A stretch of DNA of 64,000 bases, taken from positions 55,612 to 119,611 of the forward strand of contig PRCZ01000001.1 of NCBI GenBank assembly GCA_009903405.1, read 5' to 3'. The notes beneath the pieces were generated by a model. The model was not told where the DNA came from and searched no databases. It saw only the letters and a list, made by a program, of their open reading frames with translations. Positions 1-64,000 of the stretch are shown here, one piece after another. The translations under genes and the position numbers were made by a program. The DNA comes from Candidatus Methanophaga sp. AG-394-G06 (GTDB lineage Archaea; Halobacteriota; Syntropharchaeia; Alkanophagales; Methanospirareceae). The stretch's first letter is position 1. Each line of letters begins with the position of its first letter.

Positions 1-405
1 GAGTTCTGCAGTGGTTTCAAGCATCAAGCCCATAGACGCATTCACTGGTCGTAGTTCCTTTAATTCCGCTCTACTCAGCACACCCAAATTACAGTGTGGC
101 AGTAATCCGCGTTTTATCGCGAGTTTGCACAGCTCTTTCGTGTATCCAATAAGAGAAGAACATCCCGAGCTGCTAAGGCGATCTATGAAGAAGTGTGATA
201 AATTCGCGAGTTCTGGCGTTTCACCGGCTGTGAAAAGAGCTTCTGTCGCTGATCCTTTATTAGTTATAATCTCTAAAAATTGTTTCTTGTCTATTACGTA
301 AGCCTCTTCGAGGCTGCGTGCTTTAAACACGCAATAATCACATGCATTCCTGCATACGTTCGTCACAGGTATGAAAATGTTCTTGGAGAAGGTGATGTAT
401 TTCAT
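1..405 (-). CDS. cofG: Radical SAM protein, CofG-like (FO synthase subunit 1), N-terminal part; gene runs off the left edge
   Basis: Minus frame is open from ATG at 405 to the window edge: MKYITFSKNIFIPVTNVCRNACDYCVFKARSLEEAYV...ALFTAGETPE. Has the CxxxCxxC cluster motif. Absent from the ORF track because there is no stop in the window. Confidence 0.65.
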   Translation of the reverse strand, partial: MKYITFSKNIFIPVTNVCRNACDYCVFKARSLEEAYVIDKKQFLEIITNKGSATEALFTAGETPELANLSHFFIDRLSSSGCSSLIGYTKELCKLAIKRGLLPHCNLGVLSRAELKELRPVNASMGLMLETTAEL

Positions 406-514
406 TTCCTTTTCTTCTATTTCTCTTTGATCGCATATATTTGATTTTTTTAGTTGACGACTCAAGTTAATGTATAAAAGTTAATCACTGGCTAATGTGG
501 GTGAGAGAGAGAAG

Positions 515-1372
515 ATGAAAATAATACCCGGAATATCGTCACAGCTCCTGGCTGCGAGAATAGCAACGGAACTGGACTGTAACGTCTCGTTATGCGAGTT
601 CAAGCGGTTCCCAGACGGCGAACTATACACGCGAGTATTAGACGACGTAAAAGACGAAGAAGTAACCATCGTCCAGAGTATCATAACAGATTCCGACCTG
701 ATATGCTTGCTACAATTGATAGATGCGGTAGAAGAAGCGCATGAAACAACCGTAGTTATACCGTATCTAGGGTATGCAAGACAGGATAAGAAGTTTAAAC
801 CCGGCGAGGCGATAAGTGCAAGGGCTGTTGCAAGGTGCTTGAGTCTGGATACTATAAAGAGGATTTATGTAGTTAATGTGCATAATAACGCCATATTGCA
901 GTATTTTGATAAAGATACAAAGGATCTGGATGCATCTCTCTCAATTGGTGATTACATAGCGAAGAAGGAAATAACTCGTCTGGTGATAATCGGACCAGAC
1001 GCCGGAGCGAAAGAGTTAGCGAAAGCAGTTGCCACACCTCATGGCTTCGATTACGATGTGCTGGATAAGCGGCGGATAAGCGGCGAGGAAGTGGAAATAA
1101 CGCCGAGAGCGTTGAGCGTGGAAGAAAGGAATGTTATCATCGTAGATGATATTATATCCACAGGCGGCACAATAGCAGAAGCGGCATCTATGCTAAAAGC
1201 GCAGGGCGCAGCGGACATTCATGTTACGTGCATACATGGCCTTTTTGTGCAAAATGCAACTCTACGAATGTTTAAAGCGGGAGTCAAAGAGATAATCGCA
1301 ACGGATACAATAGAATCCGCTTTTAGCTCGATAAGCATAGCTAAGATAGTTGCAGAAGCGTTAACGAGGTGA
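515..1372 (+). CDS. prs: Ribose-phosphate pyrophosphokinase
   Basis: MKIIPGISSQLLAARIA..., YLGYARQDKKF, and PRPP-binding loop VIIVDDIISTGGT. ATG at 515 preferred over GTG at 497. Confidence 0.9.
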   Translation: MKIIPGISSQLLAARIATELDCNVSLCEFKRFPDGELYTRVLDDVKDEEVTIVQSIITDSDLICLLQLIDAVEEAHETTVVIPYLGYARQDKKFKPGEAISARAVARCLSLDTIKRIYVVNVHNNAILQYFDKDTKDLDASLSIGDYIAKKEITRLVIIGPDAGAKELAKAVATPHGFDYDVLDKRRISGEEVEITPRALSVEERNVIIVDDIISTGGTIAEAASMLKAQGAADIHVTCIHGLFVQNATLRMFKAGVKEIIATDTIESAFSSISIAKIVAEALTR

Positions 1373-1380
1373 AAAAAATC

Positions 1381-1441
1381 CCACGAGATTTTTTTCGTCT
1401 TTCTATTTCTTCTGTGTTAATCTTGTAAAATCTTGTGGTTT
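1381..1441. repeat. Inverted copies of the 10-bp-periodic CCAC(G/A)AGATTTT element in the prs/secY convergent gap
   Basis: ccacgagattttttt (1381-1395, sense for prs) and gtgttaatcttgtaaaatcttgtggttt (1414-1441, sense for secY when reverse-complemented). The latter matches 48461-48488 at 27/28. Confidence 0.7.
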
Positions 1442-1449
1442 CTTTTTCG

Positions 1450-2904
1450 TCATTCGCCGCCGAAGAATCGCCTCATCGTCGGGTACATCTCCATCATCTG
1501 CTCAGATGCCACATCTTCATAAAGCCGGTATGCAATGCTCACCGCCAGAAGTAAACCAGTCCCTGACGCCTGCCCAAGTGTGCCGAACATACTTGAAACC
1601 ACGCACAACACGCCCAGAATAGCACCACCCATTAGCGCTATTTTCGGGATGTAGCCCTCCATCATTCGTTCTATCGTTGCCACGGTCCTGCGATGCCCGG
1701 GTATTTGTAGCCCTGAATTATGTATCTGCGCTGCCACATCTTTAGCACCCATTCCTGTTGTATTTATCCAGAACAGGGCAAATATCGCGCCACCTATGAT
1801 CATAAAAGAGAAGTCAATAGCCAATCGTATGGCAATTTGCCAGCCTTCAATACCCGGAAGCACAAGTGCAGGGTACCAATCCCAGGGGCTATATATTGGG
1901 CTGAGATAATACATCAAGCCGGAAACCGCATTGTTACCTTCATAAGTCCCAAAAATAGTAATTCCCTGAGAATAAAGCATTCTTCCAAAACCCTGTATGG
2001 TCGCCTGTAACGCTCTTACAAGAATCATCGGCAGCACACTTGCATACAACAGCTTAATAGGGAATTTGCCCCGTGCACCTCTTGCTACCGCATGTGCTAA
2101 CGGTATCTCTAATCGAGTGCTCTCAAGATAAACAACGGTGAAAAATACTGCAATAGTGGATATAAGTGCTATCATGTGATTTTGGAAGAGGAAAGTTATT
2201 CCGCCTTCCAGTATCTCGTACCCTGGTACTTGCTGCACTATTTCTATCCATCTTGGTATTACCCCCACAGCCCATCCGCTTTGATCAGGAATCCAACTTA
2301 TAAGACCGGTAATTACCTGTTGCGAGACACCTGCGAGGATGAACAGTGAAACACCAGATCCTATACCCCATTTTGAGACCACCTCATCCATGAAGTATAT
2401 CAGCATCCCACCAACGAAGACCTGAATAAACAGTAAGAAAGAAATGAAACGTAGAGATACGCCAAGCTGCGCTGCTACTGCAGGGTCCGGCATATAAAAG
2501 CCTATGACGTACGTCAGACTAATAAAAGCAGCAAAGACCAAAACGAGCAGTTTCTGTATGTTCTGATAAAACGCCTGATCCTTGGGATCGCTCAAGTTCA
2601 ACTTTACTATCCCGGCGCCGACTAAGAGTTGTAAGACAATAGAAGCATCAACAATCGGCATAATACCAAGAGCAGTTAGCGAGAATCGCTCTCCTGCGAA
2701 TATAGCACGCCATTGCCCGAAAAGATCCATTGACTCCGGAGATAGACCAAATAGAGGGATATTACCAAGGGCAAAAAAGAGAACGAGTATGCCCACTGTC
2801 CAGGCTAACTTAGTTTTAAAATGAACGTGCCACTCGGGACGTTCAACCATGGGGAATTTACCTAAAATAGACGATACGACATTTCTGAAGTTTATCTCAC
2901 TCAT
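1450..2904 (-). CDS. secY: Preprotein translocase subunit SecY
   Basis: 484 aa with 10-TM architecture. Archaeal SecY-like N-terminus (PEWHVHFKTKLAWT) and the canonical position directly after uL15. Confidence 0.92.
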   Translation of the reverse strand: MSEINFRNVVSSILGKFPMVERPEWHVHFKTKLAWTVGILVLFFALGNIPLFGLSPESMDLFGQWRAIFAGERFSLTALGIMPIVDASIVLQLLVGAGIVKLNLSDPKDQAFYQNIQKLLVLVFAAFISLTYVIGFYMPDPAVAAQLGVSLRFISFLLFIQVFVGGMLIYFMDEVVSKWGIGSGVSLFILAGVSQQVITGLISWIPDQSGWAVGVIPRWIEIVQQVPGYEILEGGITFLFQNHMIALISTIAVFFTVVYLESTRLEIPLAHAVARGARGKFPIKLLYASVLPMILVRALQATIQGFGRMLYSQGITIFGTYEGNNAVSGLMYYLSPIYSPWDWYPALVLPGIEGWQIAIRLAIDFSFMIIGGAIFALFWINTTGMGAKDVAAQIHNSGLQIPGHRRTVATIERMMEGYIPKIALMGGAILGVLCVVSSMFGTLGQASGTGLLLAVSIAYRLYEDVASEQMMEMYPTMRRFFGGE

Positions 2905-3324
2905 CTAAATAATACTCACCGTGCCTCCAGCACTTTCTATCTTCCCCTTCGCTGTTTCGGTAACTGCGTTCGCAGTGAGCATCAGCTTCTTCGTTACTTT
3001 TCCCTTGCCCAGAATCTTTTCTATGCCTAGCTCAGTGACATCGAGATAAATACCATCTGCTTTCTCTTCCGCTTTACCTTCTCTTATCAGTTCTTCTAGC
3101 ATCTCTTCTAAAATACCGATATTCAGTGTCCCTTCGTCATGGCGGTTATGCTGATTCGAGATATGCATCCCTTTTACTATCCCCATCTTCAACGATCGTA
3201 CGACATGGTGTGAGTGCGCTCCAGCGTTACCGACACCGCCCCTACTCCCGCTCCCTCTTCGTTTCTTATGTGAGCCACCGCCGCAGGTTCTTGTTCCGCG
3301 TATCCTTTTTAGTCTCTTCTTCAT
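2905..3324 (-). CDS. rpl15: 50S ribosomal protein uL15
   Basis: RGTRTCGGGSHKKRRGSGSRGGVGNAGAHSHH glycine/basic N-terminus. Its TAG stop abuts the secY ATG. Confidence 0.9.
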   Translation of the reverse strand: MKKRLKRIRGTRTCGGGSHKKRRGSGSRGGVGNAGAHSHHVVRSLKMGIVKGMHISNQHNRHDEGTLNIGILEEMLEELIREGKAEEKADGIYLDVTELGIEKILGKGKVTKKLMLTANAVTETAKGKIESAGGTVSII

Positions 3325-3450
3325 GATCTATGCAAGCCCTCTTAATCTTATAGTCTATCCTAGGTTTAAAAATATACCTAATATACATTTCTTTTTATAG
3401 CACAGCAATAGTATAGTTTTATATATTATAATATTAGGAGATTAAGGAAA

Positions 3451-4002
3451 ATGTCAGAAGTAGATATAAAGATAGAGAATGTAGTGGCGAATGCAAGGAT
3501 TACTGAGAGCCTGGACCTGGAATATGTTGAATCACAGTTAGAGGAAGCGATGTTCACGAAAAAGAAGTTCCCAGGTCTTGTGTATAGGACAAAAGAGCCC
3601 AAATCCGCTTTTCTTATCTTTCGTTCTGGGAAAGTAGTATGCACGGGAGCGAAGACCAAAGAAGGTGTGCGTACGGTGATGGATAAGCTTTCTACTGACC
3701 TCAGAGGCATAGGTATAGAGGTGGAAGAGCATCCCGAATTCAAAGTGCAAAATATCGTGGCTTCTGCCGATCTTGGAAAAGAACTTAATCTCGGAGCTAT
3801 TGTGATGGGATTAGAGCTTGAAGGCATGGAATATGAACCCGAAGTTTTTCCCGGATTAGTTTATCGTATAACCGATCCCAAGAGTGCCATATTGATTTTC
3901 AGCTCGGGTAAGCTGGTTATAACAGGTGGGAAGACGTTAGACGATTGTAAAAAGTCCGTAGAGATATTGCTGACCAAATTAAGGAGTTTAAACCTGTTTT
4001 AA
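3451..4002 (+). CDS. tbp: TATA-box binding protein
   Basis: Two direct repeats (IENVVANARI...FPGLVYR...LIFRSGKVVCTGAK and VQNIVASADL...FPGLVYR...LIFSSGKLVITGGK). Confidence 0.95.
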   Translation: MSEVDIKIENVVANARITESLDLEYVESQLEEAMFTKKKFPGLVYRTKEPKSAFLIFRSGKVVCTGAKTKEGVRTVMDKLSTDLRGIGIEVEEHPEFKVQNIVASADLGKELNLGAIVMGLELEGMEYEPEVFPGLVYRITDPKSAILIFSSGKLVITGGKTLDDCKKSVEILLTKLRSLNLF

Positions 4003-4012
4003 GCGTTTAGAA

Positions 4013-4825
4013 TTGATGGGCGATAAAGAGAAGCTGAAAATAGCAGTTGCGGGAAAGGGCGGTGTGGGGAAAACAACTATTGCTGGCACGCTCGCTCGGC
4101 TCCTTGCAAGGGATGGGCACAGTGTAATAGCAGTGGATGCTGATCCATCAATGAACTTAAAATTTGTATTGGGTATAAAGGATAACCCTAAGCCCGTGTC
4201 CGAACTAAAGGACTTGATTTTCGAGCGGACTAACGCTTATTCCGGGATTTACAAATTAAATCCCAAAGTGGATGATGTAATCAGAAGATACGGGGCAGAA
4301 GGACCCGATGGTGTGACATTGCTGGTAATGGGAACGATAGAGAAAGGCGGGTCGGGCTGTATATGCCCGGAAAATGCGTTCCTTGGCTCTTTACTGCGTC
4401 ATATCCTGTTCAAGGGGAACACGGTTATAATGGATATGGAAGCGGGGATAGAGCATTTGGGCAGGGGAACGGCAAAAGGGGTTGACTTACTGCTTGCCGT
4501 GGTCGAGCCAGGGATGAGGTCGGTAGAGACAGTCGGTAGAATAAAGACGCTCGGAATGGATATAGGGATAAAAAATGTGGCGGCGGTGATGAACAAGGTT
4601 ACAGATCCAGAGATGGTAAAAATGATAGAAACCAAATTAAATGAGATGGACATACCATTGTTGGCGATCATTCCTCACGATCCGGCGTTGATAACTGCAG
4701 ATATAGAGAATAAAGCACCTTTAGATGTAGGTGGGGACGCAGTTGAGCATATAAAAGCAATTAAAGAAATCTTAATTGATTGCCAAACAAATACCGAATA
4801 CTTAAATAGCAGATATAATAAATGA
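4013..4825 (+). CDS. cooC: CooC/MinD-family P-loop ATPase (Ni-insertion accessory type)
   Basis: Deviant Walker A GKGGVGKTT and CooC-type GSGCICPEN CxC motif. Confidence 0.75.
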   Translation: MMGDKEKLKIAVAGKGGVGKTTIAGTLARLLARDGHSVIAVDADPSMNLKFVLGIKDNPKPVSELKDLIFERTNAYSGIYKLNPKVDDVIRRYGAEGPDGVTLLVMGTIEKGGSGCICPENAFLGSLLRHILFKGNTVIMDMEAGIEHLGRGTAKGVDLLLAVVEPGMRSVETVGRIKTLGMDIGIKNVAAVMNKVTDPEMVKMIETKLNEMDIPLLAIIPHDPALITADIENKAPLDVGGDAVEHIKAIKEILIDCQTNTEYLNSRYNK

Positions 4826-4837
4826 GACTAGTAGCAG

Positions 4838-5131
4838 ATGGAGAACAAGGATAAAGAGCGGGATAAGAAAAGGGCAGAATATGAGGAAGGCTTAAAAAAG
4901 ACGTTGATACCAGTCGCATTCGGTGTTCTTGCTGGCATCTTATCCTCTATTTTGATAAAAGATCCCGTATCAACGGATGGTTTGATTATTGCAGTCATCA
5001 TGATATTTGTGCAGAAGTTTGTCTATCGGTCCTTGCATATACCCATGGAAGGTGTAAAAGACTGGATTTACCTCGCTTTTATGACTCTCTTCTGCTGGTT
5101 TGTCGCTTATACGTTAATGTTGAATCTGTAG
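4838..5131 (+). CDS. Small membrane protein, unknown function
   Basis: 97 aa with a charged N-terminus followed by three hydrophobic segments. Its 3' end overlaps ruvC convergently by 18 nt. Confidence 0.5.
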   Translation: MENKDKERDKKRAEYEEGLKKTLIPVAFGVLAGILSSILIKDPVSTDGLIIAVIMIFVQKFVYRSLHIPMEGVKDWIYLAFMTLFCWFVAYTLMLNL

Positions 5132-5602
5132 ATCAGAATTTAGAATAATGTGGGTGGCTGCGATAGCGAGGGCATCCGTGACATCATCGGGCTTTGGCAT
5201 TTCCTCTAATTTGAGATTCGCCATTACACTGGTGGCGACTTCGCTCTTCGTTGCCCTGCCATATCCGGTTATAATGCTCTTTACTTCGGAGGTGTTATAT
5301 TCATATGCCGGTATGTCGGAGATCGCAGCAGCTAAGAGACAAACTCCTCGTGCCTGACCAACACTTAACGCCGTCTTCACGTTGGTATTGAAGAAAATCA
5401 TCTCTATCGCCATAACATCAGGCGTCACGGCCTTTATCACTGCGAGCAGATCATAATAGATCTTTTTTAATCGCTCCGCATTCGATTGCGCGGGAGTTGT
5501 CTTCACATAACCAAAATCAATTGGTTTCAATCGCCCGTTGTTTAACTCGACAACACCCCATCCAGTGCGAGCAGTTCCTGGGTCTATTCCTATCACACGC
5601 AT
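5114..5602 (-). CDS. ruvC: Bacterial-type Holliday junction resolvase RuvC
   Basis: MRVIGIDPGTARTGWGVVE, AIEMIFF, PDDVTDALAIAATH. These give the full D-E-D-D RuvC signature in 162 aa. Confidence 0.85.
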   Translation of the reverse strand: MRVIGIDPGTARTGWGVVELNNGRLKPIDFGYVKTTPAQSNAERLKKIYYDLLAVIKAVTPDVMAIEMIFFNTNVKTALSVGQARGVCLLAAAISDIPAYEYNTSEVKSIITGYGRATKSEVATSVMANLKLEEMPKPDDVTDALAIAATHIILNSDLQIQH

Positions 5603-5610
5603 AAAAAAAT

Positions 5611-5650
5611 CTTTCTTTCAAAAAGTTTTAAAACCTTTACCAAAGAAATA
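5611..5650. repeat. 40-bp intergenic element, copy 1 (TTTTAAAA-centred imperfect palindrome)
   Basis: ctttctttcaaaaagttttaaaacctttaccaaagaaata; 39/40 identical to 5672-5711. TTTTAAAA lies about 27 nt upstream of the ruvC ATG. Confidence 0.85.
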
Positions 5651-5671
5651 ATATACCTCATATAAGATAAC

Positions 5672-5711
5672 CTTTCTTTCAAAAAGTTTTAAAAACTTTA
5701 CCAAAGAAATA
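5672..5711. repeat. 40-bp intergenic element, copy 2
   Basis: ctttctttcaaaaagttttaaaaactttaccaaagaaata, 61 nt downstream of copy 1 and upstream of csl4. Confidence 0.85.
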
Positions 5712-5768
5712 TTAATTATATTATATAAAATAAATTGTTAAAGGGAGTGAAAAGAAGAAAAGGAAGTA

Positions 5769-6332
5769 ATGGAGAAAGAAGAAGGGATTGTAGTTCCTGG
5801 GGATTTCCTGGGTACTTCTGAGGAATTTACGCCCGGAATGGGCGTGTATAATGAAACAGGGAATATCTATGCCTCTGTGACCGGAGAGATTAGCATAAGT
5901 GATAAGAGAGTTATAGATGTCCTGCCAAAGGTAGGGACACCACCAGTGCCAGAAGAAGGAGATGTGGTTATAGGCAGGATAGAAGATTTGAGAGATGCTG
6001 TTGCTGTCGTGAATATAGCGCGGGTGGAGGGTAAAGGAGATCGAGAAGTTGCCGCATCTACGCAGGCTATTATCCATATATCGAATATAAAGAGCGGGTA
6101 TGTGTCAGAATTGCAGCGTGAGTTTGGTTATCTGGATCTGGTGAAGGCGAAAGTGCTGGACGCAAAGGCATTAAGACTTAGCACGGAGGGGAATGATTTG
6201 GGCGTGATAAAAGCGATATGCGGGAAATGCAAAGGCGATTTGAAGATGAAAGGCAATACGCTGACGTGTGATAAGTGCAAGAGGGTAGAAGTAAGGAAGC
6301 TATCTGAGGATTATGGTAAGGGATTAGTGTAG
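5769..6332 (+). CDS. csl4: Exosome complex RNA-binding protein Csl4
   Basis: VVPGDFLG...FTPG N-terminal domain, S1-like core (GDVVIGRIEDL) and C-terminal zinc ribbon CGKC...CDKC. Confidence 0.85.
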   Translation: MEKEEGIVVPGDFLGTSEEFTPGMGVYNETGNIYASVTGEISISDKRVIDVLPKVGTPPVPEEGDVVIGRIEDLRDAVAVVNIARVEGKGDREVAASTQAIIHISNIKSGYVSELQREFGYLDLVKAKVLDAKALRLSTEGNDLGVIKAICGKCKGDLKMKGNTLTCDKCKRVEVRKLSEDYGKGLV

Positions 6333-6373
6333 CTATCATACTAAACAAAACTAAACTAAGGGGTGATCTGAGC

Positions 6374-6664
6374 ATGGAAGAGGGAGACATAAAGATAAAG
6401 GTAGTGGAGAGGAATGAGAATGAACTGCGGCTAGAGATAGAAGGGGAGGAAAATACACTTTTAGCACCGCTGACTTCCAAGCTCCTGGAGAATGAAAATG
6501 TAGACCTGGCAACCAATAGCATGACACATTCGCTGCTGGGCAATTCCATATTGTATGTAAAGATGAAAAAGGGCGATGCTTTAGAAGCCGTAGAATCTGC
6601 AGCTACTTCTCTTGCTTCCGACTTTGAAGAGTTTGGGCGGAAATACCGGGCGGCAATAGTCTAG
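6374..6664 (+). CDS. rpoL: DNA-directed RNA polymerase subunit L (Rpb11 homolog)
   Basis: 96 aa with LRLEIEGEENTLLAPLTSKLL...SILYVKMKKG. Has the conserved csl4-rpoL neighbourhood. The last 15 nt overlap tRNA-Gly. Confidence 0.7.
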   Translation: MEEGDIKIKVVERNENELRLEIEGEENTLLAPLTSKLLENENVDLATNSMTHSLLGNSILYVKMKKGDALEAVESAATSLASDFEEFGRKYRAAIV

Positions 6665-6720
6665 CGGTAGGACATAGGCTTCCCAAGCCTGTAACCCGGG
6701 TTCGAGCCCCGGTTGCCGCA
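6650..6720 (+). tRNA. tRNA-Gly (anticodon CCC)
   Basis: Manual cloverleaf: acceptor gcggcaa/ttgccgc, D stem gtct/ggac, anticodon stem taggc/gcctg with loop ttCCCaa, T arm ccggg-ttcgagc-cccgg, discriminator A. Confidence 0.9.
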
Positions 6721-6817
6721 TAAAACTTCCTCTCTTGGGGACGGTTTTCAGCATATAAGCTTTAGGATTTTATTTTATAAATCTTACCTAAACTAAATAC
6801 GATGTTGGGCGAATGAT

Positions 6818-7900
6818 ATGGACCAGATAAAGAAATATGAATTCAGGAAGATATTGGAAGAACTGAGGGAAAAGACCGGGCGAGGAACCGAGCTCGTTTC
6901 TGTTTACATCCCGTATGATAAACAGATCTCAGATGTTACTTCTCAGCTCCGTTCGGAGTACGGACAGGCGATGAACATAAAGAGTAAAACGACACGTACT
7001 AATGTTCAGAGCTCTCTGGATTCCATATTAGCAAAGCTGCGGTACGTGCGTGTGGATGAGAACGGATTGGTTATTTTCTGCGGCGCCGTAGCGAAGGGAG
7101 GAGACAGGACAGATATAGAAACATTCATTGTGGAGCCGCCAGCGGAGATACATTCCTATATTTACCATTGCGATTCGAGCTTCTTCCTCGAGCCACTGGA
7201 AGATCTAGTGGACGAGCACGAAAAATACGGCTTGATTGTGCTTGACAAACGAGAGGCAACTATCGGTGTATTGAATGGGAAGGTGATAGAGTCGCTGAAG
7301 CACATAACCTCCGCAGTTCCGGGAAAGATGAGAAAAGGTGGGCAGTCTGCACCGAGATTCCAGCGGCTGCGACTAATAGCAATCGGTGATTTTTATAAGC
7401 GAATAGGCGAACATACAACACAGGCATTGCTTCATATGGACCTGAAAGGCATTTTGATTGGTGGTCCCAGTCCGACGAAGGAGGAATTTTTAAAGGGGTC
7501 TTTCCTGCATTATGAGTTACAAGATAAGATTCTAGGTATTTTTGATGTCGCCTATACGGATGAATCAGGACTTTATGAACTCGTAGACAAAGCGGAAGAG
7601 GTATTAGAAGGGTTGGATTTGGTGCGTGAGAGGAAGCTGATGACAAAGCTCATGAAACTATTGGTTAATAAAGATTCTCTGGTGGCATACGGGGAACGAG
7701 AAGTGCGGCGGAAATTGGAACATGGTGCGGTGGATACGCTTTTGGTCTCAGAAGAGCTAGACAAGGAGCTTGTGCACGAGTTGGTGGAGATGGCTGAGGT
7801 GATAGGGTCAGAGGTGGAACTAATTTCGACTGAGTTTGAGGAAGGTGCGCAGTTAAAGCGAGCTTTTGGTGGTGTTGCTGCTATATTGCGCTATGGCTAG
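6818..7900 (+). CDS. prf1: Peptide chain release factor aRF1
   Basis: NIKS motif (AMNIKSKTTR), GGQ motif (KGGQSAPRF), 360 aa. Confidence 0.95.
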   Translation: MDQIKKYEFRKILEELREKTGRGTELVSVYIPYDKQISDVTSQLRSEYGQAMNIKSKTTRTNVQSSLDSILAKLRYVRVDENGLVIFCGAVAKGGDRTDIETFIVEPPAEIHSYIYHCDSSFFLEPLEDLVDEHEKYGLIVLDKREATIGVLNGKVIESLKHITSAVPGKMRKGGQSAPRFQRLRLIAIGDFYKRIGEHTTQALLHMDLKGILIGGPSPTKEEFLKGSFLHYELQDKILGIFDVAYTDESGLYELVDKAEEVLEGLDLVRERKLMTKLMKLLVNKDSLVAYGEREVRRKLEHGAVDTLLVSEELDKELVHELVEMAEVIGSEVELISTEFEEGAQLKRAFGGVAAILRYG

Positions 7901-8400
7901 AAGGTAAATTCGTGACATGGGCCTGTGTCCGCCCCACCGATTAAAAGCACACACACCAAAAGGCTTATATATATCATGTACACTTCCAATTTTTAACGGT
8001 CTGCTTTATGGAAGGCAATGAAAACGAAGAGGGACCTTACTTAAAGCGATACGAACGAAGCGTACTTTAGCTTGACCTGAAACGGCTCGGAACCATTTTG
8101 TGATGAAATCATCAATTTTCTTATTGTATTATCTAGATACTCAATATAGAATAAAGAACCCACCGCCGCCTTCGGAATTCAGCATCCTACCAGAGGCGGT
8201 GGGCAGTTATCTCTTCGTCCGGCAAACACACACCGGCGCGGGATAGCGGCCTGGTCATCGTCTACGCACTGGCACACCATCCGTGCGTTTAAAGAAGTGA
8301 CTCTCCCATCGGAGTCTCTCCTTATCAGCTAAAAAATTTGACTTTATGCTGTCATTGAAGCTTTCTGTTCTTTCCTCATTGTATACAAGGTATGATAGTT

Positions 8401-8436
8401 CTTTGGTAAAGCTTTTAAAACTTTTTGAAAGAAACG
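8401..8436. repeat. Third, inverted copy of the 40-bp TTTTAAAA-centred element
   Basis: The reverse complement cgtttctttcaaaaagttttaaaagctttaccaaag matches 5611-5645 and 5672-5706 except at the central base. Lies 15 nt past the stop of the STAND gene. Confidence 0.8.
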
Positions 8437-8450
8437 TTTGTAGAAAGTAG

Positions 8451-11400
8451 TTACAGCTCCTGAAGAATGCGAAAGCCGAGGTCGATGTAGCGGACGCGGG
8501 GGTCGCGGCGGTCACGAAGAGCAGATCGGCACTCCACTGTGTCGCTGAGCCAGCCACCGCCGCGACCGATCCGGTCGGCCCCATCGGGAGGCCCTTCTGG
8601 GTTGCTGTCAGGACTATTTGCATAATAGTTATCATCATACCAGTCAGAACACCATTCCCAGACATTGCCGGCCATATCAAAACATTCATATAGACTTTTC
8701 CCTTTTGGGAATATACCTACGGGACTGGTACGAAGTAATCTTGACTCATCGGTATTGCACAAATTCTTATCAAAGTCTTCGCCCCAAGGATACTTAAAAC
8801 CTTTTGTCCCACGGGCTGTTTTTTCCCACTCGGTTTCTGTCGGCAGACGATACTGATGTCCCGTTCTTTCACTTAACCAATTAGCATATGCTTCCGCTTC
8901 ATACCAGCTTATACCAACCACAGGGAAATTGGGACCATTCCATTTTCGGTCATGCCAGTATCCAGGTTTGGAAATCTTGTTTTCTTCACGCCACAGCCAT
9001 CCTTCTTCTGACCACATATCTTTCCTAGCCTTACCGTAACCACCGTCATCAACGAATTCTTTAAATTCGTCATTTGTTACCGGATACTTGCCGATCCAGA
9101 AATCGTCAAGATAAATTTCACGTTGTGGTTTTTCATTAGAATATGCATCTGCATCATCCTCTCCACTTCCCCGTATGAACTTGCCACCTTTTACAAGAAC
9201 CATATTATCCTTTTTAATACGCAGGTCGCCCAGTGTGCCGATGATTTCGCCTGCCTCGAATCGCTCTTCCAGACTGGCATTAGACTCAATCAATTTATAC
9301 AGTTTATTACGTGCCAGAGTCACAACTTCATCATCCCTTTTGGAAGGCTGGAAATCGCGCAGTGCCCTCGAACCGAGAAGCCAGAGCCGTCGTTTGATTT
9401 TTTCATCTTCTTGTTTTGTGTTTAAAATCGCCTCTACTACGTCGTTACTCCTCTTTCGCATCTCAAGATTCAAGAAACCGGTATATAGGAGAATCGTTTC
9501 CGCCCACCAGTCATTCTCAACAAAATCTGTATAGTCAATATCCATATAAACGATCTGCTTTGCCGCCATAAATTCCTGAAATGTTAGATGTGTAAACTCT
9601 ATTTCACCGCCACTAAGCAGGTTAAATAACCCGCAGTTGGGTTCGAATTCGTCAAACAGATGCTTTATACGCCTTTGGTAAACATTCACCTGCTCATCTT
9701 CCTTTTGAACGGAAATTATCTTCAATATATCTAACCCATCACCTACTTCAAAGGTCTTGAGATTCTTATTCTGCATATCAAAAGCTAAAAGCATGAGAAA
9801 CTCCCGAACCTCACTCACTTTATCGGGTTCCGCAGGGTCGTGGAAACGCCGCCACAATAGATTCTCTACTATGCGGTCGTAGAGGTCAGCTCGCTGTCCC
9901 GGAATACGTCCACCTGCCAGGTAGAGCACGCACACCGCGGCTAACAGCAGTGGGTTCTGAGTGAAAACAGATACGTGTTCATGAAACACTATATCTGAGA
10001 TCATATCTTCTGCAGTCATATCTGCAAGTCCAGTGGCTTTGCCTGAGACCGCTCTGAACCATTTCCTTATGAATTCGTTTATCTTTTGATCATCCAGATA
10101 TTCGATTTCACAAATGTATTTCCCAAACCGTTCATTAGGTCTACCGGCAATACCATGTGGTCTCCCGGTAATCAAAAAACGGTTCTTTTTGTTCTCGAAT
10201 TGGAAGTCCGCGATGAGTTCGACAAGGTCATCACGAATTTCCTCCGGGATCTCGTCTAGACCATCGAACATGAGCAAGGCCCTGTTATGTTGAAGGAAAT
10301 TGGATATAACCGCCAAGTCTAGGGGGCATTTGCTTTTTTCAAGGTATGCTTCCAATAGCGGTTCAAAAGTGATTCTCGCTCCAGATTTCTTCAATTCTTC
10401 GCGGTAAACGAGCCATAGGTCTTTTAGAAATACTATCACCGGGAGGTAGTCCCTGAGGGCGTTCTGACACGAGCCCTCGATTATTGTATTAGCGAGATGT
10501 TTTATCAACGTTGTCTTACCCATGCCAGCCTTGCCACGCAGAAGAATGCAATTTACCCGCCCTAGAAGCGCCTCGATGTCTATTGTTGCGGGCTCTTTCA
10601 AATCCGCTTCTCCTTCAAGCTCGTCTTTCTGTTCCAATCGTGATTTTTCTTCATGATCCTTACTCATTCGCTCCATTTCCGCTTTATAGAAAGGGTTGGC
10701 CGTTTCAAGAGGAATATAGACCTCGACTAGTTGAACAGGAAGTACTTCTCCTTTCTTTGCTAACTGATCATAAGAAATAGTCGAGTGGAAATCTCGTACC
10801 CAGTCCTTGTATTCCGGCGGGATTTTTTGGGATGGTTCTATTTGAGGACCCTGAGGGAACTCAAAGGTATTAAGATCGAAGTATTCCTTCCCCTTCTGCA
10901 CTTTCCAGCATTCCCCATCCGGGACGAATTCATTCCGCCTATCATCCAGAATATAAGGCCAGACCCTCACAGCCACACCTTTTTCCTGGAACTCGACACG
11001 AACGAACTGAAAACCTATCCGCCCATTTCTATTATCTGTGTAAGATGCATTAGCCCCGAGGCAAATATAAGAATTTGAGGGGACTCTAAGCACAAATGCC
11101 TTATCGGCATGGATATGTCCATGAAGTACTAATCCACAGTTCTTGGATAATTCCACATGAGATTTGCCAAAATCTTGCTCATTAAACCAATCGAAAGGGT
11201 GATGCGTCAAAAGTATTTTGTTCTGAATTGTTGACATATATATAGCATTCATCACCTGTGGAAAACCGAGGGTTATATTAAATCTAACCCTATCAGTTTC
11301 TGAAGCCCAGCAACTGTTGAGACCTAAGAAAGAGACGTTCTTATCCTTAAAGTTCTTGACCCAAAAGTAGTCGTCTTCTGATCTGTAAAGATCGGGATTT

Positions 11401-11822
11401 AACTCTTGCACAAATTGCCGAAATGGCTTAAATTTGACATTGATATTGCTCTTTCTTTCCTCTTCATCTTCAAGAAAAGCATCAGTTTGCTGTTTCTTGA
11501 CAATATCGTGAAGCGAAAAATATTTCGATACATTATCTCTATCCACATCGTGATTGCCGGGGACGACAAGGAAGGTTGTTTTTTCTGGTAATACTAATTT
11601 AAGGTCGGCAAAGAAACTTTTTGCTTCTTCGTATTCTTTTCCCGAAAACGCAATGTCGCCTGTAACTGCAACGAAATCGAGATCTAAATTATTCTTGCCT
11701 ATATGCTCATTTATTTTAGCATGCATTTTTGCTCTTACATCTTTTCGAAAGGTTTTGTTTTCGTCGTCTTTGTCCCTTTTAAAATGGATGTCGGACAGAT
11801 GCAGTATCTCGATCTTGCTCAT
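8451..11822 (-). CDS. STAND-class NTPase fusion: metallophosphoesterase - NACHT-type P-loop - helical repeats - FGE/SUMF1-like domain
   Basis: MPE motifs LHLSDIHF, GDIAFSG, VPGNHD, THHP, LHGHIH. Walker A GKAGMGKTT (nt 10512-10535), Walker B LLMFDGLDE. C-terminal GKYPVTNDEF, WYEAEAYANW, RLPTETEWE, GNVWEWCSDWY, RGGGW, LGFR. Confidence 0.85.
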   Translation of the reverse strand: MSKIEILHLSDIHFKRDKDDENKTFRKDVRAKMHAKINEHIGKNNLDLDFVAVTGDIAFSGKEYEEAKSFFADLKLVLPEKTTFLVVPGNHDVDRDNVSKYFSLHDIVKKQQTDAFLEDEEERKSNINVKFKPFRQFVQELNPDLYRSEDDYFWVKNFKDKNVSFLGLNSCWASETDRVRFNITLGFPQVMNAIYMSTIQNKILLTHHPFDWFNEQDFGKSHVELSKNCGLVLHGHIHADKAFVLRVPSNSYICLGANASYTDNRNGRIGFQFVRVEFQEKGVAVRVWPYILDDRRNEFVPDGECWKVQKGKEYFDLNTFEFPQGPQIEPSQKIPPEYKDWVRDFHSTISYDQLAKKGEVLPVQLVEVYIPLETANPFYKAEMERMSKDHEEKSRLEQKDELEGEADLKEPATIDIEALLGRVNCILLRGKAGMGKTTLIKHLANTIIEGSCQNALRDYLPVIVFLKDLWLVYREELKKSGARITFEPLLEAYLEKSKCPLDLAVISNFLQHNRALLMFDGLDEIPEEIRDDLVELIADFQFENKKNRFLITGRPHGIAGRPNERFGKYICEIEYLDDQKINEFIRKWFRAVSGKATGLADMTAEDMISDIVFHEHVSVFTQNPLLLAAVCVLYLAGGRIPGQRADLYDRIVENLLWRRFHDPAEPDKVSEVREFLMLLAFDMQNKNLKTFEVGDGLDILKIISVQKEDEQVNVYQRRIKHLFDEFEPNCGLFNLLSGGEIEFTHLTFQEFMAAKQIVYMDIDYTDFVENDWWAETILLYTGFLNLEMRKRSNDVVEAILNTKQEDEKIKRRLWLLGSRALRDFQPSKRDDEVVTLARNKLYKLIESNASLEERFEAGEIIGTLGDLRIKKDNMVLVKGGKFIRGSGEDDADAYSNEKPQREIYLDDFWIGKYPVTNDEFKEFVDDGGYGKARKDMWSEEGWLWREENKISKPGYWHDRKWNGPNFPVVGISWYEAEAYANWLSERTGHQYRLPTETEWEKTARGTKGFKYPWGEDFDKNLCNTDESRLLRTSPVGIFPKGKSLYECFDMAGNVWEWCSDWYDDNYYANSPDSNPEGPPDGADRIGRGGGWLSDTVECRSALRDRRDPRVRYIDLGFRILQEL

Positions 11823-12418
11823 AGTACCACCACTTTTTTATTTTATGTTTCTTTTATTGTATTTATTTACACAGATTGCACGTATTTATTTTTATCTCAC
11901 TCTGCAATAATGAGTTTGTCAACTTTTTGTTCTGCTTTTGTACTCTGAGACCGCCGCTCATCCAATAAATATCCGTGAAATATGCACTACCAGTTTAACA
12001 ATGTTACAGTCCACACTTTATCTGCCAGCTAACATCTACTGGCGGTGTGTCTATATCAAACATATGGAATGCATCTCCATCACAAATCCATTTTGATTTG
12101 TTTTTTGGCGTTCCTTGCCAATAATAGATATGCCCATCGGCAAACCCTAACCTGTTCCCCACATACTCCCATACTGGACAGGGAATTTGCCCTAACTCGT
12201 TCCATTCATCTTCTGTTTAGAGCTTTTGGCTTTTGTTGAGATAAGCAGAGTAGACAAAGAAGAGAGTGCATCTGGCGTAGCGTCTTATAGGGTTAGAATT
12301 ACAGAAGAGGGGCTGAAAGTAGCAAAGAAGATTCTCAAGAGTCTGAAAACCTAAAGAACCTGTACAAACTAAAAGCCCTTTGGAACGGTATAAAAATTAT
12401 ATCTCTATACTGGTAAAT

Positions 12419-13135
12419 CTATGCGGGTGACGTGATCGCACCCATATCACTAACAAAATACTCATAAAACGCGCTCCCCGCCTCAATACTACCATTGTAT
12501 TGGATCGCTGCATCGTCCGGTTGAAAAGCCATGAAATTAACAAAGCCCATATTAATAAGATGAGGGTATTTGAAATCGATGACGCTTTCCGCATTAACGG
12601 TAACATTCAGATCAGGAGTTGAGAATACTACCTTGACTGGCCTTTTCCTGTTGAACTCACTCTCAGTTATCCAATCAGTTTCTGTAATCATTATTTCATC
12701 GGCTGAATACTCTGCAAGTACCGTCCCATTATGCTTGTCCAGCAATATCATGTGTTTATACGAATAATCATTGTAACCATCATCCAGATCATCAGAGCTG
12801 TAATTCAAATTATAGCCCGAAAAAGCAGAGCCATTAAATCTCTTTACGCCATCCGGGTACACATAGTCCACGTAAGGAGTATGCAATGCTATGTAATGGA
12901 CCAGAGTAACAAAGAAACCAATATCCTTCTCTTCACCATCAGACGAGGCTAATGTTGCCCTCCCATTTAGGTACTACCATTCGGCCATAAAGTCAACATT
13001 GTAATCTGTCTCTAAGTGCCCACCTTCGGTAAAGTCTGCCATATTTGCAGATGAATCCGCGGATGTGGGCTCTATGCAGATCACCACCACAAGCAATAAT
13101 GTTAACCCTAACAGTATGTTACTTGTTTTGTTCAT
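12419..13135 (-). pseudogene. Secreted hypothetical protein interrupted by one in-frame TAG
   Basis: ATG at 13135 gives MNKTSNILLGLTLLLVVVICIEPTSA (signal peptide)...DFMAEW-TAG(12974-12976)-YLNGRATLASS..., running in frame into track ORF 12419-12886. Confidence 0.6.
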
Positions 13136-13236
13136 TTTTTTTTTATGTATATGAAATATACCTATCTTCTATTAAAGACACTGATTTACACGGATTTACT
13201 AAACTAAATTTAAGTTTGACATTGTTGATCATTATC

Positions 13237-13268
13237 ATCTGTGTCAATCTGCGTTAATCTGTGTCAAT
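13237..13268. repeat. Three tandem 10-bp units (atctgtgtca/atctgcgtta/atctgtgtca) overlapping the stop of the beta-helix gene
   Basis: Read directly. Same ACRCAGAT(T) unit family as 1414-1441, 35438-35472 and 48461-48488. Confidence 0.6.
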
Positions 13269-16200
13269 AATTTATTTTCTTATTCATTATCCAATCTGCG
13301 ACATTATCAATAACAATTAGAGCTACATGACCGGGTATGAAAAGATCCGCGGGCGTGGCCTCACCAGTGCCGGGCACGACCATAAAGAGATGATTATAAT
13401 CAGAATAAAGAATAAAGCACACGTTATTTTTCCCGGTCAGACCTTTTATCCACATCTCATAATCTACCATTGTAACGTGGTAATCGCGTTCTCCTTGAAG
13501 AATAAGAATAGGGCAAGACAAATTTCTTGCTGTTTTTACGGGATTATAATCACTTAAATCCTCCCAATAAGATTTCGGAGCGCCTAAGAGTATTTCACCG
13601 TTGCTTATGTTAAGTTCTTTCACTTTCTTTGCTTGTTCCCTTAGTTCTTCTAAGCTCTTTAGTTCCTTATCGTCTATCTTTCCATCCAGAGATGCCAGAT
13701 ACTCTGTTTGTTCTATAATTAGATCCGGTAAACTTCTCGCCCCGGCAGCAAGGAGAATAACTCCAGAGATGTTTTCATCGCGAGCCGCTATCCGAGGAGT
13801 GAGATACCCGCCCCAACTATGCCCCAAAACGGAAATATTGTCAGGATCAATCCTTTCGGTTTCACGAAGCAAATCAACTGCTGCTATTGCATCATCAATC
13901 GTCTCATCGTTTACTGTGAAATTATCATTCTTAATCATAGCAATGCATTCTTCTGGATATCGGTAGGTGCGCTTGTCATAGCGGAGCACGGCAATGCCCT
14001 CCGTAGCAAGTCCCCATGCGAGGTCTTTAAAGGGCTTATTGGGGCCTATAGTTTCATCCATGTCCTCTGGTCCGGAGCCCGCGACTAAAACAACAGCACG
14101 AAAAGGCCCTTTCCCTTTCGGTATGGTTAACGTTCCCGGCAACTTCCATTCACCTGTGCCAACTGTGCATTCTATTTCCGTGAATGAGTCAGGATCCGCA
14201 TATTCTGGGGGTTGGTATATTTGTTGAAAATACAGCCCCGCTATCTTTTCATCATTGTCAAAAACTATTCTCGCCTCAAGGAAAGCGTTGGAAACGTTGC
14301 ATGAGACACAAACGATTTCATAGCCCTTTTCCTCTGTGCTACTGATGTTCACGATTCCTGTACACACGCCATATTGATCAATCAAACCATTCCAGGTTGC
14401 ATTGAGTTTATCAACAGGTAAGGCTTCAGCCACATCCTTGTTAAAAAAATCATGTGCCTTTTCAAATTCACCTTCATTGAGGAGATTAATAAATGTCTTA
14501 GCTATTGTTTCCATATTAGCCGTAGCTGCTACTTCCGTCTCAGATTCACTACTTATGTAGTACTCAAAAGGCTTCGTTAAGGGATAATCATCACATTCAT
14601 CCTTTTCTGAATCTATGCTATAAGGTGTGTTTCCAATGCCATTTGCATCTGCCCTCCCTTTGTAATCAGCCCAATAGTTGCCTAAGTAGCTCTCGTAAGT
14701 TGTTCTGTTATACGTGTAGGTTATTTCTTCTGGCGAGTTCCAGATGTTGGCTGATGCATAAGAATCAACATTAGCAAAAATGTTGTTTATGAAGTTGTTG
14801 ATATAGATGCTATTGTTGCTGGAAAAGGAGAGGTCGATGCCGTTATTGCTGTTCTTGACATTGTTGCCTGTTATGGTGTTGTTGCAGGAAGATGAGAGGC
14901 GGATGCCCGTATTGCTATTGTTGTGGATAGTATTGTTTAAGACTTTACTATCTTCTGTCTTCCAAAGTCCTATCCCAACACTTGTATTGGCTAAATCCAG
15001 ACCTTCTACCGTGATATTAGTGCAATTGACAAGTATAACCTGTCCTGCATCTCCAACCGTATAATCCGAAGCATCTTCCAGATAAACAAGAGGCTTACCA
15101 TTTACTGTATTGTCTTCCACGGCGTTTTGATAGTGCTCAAAAACAGAAAGACCACAATTTACAAATGTATTGCCTGTTATGGTGGTGTTGCTGCAGGAAT
15201 CCCAGAGGCTGATGCCGCCAATGCTGTTGTTGCAGACTTTGTTACCGGTTATTGTGTTGTTGCTAGATCCCCAGAGGCTAATGCCGCCAATGCTGTTGTT
15301 GTTAAGTTTGTTGCCTGCTATGCTGTTGTTGCTGGAACGGGAGAGGCAGATGCCATTTCCGTTGTTGCTAACAGTATTGTTTAAGACTTTACTATCTTCC
15401 GTCTTCCATAGTGCTATCCCAACGCTCGTATTGACAAAATCCAGATTTTCTACCGTTATATTAGTGCAATTGACAAGTATTACCTGTCCTGCATCTTCAA
15501 CCGTATAATTCGAAGCATCTTCCAGATAAACAAGAGGCTTACCATTTACTATATTGCCTTCCACGGTGTTTTGATAGGAATCATCAACACGAAGACCATC
15601 ATTTACGAATGTATTGCCTGTTATGGTGTTGTTGGTGGAACGGGAGAGGCTGATGCCGTCATCGTTGTTGTCGCCGACATTGTTGCCTTTTATGCTGTTG
15701 TTGCTGGAACGAGAGAGGTAGATGCCGCCACAGTTATTGTGGACATTGTTGCCGGTTATTGTGTTGTTAAAAGGGAAGAGCACGAAAGAGGAGAGCCAGA
15801 TGCCGACATTGCTGTTGTTGCCGACATTGTTGTCTGTAATGGCGTTGTTGGAAGAGTCGCCGGAAAGGTAGATGCCAACATTGCTGTTGCTACTGGCATT
15901 GTTGTCTGTTATGGTGTTGTTACTGGAATCTGAGATGCTTATGCCGTCCCCATTGTTGTTGCTGGCATTGTTGCCTGTAATGGAGTTGTTGCTGGAATCG
16001 GAGAGGCTGATGCTGCCACAGTTGTTGTTGCTTACATTGTTGTTTGATATTCTACTGTTTTCTGTCTTACATAACTCTATACCAACGTCCGTATTAGATA
16101 AATCAAGATTTTCCACTGTGATATTAGTGCAATTGACAAGTATTACCTGTCCTGCATCTTTAACCGTGTAATCCGAAGCATCTTCCAGATAAACAAGGTG

Positions 16201-16863
16201 CTTACCATTTACTGTATTGCCTGCCACAATGTTTTGATAGGAATCATCAACACGAACCCCATTATTTACAAATGTATTGCCTGTAATGGTGTTGTTGTTG
16301 CTGGAATCGGCGAGGTAGATACCGCCATATTTGTTGTTGCTGACATTGTTACCTGTTATTGTGTTATTGATGGAATCGGAGAGGCTGATGCTGTATTCGT
16401 TGTTGTAGAGATTGTTGCCGGTAATGGAGTTGTTGCTGGAAGAGTCGACGCTGATGCCGTCACTGTTGTTGCGGACATTGTTACCGGTTATTGTGTTGTT
16501 GCCGGAAATTACTCTGATCCCAGCACCATTCCACATACTCCCAGAGTTTGTTGCATTGAATCCTTCAAACGTAATCCCATCTGCATTTAAAGTAATCGCA
16601 CTACCACTGCCGTTTACATCCACAACAGGATAATCAATCCCTTTTAGTGTAATCGATTTATTAACATACACATGTTCATGGTAAACACCGGAATGTACTA
16701 TAATCGTATCGCCCATAGAAGCATTATTTATCGCTTCTTGTATCACTGAAAAATCAGCCCCGCTGCTGCCATCCACAGACCAGTTCGTTGCAGATGCAGT
16801 AGCCACAAAACTCAGCACCAAAATCGTAGCCCATATGACCAATAGCCTCCCTCTTGTATCCAT
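13264..16863 (-). CDS. Secreted surface protein: parallel beta-helix (NosD/PbH1-type) repeats + DUF3887-like + alpha/beta hydrolase domain
   Basis: Signal peptide. Dozens of ITGNNVxNN beta-helix rungs. Three VNGKxLVYLEDASxYTVxDAGQVILVNCTNITVE modules. C-terminal GHSWGG nucleophile elbow with downstream D and H. Confidence 0.85.
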   Translation of the reverse strand: MDTRGRLLVIWATILVLSFVATASATNWSVDGSSGADFSVIQEAINNASMGDTIIVHSGVYHEHVYVNKSITLKGIDYPVVDVNGSGSAITLNADGITFEGFNATNSGSMWNGAGIRVISGNNTITGNNVRNNSDGISVDSSSNNSITGNNLYNNEYSISLSDSINNTITGNNVSNNKYGGIYLADSSNNNTITGNTFVNNGVRVDDSYQNIVAGNTVNGKHLVYLEDASDYTVKDAGQVILVNCTNITVENLDLSNTDVGIELCKTENSRISNNNVSNNNCGSISLSDSSNNSITGNNASNNNGDGISISDSSNNTITDNNASSNSNVGIYLSGDSSNNAITDNNVGNNSNVGIWLSSFVLFPFNNTITGNNVHNNCGGIYLSRSSNNSIKGNNVGDNNDDGISLSRSTNNTITGNTFVNDGLRVDDSYQNTVEGNIVNGKPLVYLEDASNYTVEDAGQVILVNCTNITVENLDFVNTSVGIALWKTEDSKVLNNTVSNNGNGICLSRSSNNSIAGNKLNNNSIGGISLWGSSNNTITGNKVCNNSIGGISLWDSCSNTTITGNTFVNCGLSVFEHYQNAVEDNTVNGKPLVYLEDASDYTVGDAGQVILVNCTNITVEGLDLANTSVGIGLWKTEDSKVLNNTIHNNSNTGIRLSSSCNNTITGNNVKNSNNGIDLSFSSNNSIYINNFINNIFANVDSYASANIWNSPEEITYTYNRTTYESYLGNYWADYKGRADANGIGNTPYSIDSEKDECDDYPLTKPFEYYISSESETEVAATANMETIAKTFINLLNEGEFEKAHDFFNKDVAEALPVDKLNATWNGLIDQYGVCTGIVNISSTEEKGYEIVCVSCNVSNAFLEARIVFDNDEKIAGLYFQQIYQPPEYADPDSFTEIECTVGTGEWKLPGTLTIPKGKGPFRAVVLVAGSGPEDMDETIGPNKPFKDLAWGLATEGIAVLRYDKRTYRYPEECIAMIKNDNFTVNDETIDDAIAAVDLLRETERIDPDNISVLGHSWGGYLTPRIAARDENISGVILLAAGARSLPDLIIEQTEYLASLDGKIDDKELKSLEELREQAKKVKELNISNGEILLGAPKSYWEDLSDYNPVKTARNLSCPILILQGERDYHVTMVDYEMWIKGLTGKNNVCFILYSDYNHLFMVVPGTGEATPADLFIPGHVALIVIDNVADWIMNKKINY

Positions 16864-17231
16864 CTTTTATATCCCTCTTAATTAACAGTAATCTTCACAT
16901 TTTTAGTTGGTGGTGTTAATATATAACATATAGACTTTCTCTTAAATTACACCACGTATTAGGTAGTAGTAGAAACGCCTTATTTAAAATTGAAGCCATA
17001 TCTAGGCCAACTTAATAAACGCACTCATATTGTACGGTTTAGCGAAAAATTCCATTTATGTGTCCCATGCTGAGCAGTCGCCCATCTGGCCCTGAACAAT
17101 TTTGATATTTCAAATGATATTTCACCTTATAGGATACTCTTGTCCTGGTTGTAAATGACCATATTCGAAGGCTTTTTATAGGTGCATTGTCGTCTAAAGC
17201 TCATCGAAAAGATAGTCATTTTCTGCTTTTC

Positions 17232-17684
17232 TTAACTCCGCAACCCCCGCTTCTCTTTCTTCTCTACCTTTATCTCTTCGATCTTTGTATGCGGGTAATT
17301 ACCGGTTTCGTCCTTCTCCTCCGGTTTCACCATGTCCCATAACGTCAGCAAAGCCACACTCACACCATGCAGTGCATCCATCTCAACACCAGTTTTTCCA
17401 ACGGATTTCACTGATACCACTGCTTTTATATCGCGTTCGCCGATAGAAAAATCAACCTTTACGGAATCTATACTTATAGGATGGCACATAGGGATCACAT
17501 CAGGTGTTTTTTTTACTGCTAATATCGCTGCTATTTCCGCACACCCAAGCACATTCCCCTTCCTTACAGTACCACTTTTTATCTTCTCTATCGTGCTACT
17601 CTTAATTTGTATCCTACCAGAAACTACTGCCTCTCTTACGACATCGCCTTTTTCACTTATGTCTATCATACCCGATTGAGTCAT
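17232..17684 (-). CDS. moaC: Cyclic pyranopterin monophosphate synthase MoaC
   Basis: MIDISEKGDVVREA..., IPMCHPI, KTGVEMDALHGVSVALLTLWDMVK. Confidence 0.9.
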   Translation of the reverse strand: MTQSGMIDISEKGDVVREAVVSGRIQIKSSTIEKIKSGTVRKGNVLGCAEIAAILAVKKTPDVIPMCHPISIDSVKVDFSIGERDIKAVVSVKSVGKTGVEMDALHGVSVALLTLWDMVKPEEKDETGNYPHTKIEEIKVEKKEKRGLRS

Positions 17685-17701
17685 AGTCTCCCTATACTAC
17701 A

Positions 17702-17932
17702 TCAAAGTGGCCAGACACCGAAATATACCTCCAGACCTAATACTATTGCACCAATAGCTATGCCTGCGATCAATATCGTCTTCGGCGACATTTTGACTGC
17801 GGATTCTTCTACGTCATAATATCGCATTAAGCCGGCAGAGGACATAAGCCCACGCTCTTCTCCACTTCCTCCACTTCCACCGCCTCTCCCACCTTCTTTC
17901 TTTGCTTTCTTCGCGGTTTTTACTTTTCCCAT
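17702..17932 (-). CDS. secG: Preprotein translocase subunit Sec61beta (archaeal SecG)
   Basis: 76 aa: basic/Gly-rich N-terminus, SSAGLMRYYD motif, single C-terminal TM. Confidence 0.8.
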   Translation of the reverse strand: MGKVKTAKKAKKEGGRGGGSGGSGEERGLMSSAGLMRYYDVEESAVKMSPKTILIAGIAIGAIVLGLEVYFGVWPL

Positions 17933-17974
17933 ATTTCACCATTTGTTTTTGCTGTTATATTAATTTTCTAGAAA

Positions 17975-20407
17975 CTAAAATTCAATCTCCAGTTTCAAAC
18001 CATATTTCTCGGTTATAATATCCACTCCAGCATCGCCTGATTCTATCTTCGCCACATGTAATGTCGCTTTCAAATCAGTATATGACCCTTTTAACTGCTC
18101 TTTTGTCTCTTTATCGCATTTCAATAATATTCGACTTACCTGCGCATTCAAGGCCTTCTTGTTAAGTGTTTTATATTTCCTCACTGCCGAAATCACATCC
18201 ATTGTCTTATCGCCTATCTCCTCTGCTTCAGTGTCAATCATAGCATCATCCACTTCAGGCCATTTTGATATATGTATGCTTTTACAGTTCTCCTTATCCG
18301 CGAAATAAGTGTGGTATATCTCTTCTGTGATGTGGGGCTGTATGGGAGCCATCATTTTAAGCATCGCCAGTAATGAGACATAAAGCGTATATTGCGCACT
18401 CAGCTTCGCTTCTTCTCCACGCTCGGTATTATACAACCTGTCTTTCACAATCTCTAAATAGGAATCGCAGAAAGTATGCCAGAAGAAATTCTCCATGTCT
18501 TTCTTGACCGATGAGAATTCGTATGCATTGAAACTAGCCGTACAATCTCCGATCAGCCTATTCAATTTGGAAAGCAGCCATTTATCCATGAGCTCTAACT
18601 CACACTCGTTGTTCAAATCATAGCCTTCCAAATGCAGTAACGCAAATTTGGATGCATTCCATAATTTGTTCACGATTTTCACGCCGCGCCGTATCTCTTT
18701 CTCTTCATACGGTAAATCATCACCAAGCTTGGCTGAGCAAGCCCAGAACCGTAACGCATCGGCCGAATACCGTTCAATAACGCCCTGCGGCTGTATTACG
18801 TTACCTTTACTCTTGCTCATCTTCGCCTTCTTCGGGTCGAGGACGAAACCGTTGATTATAACATCCCTCCATGGGACTTGGTTCTCATGCAGCAGCCCCT
18901 TCACGACTGTATTGAAGAGCCAGAAAGTGATAATATCATGGCCATTGCTCCTCAACGACATTGGATATATCTTATTGAAAAATGCATCGTCCTCTTTCCA
19001 TTTAGTTGCAATTTGGGGCGTTAGTGATGAGGTGGCCCATGTATCTAGCACATCCGTTTCCGGTTTGAATCGTTCACAGCCACATTTTGGGCATTTCGCT
19101 ATCGGTGGTGCATCTGCTGTTGGGTCCACCGGCAAATCCTTATCGTCCGCAATCACTTCAAAATCGCATTCTTCACAGTACCAAACAGGGAATGGGATAC
19201 CATAGTACCTTTGCCTTGATATGCACCAGTCCCATTTTAAGCCTATTACCCAATTATCATATCTCGCCTTCATATACGGCGGATACCAGTTGAGCTCCGC
19301 ACTCGCATCGAGAAACCGATCCTTCAAGTCCAGATATTTTATGAACCACTGTTTTGTCATGATATATTCTACTGCTGTGCCGCATCGCTCATGCACATTA
19401 ACAGTATGAGTAATCTCCTTTTTACCCTTTAACAGCCCTTGTTCATCTAAATCAGCGACTATTTCAGTTCTCGCTTTCTTTATGCGCATACCCGCGTATT
19501 TCCCCGCCTCTTCTTTCATTCTTCCGTGTTCATCAATAACAGAAATCCAGGGTAAATTGTGCGTCTTCCACCATTCTACATCTGTGCTGTCTCCCGCAGT
19601 GCAGCACATCACGATTCCTGTCCCGCTCTCCGGATCCACCGCTTCATCTTCCATAATCGGGACTTCGAGCCCAAATAGCGGCACTTTCGCATTTTTACCG
19701 CGGTAGCTCTTATATCTTTCATCATCGGGATGATAGAAAACAGCCACGCAAGCGGGTAAAAGCTCGGGTCTTGTAGTAGAAATCAGCAAATCCGCGCCTT
19801 CTATCTTGAATGTTATGTCATAAAACGATGAAGGTAGGGTTTTATCTTCTGTCTCTACCTGAGCGATGGCCGTGCCGCATTTTGAACACCAAACGGTGGG
19901 TTCATGTTTCCTATATGCCCGTCCATTATTGTGAAGTAGAATAAAACTCCTTTGTGAGGTCTTTCTGCTCCATTTGTTAATCGTACGATATGTAATATCC
20001 CAATCTGGGCTTATACCCAAACTTTTCCAATCCTCGAGCATCCTCTGCGCCGCTATTTCGCTCTCCTTCAGACAGAGTTCAATAAATTCCTGCCTTGGCA
20101 TCTCCTCTGCCATCTTCCCTGTCTTCTTCTCAACATAAAGCTCAGTGGCAAGCCCATTATTGTCAAACCCGAAGGGATAGAATATGTTTTTGCCTTGCAT
20201 ACGCTGAAATCGCATTATTGTGTCCGCCTGGATGTATGCCATTGCATGTCCGATATGCATATTACCAGAAACCGTTGGTGGTGGCGTATCTAATGAATAA
20301 ATAGGATCATTACTTTCCGGATCGAACTTGTAAACGCCTTCTGTTTCCCAGAATACCTGCCATCGCCTTTCTGCTTCTTTTACCTCGTATCTTTTGGGGA
20401 TGTTCAT
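17975..20407 (-). CDS. valS: Valyl-tRNA synthetase
   Basis: Class I HIGH (DTPPPTVSGNMHIGH) and KMSKS (KMSKSKGN) motifs, CP1 editing insert, 810 aa. Confidence 0.8.
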   Translation of the reverse strand: MNIPKRYEVKEAERRWQVFWETEGVYKFDPESNDPIYSLDTPPPTVSGNMHIGHAMAYIQADTIMRFQRMQGKNIFYPFGFDNNGLATELYVEKKTGKMAEEMPRQEFIELCLKESEIAAQRMLEDWKSLGISPDWDITYRTINKWSRKTSQRSFILLHNNGRAYRKHEPTVWCSKCGTAIAQVETEDKTLPSSFYDITFKIEGADLLISTTRPELLPACVAVFYHPDDERYKSYRGKNAKVPLFGLEVPIMEDEAVDPESGTGIVMCCTAGDSTDVEWWKTHNLPWISVIDEHGRMKEEAGKYAGMRIKKARTEIVADLDEQGLLKGKKEITHTVNVHERCGTAVEYIMTKQWFIKYLDLKDRFLDASAELNWYPPYMKARYDNWVIGLKWDWCISRQRYYGIPFPVWYCEECDFEVIADDKDLPVDPTADAPPIAKCPKCGCERFKPETDVLDTWATSSLTPQIATKWKEDDAFFNKIYPMSLRSNGHDIITFWLFNTVVKGLLHENQVPWRDVIINGFVLDPKKAKMSKSKGNVIQPQGVIERYSADALRFWACSAKLGDDLPYEEKEIRRGVKIVNKLWNASKFALLHLEGYDLNNECELELMDKWLLSKLNRLIGDCTASFNAYEFSSVKKDMENFFWHTFCDSYLEIVKDRLYNTERGEEAKLSAQYTLYVSLLAMLKMMAPIQPHITEEIYHTYFADKENCKSIHISKWPEVDDAMIDTEAEEIGDKTMDVISAVRKYKTLNKKALNAQVSRILLKCDKETKEQLKGSYTDLKATLHVAKIESGDAGVDIITEKYGLKLEIEF

Positions 20408-20485
20408 TTCATTTCGTTCTACCGCTATGTATTGTATAGTTCATACTTTTTTTAAAAGGCTTTAGAGCATAAAATTAATATAAAT

Positions 20486-20929
20486 ATGATCCAGAAGATG
20501 GAACTAACGCAGATTGGGGTAATCCACACGCAGTATAAGACTCTGAGTGAGTGTCCCCGCCAAACGTGCAAATCGGAACAGATTGCCGAGATAGAAGTCT
20601 ATGACGACTACGTGGGTGGCTTAAAGGATGTAGAAGGTTTTTCGCATATCCTTATTCTATACTGGCTGCATAAAGCAACGGGGTACTCGCTTCTTGTAAG
20701 AACGCCCTGGGATGCTAAACCACATGGCTTATTTACCACGAGGTCGCCAAGAAGACCAAATCCAATTGGTATCTCTGTTGTTGAGTTAATAGAAAGAAGA
20801 GGGCACATTCTGAGGATTAAAGGAATCGATGCAATTGATGGCTCTCCGTTGATAGATATAAAACCCTATGTCCCGGAATTTAATGAAAAAGGGGCTGTGA
20901 AGATAGGCTGGCTTGAAGGGAAGGTTTAA
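20486..20929 (+). CDS. trmO: tRNA methyltransferase TrmO (TsaA/YaeB family)
   Basis: CPRQ, EGFSHILILYWLH, RSPRRPNPIGISVVELI, IDGSPLIDIKPYVPEF. Confidence 0.85.
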   Translation: MIQKMELTQIGVIHTQYKTLSECPRQTCKSEQIAEIEVYDDYVGGLKDVEGFSHILILYWLHKATGYSLLVRTPWDAKPHGLFTTRSPRRPNPIGISVVELIERRGHILRIKGIDAIDGSPLIDIKPYVPEFNEKGAVKIGWLEGKV

Positions 20930-21022
20930 ATCTTAAAGTTTTATATTTAAATAGATAAGGGTGTTAAACTATAGAGGATGTGAGTTTGAGATGGAAATAA
21001 AGGGGGGAAGAAAAAAGGGAAT

Positions 21023-21337
21023 ATGGAAGTAAGAAATGTTATATTCTCGGTTGTGATGGTCTTCTGCACTTTCGTGCTGACGTACAAATGGCTAAGCCGG
21101 TATGGGAATGACCCAGTGATTGTAACTTCTGCTGTGATACTAGCAGCAATGGTTGCGCTCTTGTTCTTAAGTGTAGACGCGAAATTAAAGAAGATAGAAG
21201 AGGAGATAAGCGAAAAGGAGCGGTCTTTACGGGTGAGTATGCAATCGGTGGAAGTGGAAGTGCGAGAGAAAGTAGACACTGCAACGAGGAAGATCGAGGA
21301 TGTGAGAGAATCGATAGTGAAGCGAGGATATAGGTAA
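21023..21337 (+). CDS. Membrane/coiled-coil hypothetical protein
   Basis: 104 aa: two hydrophobic helices then a charged heptad-like tail (KLKKIEEEISEKERSL...). Confidence 0.5.
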   Translation: MEVRNVIFSVVMVFCTFVLTYKWLSRYGNDPVIVTSAVILAAMVALLFLSVDAKLKKIEEEISEKERSLRVSMQSVEVEVREKVDTATRKIEDVRESIVKRGYR

Positions 21338-21345
21338 GATGGAAA

Positions 21346-21858
21346 ATGTGGCAAGAAATAATGGCGATGTTCGAGGGTTTACCATCGCAAAAGAAAGTTA
21401 TCGAACTATTATTGGCAAGAGGTTTTCAGGTAAGTCCTGAAGGTAAAGTTGCCTCGGGCGGGATTGATATACCACATACGCAGATAGCAAGTGAGATAGG
21501 CGTGGATAGGCGTGTAGTAGATATGACGATGAAACGGATACAGAAGGAGCCCGTGTTGACGAATGTATTTGAGAATATTCGCTCTATTGCGTTTCTTGTT
21601 GATGTTGCACCTTTGTTAGGGCTCAGCGTGGTTATAATCCATCCTATGGATGCGCGAGAACGTGGGATACTTAGCGATGTCGCTATGGTGATAGCGAAAC
21701 GGGGCTTTAGCATAAGACAGGCGGTTAGTGACGACCCTTATTTAACCGACGATCCGAAACTCACGATTATTACCGATAAAAATATACCTGGTGAATTAAT
21801 AGAAGAGATAGGGAAGCTAAAGAGTGTTAAAGGCGTGCAAATACATACGCCGTTATAA
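21346..21858 (+). CDS. Archaeal ACT-domain putative regulator of amino-acid metabolism (COG2150-like)
   Basis: N-terminal wHTH-like segment (QKKVIELLLARGFQV...HTQIASEIGVDRRVV) and C-terminal ACT-like fold. Family assignment is from memory. Confidence 0.5.
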   Translation: MWQEIMAMFEGLPSQKKVIELLLARGFQVSPEGKVASGGIDIPHTQIASEIGVDRRVVDMTMKRIQKEPVLTNVFENIRSIAFLVDVAPLLGLSVVIIHPMDARERGILSDVAMVIAKRGFSIRQAVSDDPYLTDDPKLTIITDKNIPGELIEEIGKLKSVKGVQIHTPL

Positions 21859-21898
21859 GATAAGTATCGAATTTCAAATGCAGTGTAAGGTAATTAAG

Positions 21899-23071
21899 AT
21901 GAAGCATAATGAAATGAAGTTTGGGATTATTCCTGATGAGGAGATTCAGGAAGGGAGAACCACAGACATATACTTCATCCGTACTGAGGAGGTGTTGAGA
22001 CAGAAAGGCGTGAACCCCAGGGTGGTAGCAGAGGTTATTATTACCGGTGGCGGATGGACAGTGCTGGCAGGTCTGGAGGAAGTGGCACATCTACTTGCGG
22101 GAAAGAATGTAAATGTGTATGCGATGCCAGAAGGCACGATTTTCTACCATTATGAGCCTGTTTTGCGAATTGAAGGTCGCTATTTGGAGTTTGCGAGATA
22201 CGAAACGCCGTTACTTGGGTTCCTATGTCATGAATCTGGGATAGCAACGAAAGCGGCGCGGATAACGCTCCTTGCGGGAGATGTTCCGGTCATTTCATTC
22301 GGTACGAGGCGGCAGCATCCGGCATTAGCGGCCATTATAGAGCGATGCGCATATCTCGGGGGTATGGATGGTGTGAGCAACGTTGCCGGTGCTGACCGGA
22401 TAGGACTAGAAGCAACAGGGACAATGCCGCATTCTCTAATTATCTGTTTTGGCGACCAGAAAGAGGCATGGCAGGCATTTGACGAAGTTATTGCGAAGAA
22501 AGTGCCACGAATATGCTTGTGCGACACTTATTATGACGAGAAGACAGAATCAATATTGGCGGCAGAAGCGCTTGGCGAGTCTTTACATGCTGTCCGTTTA
22601 GATACGCCCACTTCGAGGAAGGGCGATTTCAGACAGATCGTAGAGGAAGTAAGGTGGGAGCTTGACGTTAGGGGGTTTAGGGACGTAGGGATATTCATAA
22701 GTGGTGGCATAGATGAAGAGACCGTAGTCGAGTTGAGAGATGTCGTAGCCGGGTTTGGCGTTGGTACTAGCGTTTCAAATGCTAAGAGCATAGATCTCGC
22801 ACTGGATATAATAGAACGGGACGGAGAGCCATGTGCAAAGAGAGGTAAGCGAGGCGGGAAGAAACAGGTTTATAGAGGTTCCGGTACGATTAGAGCGGGT
22901 AATGACGTGATTAGATTGGCAAAAGAGGCCCCACCGAAAGATAAGGTGCCGCTACTACAACCGATGATACTTAATGGTAATATTGTAGCGGATTTTTCGT
23001 TTTCGTTGGAAGAAGCGAGGAAACTGGTGCAGGAGCAGTTAACAGTCATTGAGGGTGCATCTATCTCGTGA
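21899..23071 (+). CDS. pncB: Nicotinate phosphoribosyltransferase (archaeal type)
   Basis: TDIYFIRTEEVL, FGTRRQHP, GTMPHSLI, VRLDTP, ISGGID. ATG at 21899 chosen over the longer track ORF, which overlaps the upstream gene. Confidence 0.8.
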   Translation: MKHNEMKFGIIPDEEIQEGRTTDIYFIRTEEVLRQKGVNPRVVAEVIITGGGWTVLAGLEEVAHLLAGKNVNVYAMPEGTIFYHYEPVLRIEGRYLEFARYETPLLGFLCHESGIATKAARITLLAGDVPVISFGTRRQHPALAAIIERCAYLGGMDGVSNVAGADRIGLEATGTMPHSLIICFGDQKEAWQAFDEVIAKKVPRICLCDTYYDEKTESILAAEALGESLHAVRLDTPTSRKGDFRQIVEEVRWELDVRGFRDVGIFISGGIDEETVVELRDVVAGFGVGTSVSNAKSIDLALDIIERDGEPCAKRGKRGGKKQVYRGSGTIRAGNDVIRLAKEAPPKDKVPLLQPMILNGNIVADFSFSLEEARKLVQEQLTVIEGASIS

Positions 23072-23087
23072 TGGATTTTTCGATCGT

Positions 23088-23141
23088 AATTGCAAAATGC
23101 AAACTTTGACTTTTGCAGTTTGCATTTTAAATTTTGCAATT
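23088..23141. terminator. Nested inverted repeats built from TTTGCA units between convergent genes
   Basis: aaaatgcaaact (23094-23105) pairs with agtttgcatttt (23117-23128). The outer pair is aattgcaaaat (23088-23098) with attttgcaatt (23131-23141). Confidence 0.55.
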
Positions 23142-23163
23142 TAGTTGCCATTCATTGTATCAC

Positions 23164-24225
23164 CTACCCATGTAATTCCGACAATTCTTCTACATCTAAC
23201 CGATCCAGGAGCAGATAAAGGAGTCTCTTTTTGAAATTTGAGTATGCGTCCTTATTCGGCACTGCTATTGCTATCTTTCGATCTGAGAACTTTGGATAGG
23301 CAGCTTTAAAGACAGCACCCGTTTTCCCTAGCCATCTCGGCATTGCATCAGTTACAAAAACCACCGGAAAGTTCTTCCACTCCAGCGCCTCAAATCTCGA
23401 TAAGCTATCAACAATTACTATATGCACTGTGTCGTGCTCTAAACGCAGGACACTTGTAAGAAATAGAAATGAGTCATCCATCTCGAACCCGCTGAAATAT
23501 CCTGACGTCTCCTCTACTGTTTCGCTTTCTGGTATACCAAGAGTATCAGCAAGTCCTCGCCCTTTCATTCTCTCCCTTGCGCCCCTCACAAGTTCTCCTA
23601 TCTCCTTTTCAAGCTGTTTTTTCACGGGCCGATCTGCGAGTTCTTTCGCTTTCCACGCCCACATCCGCTCTTTTAATTCGCTTTTTTTCGCGTCACTCTG
23701 ATATAAATCGAGGAATTCCGTTTCATACTTTTCGCCATACACGCAGATTCTATCTCTGATCAATCGCTCTTCTACGGACTGAAAGACAGCAGGAGTGAAT
23801 ATCTCAGAAATATCAGTTTTTAGAATTTCATATTGCGTGGACCCGAGAAGGCCGTGCCTTCCCAGATTCAAAAGTAAGTATAGCGCTTTTAGTGTCGCTT
23901 TATCCTCTTCTTCCACCGCTTTTTCAAAATAAGCCAATAAATCGCCTGGCTGCGGTGAATATTCCGCGGCTAATTCATTGAAAATATCTTCATAGCCCGA
24001 CAAGCAAAGATATGCGTCGTGTGCCCCTACTTTCAGTATCTGTTTCATTATAAGCAATTTTAACAGATCCTTGCAGTCCTTTCCAGTCAGTGCATTGAAG
24101 TTCTTCACAAGCGCTTTTTCTGTTGTACATCCATCCATAAGATGAAATAGCCCTATCAGTGTCTTCACATCCTCCTTTTCCTTCACCAAACTCAAAATCG
24201 TGTTTTTATATTCTTCAAGAAGCAT
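23164..24225 (-). CDS. Hypothetical protein, start overlaps the ftsY stop by 11 nt
   Basis: 353 aa, acidic and helical. I recognise no motif. Last gene of a pfdA-ftsY-X co-directional run. Confidence 0.6.
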   Translation of the reverse strand: MLLEEYKNTILSLVKEKEDVKTLIGLFHLMDGCTTEKALVKNFNALTGKDCKDLLKLLIMKQILKVGAHDAYLCLSGYEDIFNELAAEYSPQPGDLLAYFEKAVEEEDKATLKALYLLLNLGRHGLLGSTQYEILKTDISEIFTPAVFQSVEERLIRDRICVYGEKYETEFLDLYQSDAKKSELKERMWAWKAKELADRPVKKQLEKEIGELVRGARERMKGRGLADTLGIPESETVEETSGYFSGFEMDDSFLFLTSVLRLEHDTVHIVIVDSLSRFEALEWKNFPVVFVTDAMPRWLGKTGAVFKAAYPKFSDRKIAIAVPNKDAYSNFKKRLLYLLLDRLDVEELSELHG

Positions 24226-25267
24226 TTCTTCTCTCTCCTCCGTTTTCGCCTAATAACCTATCTACGAGCCATACCGCATCAAACTCCACTAAATCATCAT
24301 AATCTTGACCTTTACCCAGGAACAGAATGGGTTTGGAAGTAGAATGAGCAATGGAAATAGCTGTTCCACCTTTCGCATCCACGTCCACCTTTGTCAATAT
24401 TGCGGCATCTATGCCTATATCTTCGTTAAACTTCTTCGCCCTTTCTACTGCATCGTTACCTGCAACAGCTTCATCCACAAATAGCACCATGTCCGGCTTG
24501 GTCACGCGGCAGATCTTCTTTAACTGCTCCATAAGATTTATGGATGTGTGCATCCTTCCTGCGGTATCTGCCAGAACCACATCTATCCCATTTGCACCCG
24601 CATATTTATTCGCGTCATATACTACTGCTGCTGGGTCTGAACCATATTGATGCTTAATCACTTTTACCCCCAGATTCGATGCATGTGTCTCTATCTGTTC
24701 TGCTGCCCCAGCCCTGTATGTATCGGCAGCCGCAATCACCACTGAATGACCGGTACCAAGTAATTTCTTCGCCACTTTCGCTATACTCGTGGTCTTACCC
24801 GTGCCGTTCACACCCACAAAAACGATAATTATGGGTTTTTTGCCCTTATCTACAAACGCATCAAAATCGAGTTCAGAATCAGCGGAAAAGACATTTAATA
24901 GCGCATTCCTTACCGCTTCTTCCACTAATACCTCTGTATCTGCACCCCATTTCCGTCTCTTACCTACTAATTCGCGTTTCACACTGACTTTTATCTCCTC
25001 GGCTACTGAGAACGCAACATCGCTCTCCAATAAAGCCATCTCCAGCCCTTCCAGCGGCTTTTCCAAATCCTTCTCATTCAAAATAGTCTCGCGATCTAAT
25101 ATCGCCTTACCTTTCTCCTTTAGCTTCGTCCCAATACCCTTTGTTACTTCCTCTTCTACTTCCTCTACCTTTTCTTCCTCTAGCTCTTCGCTCTCATCCT
25201 TCGCCTTTATCCGCTCCACTACGTTTTCGCGAAATTCGCCAATCTTCTTCCTTAGCCCATCAAACAT
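24215..25267 (-). CDS. ftsY: Signal recognition particle receptor FtsY
   Basis: SRP-GTPase NG domain: GVNGTGKTTSIAK, DTAGR, TKVD. Acidic N-terminus. Confidence 0.93.
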   Translation of the reverse strand: MFDGLRKKIGEFRENVVERIKAKDESEELEEEKVEEVEEEVTKGIGTKLKEKGKAILDRETILNEKDLEKPLEGLEMALLESDVAFSVAEEIKVSVKRELVGKRRKWGADTEVLVEEAVRNALLNVFSADSELDFDAFVDKGKKPIIIVFVGVNGTGKTTSIAKVAKKLLGTGHSVVIAAADTYRAGAAEQIETHASNLGVKVIKHQYGSDPAAVVYDANKYAGANGIDVVLADTAGRMHTSINLMEQLKKICRVTKPDMVLFVDEAVAGNDAVERAKKFNEDIGIDAAILTKVDVDAKGGTAISIAHSTSKPILFLGKGQDYDDLVEFDAVWLVDRLLGENGGERRNAS

Positions 25268-25333
25268 TTTTGCTCGCTTTTACTTGCTCTCCCTTCTCCC
25301 CTCTCTCTTCTCCCTTCTTATTCTCTCTCAAGT

Positions 25334-25804
25334 CTAACCTTGCCCGCCCGGTACAGAAGTGAGTTCTTGCAATCTTACCTGCGATTTCTGCGCCTCTTGC
25401 TCCATTTTTTGCAGTGCACCCGCCATCTCACGCTGTGTACCCTCTAATTGAGTCTTCTTTTCTGTGAGAAAGACAATCGAAGAATCCGGGTCTTTTTCGG
25501 CACTTATTCCCCCACCTATTGGGACTAAAATCGTATCTATATTGCTGACTGAGACATAGATCAGCGAGTTAGCCCCTATTGGTACCATAAGCTCGTCCCC
25601 CACTTTCAGATTCTTCAACTGTTTTATCGTCTCTATCGCCTTCTCATGCTCAGCTAATGCCTGCCCAACAAAGGACAACTCCTGAGTTATTGCCTCCGCC
25701 TGTGCCTGATACTGTCGCAATTGTAAAAGCAAAGATTGCGCCTCCGCCTGCATCTCTTGCTCCTTCCCAGTTACCCCTCTCGCTCTTTCCTCCATTTCTA
25801 TCAC
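25334..25804 (-). CDS. pfdA: Prefoldin alpha subunit
   Basis: Coiled coil - beta hairpins (ELMVPIGANSLIYVSV) - coiled coil. Canonical position upstream of ftsY. Confidence 0.8.
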   Translation of the reverse strand: MIEMEERARGVTGKEQEMQAEAQSLLLQLRQYQAQAEAITQELSFVGQALAEHEKAIETIKQLKNLKVGDELMVPIGANSLIYVSVSNIDTILVPIGGGISAEKDPDSSIVFLTEKKTQLEGTQREMAGALQKMEQEAQKSQVRLQELTSVPGGQG

Positions 25805-25844
25805 CTACAAGATTTATTACTTCTTTCATCCATATAAGAGAATA

Positions 25845-26249
25845 ATGAAGATAAAAGGCAGGAGTATTTCAAAGGGTACAGCCACAGGGAAAGTATTAAT
25901 ATCAAAGCAAAAGATCTCCTTCCTCGGTGCTGTGGACCCTCTCACAGGCATCATCGTAGATAAGTCACTAGACATCTATGGTAAGAACATAACGAATCGC
26001 ATTTTGATATTCCCGGGAGGTAAGGGCTCAACTGTTGGCTCTTATGTTATATACCAGCTAAAAAAGCACGGCAAGAGCCCTTGTGCCATGATTAATCGCC
26101 GTTCCGATACAATAGTGGCTGTTGGTGCGATCATAGCAGAGATACCAGTGGTTGACTCGCTTGAAATTGACCTGATCGAAGCTGAGCAGATAAAGGATGA
26201 CATGGAGGTGCTTGTGAATGGAACCGAAGGCTATATCGAATTACCATGA
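25845..26249 (+). CDS. DUF126 / aconitase-X swivel domain protein (possible phosphomevalonate dehydratase small subunit)
   Basis: GKVLISKQKISFLGAVDPLTGII, ILIFPGGKGSTVGSYVIYQL, 134 aa. Confidence 0.7.
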   Translation: MKIKGRSISKGTATGKVLISKQKISFLGAVDPLTGIIVDKSLDIYGKNITNRILIFPGGKGSTVGSYVIYQLKKHGKSPCAMINRRSDTIVAVGAIIAEIPVVDSLEIDLIEAEQIKDDMEVLVNGTEGYIELP

Positions 26250-27177
26250 AGCGACATTGGAAAAACAGGGATACCATTTTGTAGCGCCACACAAGCACAG
26301 TGCGGTGAAAACATGTTTATGGTTAAGGCGCTCTATTAGAGCGGAGGGAAACTGCTATAAGGGCAAATTTTACGGTATTAGTGCGCATAGATGTGTCCAG
26401 ATGACGCCTTGTATCTTCTGCAACCAGAGATGTATCCATTGCTGGCGCCCTCTTGAGGCGTTTAACATAGGGGAGGAGGCTGTTGCATGGGATACACCTT
26501 TAGAGATAGTCGAAGGCTGTATGAAAGAGCAACGTCGGCTCATTTCCGGATTCAAAGGCTCGTCTAAGACAAGCAAGGCCGCATTTGCAGAGGCAGAAGA
26601 GCCTAAACATGCTGCCATCTCACTCATTGGCGAGCCTACTTTGTATCCACATTTACAGGAGCTTATACAGGAATTCCATTCGCACGGGATGACCACTTTT
26701 GTGGTGACAAACGGTACGAATCCTGCTGTGCTGCGTGAGATACACCCGTCTCAATTGTATATATCTCTGAATGCACCCGATGAAGCAATTTACAAAAGGG
26801 TCGCACATGCAGACTATTGGGCCCAGATACAGGAATCGCTGGAAGTGATGAAAATGATGAAAGAGAGAACGGTGATAAGAATAACCGCTATGGCAGGGAT
26901 GAATATGGTAGATCCTGGAGGCTATGCGGAACTGTTAGAAACTGCAAATCCCGATTTCGTCGAGGTGAAGGCATACATGCACATTGGGTATTCAAGAAAG
27001 CGATTGAGTAGGGCGGTTATGCCCTCACATAGAGAGGTAAAAGAATTTGCAGGTGAAATTGCAGAGCACTTGACTGCCGCAGGATATAACTATAAGATTG
27101 TAGATGAATCAGAGATAAGTCGGGTGGTTCTTATATCAAACCTTTCTTCAGAAGTGAAAGCATTACCAAAGCTATGA
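26218..27177 (+). CDS. taw1: 4-demethylwyosine synthase Taw1 (TYW1, radical SAM)
   Basis: LEKQGYHFV, SAVKTCLW, CYKGKFYGI, and cluster motif CIFCNQRCIHCWR. Confidence 0.88.
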   Translation: MEPKAISNYHEATLEKQGYHFVAPHKHSAVKTCLWLRRSIRAEGNCYKGKFYGISAHRCVQMTPCIFCNQRCIHCWRPLEAFNIGEEAVAWDTPLEIVEGCMKEQRRLISGFKGSSKTSKAAFAEAEEPKHAAISLIGEPTLYPHLQELIQEFHSHGMTTFVVTNGTNPAVLREIHPSQLYISLNAPDEAIYKRVAHADYWAQIQESLEVMKMMKERTVIRITAMAGMNMVDPGGYAELLETANPDFVEVKAYMHIGYSRKRLSRAVMPSHREVKEFAGEIAEHLTAAGYNYKIVDESEISRVVLISNLSSEVKALPKL

Positions 27178-27210
27178 AGTCTTCTTTTCTTTATTTAGAT
27201 CGTTGTCTCG

Positions 27211-27738
27211 TCATTCCTGCACATGCTTCATTATATGCGCGAGCTCAGGCATGATTATCGAAGTTAATGCTAATCTAACAGCGTTGGGCGAGCCAGGCAG
27301 GCAGAAAATCACCTTCTGGGCTATTACACCGGCAATTGCACGACTCAATACCGCTGCGGTACCAACTTCATCATAACTTATCCGCCGGAAGAGCTCGCCA
27401 AAGCCCGAAATCTCTTTCTTCAGGAGCTTTGATACAACTTCTATTGTAATATCGTTCTTTGTCAATCCCGTACCGCCTGAGGTGATGATGAATTCGGCAT
27501 CGGAATTCAAAGCTTTTGTTACGCATTCGTGTATTTTGTCTTCCTTATCAGGCACGATGGTATAATAAACGACCTCATGACCGTTTCCGGTCACAAGCTC
27601 TTTTGCTATTTCACCTGATAAGTCCGCGACGTCCGTTTCTCCTTCTTCCTTCTTCCAGTATTTGGAAGTGCTTATAGTAATTATAGCACATTTGTATTGC
27701 TTCTTCGCACCTTTTTTATGCTTTGCTGGGGTTGACAT
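27211..27738 (-). CDS. moaB: Molybdopterin adenylyltransferase MoaB/MogA family
   Basis: ITISTSKY, ITSGGTGLTKNDITIE, CLPGSPNAV. Confidence 0.85.
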   Translation of the reverse strand: MSTPAKHKKGAKKQYKCAIITISTSKYWKKEEGETDVADLSGEIAKELVTGNGHEVVYYTIVPDKEDKIHECVTKALNSDAEFIITSGGTGLTKNDITIEVVSKLLKKEISGFGELFRRISYDEVGTAAVLSRAIAGVIAQKVIFCLPGSPNAVRLALTSIIMPELAHIMKHVQE

Positions 27739-27946
27739 TTTTTATTGTGTATATATAAATAAAGTATAATCTCTACCTATAAATTTAATTTAGGACGCAG
27801 ATTTACAGTGATTTGATTTCTCCTGCGTTAATCAGCGTTAATAATTAATTTTCGATTTAGTATAAAGTTAGGAATGATATTTTATTATTTTCCGGCTTAA
27901 ACTTAAATATTATATTATCATCACTTCAAATGCAGGTGCTTCAATA

Positions 27947-28882
27947 ATGGCGACTATAACCGGAAAAGTGCTTCGAATACTAGCTTTTAGCTCTGCTGAT
28001 GAAACGAAAGAAGTCGTTGATCTCATAATAGCCGATGAATACGATTACACGCGGGTATCATTATGGGATGACAAAGCCGAACTTGTGCGCCGTGGCGAGC
28101 TAAAAGCAGGCAATGTGTTAAGAATAGAGAACGCTTCTGAAGCTAGGGACGAGAAGAGAGCAAATGCAGGTAAAAACGCGCGAATTGCTAAACTTGCTAC
28201 GGACATCCGTGCGTTAAGTCATGCGAAATCATCGAACCTTACCGTACTCGCAGTTGCGAGACCAGAGAAGGGACAAGTCTGCATCGCGGGCATAGACGAA
28301 AACGGAGAATGGATAAGACCACAAGGCGTTTATGAGTCTGACGTTTTCAGTTCGGGAAACGAAAAATTCAAAACACTCGGCATCTCGAAAGTATTTGTTG
28401 ATAGGTGGAGAGGTAGACATCCACGAAAAGAGGATCGTTTTTTTGTCTTTTGTGACGGTCCGGCACGTGAATTAAACGCAGAAAAGAGGCGTGAATTCTT
28501 GGTACGTAATGCTGACGAGTCCGTAGATGCAGTATTTAAAAGAGGCAGGAGTTTGGGATTGATAAAGCCACGCATATTGCAAGTTTATGAAGAGCGAAAG
28601 AAGAAGAAGGGCGGGAAGAGTCATGAGCTATACATCCGTTTCAACTTCAAAGACGCTTCCGGCAGAGTATACCGAAGATGGTCATGCAGATGCAGTGACT
28701 TTTACAATACCTGGAACGAACTAAAGAGGACGCATCGCTGGACTTATGGGTGGCGAATGCTCAGATATTTGAGGAAGAATGACACTTATCTTGCTATTGG
28801 GCTTACGTATACAGATTACGGCACTAACCGGCTGGAATATGGCGCGTATCCTATGATCGTTGGTGTGCATGTATTAGCGTAA
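27947..28882 (+). CDS. Orphan OB-fold protein: RPA-type OB + C-terminal dual-OB-like domain
   Basis: N-terminal ITGKVLRI...VDLIIADEYDYTRVSLWDDKAELV..GNVLRIENA (RPA-like OB). C-terminal part begins LTVLAVARPEKGQVCIAGIDENGEWIRP. AT-rich flanks. Confidence 0.6.
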   Translation: MATITGKVLRILAFSSADETKEVVDLIIADEYDYTRVSLWDDKAELVRRGELKAGNVLRIENASEARDEKRANAGKNARIAKLATDIRALSHAKSSNLTVLAVARPEKGQVCIAGIDENGEWIRPQGVYESDVFSSGNEKFKTLGISKVFVDRWRGRHPRKEDRFFVFCDGPARELNAEKRREFLVRNADESVDAVFKRGRSLGLIKPRILQVYEERKKKKGGKSHELYIRFNFKDASGRVYRRWSCRCSDFYNTWNELKRTHRWTYGWRMLRYLRKNDTYLAIGLTYTDYGTNRLEYGAYPMIVGVHVLA

Positions 28883-28913
28883 GGGAACGCGCAACTAATT
28901 TGACAATCTCAAA

Positions 28914-30005
28914 TTACTGTTTCAGCTTCAATACAGTATCACCGAATTCCGAAGGGATGATGCCTGTAGCACCCATCGTCTTAGGATGGAGGTCAATTTC
29001 AAGCACTGCATAGTCATGACCAAGCCATTTTAACGGCTCGATTGTCCTTGGACCGTTAGTAACCGAGAATATCTCCATTTTTATGTTATACTTCGCTAAT
29101 GGCACACCATGTGGAATGCCTAATAGAACTGCGAACTCATAATCTGAATAGAGCTCTTTGATAATAGCAGCTGCTTTATCGCCTGCAACCGCATATTCAT
29201 CCAACCCACCGATTATATGGTCTATCTTGATACCGTCCGCGGCTAACTCATCAAGAATTATCGCGGAATAGCCTCGGATCTTTCTCACGCCTACGTTTAT
29301 ATCAAGATTCGCGATATTAACGATTTGCGAAGCCGCAGTGACTTTATTAACAGCTCTTAAAATGTCCGCAAACATGAAAGCCGTCTCCTTCTTCGCATTT
29401 AAAACGCACACACCCCTTTTCCCCGCGTCTACAAGCTCAAGCAACCTACGAGCAACGTCTATTTTAGAATCGCCTTTGGATGGTGGGATAAAGCTTTTAC
29501 TTGCTGCTCCTACTTCCTTTTCTAATGTAGTTGCCGCTTCAAGCATTCTCTTCTGACGTTCAAACTCATTACTGCTGATTATACCTGCTTTATAAGCGGA
29601 CTCCAGAGTTAAGATAACGCCTACGGTGTTGTCACGGTAACCCGCATGCACGTCTACCGCAATCACCTTGCAGCCTACGCCGCTGTCCACTATAGTCTGA
29701 GACAGGTCTTCACCGATGATCATGCTCGCACAGGTACCCACTACGCCCATCAATTCCGGCTGGAACATCGCTTCTGCCTTTTTCAGTACTCTCACGAGCG
29801 CTTCCTGTCCCCCGAACACGAAATTACTCTCATTCATTGCAGAGGTTAAAACATGCATACCGTCTTCTTCAAGCAGTCGGCTGTGCTTGAAACTGCAGCC
29901 CGGTGGGCCATGCAGAATCGCAACGTCCACATCTAAATCACGGAGCGTATAAAGCGCAGCTACTATCGCGCTCGGTCTCGGATGCAGTATCATTTCTTCG
30001 CTCAT
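28914..30005 (-). CDS. cfbD: Ni-sirohydrochlorin a,c-diamide reductive cyclase subunit CfbD (NflD, F430 biosynthesis)
   Basis: Nitrogenase NifD/K-like fold: [46 protein letters not shown], 363 aa. Confidence 0.8.
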
Positions 30006-30259
30006 GTCTTTGGGTTCCTGCTTTTTTAGCCTTTACTGAAGAAGGATTAGGAAAAGAAAGTATTTATTATATAACTTGACTTTCGCCATTATATAAATTA
30101 AAGTATTATTTGACCGCACCATTTTTTCCCTCACCGTCTTTCAATTTCCCATAGGTGACATTTTAGGTATTCTATGGACTGTGGTATAAGATAGCTAACG
30201 TAACTTCATACTGTTGATTGGGCACTTTCGATTAGCTTTATCTCTTCTGCTATCTGATG

Positions 30260-30333
30260 TTTTTGATTTTGAATTGGAACGGTCTATGTTCCTTAAATGT
30301 GCATACAACTTCTGGACGATTTCATACGCAAAG
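30260..30333 (+). pseudogene. 74-bp relic copy of an internal segment of the downstream Type IIG gene
   Basis: tttttgattttgaattggaacggtctatgttccttaaaTgtgcatacaacttctggaCGatttcAtacgcaaag compared with 31669-31742: 70/74 identical and same reading frame (FDFELERSMFLK...). Confidence 0.8.
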
Positions 30334-30460
30334 CTTTGATATTATCTTTATGAAAATGCATGTTCAATCCTGCAGGCATTTCCTTTTACTGTTATTCGAC
30401 TCTACTTGCATCACTACGAACGCTTAAAATATTTATGGGTGAAGAAACAAGATAGATTAG

Positions 30461-31051
30461 ATGAAAATGGATTATTCATTCTCTTCAGAAGGCGTATTGA
30501 AGAAGGTTCTTGGATATGGGTACCAAATAGAGCCCGCAGCTTTAAACATGCTCGAAGCTCTGGGCGATGAAAAAGTCATTGATGTCTTAGACTCATTCAC
30601 CGATAAGTTCCCGGACACGATTGTCATTGAGGGCAAACAAATAGAAGCGATTCTTGAAAAGACACCATCCAAAGAAGCTGCGGAAACGAATAAATTCGCG
30701 CTACGCGGTAAAATAACGCAGATTTACGATGGTAGTGGGCTTATTCAGCGTTGTCCTAAGTGCAACAGATGGATAATCGATGACTTTTGCATGGTTCACA
30801 GCGATGTAGAAGGAATCTGGGATTTGAGAATCAAAGCTCGATTTGATACTGGAACTGGGAGACGCACCCTGATATTCAAGAAGGACATAACAGAGAAAAG
30901 TGGGGGTATCACACTGGAAGAGGCGAAGAAGCTGGGCGAAGCGGCAACGCTGGCAAGAATAAAAGAAGCTATGGTCAATAGGAATTTTAAAGTCGCAGGC
31001 ATAGAACTAAGTGGTGGAAATTTTCTTGTAAAGGATATTAGCGAAGTATAA
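30461..31051 (+). CDS. RPA-like single OB-fold protein with embedded zinc knuckle
   Basis: FALRGKITQIYDGSGLIQRCPKCNRWIIDDFCMVHSDVEGIWDLRIKARFDTGTG, the archaeal RPA OB/Zn signature (C-x2-C-x8-C-x2-H, nt 30752-30799). Its stop is 1 nt before the next ATG. Confidence 0.7.
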   Translation: MKMDYSFSSEGVLKKVLGYGYQIEPAALNMLEALGDEKVIDVLDSFTDKFPDTIVIEGKQIEAILEKTPSKEAAETNKFALRGKITQIYDGSGLIQRCPKCNRWIIDDFCMVHSDVEGIWDLRIKARFDTGTGRRTLIFKKDITEKSGGITLEEAKKLGEAATLARIKEAMVNRNFKVAGIELSGGNFLVKDISEV

Positions 31052-31052
31052 A

Positions 31053-34000
31053 ATGGCGGACATCAAAAAAATTCAAACAATCTTTAAAAAGCTTTACGGG
31101 ATAATAGAAAGCGCTAAGGATATTTCAGAAGAGGATTTACGAGTCGAATTTGTTAATAGCGGTATTCTCAAAGAGCTCGGTTACAAGGGAGAGTTAGAAG
31201 ACATAAGATTTGAAAAAGGTATAAAAGGTAAAAGAAGCGACCTACTTGCATTTGACGACTACAAAAACGTTAATTTCGTGGTGGAATTCAAGAAGGCGTT
31301 AGATTTAGAACAAGATTTTGTGCAACTCTGGGAACGATACGTAAAACCGTTAAAAGCGAGATATGGGGTGCTTACTGATGGCCAGGAACTTGTGATATAT
31401 GAACGGGTGAACACTAACAGTGAGCTAAAGATAAGATTAGACCTTAGCGAGGTTACCTTATCCCAGTGCGAAGAGATTTCTGCCTGGCTAAAAAAGCCTA
31501 AAATAGAACGAACGAAGATTAACGAAGTGCTCAGCTATTTCAAGCGGTTTGATGACCCAAAGGAAAGGGTAAATTTATCCACGGATATTTCACAGCAGTA
31601 TTTCTTTGACAGTTTCGAATTAAAAGGGGATTCCATCTTTGTGAACTTGGTTCAAAAGACGATTGGTCTTTTTGATTTTGAATTGGAACGGTCTATGTTC
31701 CTTAAAAGTGCATACAACTTCTGGAAAATTTCGTACGCAAAGAAGCCAGATAAAGTGCCTGAAAACTGGCGGAGGATAATGGATCATATCGGGCTTGAAA
31801 CGACCGAAGAGAATCTGTTAAAATTTATGTTCTGTTTGGAAAGTGCCTATTCTTTGTTCACACGGTTGATTCTGGCGAAAGCATGTGAGGATTACAAATT
31901 GCCATACGTTGAGTTTTCAAAATTCATTAAGACTGAAATTGAGAGGACATCTTACAGGGGCGACATTACGCTCTTAGCATGGGCAATAACCACGAAGAAT
32001 CTAATCGAGAGCATGAAGCAGAAACTTGTGAAATCCGTTTTCGAGGGCGATATATTCTACTGGTGGGAAGACAGTTATAGTGAATTGAAACCCGGTGCTG
32101 CTCTTTACAGTCCACAGTATGAGAAGCAAAAAGCTCGCTTTGGCGAAGCCCTTGCTGAGATCATATTAACGCTATACAAATTCGATTTTTCTGAGATTGT
32201 TGGTGACCCGCTCGGAACACTCTACCAGCACTATTTCGATAAGGAGACCAGAAAGGCACTTGGAGAATTTTATACGCCAAAAGAGGTGGTTGAGTACATA
32301 CTCGATGCTGTTGGCTATGAAGGGCGAGGTGTTATTGGCAAACGTTTATTAGACCCTGCATGTGGCTCAGGTACGTTTTTGGTAGAAGCGTTAAGGAGAT
32401 ACCTGAAAGCTTCAGAAGAAATAGCAGAGGAAAAAGGCTGGCCGGCGATTTTAAAAGAGCTCTGTGACGAATTCTGCATCGCGGGTTTCGACATTCATCC
32501 ATTTGCTACTTTCATGGCACAGATGCAGTTCATGCTCGTCTTGATTCCCGCATACAAGAAAGCGATGGATGAAGACCCACATTTTGTCTTGAACCGTCTG
32601 CCGATTTTCAGAACGGATTCTCTGGTTGACGAAACGAAAGGAGAAGCGATGAAAGTAACTATCGCGACTTTCGAGGATGGTATTCGATATATCGTAATTG
32701 ATACGAGCTTACCTGTTGAAGGCGGGAACCTGAAGATAAAGATGCCGTATTATAAAGACGTATTCGCAAAAACAGATTTGTTAAACGTTCAGGAATATTT
32801 TGCAGCACTTCAAGCGGTTTTTGACACTGTAAAAGAGTCGGCATGGCAGGAGAAATATGTAGTTGATAAAGAGAAGCTGGAACGGAATTTCAAGCTGTAT
32901 CTTGAAGATAAGGATTGGAATGGATTGGTATCTTTCTTTATGTCTTATGCGGAGCACTTCTTGCTGAAGTTCGAGGAACTCAAAGAGACTTTCGGTGACG
33001 GTAAGCTGATAAAGTCTGTCGAGGACTTGATGCTTGCTGCGATTCTGAAGAATTATGTGAAGTATGATTTTGTGGTTGGGAATCCGCCGTATGTGAGGGT
33101 GCAAATGCTAGATAAAAAGCAAAAAGAAGGGTATAAAAAGCTTTATGAAAGTGCTTTGGGCAAATTTGATATTTACACGCTATTTATTGAAAGAGGTATT
33201 AGTTGGCTGACAGATGGCGGAAAAATCGGATATATTGTATCAAATCAATTTATGGTTACGAATTATGGCGAAAAAATACGAAGAATAATTGTGGACAAAA
33301 CAAAAATAAATCAATTAGTAGATTTTGGTGATTCTGGAGTATTTGCAGACGTAACAAATTATCCCGCGATATTAGTTTCAGAAGCAATTAGTGACAGTAA
33401 AAACATAAAAAACCATAACATCAAGGTTGCCAAAGCATACTGGCCTAAAGAAAACTTACTCCGTGAAATAGAATCTAGACTTACTGAGCACTTGTTTTAC
33501 ACAAAACAATTTGAGATTTTTGAGTATCCTCAGTTAGAACTGAAGGATAAAACTTGGGACCTACTGGCACCTCAGGAAAAAAGTGTTTTTGATAAAATAG
33601 AAAGAAGTGGAGTGAAACTAAAAGAAATTACAGAGAGAATATTCCAAGGAATAAATACCGGGCATGATGAAGTATTTTTTGTTTTGACTTTAGGAACTGA
33701 TAGCGAAAAACAAATTAAAATTCGGCATATTAAGAAGGAAGAAGCGTATAACCTTGAAAAAAGTTTGTTGAAACCACTTCTTAAAGGTAAAGAAGTTCGA
33801 AGATATAGAATTGACTGGAGCGGACTATACGTCGTTTATCCACACAAAAAAGATAAAATAGGGGATAGAAGCGAAGCAATAGCAATACCAGAGGAAGAAA
33901 TGAAAAGAGAATATCCCATTGCGTACAATTATTTTAAACTTTTTGAATACGAACTAATGCAAAGAAAATATTTGATGGACAGTATTGAAAAAGGAAAAAG

Positions 34001-34829
34001 AGATGCATGGTACGAGATTTGGAATCCAAGGCTGCCTGAGCGTTTCGAAAAACTAAAGATTTTAACTCCGAACATGTCGAATAGGAATAATTTCACATTG
34101 GATGAGTTCGGTTATTATTTTACACGACCCGTTTATGGAATACTCCTCAGAGATCAATATGATAATAAGAAGACGTATCTTTATGTTTTAGGGATTTTAA
34201 ATTCAAACGTTTTGGGATTCTATTTCATGCATATTGCTACAATTAAAGCGGGTAAATATTTCGAGTATCGTGCTCAGTACCTCGAACGCCTCCCTATCTG
34301 CCTTCCCAAAACCAAATCCGAGCAAGACCTCGCAGACAAAATAACGAAGAAAGTGGAGCAAATCTTAGAAAAAGTAAAGCTTGAGCAGCAAATCGAGAAC
34401 TTCCCGGACGAATACCTTCAAGAATACCGTAGTAGTGGCGAGGAGTTTGAGTCCACAAACATCATTTTCAAATCAAACCACAAGGCGATTGAGCCCGTAA
34501 TAGAAGAAGACACCACCGGTAGAGGCTACAACATCGTTTTTGGCAAAAAAGAAAAGCCCGTTTTTGTTGATTCCGCTGCAAAAGCGGATTACGTTGTTAC
34601 TGCGCTAAAAGGAACGAGAGCAAAGAAAGACGAGAAGAAGCAGATTCTCATTCCAAAGAGCGATGCAATTGTAGAAGAGATTCTGAATAACTTGGAGAGC
34701 GATAAAGCACAGATAAAATCGCCTTCTGTTGCAGAACTCGAAGACGCAATAAACAAGCTTGTTTACACGTTGTACGGGTTAAACGAAAAGGATGTAGAGG
34801 TTATAGATGATTTTTTGAGGCGGTTTTAG
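31053..34829 (+). CDS. Type IIG-like restriction-modification fusion: N-terminal PD-(D/E)xK domain + gamma-class N6-adenine MTase + TaqI_C-like specificity region
   Basis: D63...E78-F-K80 (RSDLLAF...NFVVEFKK), GEFYTPKEVVEYILD, motif I LLDPACGSGTFLVEA (about nt 32351), motif IV VVGNPPYV (NPPY at nt 33081-33092), 1258 aa. Confidence 0.85.
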   Translation: MADIKKIQTIFKKLYGIIESAKDISEEDLRVEFVNSGILKELGYKGELEDIRFEKGIKGKRSDLLAFDDYKNVNFVVEFKKALDLEQDFVQLWERYVKPLKARYGVLTDGQELVIYERVNTNSELKIRLDLSEVTLSQCEEISAWLKKPKIERTKINEVLSYFKRFDDPKERVNLSTDISQQYFFDSFELKGDSIFVNLVQKTIGLFDFELERSMFLKSAYNFWKISYAKKPDKVPENWRRIMDHIGLETTEENLLKFMFCLESAYSLFTRLILAKACEDYKLPYVEFSKFIKTEIERTSYRGDITLLAWAITTKNLIESMKQKLVKSVFEGDIFYWWEDSYSELKPGAALYSPQYEKQKARFGEALAEIILTLYKFDFSEIVGDPLGTLYQHYFDKETRKALGEFYTPKEVVEYILDAVGYEGRGVIGKRLLDPACGSGTFLVEALRRYLKASEEIAEEKGWPAILKELCDEFCIAGFDIHPFATFMAQMQFMLVLIPAYKKAMDEDPHFVLNRLPIFRTDSLVDETKGEAMKVTIATFEDGIRYIVIDTSLPVEGGNLKIKMPYYKDVFAKTDLLNVQEYFAALQAVFDTVKESAWQEKYVVDKEKLERNFKLYLEDKDWNGLVSFFMSYAEHFLLKFEELKETFGDGKLIKSVEDLMLAAILKNYVKYDFVVGNPPYVRVQMLDKKQKEGYKKLYESALGKFDIYTLFIERGISWLTDGGKIGYIVSNQFMVTNYGEKIRRIIVDKTKINQLVDFGDSGVFADVTNYPAILVSEAISDSKNIKNHNIKVAKAYWPKENLLREIESRLTEHLFYTKQFEIFEYPQLELKDKTWDLLAPQEKSVFDKIERSGVKLKEITERIFQGINTGHDEVFFVLTLGTDSEKQIKIRHIKKEEAYNLEKSLLKPLLKGKEVRRYRIDWSGLYVVYPHKKDKIGDRSEAIAIPEEEMKREYPIAYNYFKLFEYELMQRKYLMDSIEKGKRDAWYEIWNPRLPERFEKLKILTPNMSNRNNFTLDEFGYYFTRPVYGILLRDQYDNKKTYLYVLGILNSNVLGFYFMHIATIKAGKYFEYRAQYLERLPICLPKTKSEQDLADKITKKVEQILEKVKLEQQIENFPDEYLQEYRSSGEEFESTNIIFKSNHKAIEPVIEEDTTGRGYNIVFGKKEKPVFVDSAAKADYVVTALKGTRAKKDEKKQILIPKSDAIVEEILNNLESDKAQIKSPSVAELEDAINKLVYTLYGLNEKDVEVIDDFLRRF

Positions 34830-34929
34830 CATTTGGTATCTGCTCGGTCAAGCCATAAAAATTGAGGGCACTCCAGTAAGCAACAGAATAAGGATTTAGC
34901 AGCAAAGAACCAATAAATAATGAATTCAT

Positions 34930-35145
34930 TTAACGTATACTTTCCCTTTCTGCACCCAGCGGGATGATCATATATTTCCCTTTTTCTATGCGTTCAATCC
35001 ATCCCTTCTTCTCCAGTCGTGAAAGAATTACCCATAACTCCTCTTTTTGGATATTTGTCGTACTTAAGACAGCCTCAATAGTGAAAACCCTTTTTTGCCA
35101 GTTCTTCAAGTATGCTGATTCTCAGTCTTATGCACGATCCTTAAC
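34930..35145 (-). pseudogene. Decayed AbiEi-like winged-helix gene (no start, frameshift)
   Basis: Minus strand reads ...RLRISILEELAKKGF / frameshift in an A/T run / TIEAVLSTTNIQKEELWVILSRLEKKGWIERIEKGKYMIIPLGAERESIR-stop. The L..L.KKG.I.R..KG.Y motif is typical of the AbiEi N-terminal domain. Confidence 0.45.
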
Positions 35146-35437
35146 AGCTAATTTTGTTATTGTTGGTGTATGTGAGTGAGAGAAACTTCTCACTTCTTTT
35201 TGTTATTTTTCATTGTATATCAATAATTGATTTTAGTTTGTTCTTCCTTCTAAATCATTCTCCTCATTCATACCACCCTCACCACCTTATTCGTATCAGT
35301 CCCAAACACGCCCACCACCTTAACCATTATTTGATATTCTCGGGTTTCTTCATATTTATGCGTTCCTTCGTAATTCACCGTTAGATTCTTCTTCACCCTG
35401 AAATAACCCAATTAATAATAGCCCCACAATATTATCA

Positions 35438-35472
35438 TAAAATCTCGTGAAAATCAGTGTAATCTTGTGGTT
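35438..35472. repeat. 10-bp-periodic CAC(G/A)AGATT element downstream of fwdC
   Basis: aaaatctcgtgaaaatcagtgtaatcttgtggtt. In gene sense this reads AACCACAAGATTACACTGATTTTCACGAGATTTT. Confidence 0.6.
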
Positions 35473-35508
35473 AAAAATAAAAAGAGGGTTTACACCCCCT
35501 TCACCCAC

Positions 35509-36294
35509 TCACTTAACGTACAGTGTTCCTTTAGCCTTCTTCGCAGTCATTGCGAGATCGCCGCTGTATTTCTTGTATTCCGCACCGTCTATTGATTCCG
35601 TACCCTCCAACTTAAAAGAAGGCATCATATCCTGCACCGTACCCTTCACCGTTATCTCACCACTCGTCATATCCGCACCGGGCATAACCGCATCGCCCTC
35701 TATAACTATTTTACCGCCGTGCATGTTCAATCCGGCAAGCATTCTCGCATTTCCTTTTATCACTATCTCGCCACCACCCATGTACTGCCCGACACACTCA
35801 TCGGCATTGCCGCCAACCGTCACTTTTCCACCGGTCATACCAGTCATCTCGCCCCGATACATCGCGCAGAGGTTAGCAGCAGCATCTCCATCTATAATCA
35901 GTTCTCCACCGTGCATTTCACGACCAGCCCAGCAATCGGCATTACCCGTTACCGTTATTTTACCGCCGTTCATCATCGCACCGCAGTGCATATCCACATC
36001 ACCGTTAGCCTCTATCTCGCCTGCCTTCATACCATCGCCTATCCGCTTCACACGAGACAGATCGCCGTCCAGCACGAGCTTCACATCGTCCGCACTGCTA
36101 GCCGTCCCATCTACGCTCACATCGAACAGATCGCCCGTATTCTCTTCACGGTTGCCCCACCAGACCCGAACCGCCTTTATCTCCGCTTCCGTCTTGCCAA
36201 ACAATTTATCTGGAGTCAAGGAATCCACCTCTACCGGTATCTTCGCCACTCCGCTCGTAACTTCACTCTTTAACTTCAATTTTATCGTCTGCAT
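35509..36294 (-). CDS. fwdC: Formylmethanofuran dehydrogenase subunit C
   Basis: GXGXG beta-helix repeats (GGKITVTGNA, GGELIIDGDA, GGKVTVGGNA, GGEIVIKGNA, GGKIVIEGDA), 261 aa. Confidence 0.9.
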   Translation of the reverse strand: MQTIKLKLKSEVTSGVAKIPVEVDSLTPDKLFGKTEAEIKAVRVWWGNREENTGDLFDVSVDGTASSADDVKLVLDGDLSRVKRIGDGMKAGEIEANGDVDMHCGAMMNGGKITVTGNADCWAGREMHGGELIIDGDAAANLCAMYRGEMTGMTGGKVTVGGNADECVGQYMGGGEIVIKGNARMLAGLNMHGGKIVIEGDAVMPGADMTSGEITVKGTVQDMMPSFKLEGTESIDGAEYKKYSGDLAMTAKKAKGTLYVK

Positions 36295-36317
36295 TTTTTT
36301 CTTTCCTCCTTCCTATA

Positions 36318-38006
36318 TTAGCTCCTCCAGGGCGCCTTTATCTCGTACGGATTCGGTACGTAAGCGTCCTGCACAGCATAATTATTGTATGTCACCGAGT
36401 AGTAACGATCGAACTTATCCTTCAACTTGACCACCATCTCATCTGTCAGCTTATCGTCACATTCAGGCGTCACGAAATACGTCTTCCCAGCAGGTGTCGC
36501 AACCACTTCGCCGTCCTTTACCACTATTTGTCCACCTTTTATCGTGTATTTCGTGTTCAAGAACGCTTTCTGTATCTTACCCGCATCCGTTTCTTCCGGC
36601 GACATATCATAAATCGCAACGTCACCGTCAGCACCAACACCAAGATGCCCCTTGCCGTGCTCGTGCAATCCCAACGCCTTCGCAGCCATTCCTCTTGTTA
36701 TTATCGCTATTTCATATAGGCTATATTCACGGTCTATTGACGGATATATCGCACGGTCGTATATCACCTTGTGCATATCCTCCGCAGACTCATCCCGCCT
36801 CTTCTTGCTCATCAGCATCGAAATGATAATCGGATACCCGATGAACGGACCGGCATTTGGATGGTCGGTTGTGAGTGCCAATTTCCACGGGTCCTTAACC
36901 AGCAGTGCCAATTCCTGTCCTATTGCCCATTGAATGGTATTTACAGGCGATTTACCGGAATACAAAAACGGTGTTATTCCTGAACCTGTCTCAAGCTCGA
37001 CATCGTGATTCGTCCATTTCCGGCCTGTTAGCTGGTACAAACTGTATTCCATCGGCCCATCTGCGGTCATTGTCGTTGTATCGCCTAATATTATAGAGCC
37101 GATGTCAATGGTTGCATGGTCGTTTTGGTTTATATAATCAGCAATTACATCCGCCTTCGACTCAAAATCACCCCAGTTCGTGCCGCCGTAAGAATGGAAC
37201 TGCGTATGTGTGGTGTGCATAACCTGCCGGTCTTTCGCCGGTTTTATGTCTTTCACGAGATCATAAGTTTCCTTTGTTATCTCGAAGTTCCCCGGATGAC
37301 CGAGCATGTTCGTATGCACGTGGATGGAATGCGGCATATCAAACTTCTCATTCGCTTCTGCTAAACCTTTCATTATCTCCGCCGGTGTAACATCGAAGGT
37401 AGGCACGGTATCATTCAAACTGCAGTTCTTTCCCCAGCCCCACATCTCTGTTCCGCCGGGATTCACGATTTTCACGCCGAAGCCCTTTGTTGCCTTTATC
37501 ATCCACGCCATATATGCCGCAAGCAGGTCCATGTCACCGCTATTTACATATTCCATCGTCATCCAGTTGTTGTCAAGGAGCGGTAATGCGGCATTATCCA
37601 ATATAGGAATGTCTACTAACTCCTCATGTGTGTGTCTCGCTGCAAGAGGTGGCATTGCCGCTTCCATCACAAATGTATAGCCCATCCTCGCATACCGATA
37701 GCCAGTAGCGAACGTATTAGGCACCGAATAACCAGATTGCATCCTGCAAACCTTCGTCTTTGCCTCTACGCCCTTTCTTCCGTCTTCTGGTCTGAAGAGC
37801 CTGCCCGAATTGACTTTACCGCCTGCAATGTGCGAATGGATGTCCACACCACCGGGCATTACTACTCTGCCCTCTGCGTCTATCACCTTCGGATTCTTTA
37901 CATCCGCCACTACTTTACCGTCACGAATGCAAATGTCCTTCTTCTCGCCTTTCACGCCATTTAGCGGGTCATAAACCACTCCGTTCTTTATTAAAACTTC
38001 TCCCAT
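36318..38006 (-). CDS. fwdA: Formylmethanofuran dehydrogenase subunit A
   Basis: Amidohydrolase-fold N-terminus (VMPGGVDIHSHI), 562 aa, sits between fwdB and fwdC. Confidence 0.9.
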   Translation of the reverse strand: MGEVLIKNGVVYDPLNGVKGEKKDICIRDGKVVADVKNPKVIDAEGRVVMPGGVDIHSHIAGGKVNSGRLFRPEDGRKGVEAKTKVCRMQSGYSVPNTFATGYRYARMGYTFVMEAAMPPLAARHTHEELVDIPILDNAALPLLDNNWMTMEYVNSGDMDLLAAYMAWMIKATKGFGVKIVNPGGTEMWGWGKNCSLNDTVPTFDVTPAEIMKGLAEANEKFDMPHSIHVHTNMLGHPGNFEITKETYDLVKDIKPAKDRQVMHTTHTQFHSYGGTNWGDFESKADVIADYINQNDHATIDIGSIILGDTTTMTADGPMEYSLYQLTGRKWTNHDVELETGSGITPFLYSGKSPVNTIQWAIGQELALLVKDPWKLALTTDHPNAGPFIGYPIIISMLMSKKRRDESAEDMHKVIYDRAIYPSIDREYSLYEIAIITRGMAAKALGLHEHGKGHLGVGADGDVAIYDMSPEETDAGKIQKAFLNTKYTIKGGQIVVKDGEVVATPAGKTYFVTPECDDKLTDEMVVKLKDKFDRYYSVTYNNYAVQDAYVPNPYEIKAPWRS

Positions 38007-38007
38007 T

Positions 38008-39312
38008 TTAGTTACCCTCCTTTTCTTTTATCGCACGCACTTCGTCCAGTATACGCTTCAGTATCTCCTCATCCTCTGGATATTCCGAATCGATTAACTT
38101 ACGCAGCCGTATAGGGATATTGTCCATCCGATAGACGTTCCCCTCTGCTTCCACACCACTTACCGCAACCGGAAAGACGACATCTGCGAATTCTGTTGTC
38201 GGATTCGGAAACGGGTCTATCTGAATGACCGGAATCTTAGCGAGGTGCTTTATTGACTCACCCGGAAAATGTGCTCCTGGATCCGAGGCGATTACCAACG
38301 CCGCATCACACTCTTGCCTGATTAAAAGGTCAGTAGCCGACAGTTCACCTGGATTGTACCACGCATAACCCCTAGTTAAGTCAATGGCAAATGGGAATCC
38401 TGTCTCCCACGTGCAGACCTGATTGATTCCCGCTACGTTGTAATGACCTCGCATTGGCGTTATACTGAACTTGGTGTGTGTATGCGCTGCTCGCGTCATC
38501 TGAATCGCATTCACGATGTTGTTGTGCCTTGCTCCGGTGTGCGTCACACCCATCCCGAAGAATGTTGCCCCGAACTTTGCTGCTTTCATCATCTCCGCGG
38601 TCTCTAATAAGTCCGTCTTCGACACGCCGCCTACCTCGTCCGGCACTACGTCCTCATGCCCATATAACATAGCCCTCAACGCAGAGAACACTAGATAATC
38701 TTTACCTTGCTCTATTTGTAAGAACACATCAGCCATCCTCGACGTCTTTGTCGCCCGTACATCAACAATAACAAGTTTCTTCGCCTTTTTGCCTTCTTCT
38801 GTCCAAAATCCTTTCGAGACATACGAGTATCGCTTCATGTGGTTGGCATGTGCCTCTGCGGGGTTCGCACCCCAGTATATAATGAGGTCTGCACGGTTCT
38901 TCACTTCTCCAAGTGTACAAGAGGGCAACCCAACATCCTGAATCGCCAGCACTGACGGTCCATGACATACCGAAGCCGTATTATCTATAACGGCACCTAT
39001 CTCCTCTGCAAGCTCGACACCTACTTTATCCGCCTCACAAACCGTAGAACTCCAGCCATATAAGAGCGGTCTTCGCGATGCCGCTAATATCTCCGCCGCC
39101 TTCTTTATCGCTTCGTCGTAAGAGCAGTCCTTAAGCTCGCCATTTACTCTTATCGCAGGGCTCTTTATCCGGTTGTGTCCCATTAATTTGCTCTTCCCTA
39201 CAGAACATGCCCCTCGCTTCACCTTCGTCACTTTGTTATCTTCTACTTCTACCACTATATCGTCGCATACACAGCCACACAAAGAGCATACAACATCCGT
39301 AACTTCTACCAT
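38008..39312 (-). CDS. fwdB: Formylmethanofuran dehydrogenase subunit B (Cys type)
   Basis: N-terminal CSLCGCVCDD cluster, molybdopterin oxidoreductase fold. Active-site SVCHGPS has Cys and there is no in-frame TGA. Confidence 0.9.
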   Translation of the reverse strand: MVEVTDVVCSLCGCVCDDIVVEVEDNKVTKVKRGACSVGKSKLMGHNRIKSPAIRVNGELKDCSYDEAIKKAAEILAASRRPLLYGWSSTVCEADKVGVELAEEIGAVIDNTASVCHGPSVLAIQDVGLPSCTLGEVKNRADLIIYWGANPAEAHANHMKRYSYVSKGFWTEEGKKAKKLVIVDVRATKTSRMADVFLQIEQGKDYLVFSALRAMLYGHEDVVPDEVGGVSKTDLLETAEMMKAAKFGATFFGMGVTHTGARHNNIVNAIQMTRAAHTHTKFSITPMRGHYNVAGINQVCTWETGFPFAIDLTRGYAWYNPGELSATDLLIRQECDAALVIASDPGAHFPGESIKHLAKIPVIQIDPFPNPTTEFADVVFPVAVSGVEAEGNVYRMDNIPIRLRKLIDSEYPEDEEILKRILDEVRAIKEKEGN

Positions 39313-39327
39313 TTTTCCCTTTTCCTC

Positions 39328-39708
39328 CTAGCCCATATACGTCTGCATCAGTTCTTTTACATGCAGAACTTTATCGCCACTCTTCTCTATCTCCGCATCT
39401 ATGCCCTTATACGATGGCATACCCGCACCGTGCGTATCTCCACTGACGAGAGCATTTGCCCAGGGACCCATAGGCATAAAAGCTATCCCTTCCGGAGTTC
39501 CCGCATCTTCTTTCGCTTTCACTACCACTTCGCCATAACTCGTTTTTACCTTCACCGACTCCTCTGCAGCCACACCCAGTTTATCCATATCCGCTTTGTT
39601 CAGATCACATCGTGCCACTTCATCAAAGTACTCCTCTGACATCTTACTGTCTAAATTTCGTCCTTGAACAATTGTTCTTCCACTTATCAAATTCACTTTT
39701 GTTCCCAT
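39328..39708 (-). CDS. fwdD: Formylmethanofuran dehydrogenase subunit D
   Basis: MGTKVNLISGRTIVQG... molybdopterin dinucleotide-binding barrel. ATG at 39708 preferred to the longer track ORF. Confidence 0.85.
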   Translation of the reverse strand: MGTKVNLISGRTIVQGRNLDSKMSEEYFDEVARCDLNKADMDKLGVAAEESVKVKTSYGEVVVKAKEDAGTPEGIAFMPMGPWANALVSGDTHGAGMPSYKGIDAEIEKSGDKVLHVKELMQTYMG

Positions 39709-40123
39709 TTTTATCCATTTATATCTCGTACAAACAAACATTTAAATATATCGGAATTTCTCTTTCGTAACAAATCAAATGATGGCGGTAGAGAGTTCAG
39801 CACGGAATGATGAGTTTCATCATGACCTTTGTTGCGGAGTCTTCTTATGAAAGCCATAATGTTTATATGTGGTTGAAAACATATAAAAGTATCGGAAAGC
39901 TGTTTGATTATGGAATTATGGGACAGCCTCTTAAGTCCTTAAGCTGCGGAAAACTAGCCCTTAACCGCTTACTACGCCCACCCTTTATCCGCTTCGATAT
40001 CCCGTTTACCGAATATTTCGGCGGGTATTTTATAAAGATAATTCAATACCCCTATTTATAATGGTGATAGGATGGCGAGTCATCCAACTTGTACCATAAA
40101 GAAAGAACGAACGAAAAAAAACA

Positions 40124-41080
40124 ATGACAGAAAGCGAACCAATGAGAATATTGGAACGGAATGTAGAGGAGCTAATAACAAAGGGCGAGTTAGAAGAGGT
40201 ATTGTCGTCAAAGAAGAAGCCAAGAGCGTATGTAGGCTATGAGCCAAGTGGTCGTGTCCACATCGGACATTTACCTATACTAAACAAGCTGAAAGAACTG
40301 CAACGTTTCGGCTTTCACATAATCGTGCTCCTTGCTGATCTGCATGCGTATCTAAACGAAAAAGGTAGCCTGGAGCGGATACGGGAGACGGCAGAGTACA
40401 ATAAGCGCTGTTTCGCCGCTGCGGGCTTAAGTGACGAAACAGAATTCATTTTTGGGTCTTCTTTCCAATTGGACAGCGAATATATGATGAATGTATTAAA
40501 GCTTGCCACAGTGACGACGGAAAAGAGGGCGAAGAGGAGTATGGACGAGCTCTCAAGGAGCAAGGAAGACAGGAAAGTATCTCAGACGATATATCCACTG
40601 ATGCAAGCAGTGGATATAGCATACCTTGATATAGATGTAGCAGTAGGTGGGATAGACCAGCGGAAGATACATATGCTTTCGCGCGAGAACATCCCGAAAT
40701 TAGGCTTTAAAGCACCTATTTGTATCCACATGCCGCTATTAATCGGATTGGATGGTGAGAAGATGTCCTCCTCATTGGGCAATTACATTGCTGTGGACGA
40801 GCCTGTAAGAAGCATAGAGAAGAAGATAATGAGCGCTTTTTGTCCTGCCAAGATCGCAGAGGGCAATCCCATACTGCAAATATACAAGCATACTATATTT
40901 CCCGCTGTAGGTAAAGTGACAATAGAAAGAAAAGACAAATACGGTGGCAATATAACTGCTAATAGCTACGAGGAGCTCGAACTCGGTTATTTACACGAGC
41001 GGTTACATCCGTTAGATGTAAAGACAAATGCAGTGCGGTATTTAAATGATGTTTTAGCGCCTATGACGGATTTGAAATAA
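40124..41080 (+). CDS. tyrS: Tyrosyl-tRNA synthetase (archaeal short form)
   Basis: YVGYEPSGRVHIGH (HIGH), KMSSS (KMSKS equivalent), 318 aa. Confidence 0.92.
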   Translation: MTESEPMRILERNVEELITKGELEEVLSSKKKPRAYVGYEPSGRVHIGHLPILNKLKELQRFGFHIIVLLADLHAYLNEKGSLERIRETAEYNKRCFAAAGLSDETEFIFGSSFQLDSEYMMNVLKLATVTTEKRAKRSMDELSRSKEDRKVSQTIYPLMQAVDIAYLDIDVAVGGIDQRKIHMLSRENIPKLGFKAPICIHMPLLIGLDGEKMSSSLGNYIAVDEPVRSIEKKIMSAFCPAKIAEGNPILQIYKHTIFPAVGKVTIERKDKYGGNITANSYEELELGYLHERLHPLDVKTNAVRYLNDVLAPMTDLK

Positions 41081-41171
41081 CCGTGAAAAAATTTGACAAG
41101 ACGGTTATTTTTAAATTTAGTTTATAAGGGGCTAGGAAATAATACGTTAATATCCTAATCGGAGAGGTCAA

Positions 41172-43217
41172 ATGCATTACATAATTACAGAGAAGGGGAC
41201 AACAGCAAAAAAAATCGCGGCCATTCTATCGAATGGTAAGGCTAAGAAGAAAAAGATTGGTGGCATAGATGCACACGAGTTCGATAAAAAGGTAGTTATA
41301 GGACTGAGCGGGCATGTCTTTCGTCTTGACTTCCCAACTAGCTATAATAATTGGAGCAAAGTGGATCCTTACAAGCTGATAGATGCCAAAATAGTTACTG
41401 TTGCATTAAAAAAGGATATAGTTAAAACGCTGGGTCAGATAGCCAAAAAAGCCGATTATATTACCATTGCTACTGATTACGATCGAGAAGGGGAGTTAAT
41501 AGGCGTTGAAGCGCTCAACAATATCAAAAAGATAAACCCCGAATTGAAGGTTGATCGGATGCGATACAGTGCGATAACAGAGAAGGACATAAAAGATAGT
41601 TTTGCGGCAAGAAGTGAGGTAGATTATAACTTAGCAGCATCAGCCGAAGTGAGGCAGATAATAGACCTGGTCTGGGGTGCATCACTAACGAGGTTCATAT
41701 CCCTATCTGCAAATCGGTTGGGCGATGGGTTCTTTTCGGTTGGACGAGTGCAATCCCCAACACTTGCGTTACTGGTAGAGAAGGAGAAAGAGATAGCGAA
41801 ATTTGTACCACGTAAGTATTGGGAACTGCATGCGAAATTAAAGACAGGAAACGGTGAGATTTTTGACGTTACACATAAAACAGCTAAATTCTGGGAGAAG
41901 GACGAAGCGGAAGTGGCAAAAGCGAGAATAGAAGCTGCCAAAGTGGGCTTTGTTCGTACGCTAAAGACGAAGTTACGGGTTGAGAAGCCGCCTACACCTT
42001 TTGATACTACCACGTTTATACGTGCTGCATCCGCTATAAGCTATACTCCGAAGCGTCTAATGGCTATCGCAGAGGGGTTATACCTTGGCGGACTCATCTC
42101 TTATCATCGTACTGATAATACCACGTATCCCGACACGCTTGATTTAAAGACGTTAGTGCAGATGTTCCAGAAGCACAAAGAATTTGGTAAGCATGCCAAG
42201 TTGCTACTCACGAAAAAGGAATTAAAGCCAACTGCAGGTAAAAAAAAGACCACTGACCATCCACCCATACATCCGGTCGCAGAAACAACAAAAGATAAGC
42301 TAGAGAAGGACGAATGGAAAGTCTATGAACTTGTAGTTCGGCGTTTTTTAGCTACACTTTCGGACGCTGCGAAATGGGAAGATACAAATGTGACGGTTGA
42401 GATAGGCGACGAGCCATTAACAGCAAAGGGTAGACTACTGAAGGAGCAAGGTTTCCTCGCCATATATCCGTATCAGAAGAAGGAGGAGCTGGTAATACCA
42501 CAGTTAAAAGAGGATGAGAAAGTAGATCTTGAGCATATCGAGCTTGTAGAGAAGGAAACGAAACCGCCAAACAGGATTTCACAGGCGGGACTAATAAAGA
42601 AGATGGATGACTTGGGGTTGGGCACGAAGAGTACGCGACATGAGATAATAGGGAAGTTGTATGATAGAACATACGTGCAGGGCAATCCGGCAAAACCAAC
42701 GGAGAAGGCAGTTGCGCTTATAGATTCATTAGAGAAATACGCCGCGCTGATAACGAAGTCGGAGATGACAAAAACGCTCGAGTTGGAGATGGATGAGATA
42801 AGTGAGGGAAAACGGAAGAAGAAAGAAGTTGCAGAAGATTCGCGAAATATGCTGAAAGACGTGTTTGCGGATCTGAAGAAGAACCGTAGTGAAATTGGAA
42901 ACTCGCTTAAAGAAGCTGTAAGGGCAGATAAAATCGTAGGATCATGCCCTAAATGTGGCTCGGATCTGTTATTGCTATCTTCTAGACGCGGTAAGCGATT
43001 TGTGGGCTGTAGCAATTATCCTGCTTGTGAATTCTCGCTTCCAATGCCAAAGAGTGGTAGAGTTGTTGTGACCGAGGACAAATGCGATGAACATCCATAT
43101 ATGTTTAAGTTGAAGATAATAAAAAAGGGTGCGCGCCCCTGGGATTTCGGCTGTCCATATTGCAATTTCCAGCAGTGGCAGGATAAAGTAAAGAGCGAGA
43201 AAAAAGGTGAAAATTGA
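41172..43217 (+). CDS. topA: Type IA DNA topoisomerase
   Basis: Toprim DYDREGE, active-site region ISYHRTDN, C-terminal zinc ribbons (CPKCGS...CSNYPAC, CPYC). Confidence 0.9.
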   Translation: MHYIITEKGTTAKKIAAILSNGKAKKKKIGGIDAHEFDKKVVIGLSGHVFRLDFPTSYNNWSKVDPYKLIDAKIVTVALKKDIVKTLGQIAKKADYITIATDYDREGELIGVEALNNIKKINPELKVDRMRYSAITEKDIKDSFAARSEVDYNLAASAEVRQIIDLVWGASLTRFISLSANRLGDGFFSVGRVQSPTLALLVEKEKEIAKFVPRKYWELHAKLKTGNGEIFDVTHKTAKFWEKDEAEVAKARIEAAKVGFVRTLKTKLRVEKPPTPFDTTTFIRAASAISYTPKRLMAIAEGLYLGGLISYHRTDNTTYPDTLDLKTLVQMFQKHKEFGKHAKLLLTKKELKPTAGKKKTTDHPPIHPVAETTKDKLEKDEWKVYELVVRRFLATLSDAAKWEDTNVTVEIGDEPLTAKGRLLKEQGFLAIYPYQKKEELVIPQLKEDEKVDLEHIELVEKETKPPNRISQAGLIKKMDDLGLGTKSTRHEIIGKLYDRTYVQGNPAKPTEKAVALIDSLEKYAALITKSEMTKTLELEMDEISEGKRKKKEVAEDSRNMLKDVFADLKKNRSEIGNSLKEAVRADKIVGSCPKCGSDLLLLSSRRGKRFVGCSNYPACEFSLPMPKSGRVVVTEDKCDEHPYMFKLKIIKKGARPWDFGCPYCNFQQWQDKVKSEKKGEN

Positions 43218-43252
43218 CAAGTGCCTCAACTTTTTTTTGCACGCAAAAAGTT

Positions 43253-43576
43253 TCACTTAATCGCGACACCAACTGCACGTTTTATCAATAACCCTATTTC
43301 GTCAACCGCATCAACCATCGGCCCTTTCTTATCGGGTATTTCAATGATAACGGGGATCACACCGCTTTTCTTCGCATTTATCGCCCTTATCTTCTCTTTG
43401 TTCCGAGCTACGGCGGCAATCCTTTCGCTTATAATTACAACAGCAACCGCATCGCGTACTAATTTATCTAACACACGAGTAACATCCTCATTGTCCGTGG
43501 AACATTCATGTACTCTCGTTACTCCCGCAAGCCGGAAACCACTTGCAGTCTCAGAGTCACCAATTACTGCAATCAT
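43253..43576 (-). CDS. atpF: A-type ATP synthase subunit F
   Basis: MIAVIGDSETASGFRLAGV..., 107 aa. ATGA overlap with subunit E. Confidence 0.85.
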   Translation of the reverse strand: MIAVIGDSETASGFRLAGVTRVHECSTDNEDVTRVLDKLVRDAVAVVIISERIAAVARNKEKIRAINAKKSGVIPVIIEIPDKKGPMVDAVDEIGLLIKRAVGVAIK

Positions 43577-44232
43577 TTTTCTGTAAAGAGCGTTTTCATT
43601 ATATCTTCCCTTATACTGGCAGAGTATCGAGTCATACGCTGTTCAAAAGTATTATTCACCTCTATTTTCCCATCTTTTCCTCGCACTATGACTCCACCTG
43701 CGGACTTTATCCTTTCACTGGATAGCGATAATTTTACAGGTACCGTTATATCATGGCTTAGTTCAGTAGATACTTTCTTAAGTATAGATTTGTCTATGTA
43801 AGACACATCCTCCTCGCAAATCAGTGCTTCCAATTCATTGGCTGTGCCATCACCAGCAATTAGACTTATTGAAGCGTCCTTTATCAAACCAGCCATGATG
43901 TCAGAATAGGAAACACCGTTGAAACCTTCTTCTTTTACTTTCTTTATCCTCTTCATTGTTTCCTCTAACGCCTTCTTTGTCATCTCCTCCTCAGCATCCC
44001 ATTTAAGCTTCCTTGCATTCAGTCGCGCGGCTCTAACCATCCGCTCTTTCTCTTCCAGACCTCTCGCTTCCTCAGCCACAATAAAGTCCTTTTTTCGATC
44101 TTCTATCTCTTCTCTCGCTTCACTAATCAGCTCACTCGCCTTCGCCTCCGCTTCGCGCACTATCTTATCGCACTCAGCATTTGCTTCGTCTTTTATCCGC
44201 CCCTCTATCTCATTCACACCCAAGCGAATCAC
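43573..44232 (-). CDS. atpE: A-type ATP synthase subunit E
   Basis: Long N-terminal coiled coil then globular C-terminus (GGVIVRGKDGKIEVNNTFEQR), 219 aa. Confidence 0.8.
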   Translation of the reverse strand: MIRLGVNEIEGRIKDEANAECDKIVREAEAKASELISEAREEIEDRKKDFIVAEEARGLEEKERMVRAARLNARKLKWDAEEEMTKKALEETMKRIKKVKEEGFNGVSYSDIMAGLIKDASISLIAGDGTANELEALICEEDVSYIDKSILKKVSTELSHDITVPVKLSLSSERIKSAGGVIVRGKDGKIEVNNTFEQRMTRYSASIREDIMKTLFTEK

Positions 44233-44546
44233 CCCAACCCCAATATTTTTTCTAGCACTATGCTTGCCGTGTTCTCGATATTAGATTCCGCAATAGATCT
44301 CAGCTTCTCTGCCTCGACCTCCGCATTTTTCATTAGCTCTTTCTCTTCCTCTCTGCCTTCCTTCGCATACTTATCGGCAACCTCAAAGGAGACGTTCTTC
44401 TCATCCACACGCGCTGCCTCTTTTCGCCCCTTCACTTCTTCCTCTGCCGCCCTTGCTATCTCTACAGCACGCTCTTTGGCCGCTTCTATCTGCTTCTGAC
44501 CTGCCTCTTCCCTTTCTCTTATAAACCTTAATGCTTCTACTGCCAT
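44229..44546 (-). CDS. atpH: A-type ATP synthase subunit H
   Basis: 105-aa all-coiled-coil protein (IREREEAGQKQIEAAKERAVEI...) overlapping atpE by 4 nt. Confidence 0.65.
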   Translation of the reverse strand: MAVEALRFIREREEAGQKQIEAAKERAVEIARAAEEEVKGRKEAARVDEKNVSFEVADKYAKEGREEEKELMKNAEVEAEKLRSIAESNIENTASIVLEKILGLG

Positions 44547-44673
44547 TGTATATTCTTCTATAATAGGACGACTGTATTATAGCTTTTTAAATGTTTCATT
44601 TATTATTCATCCTTTTTAAAAGGTTGTTAAACTCGTTCTTTCTATATAAGAATACTAAAAAGTTAGGTTAATT

Positions 44674-45465
44674 ATGAGACCAAAAATAAGTTTCTCCGCG
44701 GTAGATGCGACCAGCAACCCCGTGGAGTGGATGTATAGAATAGAAGATGCTGGCTTTCAGGGCTGGGAGATTGTGGGTGAAGGCGAGCAGAAAGTGGAAG
44801 GCAAATTCAAAGAGCGGGTGAGGGCGATAAGCGAAACGACAAATCTCACCCTTTCATTGCATTCCCCGCTCTCGGATATTAACATAGCAAGTGTAAACGA
44901 GCGGATGAGGGAAGAAAGCATAAGGCAGATAAAGGAGTGCATAGATGCGGCATACGAGTTCATTGCAGATATATGCGTAGTACATCCTGGCCTTTTCTCG
45001 CCATTGACCGTGCAGATGCCGGAGAAGGCGTTTCAGAAAGCGATTGCAAGTCTAACAACAATATGTGATTTTGCTGCGGAACGCGGGTTGCGAATAGCAT
45101 TAGAGAATCTAACATCGGCGAAAATGCTTATGGGTCGCGATCCGGAAGAACTCAATCGAATAGTGCGCGGTGTGAATGCGGATAATCTTGGACTCTGTCT
45201 TGACGTGGCGCATGCAAATACGACAAAGACGCTAGACAAATTTTTAAATAAGAAGGCGACTGCTGTAGAGATAATACACATGCATGCAAGCGACAACTTT
45301 GGCGCTGATGACCTGCATTTGCCATTGGGCGAGGGCAACCTGGATTATAAAAAGGTGTTGGCATGGATAAAGGACTATGAATATCGCGGGATAATGGTGC
45401 TGGAATTGTACACATTAGAGGGCGGGATAGAGAGCTTGGCGCTTATACAAAAGCTCTTAACATGA
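44674..45465 (+). CDS. Sugar phosphate isomerase/epimerase (xylose isomerase-like TIM barrel)
   Basis: LSLHSP, VVHPG, ALENL, LCLDVAHA, HMHASDN, and ELY near the C-terminus. Confidence 0.75.
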   Translation: MRPKISFSAVDATSNPVEWMYRIEDAGFQGWEIVGEGEQKVEGKFKERVRAISETTNLTLSLHSPLSDINIASVNERMREESIRQIKECIDAAYEFIADICVVHPGLFSPLTVQMPEKAFQKAIASLTTICDFAAERGLRIALENLTSAKMLMGRDPEELNRIVRGVNADNLGLCLDVAHANTTKTLDKFLNKKATAVEIIHMHASDNFGADDLHLPLGEGNLDYKKVLAWIKDYEYRGIMVLELYTLEGGIESLALIQKLLT

Positions 45466-45483
45466 CGTCAAATTGAATAGGGA

Positions 45484-46385
45484 TCACGAGAGCATAGCAT
45501 CAAGTTCCGTGTCGAGATATGCAGCCATTTCATTGCAGTACCCATGCGTGGCAGTCTCAATAGTATATAGTTTTTTTGGTGCGAGTGCTTTTGCGTATGT
45601 CCGCTGTGCATTTTCGTATGCTATGATCGTATCGTTTAGGAATGAATCATAACGAACTTTCTGGGCGGTATTTTGCTCAGATACCTGTCCGGGTCGATTG
45701 ATTTGTAGAATCTGATTACCTCCGGGTCGTTCAGACCACCGGAAGTAATCGCGGAATCAACTCCATAGCCGCATGTGCTGATGGCAATCACGCCACAAGC
45801 ATCTGGATCGAGTGCACAAGCGATAATCGCAAATCGTGCACCGTTACTCTCGCCTGCAAACACGATACGTTCCGGATCAATCTTCGACTGGCGGCGCAAT
45901 ACCGCAGCAGCAGCAAGGGCATCATGTACCATCTTGTGCTCGATCGGTTCTTCACCGTTTATAAACATCTGTAAATCTGTTTGTATGTCCAGAGCACCTA
46001 AATTACGCTGGTCTATCGTGATGCTTGCATAGCCAAGACTGCAAAGATACTTTGCAAGCCCTTGCTCGCCTTCTTTTGTTACTGCTGCACCTGGTAGCAG
46101 TACGATCCCGGGGACATCCTCCTTCTGGGTTGGCACTCGCATAAGCCCCGCTATTTGTGTGTCTCTGCTCGTAAATGAGACCTCATAAAGCGTGTAAGTG
46201 TCCCTAGTTTCAAGTATGGATGATTGATAATCCGGCGTGCATTTTGGATATCCCCACACCCCTTCCGGGGTCACACGCCAATTCCTATCGGAACCTGAAA
46301 GAAATATCACAGCAGCTATTGCCGCAATGCTAATAGCAAGTATTATTATTGCAGTGCGTGCTCCACCCTTTTGGTTTTTGGCCAT
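45484..46385 (-). pseudogene. Membrane-anchored alpha/beta (dienelactone-type) hydrolase split by a frameshift near codon 249
   Basis: The track ORF ends ...KFVMIHS-stop at 45636. The next frame continues LNDTIIAYENAQRTYAKALAPKKLYTIETATHGYCNEM...-stop at 45484 and carries the expected Asp and His. Nucleophile is GESNGA. Confidence 0.7.
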
Positions 46386-46459
46386 TAATTAGATAAAATA
46401 TTTATGATTCATAGTTATAGTATGTCAATATATCAGGAGATAAGAAAGAGGCGATAAAA

Positions 46460-48178
46460 ATGAGTGCAATATTGCGTGTTCATGGGCTTTGTAAGCGGTA
46501 CGAATTGTCAAAGATAGATAGAGATCTGGTAGCGCTGGATGATGTATCTTTTAAGTTAGAAAAAGGCGAGACGCTAGGGGTAATCGGAATGAGTGGGGCA
46601 GGTAAGACAACTTTGCTTCGTATGCTTCGCGGTTATGAGCGGTTTGATGAAGGTGTAATAGAGATAGATGGCATTAAAGTGACCCCTGATTCATCTTGGT
46701 CTGAGTACAGGAAGCTTAGAGAGAAGACGGCTTTTCATCTTCAACGCTCTTTTGCACTTTATAATGTTTCCGTGATAGACAATGTAATAAAACGGCTGAG
46801 GGCGAAGCAAACAGGTTTTGAAGATGTACCAGAGTTTGAGGACGAATACGATGAGTTAAAGGAAGAGGCATTTAAAATTCTTGATCTTGTTGGATTACGA
46901 GACAAATGGAATCATCTATACACGATTTTGAGCGGTGGTGACAAACAAAGGGTCTTGCTCGCGCGGCAACTAGCAAAAGAGCCTGCCATATTGCTCCTTG
47001 ATGAACCCGGCACGATGTCTGACCCTCTAACGAGGAAATATCTGCTTGAGTCTGTAAGACGGGTGAAAGATAAAGCCGGTATATCCATTTTACTCGTCTC
47101 CCACATGCCCGAAGTGCATGAATATCTTTGCGATCGGTTGCTCATGATGGATAAAGGGAAGATAGTAGAGGATGGAGAAACGAAAAGCGTGATTGATAAG
47201 TTCTTAACCCCTCTTGAGCCCGTAAAGCCTTTAGCGCCAATAAAGGATGAGCAGGACACGATGATCTGGATTGACGGTGTCTGGAAGAAATATGACATGG
47301 TCACATACCATACATTGATGCGAACGATAGAAATGCAAGACCTTAATATCCAGATTCCGAGAGGTAACATAGTAGGGATAGTTGGTCCTTCTGCAATGGG
47401 GAAGACGGTTTTAATGCGCTTATTAGGCGGTTTTGAGAAGCCGGATAGGGGTCATATTCTGATCAGGATAGGCACAGTGGACTTTGCTAATATTAGCGAG
47501 TATGGTAGTAGATCAATAGAAGCGCGGAGCAAATTAGGTATTATTCATCAGGAGTTTGCACTTCCGCCTTACCAGCTCGTTCAAGACCTTTTTGCACGAC
47601 GGATGGGGTTGAAGAAGTTCGAGATGGTGAAACATGCGATGGAAAGGGCGGAGGAATTTGGTATTAGTGACGTCACACTCGATGTTCTTTTACGACTTGC
47701 TGACTTGCCGGAGGAAGAGGCTAAGGGTAGACTTCGGGAGATAGATCTTGATATAGGGCTATTGAATGAACTGTTCCCAATATATCCGATGACCGAAGCA
47801 TTTAATGTTGCTAAGCCATACCTAAAAGCAGTGAACCTGCCTGATGAGATATTCAGTCGTTACATTTCGGAGACGAGTGTGGGTGAGGAGATAAGACTTG
47901 CAATTGCTGCCCTTATGGCCTCAAACTGTGAAATTCTACTATTAGACGAGCCTTTTGGTGACATAGACCCTGTTTCGTTGCGTATGGTAACGAATGCATT
48001 GAAAGATTTGAATCGTGAGTTCGGGACAACTATGTTGGTTGTGAGTCATCAGCTAGACGTGATTCGAGAGCTTACGCACGAAGCGATATTAATAGATGAG
48101 GGAAGACTTGTGTTGCGAGGCGATCCGGACGAGGTGTGTGATACATTCCTGGCGCAGAAGTTTAAAGAGCTGGAATAA
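46460..48178 (+). CDS. atwA: Double ABC-ATPase, likely MCR activation component A2 (AtwA)
   Basis: Two NBDs (GMSGAGKTT...LSGGDKQR...LLLDEP and GPSAMGKTV...LLLDEP) with no TM domain, 572 aa, in a methanogen context. Confidence 0.55.
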   Translation: MSAILRVHGLCKRYELSKIDRDLVALDDVSFKLEKGETLGVIGMSGAGKTTLLRMLRGYERFDEGVIEIDGIKVTPDSSWSEYRKLREKTAFHLQRSFALYNVSVIDNVIKRLRAKQTGFEDVPEFEDEYDELKEEAFKILDLVGLRDKWNHLYTILSGGDKQRVLLARQLAKEPAILLLDEPGTMSDPLTRKYLLESVRRVKDKAGISILLVSHMPEVHEYLCDRLLMMDKGKIVEDGETKSVIDKFLTPLEPVKPLAPIKDEQDTMIWIDGVWKKYDMVTYHTLMRTIEMQDLNIQIPRGNIVGIVGPSAMGKTVLMRLLGGFEKPDRGHILIRIGTVDFANISEYGSRSIEARSKLGIIHQEFALPPYQLVQDLFARRMGLKKFEMVKHAMERAEEFGISDVTLDVLLRLADLPEEEAKGRLREIDLDIGLLNELFPIYPMTEAFNVAKPYLKAVNLPDEIFSRYISETSVGEEIRLAIAALMASNCEILLLDEPFGDIDPVSLRMVTNALKDLNREFGTTMLVVSHQLDVIRELTHEAILIDEGRLVLRGDPDEVCDTFLAQKFKELE

Positions 48179-48195
48179 ATAAGAAATCGTTTTTT

Positions 48196-48270
48196 GCTCC
48201 GCTGGTGTAGTTCGGCCAAGCATGCGGGCCTCTCGAGCCCACGACCTGGGTTCAAATCCCAGGCGGAGCA
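48196..48270 (+). tRNA. tRNA-Glu (anticodon CUC)
   Basis: Acceptor gctccgc/gcggagc, anticodon loop ctCTCga, T arm ctggg-ttcaaat-cccag, discriminator A. One C-A mismatch at the base of the anticodon stem. Confidence 0.88.
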
Positions 48271-48274
48271 TATT
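48256..48274 (+). repeat. attL-like repeat (3' end of tRNA-Glu)
   Basis: atcccaggcggagcatatt, followed by atatca. Confidence 0.75.
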
Positions 48275-48460
48275 ATATCACGATTTGAACACTTCTCAAG
48301 CGTTTTCAAATTCCCCTAATTTATCACTGCCTATGTTAACATTAGAATCACAGGATATAAGAGCTTCAATTGATTGGATATTGAATATACTGTCTGAAGT
48401 ATAATCGGCAATGCACATCTTTCCCTTTTCCGTTTCCCTTTTTAAAAAAGAAAAAGTGTT

Positions 48461-48488
48461 GTGTTAATCTTGTAAAATCTCGTGGTTT
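48461..48488. repeat. 10-bp-periodic element downstream of the SAM-MTase gene
   Basis: gtgttaatcttgtaaaatctcgtggttt, 27/28 identical to 1414-1441. Ends 3 nt from the stop codon of the minus-strand gene. Confidence 0.8.
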
Positions 48489-48491
48489 TTC

Positions 48492-49052
48492 TTACTTTCT
48501 TTCTATATCGCCAATCACTTTGTTGCTCTTTCTAAACTTTAATATCTCTCCTTTTTCAACATCCACATTATCGTGAATGAGGTTTTCATTATGCTTACTC
48601 ACTAAATAGAAATTGGCATTTTCAATTTCTTTCTTAGCTCCAGATTCCATATGTTTCGGCCAGACAGAAAGAAAGCCATCTTGTTTTAAAATCATGTAAA
48701 TATCAGCCAATAATTTCCTTCTATCTGCGGGTGATGGGAAATAATAATCATGAAAGACATCGTAAAGCAAGACTATATCAATAGAATTATCATCAAGAGG
48801 AATTTTAGCTCCTCTTGATGTATCCACTCTTATTATATTTTCCAACCGCTCTGATTCAGCTTTTTGCATCAGTTCATCTAACGCTTTCTTATCTTCATCT
48901 AATGCATATACAATTCCTTTTGAATCAACTATTTTAGCAACTGGAATAGTATAGGTGCCCGAACCACAACCAAACTCCAGTATTATCTTTCCTTTACTAA
49001 TTCCTATTTGCATTAACGTTCCTGTGATTATTTCTTCCAAATCGTTTTTCAT
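48492..49052 (-). CDS. Class I SAM-dependent methyltransferase
   Basis: Motif I ILEFGCGSGTYT, then VYALDEDK and DIVLLYDVFHD, 186 aa. Confidence 0.8.
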   Translation of the reverse strand: MKNDLEEIITGTLMQIGISKGKIILEFGCGSGTYTIPVAKIVDSKGIVYALDEDKKALDELMQKAESERLENIIRVDTSRGAKIPLDDNSIDIVLLYDVFHDYYFPSPADRRKLLADIYMILKQDGFLSVWPKHMESGAKKEIENANFYLVSKHNENLIHDNVDVEKGEILKFRKSNKVIGDIERK

Positions 49053-49092
49053 TTATTTACTAAACAGTCTCGGATATTTTATTTAACTTGGA

Positions 49093-49268
49093 AAAGGGAA
49101 ATAACCAAAGAGGCTTTCAATCAGGATATACCTTATCTGATGAAGCCAGATGAATTAAATAACCCAATTGCCAAGTTTCAGGGTAGCGGTGAGAATCAGG
49201 TAGAGAGGCGTAAATATGAGGAGGGCGAAGAGCGGGTATACATTAACAAAACTCAATACTTCGAATGA
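49093..49268 (+). pseudogene. C-terminal fragment of a Type ISP/IIG-style RM enzyme
   Basis: Start-less frame ...KFQGSGENQVERRKYEEGEERVYINKTQYFE-stop. V-Y-I-N-x-T-Q-Y-F-E matches the remembered conserved block of Type ISP C-terminal domains, truncated before the GGY..KWL part. Confidence 0.35.
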
Positions 49269-49651
49269 ATTGAAAACTATGATTGAAGAAGAAGTTATTG
49301 AATTTTCTATACAAAAAGCTCGGACAGAGCCGCCTTCCGCATTTCTTAAGATTAACGATTCGTTGTTATTGTTGAGCTATCCATAATGAGGGGTGTACGT
49401 ACAATAGGCTCCTGGATAAAGGGTAGTGCCTTCGGCTATCCATACACTTGCTGTTGTGCCGTGGGTAGACTCGAAAGTCCAGTTTCCTATGTCCACGCTT
49501 TCATAGCTGGCTTCTAAGAAAGAGGGGAAGTAACTAACAGGTTTTAAGATGTTGGTATGTGTCGCAAATAGCAAAAAAACGTACATATATCGGAAAGTTT
49601 ATATGCCGACCCGGCTAATAGACATGGTAAAAGGCTGCGATAAAAGGAAAA

Positions 49652-50965
49652 ATGAAAAGACAAATTATAGCATTTTTGATAGCGTTGGTAGTGGTGACAG
49701 GTCTTACTGTAAGTGTGCATAGCGAAGAAACTTTTGACAAAAATTTAGGGAATTACGAACAGACTGTTATAGCGGAGTTAAGTAGTGCGTTAAAATCAAT
49801 GGGTGATATTTCTGTTGTGAAAGATACCGCAGATAGAGGATGTTTAACCGCACTAACAAAACAACAAGACTCGGATTTTATAAAATGGTCTAATGATACA
49901 GGAGAAACACAAGTAGGTTATATAAATTCAGTAACATTGGCCCTTGACCTCTTTAATTTGGATAGTGCGGAATTTTGGTTTGGTGAAATGTATAGGGATG
50001 CCTCAGATAGATTGGTTGAAATCGACAAATTTGATGTATCTCCAGCGATGCAACCTGCAAAAAATGAGTTTAAATTAATGCTTCAAGATTTAAAACAGGG
50101 TGCTTATTACGGTGAGAGGGGAGTAAAAAACCTAGATACAGATGATTTAGATACTGGTACTACCTATTTTGAAAATGCTACTGAGCATCTTGAGAATTTT
50201 AAAAAACTCACTCCCGAAGATACAGAAGAAATCCCTGAAGATACAGAAGAAATCCCAACATTCCTTTTGGTAGATAATGTAAGTCTCTGCGATGCAATTT
50301 ATATTTCAATAGGAAATGCCTCTGTTACAGATTTCTTGAATGCCACAAACATGACAACTGTTCAAGTCTATAACTTCAAAGGTTACAAGGGGGAAAATAC
50401 ATGGAAGGTTCAATGGTCTTTCTCAAACAGGTTGCTGGATGTATATATTAATGTGACAACAGGGAGTGTAGTTGGAATAGAAGAGAAAACAACACCAACA
50501 CCAGCGCCAACGTCAACACCCACTCCAACAGCTACACTATTTGAAAAGATAGAAGGACTTACTGCGATAACTGTTGTTGGTGGTAGCTGGAGCTGGGATA
50601 ATTGGGATGCAGACATGGAAAATGATGGATTTGTTATTCAGATAATGTATCTTGATGCAAGAGGAAACCCTATTATTGATGAAAACATTAAGAAGATGCC
50701 TATATCTGCCGATGTGAAGCTATATGTCACTGATAGTGTTACGGGTCCAAAGGATAAATTGGTATTCTCTGCTCATTATACAGAAGATGAAATAATTCTT
50801 GACAGTAAATTCAGTTGTTTTCCCGAGATTCGTATTCCCAAAGAAGAAATATCTGTTAATCCTTCTACGGATTATCAGTATGGTGCTGTTGAGGTGACGA
50901 TTTACACTCCAGTACAAGGCTCTTTCGCGGATAGAGTCGATAGCATTAGACTTTATGAAGAATGA
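49652..50965 (+). CDS. Secreted protein with PepSY-like module and Thr/Pro linker
   Basis: Signal peptide MKRQIIAFLIALVVVTGLTVSVHS, tandem PEDTEEI x2, module CDAIYISIGN...VQVYNFKGYKGENTWKVQW...VYINVTTGSVVGIEE, linker TTPTPAPTSTPTPT. Confidence 0.7.
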   Translation: MKRQIIAFLIALVVVTGLTVSVHSEETFDKNLGNYEQTVIAELSSALKSMGDISVVKDTADRGCLTALTKQQDSDFIKWSNDTGETQVGYINSVTLALDLFNLDSAEFWFGEMYRDASDRLVEIDKFDVSPAMQPAKNEFKLMLQDLKQGAYYGERGVKNLDTDDLDTGTTYFENATEHLENFKKLTPEDTEEIPEDTEEIPTFLLVDNVSLCDAIYISIGNASVTDFLNATNMTTVQVYNFKGYKGENTWKVQWSFSNRLLDVYINVTTGSVVGIEEKTTPTPAPTSTPTPTATLFEKIEGLTAITVVGGSWSWDNWDADMENDGFVIQIMYLDARGNPIIDENIKKMPISADVKLYVTDSVTGPKDKLVFSAHYTEDEIILDSKFSCFPEIRIPKEEISVNPSTDYQYGAVEVTIYTPVQGSFADRVDSIRLYEE

Positions 50966-51004
50966 ATAACCGAGAGGTTTTTTAAAAAGGAGGTAAAAGA
51001 AAAA

Positions 51005-51688
51005 ATGAAAAAACAAATCGTAGCAATTTTAGCAATTATCGCAGTGATAACCACACTTTTTACAGTAAGTGCACTTAGTAACGAAGTAGGATATAAATTG
51101 AGTCCATGCGATGCAATTGACCTATCATTAAAAACTACCGCCGTTACTGACTTCTTGAACGCAACAAACATGACAACTGTTCAAGTCTATAACTTCAAAG
51201 GCTACAAGGGGGAAAATACATGGAAGGTTCAATGGACTTCTTCAGACAGCTTGCTTGATGTGTATGTTAATGTGGCAACAGGTAATATCGCTGGGATAGA
51301 AGAGCAAAAAAATCCTATCCATTCTGTTCAGGCTTCTGAAACACCGAGATGGCATCCTGTTATTTCGTTTAGCATGTGTTATGGGGCAACACAACCATTC
51401 ACTATAAAGGGTGAAAAATGGCGAGTGCAATATTTATCAAGTACAACATATACAGCTAGGACAATGGCTGAAGAGGATGGTATTTCTTATTCCGAACTGC
51501 GGGTAGCCATTTACCCTAAAGATGAAACAATAGACCTTGTGAGTTTATTTCGGAGCAGTGATATCGACTGTAATAGAACACAATACATGTATAGAGGGGC
51601 GGGAAAAGGTAGTGATAACTATTATTTCAATGTGACTAAGGCATGGAACCTCGATTGGTGGCAGATTTTAGTAGAGGATTACTATTAA
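51005..51688 (+). CDS. Secreted paralog sharing the PepSY-like module
   Basis: Signal peptide, then CDAIDLSLK...VQVYNFKGYKGENTWKVQW...VYVNVATGNIAGIEE. A 72-nt block (51164-51235) is 71/72 identical to 50345-50416. Confidence 0.7.
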   Translation: MKKQIVAILAIIAVITTLFTVSALSNEVGYKLSPCDAIDLSLKTTAVTDFLNATNMTTVQVYNFKGYKGENTWKVQWTSSDSLLDVYVNVATGNIAGIEEQKNPIHSVQASETPRWHPVISFSMCYGATQPFTIKGEKWRVQYLSSTTYTARTMAEEDGISYSELRVAIYPKDETIDLVSLFRSSDIDCNRTQYMYRGAGKGSDNYYFNVTKAWNLDWWQILVEDYY

Positions 51689-52101
51689 TCCTCTTTTTTC
51701 TTTTTTGCTCTACCCTCTTTTGGTTTTATGTAACACTGCTATACAAGTTGAAACCATTTCTAAGAAATAAAGCGCTTTTATAGGTGTCTTCTAACGGGAT
51801 GTAAGAGACTTGGTAATATCCCAGCACCTACAATCTTTATTGCTTACATTGAGCTGTGAGTATGGTTGTTCTAGGTGGAATTATGGAATCGACAAGCCGT
51901 TAATGTTAACCTAGCTTCTATCAAATACCAATATTGTCGTCCCCAATAATATTCATTCTATTTTTATCACAAGTATCCCCTTATCATACCCACTCATAAG
52001 GATCAAATTCAGAAGGCGGAACATAGATAACCTCAGCATATCCATCTCTTACCAGCTTCTCATTTAGATTTGTATCGTTTTACTAGTAAATCCGTGATAA
52101 T

Positions 52102-52120
52102 ATCCCAGGCGGAGCATATT
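52102..52120 (+). repeat. attR-like partial copy of the tRNA-Glu 3' end
   Basis: atcccaggcggagcatatt, then tgtattatatca (a 6-nt insertion, tgtatt, relative to the tRNA-side flank atatca). Confidence 0.75.
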
Positions 52121-52129
52121 TGTATTATA

Positions 52130-52588
52130 TCAAAACTCATCCAACCTTTTGTTCCGCTTTCTGCCTTTGTGCTCAGAACACAGACCCGGATCTATTATGT
52201 GTATCACGGAGAGGCCATGCAGTTTGAGCGCATCCGCAATAAATCGGCGATGACAACTGGAGAATAAACGTTCCGCACACATGATCGCTACTCGTTTCGA
52301 TCTTGCAAGTGTTTCAACATAGTCTAACCCCCTTCCAAATTCGCCGGTCTTCATATACTTCGTATATCCCCCTTTCCTGTAGCCGCCTAGTTCTGTAACG
52401 TGATGATATTCTATACCGCACTGATTCAAACTCACTTTTAGGTTCTCCTGCTTGAAGTGCTTGTGCCTTGACGTAGGGAATCGTCTCACATCTACTACTG
52501 CCTCTATCAGGTATGCCGCGAGCAAGTTTAAGAATTCATCTATACTCCGGTTACTTGTTCCAATAGTCCATATTTCCAATTCAGACAT
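52130..52588 (-). CDS. DUF488 family protein
   Basis: IWTIGTSNRSIDEFLNLL, VVDVRRFPTSR, ELGGYR, AIMCAE. These are typical DUF488 blocks. Confidence 0.75.
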   Translation of the reverse strand: MSELEIWTIGTSNRSIDEFLNLLAAYLIEAVVDVRRFPTSRHKHFKQENLKVSLNQCGIEYHHVTELGGYRKGGYTKYMKTGEFGRGLDYVETLARSKRVAIMCAERLFSSCHRRFIADALKLHGLSVIHIIDPGLCSEHKGRKRNKRLDEF

Positions 52589-52630
52589 TTTCGAGCAAGT
52601 CCAAAAATTTTGAGCTGTTACGATATTAAG

Positions 52631-53746
52631 TTAAGTATGCTTCTTCTTCCGCTTCACACGATCAAAAACGCCCCGCTGTTCCATTATCTCCCTTGTCTCG
52701 CCGGTTATAACTAGCTCGGCATCCTTTAGATCTATCGTGTTTTTACAACCCGTTAAGAACATTGCGACTTTTAATTCCTCGCCAAATTCCGTTATTTTCG
52801 CTATTACCTTGTCTACGCTACTTTTTATGCTGTCGCTTTCCATTGCGGGTTTCAGAAACGGCAAAGCAGCACTACAGATATTGGAACCTAAAGCAATGCC
52901 CTTTGCAATATCAAGCCCATTTCTTATTCCTCCAGTGGCGATTATAGGGATAGTAAAAGGAAGTGCACTACACTCTACAATGCTTTCCACCGTGGAGATG
53001 CCCCAATTCCAACCGAAGAGATTGCCTAAATGTGCTCCTAACTCATCCCCTTCTGCATTCGCACGGTATATCTCAGCAGCAGCTAAACTTGTTCCGCCTA
53101 AGCCGCCCACATCTATCGCAGATACGCCTGACCCATGTAACATCTTCGCCATTGTATAACTAATCCCGGCACCCGTCTCCTTTACAATCACGGGCTTCTT
53201 TATCTCCTTGCATACCTCGGTTATCGCCGCTAAACAACCGCTTGCATCTACGTTACCCTCGGGCTGAATAGCTTCCTGTAAAAAGTTAAGGTGTATTGCA
53301 ATAGCATCTGCACCTATCATCTCTATAACTCGCTCAACACCCTCTACCCCATATTCCTTCAATTGTGGAGCGCCTAAGTTCGCATAGATGAACGAATCGG
53401 GCGCAACGTCACGAACCACACGAAAAGAATCCTCTAGTTCGGTACCTTCCAACGCCGCTCGCTGAGAGCCAACACCCATACCAACGCCAAGCGTTTCCGC
53501 AGCTTCTGCAAGGACCATATTTACCTTTCTCGTATCCGGATGCCCGCCGGTCATCGAAGCAATCATTATCGGATATTGAAACGAAAAACCTAAAAACTCA
53601 GTCTTTAAATCTATCGCCTCTTTATCTAGCTCGGGTAATGCAACATGAACAAGCTTAACGTCCGCAAAACAATTCACTCCTGCTTCCACTTCCTTTTCCG
53701 TACATATCTGGAGTTGTTCTATCTTCCTTCTCGATGTTTGGTTCAT
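52631..53746 (-). CDS. fni: Type 2 isopentenyl-diphosphate delta-isomerase (FMN-dependent)
   Basis: RKIEQLQIC, YPIMIASMTGG, VIVKETGAG, IDVGGLGGTS, ATGGIRNGLD. Confidence 0.9.
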   Translation of the reverse strand: MNQTSRRKIEQLQICTEKEVEAGVNCFADVKLVHVALPELDKEAIDLKTEFLGFSFQYPIMIASMTGGHPDTRKVNMVLAEAAETLGVGMGVGSQRAALEGTELEDSFRVVRDVAPDSFIYANLGAPQLKEYGVEGVERVIEMIGADAIAIHLNFLQEAIQPEGNVDASGCLAAITEVCKEIKKPVIVKETGAGISYTMAKMLHGSGVSAIDVGGLGGTSLAAAEIYRANAEGDELGAHLGNLFGWNWGISTVESIVECSALPFTIPIIATGGIRNGLDIAKGIALGSNICSAALPFLKPAMESDSIKSSVDKVIAKITEFGEELKVAMFLTGCKNTIDLKDAELVITGETREIMEQRGVFDRVKRKKKHT

Positions 53747-53813
53747 TCCTACCCTTCCAATAACAATGCCAATAAGTATTATTTGTATGCACTAATAGGT
53801 AATATATTATCTA

Positions 53814-55106
53814 ATGAATCTAACCGAATTATCCCAGGGCACGGCAAAAGTTTTTATAGATACTTTCGGCTGCACCGCAAATACCGGTGACACAATGGAA
53901 ATGCGAGCGATACTAAGAAATGCCGGTCATGAGATAGTAGAAGAAAGTGAAGCGGATATTGTTATAGTGAATACATGCACAGTAACGAAAAGAACAGAGT
54001 TAAATGTGATAAAGAGACTGAATGAGTTAAAAGAGCGTGGTAAAGCGGTAGTTGTGGCTGGTTGCATGGCGGCGGCACAGCCAGAACTGGTAAAAAGCAT
54101 TTTAGGTGATGATGTAGCAATGGTGACGCCCCGAGATATTCAAGCAAGTGAAAAGCAAAGGCTTGAGTTTGATGGTGTTATTGCGGTGATTACAATAGCA
54201 CAGGGTTGCATAGGTAAATGCACCTATTGTATCGTGAAACAAGCGCGGGGCAAGCTGAAAAGCTACAAGCCGGAAAAGATATGCGAGGCGGTTAAGAGTG
54301 CAGTGGAAAGCGGTGCGAACGAGATAAGGATAACATCGCAGGATTCTAGTGCATACGGTTGGGGCAGCACCGATATAAAACTACCGGCGTTGTTAGAACA
54401 GATAACATCAGTGGAAGGCGATTTTAGGATAAGAGTGGGTATGATGAATCCCTTCACGCTGATGCCTATCCTGGACGAACTCCTTGAGGCGTTCAACACT
54501 GAGAAAATCTTCAAATTCTTTCACGTGCCCGTGCAATCAGGCTCTGACCGGGTACTGAGAGAGATGAGAAGGAATTACAAAGTCGCTGATTTCATTGAGA
54601 TTGTAACAAACATAAGGGCGCGATTCAGACAGAGCACAATATCCACAGATTTCATCATTGGTTTTCCAACCGAGACGGAAGAGGATTTCTTCGCATCACT
54701 AAATTTAATGGATGAAATAAAGCCTGAAAAAGTGAACATAACACGGTTCTCACCAAGACCCGGGACAGAAGCATCAAAGTTAACGGACTTGTTGGAACGG
54801 GAGAAGAAGCGAAGGTCGAGAATATTCTCTACTGGTTATCACAATATTGTGTTCGCGAAGAACAAGGAATTAGAAGGGGCAGAACTACATGTTTTAGTAA
54901 CGGAGACGGGGAAAAAGGGAGGCGTAATAGCTAGAGACGGGGCGTATAGGGCGATAGTACTGAAAGATGATTTGCCGCTCGGAGCCCATTATAAAGTAAG
55001 GGTAAAGGAGGCAAAGAGCACTTATTTAGTGGCTGATATTTTACAACCTTCGTTCAGAACTTCACCATCTGTGCATGCGGCACACCATCCACGAAGATCA
55101 CATTAG
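53814..55106 (+). CDS. mtaB: Radical SAM methylthiotransferase, MtaB/CDKAL1-like (MiaB family)
   Basis: UPF0004 N-domain (FIDTFGCTANTGDTE), CxxxCxxC as GCIGKCTYCIV, C-terminal TRAM-like domain. The last ~17 codons overlap the convergent gene. Confidence 0.8.
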   Translation: MNLTELSQGTAKVFIDTFGCTANTGDTMEMRAILRNAGHEIVEESEADIVIVNTCTVTKRTELNVIKRLNELKERGKAVVVAGCMAAAQPELVKSILGDDVAMVTPRDIQASEKQRLEFDGVIAVITIAQGCIGKCTYCIVKQARGKLKSYKPEKICEAVKSAVESGANEIRITSQDSSAYGWGSTDIKLPALLEQITSVEGDFRIRVGMMNPFTLMPILDELLEAFNTEKIFKFFHVPVQSGSDRVLREMRRNYKVADFIEIVTNIRARFRQSTISTDFIIGFPTETEEDFFASLNLMDEIKPEKVNITRFSPRPGTEASKLTDLLEREKKRRSRIFSTGYHNIVFAKNKELEGAELHVLVTETGKKGGVIARDGAYRAIVLKDDLPLGAHYKVRVKEAKSTYLVADILQPSFRTSPSVHAAHHPRRSH

Positions 55107-55362
55107 CATTGTCGATAAAATTATTGTCTAGTGCGCATTTAATTGCCCTTTTACCTACCAGATTCGCTATTCTTGCGTGCTTCAAAGAAGCTATCACTTC
55201 TCTTTCGGTCGCTTCGTCACCTTTATAAAAACCTTCCGTGATTTTTAGATTCAGATCGCCATCAACAAAACGTTTACCTATTAATTCCGTATCGCAGACT
55301 GCCACCATTAGCCCGGAGTCAAGAGTATGTTCCTTAATATACATCTTTTTTTGCTTGTTCAC
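55054..55362 (-). CDS. DUF424 family archaeal protein
   Basis: 102 aa: LMVAVCDTELIGKRF...GFYKG......ANLVGKRAI...VDGVPHAQ. Confidence 0.65.
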   Translation of the reverse strand: MNKQKKMYIKEHTLDSGLMVAVCDTELIGKRFVDGDLNLKITEGFYKGDEATEREVIASLKHARIANLVGKRAIKCALDNNFIDNANVIFVDGVPHAQMVKF

Positions 55363-55501
55363 GCATAATAAAATAAAAGATAAATAAGTTATTATAAAAA
55401 TATTAATCTAGTAGTATAGATAATAGCCAAATAGTGAGCAGCTAAATGTACTCTCATATCAGGTATACGGTATTTGGTTATACAATACCCAATTAAGAAA
55501 A

Positions 55502-55576
55502 GGGCTCGTAGCTTAGCCTGGTTGGAGCGCTCGGCTGATAACCGAGAGGTCTGGAGTTCAAATCTCCGCGGGCCCA
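55502..55576 (+). tRNA. tRNA-Ile (anticodon GAU)
   Basis: Acceptor gggctcg/cgggccc (one G-U), anticodon arm ctcgg-ctGATaa-ccgag, T arm tggag-ttcaaat-ctccg, discriminator A. Confidence 0.9.
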
Positions 55577-55644
55577 TAAATAAAACGTTCTTAAGAAGAA
55601 AGTTTTATCAAAGAAAACATTAAAAATAAAAGCGGGGAAGAAAA

Positions 55645-56007
55645 ATGGGGATTGAGACAAGAGTAATTTTAATCTCGCCTGATTCTGAGATAACACCGGA
55701 ACAATTGAAGAGTAGGCTTTTGACTTTGATTAGCGAAGATAAAAGCATAGCCGGCTCAGACGTCAGGGTAAAAGAGACATGTTTTGGCGCTTTAATAGAA
55801 GGAGAAGAGCAGACACTAAGAGAGATTGTGGAAGAGGTAAGGAAAATAGATAAAAATGGCATCTTTTCTAAACCTCGAGGGTTTCCAATCGGCGATCCAA
55901 GGATATGTAGAGCGACAAGAAAAGGTGGACCCAGACCGGGTTTTCACCAGTTAGAACTCGAATCCCAGCTGCTACCTAAGGTAAGAAAGGCATTGGATAA
56001 GATATAA
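55645..56007 (+). CDS. Conserved-looking small hypothetical protein (possibly a methanogenesis-marker family member)
   Basis: 120 aa with GFPIGDPRICRATRKGGPRPG. The family assignment is only a weak recollection. Confidence 0.4.
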   Translation: MGIETRVILISPDSEITPEQLKSRLLTLISEDKSIAGSDVRVKETCFGALIEGEEQTLREIVEEVRKIDKNGIFSKPRGFPIGDPRICRATRKGGPRPGFHQLELESQLLPKVRKALDKI

Positions 56008-56051
56008 AAAAAGAAAGCAAATAGAATCAATACAAATGAGGATAAGATAAC

Positions 56052-57239
56052 ATGATGAATGTGGGTGAAGCATTGATAGGGGATGGAGAAGAAATTGCGC
56101 ATATTGATTTGATGATAGGGGACAAATCGGGACCGGTAGGTATGGCATTCACAAACGCCTTGAGTCAAATGTCTGCTGGGCACACACCGCTATTTGCAGT
56201 GATAAGGCCGAATTTACCGGTTAAGCCATCTACGGTAGTTGTGCCGAAGGTTACGGTGCGGAACATGAAAGAGGCGGAGAAGGTATTTGGCCCCGCGCAG
56301 AGTGCAATAGCAAAAGCGGTTGCTGATTCGGTGGAGGAGGGCGTGATACCAGAGGATAAGGCAGAGGAACTCGTGGTGATTGTAAGTGTGTTCCTGCATC
56401 CTCATGCGGATGATTATAATAAGATCTATCGTTACAATTATGGCGCTACAAAGTTGGCGTTAAAACGGGCTATGGATGGGTTCCCGGATATAAAGAAAGT
56501 GCTATATGAAAAGGATCGGTCGCGGCATCCTTCTTTGGGCATGAAAGTGACAAAGTTATGGGACCCACCTTATCTTCAGGTCGCTCTGGACATCCCGAAC
56601 TGGGGGCATATGGAGCGAGTGGTGAAGGATCTGCCGAGTAATGACCATCTTATCATAGAGGCGGGCACGCCATTGATAAAGCGATACGGAGTGGACATAG
56701 TGGCGAAGATAAAAGAGATAAAGCCCGATACATTCGTCATTGCGGATTTGAAAACGCTCGATACAGGCAACTTAGAGGTACGGATGGTTTCGGATGCGGG
56801 TGCAGATGCCGTGGTGATCTCGGGGTTAGCACCACTTCGGACGATGGAGAAGGCGATAGAGGAGGCGAGAAAGACCGGTATTTACTCGTCCCTGGATATG
56901 TTAAATGTTAAAAAACCGCTAGCGGTGCTTAAAGAATTAAGTGTAGGTGGGATGATGCCGGACGTGGTCGAGTTACATCGTGCAATAGATGTAGAACAGG
57001 AAGAGCGGCATGCCTGGGGCGATATAGCGGAGATAAAGCGAATAGGAGGTAAGATGCTGGTGGCGGTTGCAGGTGGCATAAAGGAAGATACTGCACCGGA
57101 AGCGATAAATGGTGGTGCGGACATAATTATTGTAGGGCGAGGGATAACAAATTCGAAGGATGTAGAGGGCGTGAGCAGAAGGTTCCTGCGGTTGTTGAAG
57201 GAGGAGATAGACCAATACAGGGTAATGACGGACTTCTAA
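56052..57239 (+). CDS. fae-hps: Bifunctional formaldehyde-activating enzyme / 3-hexulose-6-phosphate synthase
   Basis: Fae N-terminus ([26 protein letters not shown]) fused to an OMPDC-like Hps barrel ([23 protein letters not shown]). Confidence 0.9.
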
Positions 57240-57751
57240 ATTAAATGTAGTGCCCATAGACCTGTTGCAGAGCAGACATGCGTGCATGCAGCAGGAGTGG
57301 GTCTATTGTGTTTTTGCATTTTGCAATTTGCAATTAATAGCTCGAAATGCACAAGATTTTGAGCTAAAATCAAATTAAGAGGGCATAAAACAATATAACA
57401 AATCGCTTATCTAACGTTAGCGACGAAAAACGCGAAATAATTATATTTATAGACTCCCAAATTCAGGTCATTAAGTGCGAAGTAGTATGCCGCTAAAAAT
57501 AGCGACTGACATAAAGGAGAAAAGCCAAATATGGCCGATCACGCTCAAGCCTTAACGTTCAGCGTTGGTGCGATTATCGCTATCATTGTAATTTCCAATC
57601 CGAGTTCAACCTCCGCGATATTCATTATTAACGGGATCGAGGACATTTTACCTAACTTTATGGCTATCGTCAGCGGCTCTTAAAGAGCCCTTAACTTTTA
57701 TTTTATTTTATTAAGGACAAGTTTATTTAAAATCAGGTCCATCAAAGGCCT

Positions 57752-59605
57752 ATGCTACCCAAAGAAGAAAGAGCTCCAAAGAAATATAGGTTAGCGACGC
57801 TATTTAGAAATTCATTCAATGCGTTCAAGGTCTCTTTGTACGATACAATTGCGTATCAGGTTCTTTTTGCGATTCTATTGAATATAGTGATCCTGCCGAT
57901 ACTTTATATCATTTATGACTTCTTATTTGAAACAAAAGGTTACCCTGCTCTGGTCAATACAGATATTGTACCTTTTTTGTTCAGTATCCGCGGTCTTATA
58001 GCCATTCTGTTATTTGCTCTTGTAGCAATCGCAATTTTTTGTATAGAAAAATTCGGATTGCTGTTTATCACCGTGAGTTATCAAAATGGCAAAAGACTGC
58101 CTCCCTTTTCCGCTCTTAGACAAACAGTCAAAAAACTCCCTGCTGAGTTAGCTGTTGTAGCAATAAAGGCGCCATATTATGCTGCACTCATCGCCCTCTT
58201 TTTAGTGCCAGGAGTATTAACATATGTCTTTTTCTTGGATTCCTGGTTTTGTACCCCTGTGATAACCATATTAGCCCTATTAGGTATTGTCTTTTTGTTT
58301 TATCGGTTTATAACGTGGACTTTTGTAGACTATCAGGTGGTTATTGAAGGCAAGAAAGTTTTACAAGCATTCTTATATAAACTAAATAAGAAGCTCATTA
58401 AACAATTGGCACTAACATTTATAGTATGGTATTTATTGATCGTGTTGTGCTTCGGCGTTTTAATTATCGTATTTGGCGCTCTGTGCTGGTTAATACTTTA
58501 TGCGGTCATAGATAACTCGCTATTGCTTGCACCTGTTTTTTCGTTACTTGTAGTTCTTTTTACTCTTATATTGTTTTTATTTTCCTTAGCATTTAATTCC
58601 CTGGATAGTAATTTCCTTACTGAGTTGTATTATCAGAATAGAGAACGAGAAATAGCGGGTTTGGATATTATTGTGCCAGAGCCGAAAGAAGTGAGTTATC
58701 GCAGTATGCCAGGGGTAACTAATAAGCATATTCTTGCTGTACTTATCATATGTCTGGTTGGAGTAAGTATTGGAACTATTCTCTTGCTTCCAGCAGTGCA
58801 AAAAGACATTGCTAGCATTGATAAACCGGTCTATGTAACGGCACATCGTGGTAGTTCCGGTCGTGCACCGCAGAACACGATTAGCGCTTTTGTAGCGGCA
58901 ATCGAAGACAAGGCAGATTATATAGAGCTTGATGTACAGGAGACAAGAGATGGTGTCGTAGTGGTATTACATGATGCCAACTTGCATCATGTGGGTGGCG
59001 TGGACAAAAACATTTGGGAACTCAACTATTCTGAGTTACAGGCGATAGATGTAGGGAGTTCCTTCTCACCCGAGTTTGCGAGAGAAAGAGTGCCCACACT
59101 TGAAGAAGCAATTGATCTGACAAAAGGTAAAGTAAAGCTCAACATCGAGCTAAAATTAAATGGTCATGAGAAGAACCTGGTAGAAAACACAGTCCGGATA
59201 GTCGAGGAGAAAGGAATAGAAGATGAATGTGTGATCACATCACTGGATTACAATGCACTGAAAGAAGTTAGAGCGTTAAATCCCGATTTAAGAATAGGTA
59301 TGATTATTGGTTATGTTATAGGCGATTATTCGGAATTAGGTGTTGATTTCTATAGTGTTGAGCCAAACTTAGTATTAACGAAGAAATTTATGCGCGATGC
59401 GCATGATGTCAATAAAGAAGTACATATCTGGACTCTTAACCCTAAGGCAGATGTCAGCGAGTATGTGGATTTGGGTATAGATAATATCATAAATGATTAC
59501 CCGGTCATGGTTCAGGAATTACTGGACGAGAAACAAAATCGAAGCGAAATCGAAAAAGTAATCACTAAATTCTTTACCTTTATTGAAATACCCGATTTTG
59601 TGTAG
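57752..59605 (+). CDS. Multi-TM membrane protein with C-terminal glycerophosphodiester phosphodiesterase domain
   Basis: About 7 TM helices, then VTAHRGSSGRAPQNTISAF, YIELDVQETRDGVVVVLHD, and EVHIWTLN. Confidence 0.85.
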   Translation: MLPKEERAPKKYRLATLFRNSFNAFKVSLYDTIAYQVLFAILLNIVILPILYIIYDFLFETKGYPALVNTDIVPFLFSIRGLIAILLFALVAIAIFCIEKFGLLFITVSYQNGKRLPPFSALRQTVKKLPAELAVVAIKAPYYAALIALFLVPGVLTYVFFLDSWFCTPVITILALLGIVFLFYRFITWTFVDYQVVIEGKKVLQAFLYKLNKKLIKQLALTFIVWYLLIVLCFGVLIIVFGALCWLILYAVIDNSLLLAPVFSLLVVLFTLILFLFSLAFNSLDSNFLTELYYQNREREIAGLDIIVPEPKEVSYRSMPGVTNKHILAVLIICLVGVSIGTILLLPAVQKDIASIDKPVYVTAHRGSSGRAPQNTISAFVAAIEDKADYIELDVQETRDGVVVVLHDANLHHVGGVDKNIWELNYSELQAIDVGSSFSPEFARERVPTLEEAIDLTKGKVKLNIELKLNGHEKNLVENTVRIVEEKGIEDECVITSLDYNALKEVRALNPDLRIGMIIGYVIGDYSELGVDFYSVEPNLVLTKKFMRDAHDVNKEVHIWTLNPKADVSEYVDLGIDNIINDYPVMVQELLDEKQNRSEIEKVITKFFTFIEIPDFV

Positions 59606-60195
59606 ATAACGTAAAGATTATGAATAGGACGGTAATTGCGGGATTTGTTTAGCTATGGTGAAGGTATGAAGTGTGAGTGGTCAGTATCCCAAGTCAAACA
59701 CCTGAAACCTTAGACCGAAAACCTAGACACCTATACAAATAAAAAAGAAATAATACAAACTGTGGTCATAATAGCTATTACTTTGTAATCAAAGAAGAGC
59801 GTGTAGGATATGGGCAATGAAGAGGCTGTCTAACAATTCAAAAACGGGCAAAAAAGAAAGGATGACAGGGCTCTAAATCTAAAAAGAAGTGAATTTTTTG
59901 GTGTCAAAAACAATTGCGGGACAGCCTCTGAAGGGTATAAAAACGAGACTACCAGGTACTAAAGATTTTGACTATTATATATTACTTTCTCTTACAATTA
60001 CGGTAGTTATTCTTGGTACTGTCGTATTCCATCTACTAGAAAAATGGAGTAACTGCAATTTGTGATATAAAGATATGATATGGTAAAGGATATTGGAATA
60101 GAGAGTTTAGTTTGTTTGAGCAAACATCCGGATTTTGCAGGGCGTATGTACGATATGGAACGGCTAGTAGCAATTCCGGATGAGGAGGGAAAAAA

Positions 60196-60759
60196 ATGAA
60201 TGAAATGAAAGGGATAGAGCAAGGTATTTTAGCACAGGAGTCGTGGGCATTAGCAGTAGAAGGCGTTATTGCCCTGATCATCGGCTTTTTGATTCTATTC
60301 TGGCCGCCCGCAGTGGTTTCTATAACCATCGTCGTGGGAGCATTTGCGTTTGTATGGGGTATCTTTGCTCTTGTCTCTTCGATAAAAGGGGATAAAGGGC
60401 GCCGCTGGGTGCTAATCCTTGAAGGCGTGTGTGGCACCATATTGGGGCTAATCCTCTTGGCATGGCCGGGTAAGAGTACACTAGTAATAATGTAGATTAT
60501 CATGATTTGGCTAGTGGTTACCGGTATATTCAGGATAGTCGGAGGTTTCACGCTACCGAAAGGAGATGCTAGTAAAGGGCTGCTAATAGTGAATGGGGTT
60601 TTGGCGCTAATCATTGGTGTGCTGCTACTTAGTCTTCCGTTTTTAACGGCTGCGATTACCATGGCCATTCTAATCGCGTTTTACGCGATTTCCAGTGGCA
60701 TAACGCTTATTTCACTCGCATTCGTGTCGAAGAGCGTACGGGGACAAACAGCAACATAA
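60196..60759 (+). pseudogene. DUF308/HdeD-family membrane protein interrupted by an in-frame TAG
   Basis: Track ORFs 60196-60495 and 60502-60759 share one frame: ...LLAWPGKSTLVIM-TAG(60493-60495)-IIMIWLVVTGIFRIV. The TAG aligns with a Trp in the paralog at 61757-62314. Confidence 0.7.
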
Positions 60760-60886
60760 AGCAAGAGATAACGGTGATCAAAACTTGATAAGGGGTGGGG
60801 GGGTGAGCAAAAAATAAACGCCCCTCCCAAACATTTTTTTTGCTTTTTAGTTTATTTAGTGCCTAGAACTTTACTGAAACTGCTCT

Positions 60887-61567
60887 TTACGACTGATTAC
60901 TGGCAGGTGATTCTGCTTCGCCCAAATAAGGTGTTCCATTCACGAATATAACTGGAACTACTACCTGGTATTCATAAGTAAATGTCCAGCATGAAGTACA
61001 TGGTCCTGGCTCCAAACCCACAAACGTGAGGTTAGAAGGCGTTGGACCTGTATTATACCAGTCGGAGTTCTCAATAAATTCTCTGGCTATTTTCTCACTA
61101 CTGTCATTAATCGGGCACTCACCGGCAGTCCATGCGCTCACATTTCCACTGCTACATGCCGTGCATTTGTTACTGTATGTTATACCATCATCCCCACAGA
61201 CAGGGTCGTATTGTTGCGTACACACCTCGGCACGTTTCTCTTCCTCAGTGCAATTAATCCCGACGGGTGAGGGACACTCGCCGACTGTCCATGCGTTCAC
61301 TTCGCCACTACTGCATGCCGTGCATTTGTTAGCATAGGTCTTGCCATTATCACCGCAGACCGGGTTGTAATCTGCCGTACACACATCCGCCTGTTTCTCT
61401 TCCTCAGTGCAATTAACCCAGATACTGCTTTGATCTGTTCCATTCGAGTCGGGCGCCGGGTCAGGTTCGTCACTGGTATCTACTCCAAGCGCGGCTACCA
61501 TATAGCCCGAAAGGACGATGAGCCCTATGGCCAAAACTATTAGAAATTGCTTTTTCATTTTTTTCAC
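60887..61567 (-). CDS. Secreted protein with two tandem Kazal-type inhibitor domains
   Basis: Signal/anchor peptide, then CTEEEKQADVCTADYNPVCGDNGKTYANKCTACSSGEVNAWTVGEC and CTEEEKRAEVCTQQYDPVCGDDGITYSNKCTACSSGNVSAWTAGEC (six-Cys Kazal pattern), plus a unique C-terminal domain. Confidence 0.85.
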   Translation of the reverse strand: MKKMKKQFLIVLAIGLIVLSGYMVAALGVDTSDEPDPAPDSNGTDQSSIWVNCTEEEKQADVCTADYNPVCGDNGKTYANKCTACSSGEVNAWTVGECPSPVGINCTEEEKRAEVCTQQYDPVCGDDGITYSNKCTACSSGNVSAWTAGECPINDSSEKIAREFIENSDWYNTGPTPSNLTFVGLEPGPCTSCWTFTYEYQVVVPVIFVNGTPYLGEAESPASNQS

Positions 61568-61756
61568 CCCCTTCTATTATAACAGTTTGTTATTTACTTT
61601 CTAATTTCAGATATTATGTTTCTTTTTATATATAACTGTATCGTAACAGCGAAAAAAAAACAAAAAAATATGGAGAAGGGGTATTTATTTGCAACCCCTT
61701 CCTTTATCTTATCTAGTCTAGCTTGGAATCACTGTTCCAGAATTTGTTGCTTGTTG

Positions 61757-62314
61757 CTACCCTATTTGCATATGCTTGCGCTTGCTCCACTCCGCACCGG
61801 CGAGGGAAATAAGTATTATGCCGGCGATAACCGCATAAATACCCAATAGCAAGGCCAGATCTTCCAACCCTTCTAGTGCTGGGAGTGCGATCAGCAGCAC
61901 GCCGACAACTAGCGAAATAATTCCAAGACAAATGTCTAGCCATCTACTATGATCTTCCGGCGGTTGCCGAATGGCATGCACAATCCTGTATATACCGTAA
62001 AGCACTAGCCATATCATTAGCAACCAAAGTAGTACCGCAGTAGTACCTATCGGCCATGCAAGGAAGATGCACCCTAATATGATACCTATCAGACCCCCGG
62101 CTATTAGTACTCCGCGCTGCCCTTTACGCGATCCAATCAGAGCGATAAGTGCGCATATTCCCGCCAGAAGTACAAATATACCGACGATCCAGGTTAGCGT
62201 AACCAGTGTCATTCCCGGCCAAGCTAAAATCAAAGCGCCGATAATTAGTGCTAGAATGCCTTCCGCTGCCATTGACCACGGCTGACGGCCTAAATAACGA
62301 TCCTCTTCACTCAT
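61757..62314 (-). CDS. DUF308/HdeD-family membrane protein (intact paralog)
   Basis: 185 aa with repeated GxxxLxxGxxxLxWP TM hairpins. Confidence 0.75.
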   Translation of the reverse strand: MSEEDRYLGRQPWSMAAEGILALIIGALILAWPGMTLVTLTWIVGIFVLLAGICALIALIGSRKGQRGVLIAGGLIGIILGCIFLAWPIGTTAVLLWLLMIWLVLYGIYRIVHAIRQPPEDHSRWLDICLGIISLVVGVLLIALPALEGLEDLALLLGIYAVIAGIILISLAGAEWSKRKHMQIG

Positions 62315-62680
62315 AACTTTAGCTCCTCCTTAAAACTTGTCACACTCTGCCCCATATCAGCTATACTAACATCAAAATCTGCTGCCGTTCCTCCCACCCC
62401 CAATACTATCCTATTTTTCATTCTTATATATCCCCTCCTGTGTTTTAAAGCCACTAATGTATTATCTGCGACTTTGCGATTTCTTCCGCATATAACTAAA
62501 TATGTAACGTGTAGCTACATATAAGCTTTTCGGTAGTTTCAGCATCGAATGTGTTATTTTAGCCTAGAAGAGAAGCGAAACAGTAAAAAAAATCGTTAAG
62601 TTTTTATATACATATGCAGGTATGTATATGGTAACAAATAGGTGAAAAAAATGCCCGTGTGACGAGCTGTGAGAAGAGGA

Positions 62681-62932
62681 ATGCGACGAACCGCACGTAG
62701 AACCAGTCGGCGTCTGATACGGCGACGTGCTGTGGTAGGTGGCATGGTGACCGTTGGTCTAGCTAGTGGCAGCATGGCTAAAATGAGCCAAGCAGATGCT
62801 CAGAAAGTTGAACGGGAAACGGGTAAGAAACTTGAAGACTTGTCAGAGGAAGAACTGGAAGCAGCCGAGGAAAAATTAGGGATTACCGAACAAGAAATAA
62901 CCGATGCCGACGAAGCCGCTCTAACAACGTAA
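62681..62932 (+). CDS. Small protein with Arg-rich N-terminus, TM-like segment and acidic tail
   Basis: MRRTARRTSRRLIRRRAVVGGMVTVGLASG...EEELEAAEEKLGITEQE. ATG at 62681; the track ORF starts at GTG 62669. Confidence 0.55.
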   Translation: MRRTARRTSRRLIRRRAVVGGMVTVGLASGSMAKMSQADAQKVERETGKKLEDLSEEELEAAEEKLGITEQEITDADEAALTT

Positions 62933-63160
62933 AATAAAAGACACATACTGGTTCGTGAAATAGAGGGTGCGGGATGATGTCCTGCACTCTCGCATTTTTT
63001 TATTATATACTTGTTCAGAATTGCGGAATAACTGGATATTTTTTGGGCTAGCTAACGCTAAAATTACTTCTGCCCTTACACCGGACTTAAACAGTAGGTA
63101 GTCCGGAAGGTAAAGAAGCACTTCGTCTCAAGTCCTGATATGCTCAGTCAATCAAATTTT

Positions 63161-63391
63161 TCACTGTCCCAACAGCTCTTTTTTCTTGGCTAGAAATTCC
63201 TCATCTGTGAGGATGCCCTTCTCATGGAGCTCAGCCAGTTTTTCCAGTTCGTCGAGATAATCCGAGTTATCGGCGACTTCCTGTCCTGGTGGCACATCGC
63301 CTTCCGGCTCTGAGCTTCCTTGCGTCATAGCAATTTGCCGTCGGGATGTCCGCCTGGCGGTCCGCCGGGCTACGCCTCTGAAACCTGCCAT
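63161..63391 (-). CDS. SHOCT-domain small protein with the same Arg-rich N-terminal motif
   Basis: MAGFRGVARRTARRTSRRQ...LDELEKLAELHEKGILTDEEFLAKKKELLGQ (SHOCT signature). Confidence 0.7.
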   Translation of the reverse strand: MAGFRGVARRTARRTSRRQIAMTQGSSEPEGDVPPGQEVADNSDYLDELEKLAELHEKGILTDEEFLAKKKELLGQ

Positions 63392-63594
63392 AGTATATTA
63401 GCTCCTGACAAACGATTGAATCACGAGGATAAATAACTTGTGGTATCTCTGACCATCCGGAAATTATAATAGGAGCTAAAAATCTGCGGTTAACTACTAA
63501 TGAAGGGTAAGAAATAGTCCATTCTGAATTCCCATAGAGATACCAAAAAAAAAACCGAAAAGCTTTTATACTCTAAATATTCTATAGCTCTATT

Positions 63595-64000
63595 ATGAAA
63601 TTATCTGTGGGCCTCGTTATATCGTGGATACTAAAGGCACTTATGGTACTATTGATACTTATGGCTGTTGTGAGAGGGTCGTGGACCTGGGTCTTTAGCG
63701 GTATTATTGCCCTAATTCTTTGTATGGTACCAACAATAGTAAACTGGAAGTGGAAGGATAGCGTGCCGATGGCAATTGATATTTTGGTTACACTTGCGTT
63801 ATTGATACATATAGGTGGCGAGGTTACTGCCGCATATTTCATATTGCCTCATTATGATACGGTTGCGCATTTCACTTCTTCTCTTCTTATTGCCTGTATT
63901 GCATTTGTCGCTATTTATGCCTTAGATCGATACTGGGGCGGACTCTCGATGGACATATATGTTATGGCTTTCTTCGTTGTCATAATGGCGTTGGCGATAG
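63595..64000 (+). CDS. Membrane protein, N-terminal part (runs off the right edge)
   Basis: ATG at 63595 gives MKLSVGLVISWILKALMVLLILMAVV...HYDTVAHFTSSLLIACIAFVAIYAL..., open to the window end. Not in the ORF track. Confidence 0.55.
   Translation, partial: MKLSVGLVISWILKALMVLLILMAVVRGSWTWVFSGIIALILCMVPTIVNWKWKDSVPMAIDILVTLALLIHIGGEVTAAYFILPHYDTVAHFTSSLLIACIAFVAIYALDRYWGGLSMDIYVMAFFVVIMALAI

Follow-up and report, generated by a model that had tools for sequence, protein, structure and literature searches.

What does an archaeal protein that joins a metallophosphoesterase, a NACHT domain and an FGE-sulfatase-type domain recognize, and to what end? This question is raised by a gene in the window, a 64-kb stretch of DNA from Candidatus Methanophaga sp. 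AG-394-G06 (ANME-1/Methanophagales). A sequence-only reading had proposed a single-gene immune sensor, which is partly supported: the layout of the protein, its location in a non-core slot and the exchange of its effector speak for it, whereas the reading of the C-terminal domain as FGE and, for the metallophosphoesterase+NACHT part, the statement that the combination was never tested do not stand. The explanation that we consider probable is an NLR-like STAND immune sensor of ANME-1, whose DGR-made tip is now fixed and whose local cassette has decayed.

Domain architecture and integrity of the gene

The gene encodes a protein of 1123 amino acid residues which, according to Pfam and AlphaFold, shows a metallophosphoesterase, a NACHT domain, a helical arm and a C-type-lectin (FGE-sulfatase-fold) domain (Table 1). 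Pfam gives Metallophos, NACHT and FGE-sulfatase, confirming the three-part ORF observed before, and all motifs quoted at that time are present, with most residues invariant or nearly so across 72 homologues. There is no partner gene at the locus today.

Comparison with two ANME-1 homologues gave dN/dS values of 0.7-1.0 for the variable region, compared with 0.18-0.34 for the remainder of the gene. The gene is under purifying selection and, judging from its sequence, the protein looks functional. Deletion or truncation of the adjoining DGR genes and disruption of the neighbor gene at 12422-13135 could indicate a non-functional relic heading to a pseudogene, like the surrounding cassette; however, this is very unlikely given the unbroken 1123-codon frame, the presence of all catalytic motifs, a dN/dS of about 0.2-0.3 and the same intact gene in a second strain, AG-394-G21.

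Table 1. Features of the locus, with positions in the window
Feature	Position	Strand	Evidence
Orphan GC-rich three-hairpin element, conserved	8152..8285	-	Nucleotide identity, covariance model R1
Variable cassette, 4.25 kb, downstream of aRF1	8160..12408	.	Nucleotide homology
DGR accessory HRDC gene stub, 33 codons	8279..8377	-	tblastn
AT-rich palindromic element, 58 nt	8382..8439	.	VR-downstream comparison
Metallophosphoesterase-NACHT-helical arm-lectin gene, intact	8451..11822	-	ORF and translation, Pfam, dN/dS
C-type-lectin/FGE-sulfatase-fold domain, predicted non-catalytic, residues 871-1123	8454..9212	-	Pfam, PDB sequence matches
DGR-type variable region (VR), 126 nt, residues ~1080-1121, apparently frozen	8460..8585	-	Alignment, template repeats
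Helical arm with FTHLTFQEFMAA motif and helical repeats, residues ~601-870	9213..10022	-	AlphaFold, conservation
NACHT nucleotide-binding domain, residues ~421-600	10023..10562	-	Pfam, invariant residues, Foldseek
Putative effector module, calcineurin-like metallophosphoesterase, residues 1-326	10845..11822	-	Pfam, PADLOC, NCBIfam, motif conservation

NACHT domain and helical arm

The profile search places the central domain inside NACHT (PF05729, residues 426-591), with a score of 49.8 bits (cut-off 26.7). Walker A (GKAGMGKTT, residues 430-438, nt 10509-10535) and Walker B (LLMFDGLDE, residues 516-524) are followed by FLITGRP (residues 549-555) and FTHLTFQEF (residues 743-751); FLITGRP and FxHxxxQEF motifs are typical of NACHT. 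Residues G433, G435, K436, T437, T438, D520, G521, D523, E524 and R554 of the domain, as well as H745, Q749, E750 and F751 of the helical arm, are invariant in the 72 homologues. Foldseek found an NLR-type NBD-HD-WHD fold, with matches to NLRP3 (7alv, E 8.7e-13), NOD2 (5irl, 7e-12) and NAIP/NLRC4 (5e-9), in a region modeled by AlphaFold with pLDDT 80-94. With the central domain assigned to NACHT both by Pfam and by fold, the effector-STAND-sensor layout suggested from the sequence is real.

The arm is all-helical in the AlphaFold model, with pLDDT mostly 75-94. Repeats described as HEAT-like correspond to helical repeats at residues ~771-864 of the model, but no Pfam HEAT model matches the protein. 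No Avs or bNACHT/NLR-like PADLOC model matched at E<=0.1, and outside the metallophosphoesterase domain PADLOC gave only a P-loop-only match to PDC-M16A.

The C-terminal domain

Pfam assigns residues 872-1120 to FGE-sulfatase (E 1.5e-62), and the PDB sequence matches of the domain include FGE, EgtB and the DGR target TvpA (2y3c, 3e-15). Public annotations name such proteins "hercynine oxygenase" or "formylglycine-generating enzyme", and the Pfam score and a partial match to TIGR03440 (EgtB, 141 bits) would fit an FGE/EgtB-family enzyme with a biosynthetic or modifying role. However, the TIGR03440 cut-off is 360 bits, the match is confined to the FGE-like half of the profile (positions 171-412), and the DinB-like iron-binding N-terminal domain of EgtB/OvoA sulfoxide synthases is absent according to the NCBIfam profile search. 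When aligned with 6muj and 2q17, the protein has S1093, a hypervariable position with 3.2 bits of entropy, in place of the first cysteine of the FGE catalytic pair (C336/C341 in the human enzyme), and retains the second as C1098. SUMF1 formylglycine-generating enzyme was rejected as a candidate on this incomplete pair. Moreover, variability in the protein is highest in the region where the active site would be, and an enzymatic role is extremely improbable.

The sequence points instead to a C-type-lectin-fold variable domain of a DGR target, predicted not to be an enzyme. A SUMF1-type module acting as a generic sensor, as first proposed, does not agree with hypervariable sites that match template-repeat adenines, nor with a catalytic cysteine on a variable site. 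Because AlphaFold models the lectin domain poorly (pLDDT 25-60), exposure of the variable sites was drawn from TvpA-type precedents, by analogy with which they are probably at the surface.

Variable region and DGR family

Eighteen hypervariable sites, mostly of 1.8-3.5 bits, are interleaved with invariant scaffold residues in the 72-sequence alignment; the alternation spans residues 1080-1118 and the pattern is seen in 120 homologues. These 18 C-terminal codons, mostly NNC in the VR, coincide with adenine-containing codons in template repeats of ANME-1 contigs, which show AAC at the variable sites and are positioned outside ORFs. The window VR departs from the ANME-1 template repeats at 19-21 of 30-31 adenines, compared with 13-14 of 95-96 non-adenine positions (Fisher p 6e-8 to 3e-7). 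Cognate template/VR pairs show adenine/other mismatches of 19/0 (L100), 15/2 (L099), 16/0 (L125) and 13/0 (L126). Furthermore, two MAGs have different variable regions at the same locus. The protein family of the window gene belongs to the DGR targets.

Intact ANME-1 cassettes have the order target-HRDC-Avd-RT-TR-structured 3' element. A Pfam scan of the L099 cassette found HRDC (7e-19 on the full-length protein) and RVT_1, and HRDC, bAvd and RVT_1 are on record for L125 and L126. The reverse transcriptase of these relatives' cassettes has 334 amino acid residues, and the ANME-1 cassette reverse transcriptase is closest to those of Methanolobus and of Aminicenantes and other bacteria.

Decay of the local cassette

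Neither a reverse transcriptase nor a template repeat is found within the 64-kb window; both, together with Avd, are deleted at this locus. The 550-nt flank 7901-8450, taken at first for 0.55 kb of non-coding DNA, carries DGR relics: the HRDC stub and the element that follows a template repeat. The stub shows 82% identity to residues 15-47 of the L099 HRDC protein (tblastn, E 7e-14). The three-hairpin element, which in ANME-1 DGR cassettes such as L125-L128 comes immediately after the template repeat on its 3' side, has 97% identity to L089 and 91% to L091, scores 161.6 bits with the covariance model R1 and has a fold of −58.9 kcal/mol (z −2.7); no Rfam family matches it. Comparison downstream of the VR, of the window, L001 and L097 with L099 and L081b, shows the AT-rich palindrome standing where the RT-bearing cassette L099 and L081b have a GC-rich hairpin region. 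The palindrome forms an inverted repeat with 5607-5712, and the GC-rich region may have a role in retrohoming, by analogy with Bordetella phage work. The gene stands alone today, as described, but it is what remains of a DGR cassette that once had several genes.

The VR appears fixed because it is identical in AG-394-G21, in which the N-terminal half differs at 72 residues (~12% diverged), and it is identical or nearly so in two metagenome fragments, this "frozen" reading being based on four sequences from one 90% cluster. Alternatively, recent recombination could account for the identical C-terminal half. An intact DGR elsewhere in the genome, with reverse transcriptase and template repeat, might still diversify the VR in trans: spread over separate contigs, ANME-1 MAGs have several template repeats and many targets with a VR, degenerate Thiohalocapsa loci have been proposed to be diversified in this way (PMC10907252), and the 3' end of the VR (GGCTTTCGC.TTCTTCAG) is still common to template repeats. 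Against this, the VR shows 13-14 non-adenine mismatches to every recovered template repeat, in comparison with 0-2 in cognate pairs, the GC-rich hairpin region after it is replaced and some variable codons show third-position drift (GAG, ACA, CTT). These differences, together with the same VR in a strain with such a diverged N-terminal half and nearly the same one in the metagenome fragments, make ongoing diversification in trans rather improbable.

Genomic location

As claimed from the sequence, the gene lies between aRF1 (6818-7900, + strand) and a NosD/beta-helix-S9 peptidase protein gene (13264-16863, − strand), and the supposed pseudogene debris at 12422-13135 proved to be a broken version of a gene that a sibling genome has intact. 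Both flanks of the 4.25-kb cassette are common to sibling ANME-1 genomes. Nucleotide homology to L102, L103 and L123 stops at ~8160 and that to L102 restarts at ~12408; in these three genomes the slot contains genes for a YgjP-like peptidase and HsdR, to which L103 adds HsdS and HsdM. The gene is outside core synteny, in a hotspot occupied in the three siblings by a type I restriction-modification system. In addition, paralogues of the gene cluster with TIR, ATPase_2, SLATT and caspase genes. This genomic context speaks for the immune-sensor reading.

The metallophosphoesterase module

Metallophos was detected at residues 6-239 (Pfam, E 3e-9), with a complete calcineurin-like metal-binding set: LSDIHF, GDIAFSG, VPGNHD, THHP and LHGHIH (DxH, GD, GNH[DE], H, GH, GHxH). 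Across the 72 homologues, H13, D56, N90, H91, H207, H208, H236 and H238 are invariant and D11 is conserved in at least 90%. Defense-system models match this domain alone and below whole-protein cut-offs: PADLOC gave PDC-S60 (2.4e-38) and "Effector Endonuclease" (1e-21), and NCBIfam gave DS8_antiphage (NF053861, E 8.4e-39) with 133 bits against a cut-off of 790, aligning residues 8-286 to profile positions 1-277 of 994. Foldseek neighbors are YydB (9a6c_B), Lmo2642, Rv0805 and SMPDL3A/B.

Among close relatives the N-terminal effector is cleanly interchanged between metallophosphoesterase, TIR and ParA-like+TIR, and comparison with the ParA-like+TIR variant P0029 sets the module boundary at residue ~327. 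The gene has a mosaic origin, since dS is 1.0-1.26 in the effector module and 0.3-0.4 across the remaining gene.

The protein could also be a non-antiviral recognition or signaling receptor, for example in kin or partner recognition or in developmental control within ANME-1/sulfate-reducer consortia, with the metallophosphoesterase as a second-messenger phosphodiesterase and not a killing effector. Cyclic-nucleotide phosphodiesterases (Rv0805, Lmo2642) and SMPDL3A/B among its structural neighbors agree with this, as does the enrichment of DGR-STAND systems in multicellular or aggregate-forming organisms (PMC10907252, PMC7159879). However, a metallophosphoesterase motif (MSKIEILHLSDIHF) right at the N-terminus suggests a cytoplasmic protein, so direct sensing of partner cells seems unlikely. 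The gene also takes the place of a restriction-modification system at the hotspot, its effectors alternate with TIR, and the homologous DS-8 defends against phage. We therefore regard a non-antiviral receptor as unlikely.

Proposed function

In the antiviral sensor that we favor, a cytoplasmic protein would combine a metallophosphoesterase effector, a NACHT ATPase switch with its helical arm and a C-type-lectin-fold sensor. Its tip would be the DGR variable region, which the family rewrites by mutagenic retrohoming from the template repeat. We infer ligand, oligomerization, substrate and immune phenotype as follows. The lectin tip would bind a foreign molecule, most probably a viral protein or one encoded by another mobile element; binding would relieve NACHT autoinhibition and lead to ATP-dependent oligomerization; clustering would switch on the metallophosphoesterase, with hydrolysis of nucleotide or nucleic-acid phosphodiesters, and the infected cell would stop growing or die. 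Local decay has removed reverse transcriptase, template repeat and Avd, reduced HRDC to its stub and put the AT-rich palindrome in place of the GC-rich hairpins, only the element following the template repeat surviving from the template end of the cassette. From this decay it follows that the VR would be a fixed allele from a once-diversifying repertoire.

A joint reading, in which ANME-1 has a DGR-driven sensor repertoire, the window gene is a locked-in working receptor and the 3' element is functional in the DGR RNA, is put forward tentatively, its chances being somewhat below even. If true, consortium-living ANME-1 would have a hypervariable lectin-tipped NLR-like repertoire (STAND, TIR, KAP-NTPase), comparable in archaea to the "adaptive-like" antigen sensors that have been proposed for multicellular bacteria. 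The window tip would have been selected from this repertoire and locked in upon loss of the retroelement, metallophosphoesterase-armed sensing being kept, and the three-hairpin element would be a working part of the clade's DGR RNA that has not been described before.

Comparison with known systems

DS-8 of E. coli, found by DefensePredictor, is a single-protein metallophosphatase+NACHT anti-phage system whose defense was validated in that host with catalytic and NACHT mutants, both parts being needed (PMC13092281). The statement that such proteins were never tested is thus outdated for the metallophosphoesterase+NACHT part. DS-8 and the window protein have homologous N-terminal metallophosphoesterases, with a NACHT NTPase next in the same chain, and both have SMPDL3A-like structural neighbors. 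They differ in that only the metallophosphoesterase domain of the window protein matches the DS-8 model, the NACHT and sensor parts being unlike, and an FGE/CLec sensor or a DGR link does not figure in the parts of the DS-8 description that were consulted (PMC13092281).

NACHT+FGS/FGE proteins and DGR-diversified STAND-CLec proteins, including Metallophos fusions, have been catalogued in bacteria (PMC10907252; PMC7159879; bioRxiv 10.1101/2022.07.19.500537; PMC12803255). The earlier statement that they were not catalogued in archaea seems to hold across the literature searched, in which we found no description of DGR-diversified STAND sensors in ANME-1. The closest are those of Thiohalocapsa PB-PSB1 and further multicellular bacteria, termed "putative antigen sensors" (Dore et al. 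2024, PMC10907252; Kaur et al. 2020, PMC7159879). In these, too, a C-type-lectin/FGS domain with a DGR VR forms the C-terminal end of proteins built around NACHT or another STAND NTPase, with TIR, Metallophos, protease and the like as N-terminal domains. Their genomes likewise have more than one target and template repeat, "degenerate" loci without reverse transcriptase or template repeat, and conflict-system genes nearby. Here, in contrast, the host is an archaeon, the cassettes have the ANME-1 gene order given above, and reverse transcriptase and template repeat are gone from the window copy, whose VR is apparently fixed.

With the antiviral STAND NTPases bNACHT and Avs (Kibby et al., bioRxiv 10.1101/2022.07.19.500537; Gao lab, PMC12803255) the window protein shares the effector-NTPase-sensor logic, and FGS/FGE-sulfatase-like domains and calcineurin-like phosphoesterases are among their sensor and effector types; however, it matches no PADLOC Avs or bNACHT model at E<=0.1, and its sensor is a retroelement-mutated lectin tip and not a TPR-type fold-recognition domain. 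TvpA of Treponema denticola (2y3c) has the same FGE-sulfatase-type C-type-lectin fold with the VR at the C-terminal end, but is, per the cited literature, a bacterial DGR variable protein without NTPase or effector module, whereas the window lectin domain would be the sensor of a cytoplasmic STAND protein. Finally, archaeal DGRs are known from the ANMV-1 virus and from DPANN/Nanoarchaeota (Paul et al. 2015, PMC4372165; Roux et al. 2021, PMC8144416). They share adenine-specific template/variable repeat mutagenesis and C-type-lectin-fold targets, but what they diversify is a viral tail-fibre-like protein or orphan proteins lacking recognizable domains, whereas the ANME-1 targets are cellular STAND/TIR conflict-type proteins.

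Domain organization of the window protein

The minus-strand open reading frame, which the sequence-only reading took for a three-part metallophosphoesterase-NACHT-FGE protein, is uninterrupted and matches the Pfam domains Metallophos, NACHT and FGE-sulfatase. Conservation was scored on an alignment of 72 full-length homologues. The Walker A residues G433, G435, K436 and T437, the Walker B residues D520, G521, D523 and E524, and H745, Q749, E750 and F751 of an FxHxxxQEF motif are invariant. The metal-binding residues in the phosphoesterase are likewise mostly invariant, with D11 conserved in at least 90% of the sequences. The three-part protein seen in the sequence-only reading is confirmed.

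AlphaFold2 modelled the phosphoesterase, NACHT and helical arm of the full-length protein with confidence, and the C-terminal lectin domain poorly. In agreement with the NACHT/STAND assignment of the central domain, the best PDB fold matches of this part are NLRP3, NOD2 and NAIP/NLRC4 (E 1e-12 to 5e-9), and those of the N-terminus are YydB (9a6c_B), Lmo2642, Rv0805 and SMPDL3A/B. By sequence, the metallophosphoesterase domain gave just a weak match in PDB, to aq_1665 (1xm7); no literature was found on PADLOC PDC-S60. The fold neighbours are cyclic-nucleotide phosphodiesterases and SMPDL3A/B, and PADLOC adds a match to its model "Effector Endonuclease"; the substrate may be a nucleotide or a nucleic acid. 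The translation starts straight at the phosphoesterase motif, which suggests that the protein has no leader peptide.

Features of the window gene and its surroundings (window coordinates, or residues where stated)
Feature	Position	Strand	Remarks
Window gene	8451-11822	-	1123 aa
Metallophos	residues 6-239		Pfam
NACHT	residues 426-591		Pfam, 49.8 bits (cut-off 26.7)
FGE-sulfatase	residues 872-1120		Pfam, E 1.5e-62
Palindromic element	5601-5653, 5662-5714		tandem, RuvC-Csl4 intergenic region
Palindromic element, 58 nt	8382-8439		AT-rich; inverted copy, just downstream of the window-gene stop codon (minus-strand reading)
HRDC stub	8377-8279	-	33 codons; 82% identical to L099 protein
3' element, orphan copy	8285-8152	-	97% identical to L089; model score 161.6 bits
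Island-specific segment	11823-12408		between window-gene promoter and shared flank; short ORF fragments
ORF fragment (example)	~12250-12355	+	~35-residue C-terminal piece ending ...EEGLKVAKKILKSLKT*
Disrupted ORF homologue	12422-13135	-	two overlapping pieces, in-frame TAG near 12975; no Pfam domain; 375-aa ORF intact in L102 (15113-16240)
NosD/right-handed beta-helix + DUF3887 + S9/alpha-beta-hydrolase gene	13264-16863	-	1199 aa; many internal 61-300-nt repeats
HsdM-like match, weak	32178-32390		37% over 71 aa
Transposase-like fragment	39828-39929		74% over 34 aa
Direct-repeat pair	30255-30333/31664-31742		92% identity
Direct-repeat pair	50274-50492/51093-51311		83% identity
Direct-repeat pair	61113-61263/61272-61422		79% identity

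The C-terminal domain is a variable domain of a diversity-generating retroelement

The C-terminal domain had been read as a SUMF1/FGE-type domain; judged from its sequence, it is instead the variable domain of a diversity-generating retroelement (DGR) and not an enzyme. The final ~40 residues of all 120 homologues listed conform to RV.RGG.W...A..CRSA.R....PR.R...LGFR, where invariant scaffold residues interleave with positions that change in almost every sequence. Among 18 ANME-1-type sequences, at least 65% identical overall, the mean column entropy is 0.63 bits over the whole protein, and mostly 1.8-3.5 bits at 18 sites within residues 1083-1114. The variable codons are mostly NNC. Furthermore, the DGR target TvpA (2y3c) is a direct sequence match to this domain.

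A degenerate DNA pattern made from the scaffold bases found variable regions (VRs) in several ANME-1 MAGs, as well as copies outside ORFs which show AAC at the variable sites and translate as RGGSWNNNARNCRSANRNHNDPRNRDNNLGFR. These copies are template repeats (TRs). Between cognate VR and TR, mismatches at adenines and at other bases number 19 and 0 in locus L100, 15 and 2 in L099, 16 and 0 in L125, and 13 and 0 in L126. L125 and L126 are one locus in two MAGs, and the identity of their TRs together with the difference of their VRs indicates that this locus is still diversifying.

An enzyme of the FGE or EgtB kind was considered and discarded: the hypervariable S1093 takes the position of the first of the catalytic cysteines in formylglycine-generating enzyme, and the match to the EgtB model is limited to the FGE-like half and lies far under the cut-off. 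The public names "hercynine oxygenase" and "formylglycine-generating enzyme" are therefore misleading.

DGR cassettes of ANME-1 and their 3' element

Complete cassettes (L125 and L126) contain, in this order, a target gene with a 3' VR, a gene encoding an HRDC protein, bAvd, a reverse transcriptase (RT) of 334 aa, the TR and a GC-rich 3' element of ~134 nt that closes with a strong hairpin and a T-run. The L099/L090 variant shows an Avd fragment fused to an RT without its first ~22 residues. Among the targets are NACHT-lectin proteins that begin with a metallophosphoesterase, TIR or ParA-like+TIR part, a TIR-lectin protein adjoining a TIR-STAND-TPR gene and a SLATT gene, and a KAP-type NTPase gene followed by a coiled-coil-lectin gene. 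The closest relatives of the RT belong to ANME-1/Halobacteriota (74-88%), Methanolobus psychrotolerans (66%) and Aminicenantes (60%), and HRDC and RT genes are also found in several of the bacterial STAND-lectin loci compared. The M. psychrotolerans RT (P0156), of the same DGR clade, is on a 59.7-kb contig; this named species is a candidate experimental host.

A covariance model detects the 3' element after every ANME-1 TR tested. Weak matches (E 0.002-0.2) were obtained in five bacterial loci at the expected position, which in L010 is after the TR and in L011, L022, L046 and L059 downstream of the RT gene; they may represent a conserved DGR RNA module of the clade or mere terminator hairpins. 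The six ANME-1 copies show no compensatory pairs because their sequences are too similar. With three weak bacterial matches added, in an alignment fitted to the model, 24 of 38 pairs show double changes; helix 3 is possibly no more than a terminator hairpin, and the predicted secondary structure is suggestive. For the window copy, Rfam gave nothing at gathering threshold or E<=1 save a chance SNORD22 match on the other strand, and a search for viral origin found no match in the viral_contigs database.

The window holds a decayed cassette with an apparently fixed variable region

The flank downstream of the window gene had been described as plain non-coding DNA, but it contains the 58-nt palindrome, the HRDC stub and, straight after the stub, the orphan 3' element. 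The palindrome stands where L099, which bears an RT, and L081b have a GC-rich hairpin region after the VR that includes CCCGCC-GCGA-GGCGGG. Avd, RT and TR are absent from the locus and nothing similar lies within the 64 kb: a repeat search and blastn with an ANME-1 TR retrieved only the VR itself, and tblastn with the RT of L099 produced no match above noise (E>4). The locus is a decayed DGR cassette whose VR appears frozen.

Compared with the recovered TRs, the window VR is mismatched at 19-21 of 30-31 adenines and at 13-14 of 95-96 other bases (Fisher p 6e-8 to 3e-7), and so retains the adenine signature. The 13-14 non-adenine differences are found against every recovered TR, and third-position drift is seen in some of the variable codons. 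Within the 90% cluster of the window protein, the copy of a second ANME-1 strain, the SAG AG-394-G21, differs at 72 residues, all but L735R within residues 62-528, and has an identical VR; two metagenome fragments in the cluster show one different VR residue each, and in one of them the VR is joined to TR 3' flanking sequence. On a 1133-bp JGI contig, the fragment P0122 shows a window-type VR with E1097D and the C-terminus ...GFRLLQCIAMP. This VR continues into the TR 3' flank, which suggests a product of VR/TR recombination.

Elsewhere, internal deletions have shrunk the RT to 17 codons in L098 (Ga0307422_1030734) and to 116 aa in L100/L087, beside an intact-looking TR and 3' element, and cassette decay is therefore common in ANME-1 genomes. 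The window gene copy can be read as the fixed survivor of a decayed cassette. The locus offers a natural "before and after" series, a fixed-tip receptor beside the wreck of its diversifier, with sibling loci spanning the intact RT, the Avd::RT fusion and the two shortened RTs; it could help to learn under which conditions diversification is retained or a specificity becomes fixed.

Effector exchange and genomic location

The window protein and P0029, a ParA-like+TIR variant, show 82% identity from residue 327 to the end and are unrelated upstream. In comparison with two ANME-1 homologues, dN/dS is 0.18-0.34 in the phosphoesterase, NACHT, arm and non-variable lectin parts, and 0.7-1.0 in the VR. 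Synonymous divergence is 1.0-1.26 in the phosphoesterase module versus 0.3-0.4 in the remaining gene. Combined with the comparison to AG-394-G21, this points to recombination at the boundary of the effector.

The neighbours are those named in the sequence-only reading, aRF1 on one side and a surface-protein gene on the other, the latter encoding the NosD/beta-helix-peptidase protein. In L102 this gene is matched by just two short ORFs (139 and 231 aa), so its length varies between strains. The closest Methanophagales MAGs share the block TBP-ParA-RuvC-Csl4-tRNA-Gly-aRF1, and about 20 MAGs its RuvC-Csl4-aRF1 core. At the nucleotide level, homology with the nearest genomes stops at ~8160 and restarts at ~12408. 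The slot was compared in the three sibling genomes with contigs through it (L102, L103 and L123; aRF1 95-97% identical), four other assemblies breaking within about 1 kb of aRF1. In place of the window gene, all three have a YgjP-like peptidase and HsdR, to which L103 adds HsdS, HsdM and a transposase fragment. Thus, a single hotspot carries either the 4.25-kb cassette with the window gene or a type I restriction-modification system, which argues for a defence-type rather than a housekeeping role. A conserved housekeeping partner is excluded by the absence of the gene from the same slot in the three siblings. On another ANME-1 contig, in surroundings unrelated to these, a TIR gene and an ATPase_2 gene accompany two paralogues.

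The palindromic element, which contains TTTTAAAA, is also present in the RuvC-Csl4 intergenic region of the siblings L101-L103, L105 and L123 (~8750-8920). A promoter/terminator module and a MITE-like insertion are two possible readings of it. The element tends to be a break point of assemblies, and the Logan contig L082 ends within it.

Proposed mechanism and comparison with known systems

The window protein combines an intact metallophosphoesterase active site, an NLR-type NACHT and a lectin tip of DGR origin, and its gene shows swappable effectors and a variable, defence-type location. The lectin tip would bind a foreign, probably viral, molecule in the cytoplasm, this binding would lead to ATP-dependent oligomerisation of the NACHT, and the clustered phosphoesterase would then cut a substrate, either a nucleotide or nucleic acid, with arrest or death as the outcome. 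The immune sensor first proposed is partly supported: its logic is backed by the context of the gene, while the nature of the sensor domain, the reading of the flank as non-coding and the account of prior knowledge needed correction.

By analogy, DS-8, a metallophosphatase+NACHT anti-phage protein of E. coli (NCBIfam NF053861), supports this mechanism. Its phosphoesterase is homologous to that of the window protein (E 8e-39), and defence in E. coli needs the metallophosphatase catalytic residues and the NACHT NTPase (PMC13092281). Such combinations had been thought to be only catalogued and never tested, which DS-8 contradicts for the metallophosphoesterase+NACHT part, while the lack of an archaeal report agrees with our literature search. 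DS-8 also offers an experimental route to the substrate of the metallophosphoesterase effector.

FGS domains in conflict systems have been tied to DGRs (Kaur et al. 2020, PMC7159879), and Kibby et al. counted FGS, under the heading "antigen receptor-type", among the C-termini seen in bacterial NACHT proteins, with calcineurin-like phosphoesterases among their effectors (bioRxiv 10.1101/2022.07.19.500537). In Thiohalocapsa, DGR-diversified lectin domains are fused to NACHT, nSTAND1, TIR and Metallophos, in a set that includes degenerate loci and trans-diversification (Dore et al. 2024, PMC10907252), and FGE-sulfatase-like sensors are included in the defence-associated STANDs of a 2026 preprint (PMC12803255). 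In archaea, DGRs have been described for the ANMV-1 virus and for DPANN, with targets that are tail-fibre-like or without recognisable domains (PMC4372165, PMC8144416). The literature search found no paper linking DGRs to cellular ANME-1/Methanophagales genomes or to archaeal STAND proteins. At the family level, the notable finding is an archaeal DGR-NLR repertoire. If this is right, retroelement-diversified NLR-like receptors are not restricted to bacteria and reach an archaeal lineage of global biogeochemical importance that also lives in aggregates, and this extension bears on the proposed tie between multicellular lifestyles and hypervariable immunity. DGR-diversified lectin-STAND proteins were already described in bacteria, and what is new here is their archaeal occurrence.

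What the first reader, a model, noticed from the sequence alone, without database searches (positions are those of the whole stretch)
30461..34829. RPA-like Zn-OB gene separated by 1 nt from a 1258-aa Type IIG PD-ExK/MTase fusion
The 196-aa protein carries the archaeal RPA hallmark (GLIQRCPKCNRW..C.VH...DLRIKARFDTGTG), an OB fold with an embedded C-x2-C-x8-C-x2-H knuckle. Before it is a short helical N-domain (VLKKVLGYGYQIEPAALNMLEAL) that reminds me of PolD-DP1/RPA partner N-termini. Its TAA (31049-31051) is 1 nt from the ATG (31053) of a fusion enzyme. That enzyme has an N-terminal PD-(D/E)xK core (D63, E78-x-K80), gamma-class N6-adenine MTase motifs (DPACGSGTFL, NPPY) separated by a roughly 170-aa helical insert, and a TaqI_C-like target-recognition region. 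Type IIG enzymes are normally stand-alone, so an obligate ssDNA-binding partner would be an undescribed variant. The alternative is that a housekeeping RPA paralog simply has an RM cassette inserted behind it.
Basis: partly seen in the sequence, partly recalled or inferred. Interest (0 to 1): 0.65.

Follow-up and report, generated by a model that had tools for sequence, protein, structure and literature searches.

The report
Restriction enzyme with RPA-like partner
In methane-oxidising archaea and their relatives, a one-protein restriction-and-methylation enzyme is almost always encoded directly behind a small protein built from two DNA-replication modules, which points to an undescribed link between a defence enzyme and single-stranded DNA or the replication fork.

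Summary
The 196-aa gene (30461-31051) ends 1 nt before a 1258-aa Type IIG restriction-methylase gene (31053-34829).

The adjacency is not an accident. I fetched 55 related loci through the small gene alone. In 46 of them the same enzyme, or a relic of it, lies behind the small gene, in at least 12 different upstream contexts. The two proteins co-diverge (Mantel r 0.73). Fetched from the enzyme side, homologs at 55% and 51% identity still have the OB domain upstream. Homologs at 47-50% have an EVE-domain gene in that slot. Homologs at 40-44% have no small partner.

The small protein is not an RPA. It has a four-helix domain like the N-terminus of the PolD small subunit, which is the GINS-docking module. 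This is followed by one basic Zn-ribbon OB fold like the RPA70 DBD-C / archaeal Rpa1 core. In Hydrothermarchaeota the same OB is fused to primase PriL.

My best reading is a two-gene Type IIG system whose accessory subunit ties the enzyme to ssDNA or the replisome. The linkage is shown; the mechanism is inferred. I rate it a new variant of a known kind, interest about 0.7.

The parts
30386..30460 (+). Upstream leader and likely promoter of the module. An A/T-rich TATA-like box TTAAAATATTTAT lies at 30424-30436, about 25-30 nt before the ATG. This region is the left edge of the DNA shared with relatives that sit in other genomic contexts.
   Evidence: Sequence. blastn homology with L001/L008 begins at 30386, with L012/L013/L017/L053 at 30427 and with L004/L005 at 30425. 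Alignment. The promoter role is inferred from archaeal promoter architecture (own knowledge), not tested.
30461..31051 (+). Gene for the 196-aa accessory protein (DP1N-like domain plus Zn-ribbon OB). Most homologs start at the second Met (30467).
   Evidence: The family has 728 hits, typical length 194-202 aa and mean column identity 73%. dN/dS is 0.15-0.32.
30485..30661 (+). N-terminal acidic four-helix domain (aa 9-67, pI 4.5). It resembles the N-terminal domain of the PolD small subunit DP1 and of the Pol epsilon B subunit.
   Evidence: NCBIfam NF003118 matches in 23/23 members, best E 6e-5. AF2 shows four helices. Foldseek hits POLE2 N-domain in 7pfo_A, 2v6z and 2kxe with TM 0.54-0.62 but weak E of 0.06-0.3. 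Charge.
30695..31048 (+). Basic OB fold (aa 79-196, pI 9.1) with an inserted Zn ribbon. The ligands C98, C101, C110 and H113 are encoded at 30752-30799.
   Evidence: NCBIfam RPA models, E 9e-26. Foldseek hits 8c5y_A/8aas_A (P. abyssi Rpa1 core, E 6e-7, 23-24% id) and 1l1o/8rk2 (RPA70 DBD-C). Ligands are invariant.
31053..34829 (+). Gene for the 1258-aa Type IIG restriction-methylase fusion. It starts 1 nt after the OB stop, and no separate promoter is evident.
31128..31421 (+). PD-(D/E)xK nuclease domain (aa 26-123), with D63, E78 and K80 encoded at 31239-31292.
   Evidence: Pfam HSDR_N_2, E 6.7e-7. D63/E78/K80 are identical in 21/21 aligned homologs.
32220..33344 (+). Gamma-class N6-adenine methyltransferase domain. 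Motif I DPACGSGTFL is at aa 434 and NPPY at aa 677, with a long insert between them.
   Evidence: Pfam N6_Mtase and Eco57I. The closest solved relatives are CamA, M.BseCI and M.TaqI. Motif conservation.
33093..34292 (+). Hypervariable segment (aa 681-1080: the methylase C-lobe plus the TaqI_C target-recognition domain at aa 907-1082). It is exchanged between relatives and has foreign base composition.
   Evidence: Identity within the OB-linked clade is 25-51% here against 62-94% elsewhere. Most loci show no nucleotide homology here. GC is 0.337 and GC3 0.29, against GC3 0.43-0.49 for the rest of the module.
34293..34826 (+). Conserved C-terminal region of the enzyme (aa 1081-1258). It marks the right edge of the shared module.
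   Evidence: In most loci homology ends at the stop codon (34829-34842).
30255..30333 (+). A 79-nt relic of a second copy of the enzyme gene (equivalent to aa 206-230). It lies upstream of the OB gene.
   Evidence: Direct repeat with 31664-31742 at 92% identity. tblastn E 2e-8. The same relic is present in L002.
30357..30380 (+). A 24-nt repeat derived from fwdC, with its twin at 35720-35743. In L014 a fwdC 3' fragment is joined to the OB leader exactly here.

Best explanation
This is a two-gene Type IIG restriction-modification system.

The large gene makes a single-chain enzyme with three parts: a PD-ExK nuclease, a gamma-class N6-adenine methylase, and a target-recognition module that is exchanged between relatives. 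The enzyme restricts unmethylated foreign DNA and methylates the host.

The small upstream gene is transcribed from its own promoter together with the enzyme, and is probably translationally coupled to it. I propose it encodes a dedicated accessory subunit made of two replication-derived modules:
- an acidic DP1N-like four-helix domain, the module that PolD uses to dock on Gins51 of the CMG helicase;
- a basic RPA70-DBD-C-like Zn-OB fold.

I propose that this subunit binds the enzyme and ties it to single-stranded DNA at replication forks. The most likely purpose is that newly made host DNA is methylated before it can be cut. It may also direct the nuclease to replicating invader DNA.

Shown: gene linkage, co-inheritance, domain identities, intact catalytic motifs, exchange of the recognition module, and RNA-derived contigs that cross the gene junction.

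Inferred: OB-enzyme contact, ssDNA binding, GINS docking, and the effect on methylation or cleavage.
For: Linkage and inheritance:
- Of 55 loci fetched through the OB gene alone with at least 60 nt downstream, 42 have the enzyme or its relic starting 1-46 nt after the OB stop. Three more have another gene inserted between, and one has a distal relic.
- Upstream neighbours differ in at least 12 ways: cfbD, fwdC fragment, Rpp30, MetE-like, RadB-like, Schlafen-AlbA_2, CPBP, SWIM, PCNA-PriL and others.
- Close relatives with at least 90% OB identity sit in three different contexts. The shared DNA runs from about 35-130 nt upstream of the OB start to the enzyme's stop codon.
- L014 carries a fwdC fragment 92% identical to the window's, but its OB is only 70% identical.
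- OB and enzyme N-terminal distances correlate: Mantel r 0.73, 0/2000 permutations.

Reverse test from the enzyme side:
- Homologs at 55% and 51% identity have the OB domain overlapping their start.
- Homologs at 50% and 47% have an EVE-domain gene in the same slot.
- Homologs at 40-44% have no small upstream partner.

Replication theme:
- The DP1N-like domain. DP1N binds Gins51C (PMC9023282).
- The OB is like the Rpa1/RPA70 core OB.
- The nearest relatives of the OB outside the family are PriL::OB fusions. Two of these have the enzyme directly behind (L057, L079) and one has its relic (L078).

Defence character:
- Catalytic residues are invariant.
- The recognition segment is swapped and compositionally foreign.
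- Defence genes sit in or next to the module in relatives: AbiE, an XcyI-type RM, HD-CE.

Transcription: metatranscriptome contigs cover 31025-31395 and 30911-31083, across the stop/start junction.
Against: - No physical or biochemical evidence exists for any contact or for DNA binding.
- The DP1N-like assignment rests on sub-threshold sequence hits and Foldseek E-values of 0.06-0.3. A profile of the N-domain found no DP1 among PDB sequences.
- The OB gene stays intact and under purifying selection after loss of the enzyme in several loci (L004, L039, L040).
- PriL::OB occurs with no trace of the enzyme in 3 of 6 Hydrothermarchaeota loci, and a fourth (L078) keeps only a relic.
- In the Thg1-M50-Pop5-Rpp30 context, OB identity simply tracks the housekeeping neighbours. 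The OB could therefore have a replication role of its own.
- OB folds of this class can be pure protein-protein modules; RMI1 was among the fold hits.
- The RNA evidence comes from assembled contigs of metatranscriptomes, so DNA carry-over cannot be excluded.
Confidence: 0.5

Rival explanations
1. The OB protein is a housekeeping replisome factor: a GINS- or primase-associated ssDNA-binding protein. The Type IIG gene is a long-term passenger lodged at its 3' end. It uses the OB gene's promoter and a hard-to-delete position, with no physical or functional interaction between the two proteins.
For: - PriL::OB fusions lack the enzyme in 3 of 6 Hydrothermarchaeota loci, and one more has only a relic.
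- Orphan OB genes are intact with dN/dS of 0.15-0.28.
- OB identity tracks neighbouring housekeeping genes in one lineage.
- The enzyme decays or is replaced by other defence genes while the OB stays (L023, L039, L052).
- The OB and the conserved parts of the enzyme have host-like GC3.
- The module lies next to replication genes in L057 and L072.
Against: - The OB gene moves together with its promoter and the enzyme between contexts in near-identical relatives.
- A close relative (fwdC 92% identical) carries an OB only 70% identical.
- The whole stand-alone family collapses into one 50%-identity cluster, a narrower spread than expected for a core replication protein.
- 46 of 55 loci keep the enzyme or its relic.
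- A sister enzyme clade has a different nucleic-acid-binding protein (EVE) in exactly the same slot. This argues that the slot is functional.
Confidence: 0.25
2. The OB protein is a controller or antitoxin-like inhibitor of the enzyme. It binds the nuclease or the transcript and delays or restrains cleavage, like C-proteins or restriction-alleviation factors. This would need no link to replication.
For: - The arrangement is a small upstream gene, co-transcribed, with 1-13 nt spacing or overlap.
- Orphan OB genes are tolerated. In the two enzyme-side look-ups inside the clade, the enzyme was never found without an OB.
- The family's fold relatives include pure protein-binding OBs such as RMI1.
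Against: - No HTH or known controller fold is present.
- A fused enzyme already couples methylation and restriction.
- This reading does not explain the DP1N-like domain or the PriL fusions.
- There is no PADLOC or Pfam match to antitoxin or anti-restriction families.
Confidence: 0.15
3. Pure synteny accident: an RM cassette happened to insert behind an RPA paralog next to cfbD.
For: Only the bare adjacency in this window. RM genes are often mobile (general knowledge).
Against: The pair recurs in 46 of 55 loci, in at least 12 contexts and across two enzyme sub-clades, and the two proteins co-diverge. cfbD is the neighbour only in the window and L002.
Confidence: 0.03

Closest known systems
Single-chain Type IIG/IIL restriction-modification enzymes (MmeI, RM.BpuSI, Eco57I family)
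   Same: N-terminal PD-ExK nuclease, gamma-class N6-adenine methylase and a recognition domain in one polypeptide. Matched by Pfam Eco57I/MmeI_Mtase/TaqI_C and by PADLOC Type IIG models.
   Different: Those enzymes are described as working alone, or with extra methylases or specificity subunits. Surveys count Type IIG as 'a module alone' (PMC12988326). Here a conserved non-enzymatic OB protein is encoded in front of the enzyme.
Archaeal Rpa1 / eukaryotic RPA70 DBD-C (Zn-ribbon OB of the RPA trimerisation core)
   Same: The same OB fold with a Zn ribbon between the first strands and a helical insert. It is the best fold and sequence match. An ordinary RPA with 39% identity in this domain was fetched in L062/L063.
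   Different: Only one OB. There are no N-terminal DNA-binding OBs and no Rpa2/Rpa3 or RPAP partner gene beside it. The score of 90.8 bits is far below the curated cut-off of 447. The N-terminus is replaced by a DP1N-like domain.
N-terminal domain of the PolD small subunit (DP1N) and of Pol epsilon subunit B
   Same: A small acidic four-helix domain. Sequence hits occur in 23/23 members and fold hits include 7pfo_A, 2v6z and 2kxe. DP1N docks PolD on Gins51C (PMC9023282).
   Different: It is not followed by the DP1 phosphodiesterase domain. Binding to GINS is untested and the matches are sub-threshold.
Hydrothermarchaeota primase large subunit with C-terminal Zn-OB
   Same: The closest relatives of the OB domain outside the family. 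In L057 and L079 the same enzyme follows directly, and L078 has its relic.
   Different: The OB is covalently fused to PriL instead of carrying a DP1N-like domain. Three of six loci have no trace of the enzyme.
EVE-domain gene plus Type IIG enzyme plus DUF365
   Same: Homologous enzyme at 47-50% identity, with a small nucleic-acid-binding protein encoded immediately upstream.
   Different: The partner is a PUA-like EVE domain rather than an OB. EVE domains are regarded as readers of modified bases (own knowledge). An extra DUF365 gene follows.
BREX PglX methyltransferases
   Same: Partial HMM similarity in the methylase and recognition part.
   Different: Scores are far below the cut-offs (121.8 against 400). 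No PglZ, BrxC or BrxL genes are nearby. PglX lacks the N-terminal PD-ExK nuclease (own knowledge).

Membership tests
Type IIG restriction-modification enzyme | Nuclease and methyltransferase in one polypeptide | tested here: met
   HSDR_N_2 at aa 26-123 plus N6_Mtase/Eco57I at aa 390-764 in one 1258-aa ORF.
Type IIG restriction-modification enzyme | Intact PD-(D/E)xK catalytic residues | tested here: met
   D63, E78 and K80 are identical in 21/21 aligned homologs.
Type IIG restriction-modification enzyme | Gamma-class N6-adenine methylase motifs I and IV | tested here: met
   DPACGSGTF[LIV] at aa 434 and NPP[YW] at aa 677 are conserved.
Type IIG restriction-modification enzyme | Target-recognition domain in the same chain | tested here: met
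   TaqI_C at aa 907-1082, E 3e-19. The segment is swapped among relatives.
Type IIG restriction-modification enzyme | Match to curated Type IIG models | tested here: met
   PADLOC REase_MTase_IIG, E 1.3e-58 and 1.2e-54.
Type IIG restriction-modification enzyme | SAM-stimulated cleavage at a fixed distance from an asymmetric site | not testable with these tools
   Needs enzyme assays or methylome data.
Archaeal RPA (Rpa1 / replication factor A) | OB fold with inserted Zn ribbon | tested here: met
Archaeal RPA (Rpa1 / replication factor A) | Full-length match above the curated family cut-off | tested here: not met
   90.8 bits against cut-off 447 (NF005554), and 87.6 against 353 (NF005553). Only the C-terminal third of the models is matched.
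Archaeal RPA (Rpa1 / replication factor A) | Several tandem OB folds and a partner gene (Rpa2/Rpa3 or RPAP) in the operon | tested here: not met
   One OB only. The downstream gene is the restriction enzyme. Compare the ordinary RPA plus partner in L062.
Archaeal RPA (Rpa1 / replication factor A) | ssDNA binding | not testable with these tools
   Only a basic pI of 9.1 for the OB domain.
DP1N / B-subunit N-terminal domain | Small four-helix (AAA+-lid-like) fold at the N-terminus | tested here: met
   AF2 shows four helices at aa 9-67. Foldseek hits 7pfo_A, 2v6z, 2kxe and AAA+ lids with TM 0.54-0.63.
DP1N / B-subunit N-terminal domain | Significant sequence similarity to DP1 | tested here: inconclusive
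   NF003118 is hit by 23/23 members but the best E is 6e-5 and scores are far below the cut-off. There is no DP1 hit in a profile search of PDB sequences.
DP1N / B-subunit N-terminal domain | Binding to Gins51 C-terminal domain | not testable with these tools
   Known for T. kodakarensis DP1N (PMC9023282). Not tested for this protein.
BREX (PglX) | PglX above cut-off with PglZ/BrxC neighbours | tested here: not met
   121.8 bits against cut-off 400. Neighbours are cfbD, fwd genes and an AbiEi relic.
C-protein-controlled RM / toxin-antitoxin pair | Upstream HTH controller or known antitoxin family | tested here: not met
   No Pfam or PADLOC family for the small protein. The fold is helical domain plus OB.

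The most novel reading that the evidence does not exclude
A replisome-tethered restriction-modification system. The small protein docks on Gins51/CMG through its DP1N-like domain; in Hydrothermarchaeota the OB is simply part of primase. It holds ssDNA with its OB and carries the Type IIG enzyme along the fork. The result would be replication-coupled maintenance methylation in archaea, functionally like PCNA/UHRF1-guided DNMT1 in eukaryotes. In the sister clade an EVE-type reader of modified bases would do the analogous job. This would also explain how single-chain enzymes that may modify only one strand avoid cutting freshly replicated host DNA.
Probability: 0.2. Interest if true: 0.85.

Novelty: new variant of a known kind. 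Interest (0 to 1): 0.72.

Why it matters
Type IIG enzymes are treated as self-contained, one-protein defence systems. A conserved partner built from replication modules would be a new architecture for restriction-modification. It would also be the first genomic hint that an archaeal defence enzyme is coupled to ssDNA or to the replisome.

It makes an old puzzle testable: how do enzymes of the MmeI kind, which modify one strand only (PMC2582602), protect newly replicated host DNA?

The finding also brought up three other points:
- a previously unremarked primase-OB fusion in Hydrothermarchaeota;
- a second accessory type (EVE) at the same position;
- a well-delimited recognition-domain exchange region that could be used to engineer specificities.

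ANME archaea are uncultured, so gene-level hypotheses that can be tested with recombinant proteins are valuable.

Tried and rejected
Searches that found nothing:
- Sequence search of the OB protein against PDB: only chance hits.
- Profile of the N-domain against PDB sequences: no DP1, chance hits only.
- Pfam and PADLOC for the OB protein: no family.
- Scan of viral contigs for OB relatives: none, so there is no sign that the module is viral.
- tblastn of the window for a second OB or enzyme copy: only the 79-nt relic.
- Literature searches for an OB/RPA-like partner of Type IIG enzymes, for EVE plus Type IIG, for ANME-1 RM and for PriL-OB fusions: no description found. The ANME-1 hotspot paper only notes variable adenine methylases. 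A search for 'DuOB' found nothing relevant.

Ideas rejected:
- A PIP-box reading of the enzyme's C-terminal ...IDDFLRRF tail. The same tail is conserved in partner-less homologs, so it is a general family feature.
- A clade-specific insertion in the enzyme as the docking site. There is no insertion of 5 aa or more specific to the OB-linked clade; only the first 40 aa are clade-specific.
- A second OB copy after the MetE fragment in L004: none.

Artefact corrected: my ORF cluster 'c2' merged two unrelated proteins through a chimeric ORF in L047, namely a MetE-like neighbour and an unannotated 450-aa insert. I corrected this by inspection.

Caveat: the genome-contig scan with a single protein gave only 5 loci. 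The survey therefore rests mainly on metagenome contigs, many of them short.

Full report
**1. The observation**

The window holds a 196-aa ORF at 30461-31051 and a 1258-aa ORF at 31053-34829 on the + strand. The sequence reads ...GTA TAA A ATG GCG..., so one base separates stop and start.

The small protein has C98-x2-C101-x8-C110-x2-H113. All four ligands, and the surrounding ITQIYDGSGLIQRCPKCNRWIID.FC.VHSDV.G.WDLRIKA block, are invariant or nearly so in 23 diverse homologs.

The large protein carries HSDR_N_2 (aa 26-123), N6_Mtase/Eco57I/MmeI_Mtase (aa 390-764) and TaqI_C (aa 907-1082). It matches PADLOC Type IIG models down to E 1e-58. D63, E78 and K80 are identical in 21 of 21 aligned homologs. 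Motif I (DPACGSGTFL, aa 434) varies only at its last residue, and motif IV is NPPY (aa 677) in 19 and NPPW in 2.

**2. The setting**

The window is ordinary chromosome of a methane-metabolising archaeon. It encodes SecY, eRF1, a class I aminoacyl-tRNA synthetase, FtsY, Tyw1, MoaB, CfbD, formylmethanofuran dehydrogenase subunits, TyrRS, topoisomerase I and Fae-Hps.

An ANME-1 MAG contig (L002) is syntenic at about 93-95% nucleotide identity from Tyw1 through the enzyme. The DNA is found in marine-sediment and cold-seep metagenomes. I infer an ANME-1 (Methanophagales) source.

**3. Is the adjacency an accident? Survey from the OB side**

The 196-aa protein has 728 relatives in the large protein collection, nearly all 194-205 aa long. 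I fetched 61 loci by similarity to the OB protein alone: 5 from genomes and 56 from metagenomes. Two further loci carry an ordinary RPA.

Fifty-five of the 61 have at least 60 nt of DNA after the OB stop. They divide as follows:
- In 42, a homolog of the 1258-aa enzyme or a relic of it starts 1-46 nt after the stop. About 30 of these are intact or run to the contig end.
- In 3, one extra gene is inserted between the two.
- In 1, a C-terminal relic lies further away.
- In 9, there is no trace of the enzyme.

Upstream neighbours differ widely: cfbD, a fwdC fragment, Rpp30, a MetE-like gene, a RadB-like gene, a Schlafen-AlbA_2 gene, a CPBP protease, a SWIM protein, a ribonucleotide reductase and PCNA-PriL. 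cfbD is the neighbour only in the window and L002.

Among the closest relatives (OB at least 90% identical) there are three different upstream contexts. The shared DNA begins 35-130 nt before the OB start codon and ends at the enzyme's stop codon. L014 carries a fwdC fragment 92% identical to the window's, but its OB is only 70% identical.

OB and enzyme N-terminal identities are correlated across 23 loci (Mantel r 0.73, 0 of 2000 permutations reach it).

**4. Reverse test from the enzyme side**

The enzyme family runs from 94% to 38% identity at constant length. Twelve context look-ups gave the following:
- At 55% (L072) and 51% (L079) identity, an OB domain overlaps the enzyme's start.
- At 50% and 47% (L073, L064), a 146-160-aa EVE-domain gene occupies exactly that position and a DUF365 gene follows.
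- At 40-44% (Bathyarchaeota, Thermoplasmatota, a Spirochaete and one more), there is no small upstream partner.

In addition, eleven enzyme clusters of 59-77% identity share their longest-contig length with an OB cluster. This suggests the same contigs, but it is soft evidence.

**5. What the small protein is**

An AlphaFold model (pLDDT 77) shows a four-helix N-domain (aa 9-65), a disordered linker, and an OB fold (aa 79-196) with a Zn ribbon and a helical insert.

*OB domain.* Foldseek's best PDB matches are the Zn-bearing OB of the P. abyssi Rpa1 trimerisation core (8c5y_A, 8aas_A; E about 6e-7, 23-24% identity) and human RPA70 DBD-C. Teb1 OB-C and RMI1 follow. NCBIfam places aa 79-185 on the C-terminal third of haloarchaeal RPA models, but at 90.8 bits against a cut-off of 447. 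An ordinary three-OB RPA with its partner gene, 39% identical in this domain, was fetched as L062/L063. The OB is therefore RPA-derived, but the protein is not an RPA.

*N-domain.* It hits the PolD small-subunit model NF003118 in 23 of 23 family members, best E 6e-5. Folded alone, it matches the N-domain of POLE2 in the human replisome (7pfo_A), AAA+ lid domains, 2v6z (Pol epsilon subunit B N-domain) and 2kxe (P. horikoshii DP1N, TM 0.58/0.62). The E-values are weak, 0.06-0.3. A profile search of PDB sequences did not recover DP1. I call the domain DP1N-like with moderate confidence. DP1N is the module through which PolD binds the C-terminal domain of Gins51 in the CMG helicase (PMC9023282).

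*Charge.* The N-domain is acidic (pI 4.5) and the OB is basic (pI 9.1).

**6. A second link to replication**

In a library clustered at 50% identity, the whole 196-aa family is one cluster. The next-best hits are roughly 500-530-aa proteins with the OB at their C-terminus (P0243, P0246, P0248), and ordinary RPAs come after that.

Those proteins are primase large subunits (PF04104) of Hydrothermarchaeota with a C-terminal Zn-OB. About a dozen 90%-identity clusters show this architecture.

Of six such loci:
- L057 and L079 have the Type IIG enzyme immediately behind.
- L078 has a 57-aa relic of its N-terminus.
- L075-L077 have nothing of the enzyme.

So the OB is attached to the replisome in two ways: by a DP1N-like domain or by fusion to PriL. 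The enzyme follows it in both arrangements.

**7. What the enzyme is doing**

The catalytic residues are intact throughout. Within the OB-linked clade, identity is 62-94% over aa 1-680 and aa 1081-1258, but only 25-51% over aa 681-1080, no better than to outgroups. That middle segment has no nucleotide homology between most loci. In the window it has GC3 of 0.29, against 0.43-0.49 for the OB gene and the rest of the enzyme. This is recognition-module exchange, which is typical of a defence enzyme under diversifying selection and not of a housekeeping methylase.

Relatives show defence genes in or beside the module:
- an AbiE pair after the enzyme in L002, of which the window keeps only an AbiEi relic at 34828-35125 on the minus strand;
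- an XcyI-type RM plus an HD-CE gene replacing the enzyme's interior in L023 and L052;
- an unannotated 450-aa gene with an R-x4-H motif between OB and enzyme in L010 and L050/51.

**8. Expression**

A TATA-like box (30424-30436) lies about 25-30 nt before the OB start. There is no room for a promoter between the genes. Spacing in relatives is 1-46 nt (mostly 1-13), or an overlap.

Contigs assembled from cold-seep metatranscriptomes cover both genes. Two of them cross the junction, at 31025-31395 and 30911-31083. This fits one transcript. However, these are assembled contigs, and DNA carry-over cannot be excluded.

**9. History of the locus**

Upstream of the OB gene, the window and L002 carry a 79-nt relic of the enzyme gene (30255-30333, 92% identical to 31664-31742). 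They also carry a 24-nt fwdC-derived repeat (30357-30380, with its twin at 35720-35743). In L014 a fwdC 3' fragment joins the OB leader at exactly that repeat. MetE-like fragments downstream of the OB in L004 and L047 tell a similar story. The module has evidently been duplicated and moved by recombination, taking pieces of its neighbours along.

In another lineage the picture differs. In the Thg1-M50-Pop5-Rpp30 context, OB identity (59-89%) tracks the housekeeping neighbours. The pair can therefore also be inherited vertically for long periods.

Orphan OB genes (L004, L039, L040, L042) derive from paired ones. L039 keeps an in-frame mini-ORF that joins enzyme aa 1-42 to the last ten residues. 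These orphans show the same purifying selection as paired ones, with dN/dS of 0.15-0.32. Other orphans are decaying (L005, L037, L047).

**10. Interpretation**

The linkage, co-divergence, joint mobility and the alternative partner in the sister clade make a functional two-gene system the best reading. I put the probability that the pairing is functional, not accidental, at about 0.85.

The specific mechanism I favour is that the small protein is an adaptor that ties the enzyme to ssDNA at forks. The most likely purpose is prompt methylation of nascent host DNA. This is inferred from domain identities and the PriL fusions, and I give it about 0.5 in its general form. The stronger form, docking on Gins51 and replication-coupled maintenance methylation, gets about 0.2.

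The main rival, at 0.25, is that the OB protein is a replication factor in its own right and the enzyme is a long-term passenger. It is kept alive by the enzyme-less PriL::OB loci and the intact orphans. A controller or antitoxin-like role (0.15) is also possible. Pure accident is excluded for practical purposes.

**11. Novelty**

The enzyme is a member of a known kind. The conserved OB/DP1N-like partner, its PriL-fused form and the EVE alternative were not found described in the searchable literature. A recent archaeal defence census scores Type IIG as a stand-alone module.

I rate the finding a new variant of a known kind, interest 0.72.

Noticed in passing
window 27947-28882 (+): A 311-aa protein with an N-terminal RPA-like OB fold (NCBIfam RPA models, E down to 4e-7). 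It has a weak, sub-threshold match to the Pfam 'Dual OB-containing domain' DuOB, and faint hits to PADLOC candidate systems PDC-M19B/M45A. It is conserved at 94% in L002 but is not part of the OB-enzyme module elsewhere. This makes it a second unusual OB protein 1.6 kb from the first.
   Followed up: partly
window 30255-30333 and 30357-30380 / 35720-35743; L014:1040-1420: A relic of a second enzyme-gene copy and a fwdC-derived 24-nt repeat lie upstream of the OB gene. In L014 a fwdC 3' fragment is joined to the OB leader at exactly this repeat. This suggests past tandem duplication or recombination-driven relocation of the module.
   Followed up: partly
window 34828-35125 (-): Relic of an AbiEi antitoxin gene (79% identity to aa 15-100 of the L002 protein). 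The intact AbiEi/AbiEii pair sits after the enzyme in L002 (14312-15864), and also in L046 and L061.
   Followed up: yes
L075-L079, L057; proteins P0243, P0246, P0248: Hydrothermarchaeota primase large subunits carry a C-terminal Zn-ribbon OB homologous to the window's OB. The gene order is PCNA-PriL::OB(-SprT-PriS). I found no description of this primase architecture.
   Followed up: partly
L064:3552-8177, L073:33-4624: A sister clade of the enzyme (47-50% identity) has an EVE-domain gene directly upstream and a DUF365 gene directly downstream.
   Followed up: partly
L010:6867-8219, L050:1633-2260, L051:1617-2244: A gene with no Pfam family and an R-x4-H (HEPN-like) motif is inserted between the OB gene and the enzyme. 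It encodes 450 aa in L010 and is broken in L050/51. In L047 it is fused to a MetE-like fragment.
   Followed up: partly
L023:623-6016, L052, L045, L038: The interior of the Type IIG gene is replaced by an XcyI-type restriction endonuclease, an N6/N4 methylase, an unknown 306-aa gene and an HD-CE protein. Only the first ~42 and last ~27-82 codons of the enzyme remain as flanks.
   Followed up: partly
L039:8589-8750: An in-frame deletion leaves a roughly 52-codon mini-ORF that joins enzyme aa 1-42 to its last ten residues, behind an intact OB gene.
   Followed up: no
window 8451-11822 (-): A 1122-aa protein that combines a calcineurin-like phosphoesterase, a NACHT/STAND NTPase and an FGE-sulfatase-like domain. 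It may be a defence or signalling STAND protein.
   Followed up: no
window 33093-34292: The recognition-module segment of the enzyme has GC 0.337 and GC3 0.29, far below the rest of the gene and the genome (0.43). Coverage in metatranscriptome and metagenome contigs also drops here, consistent with many alleles in the population.
   Followed up: yes
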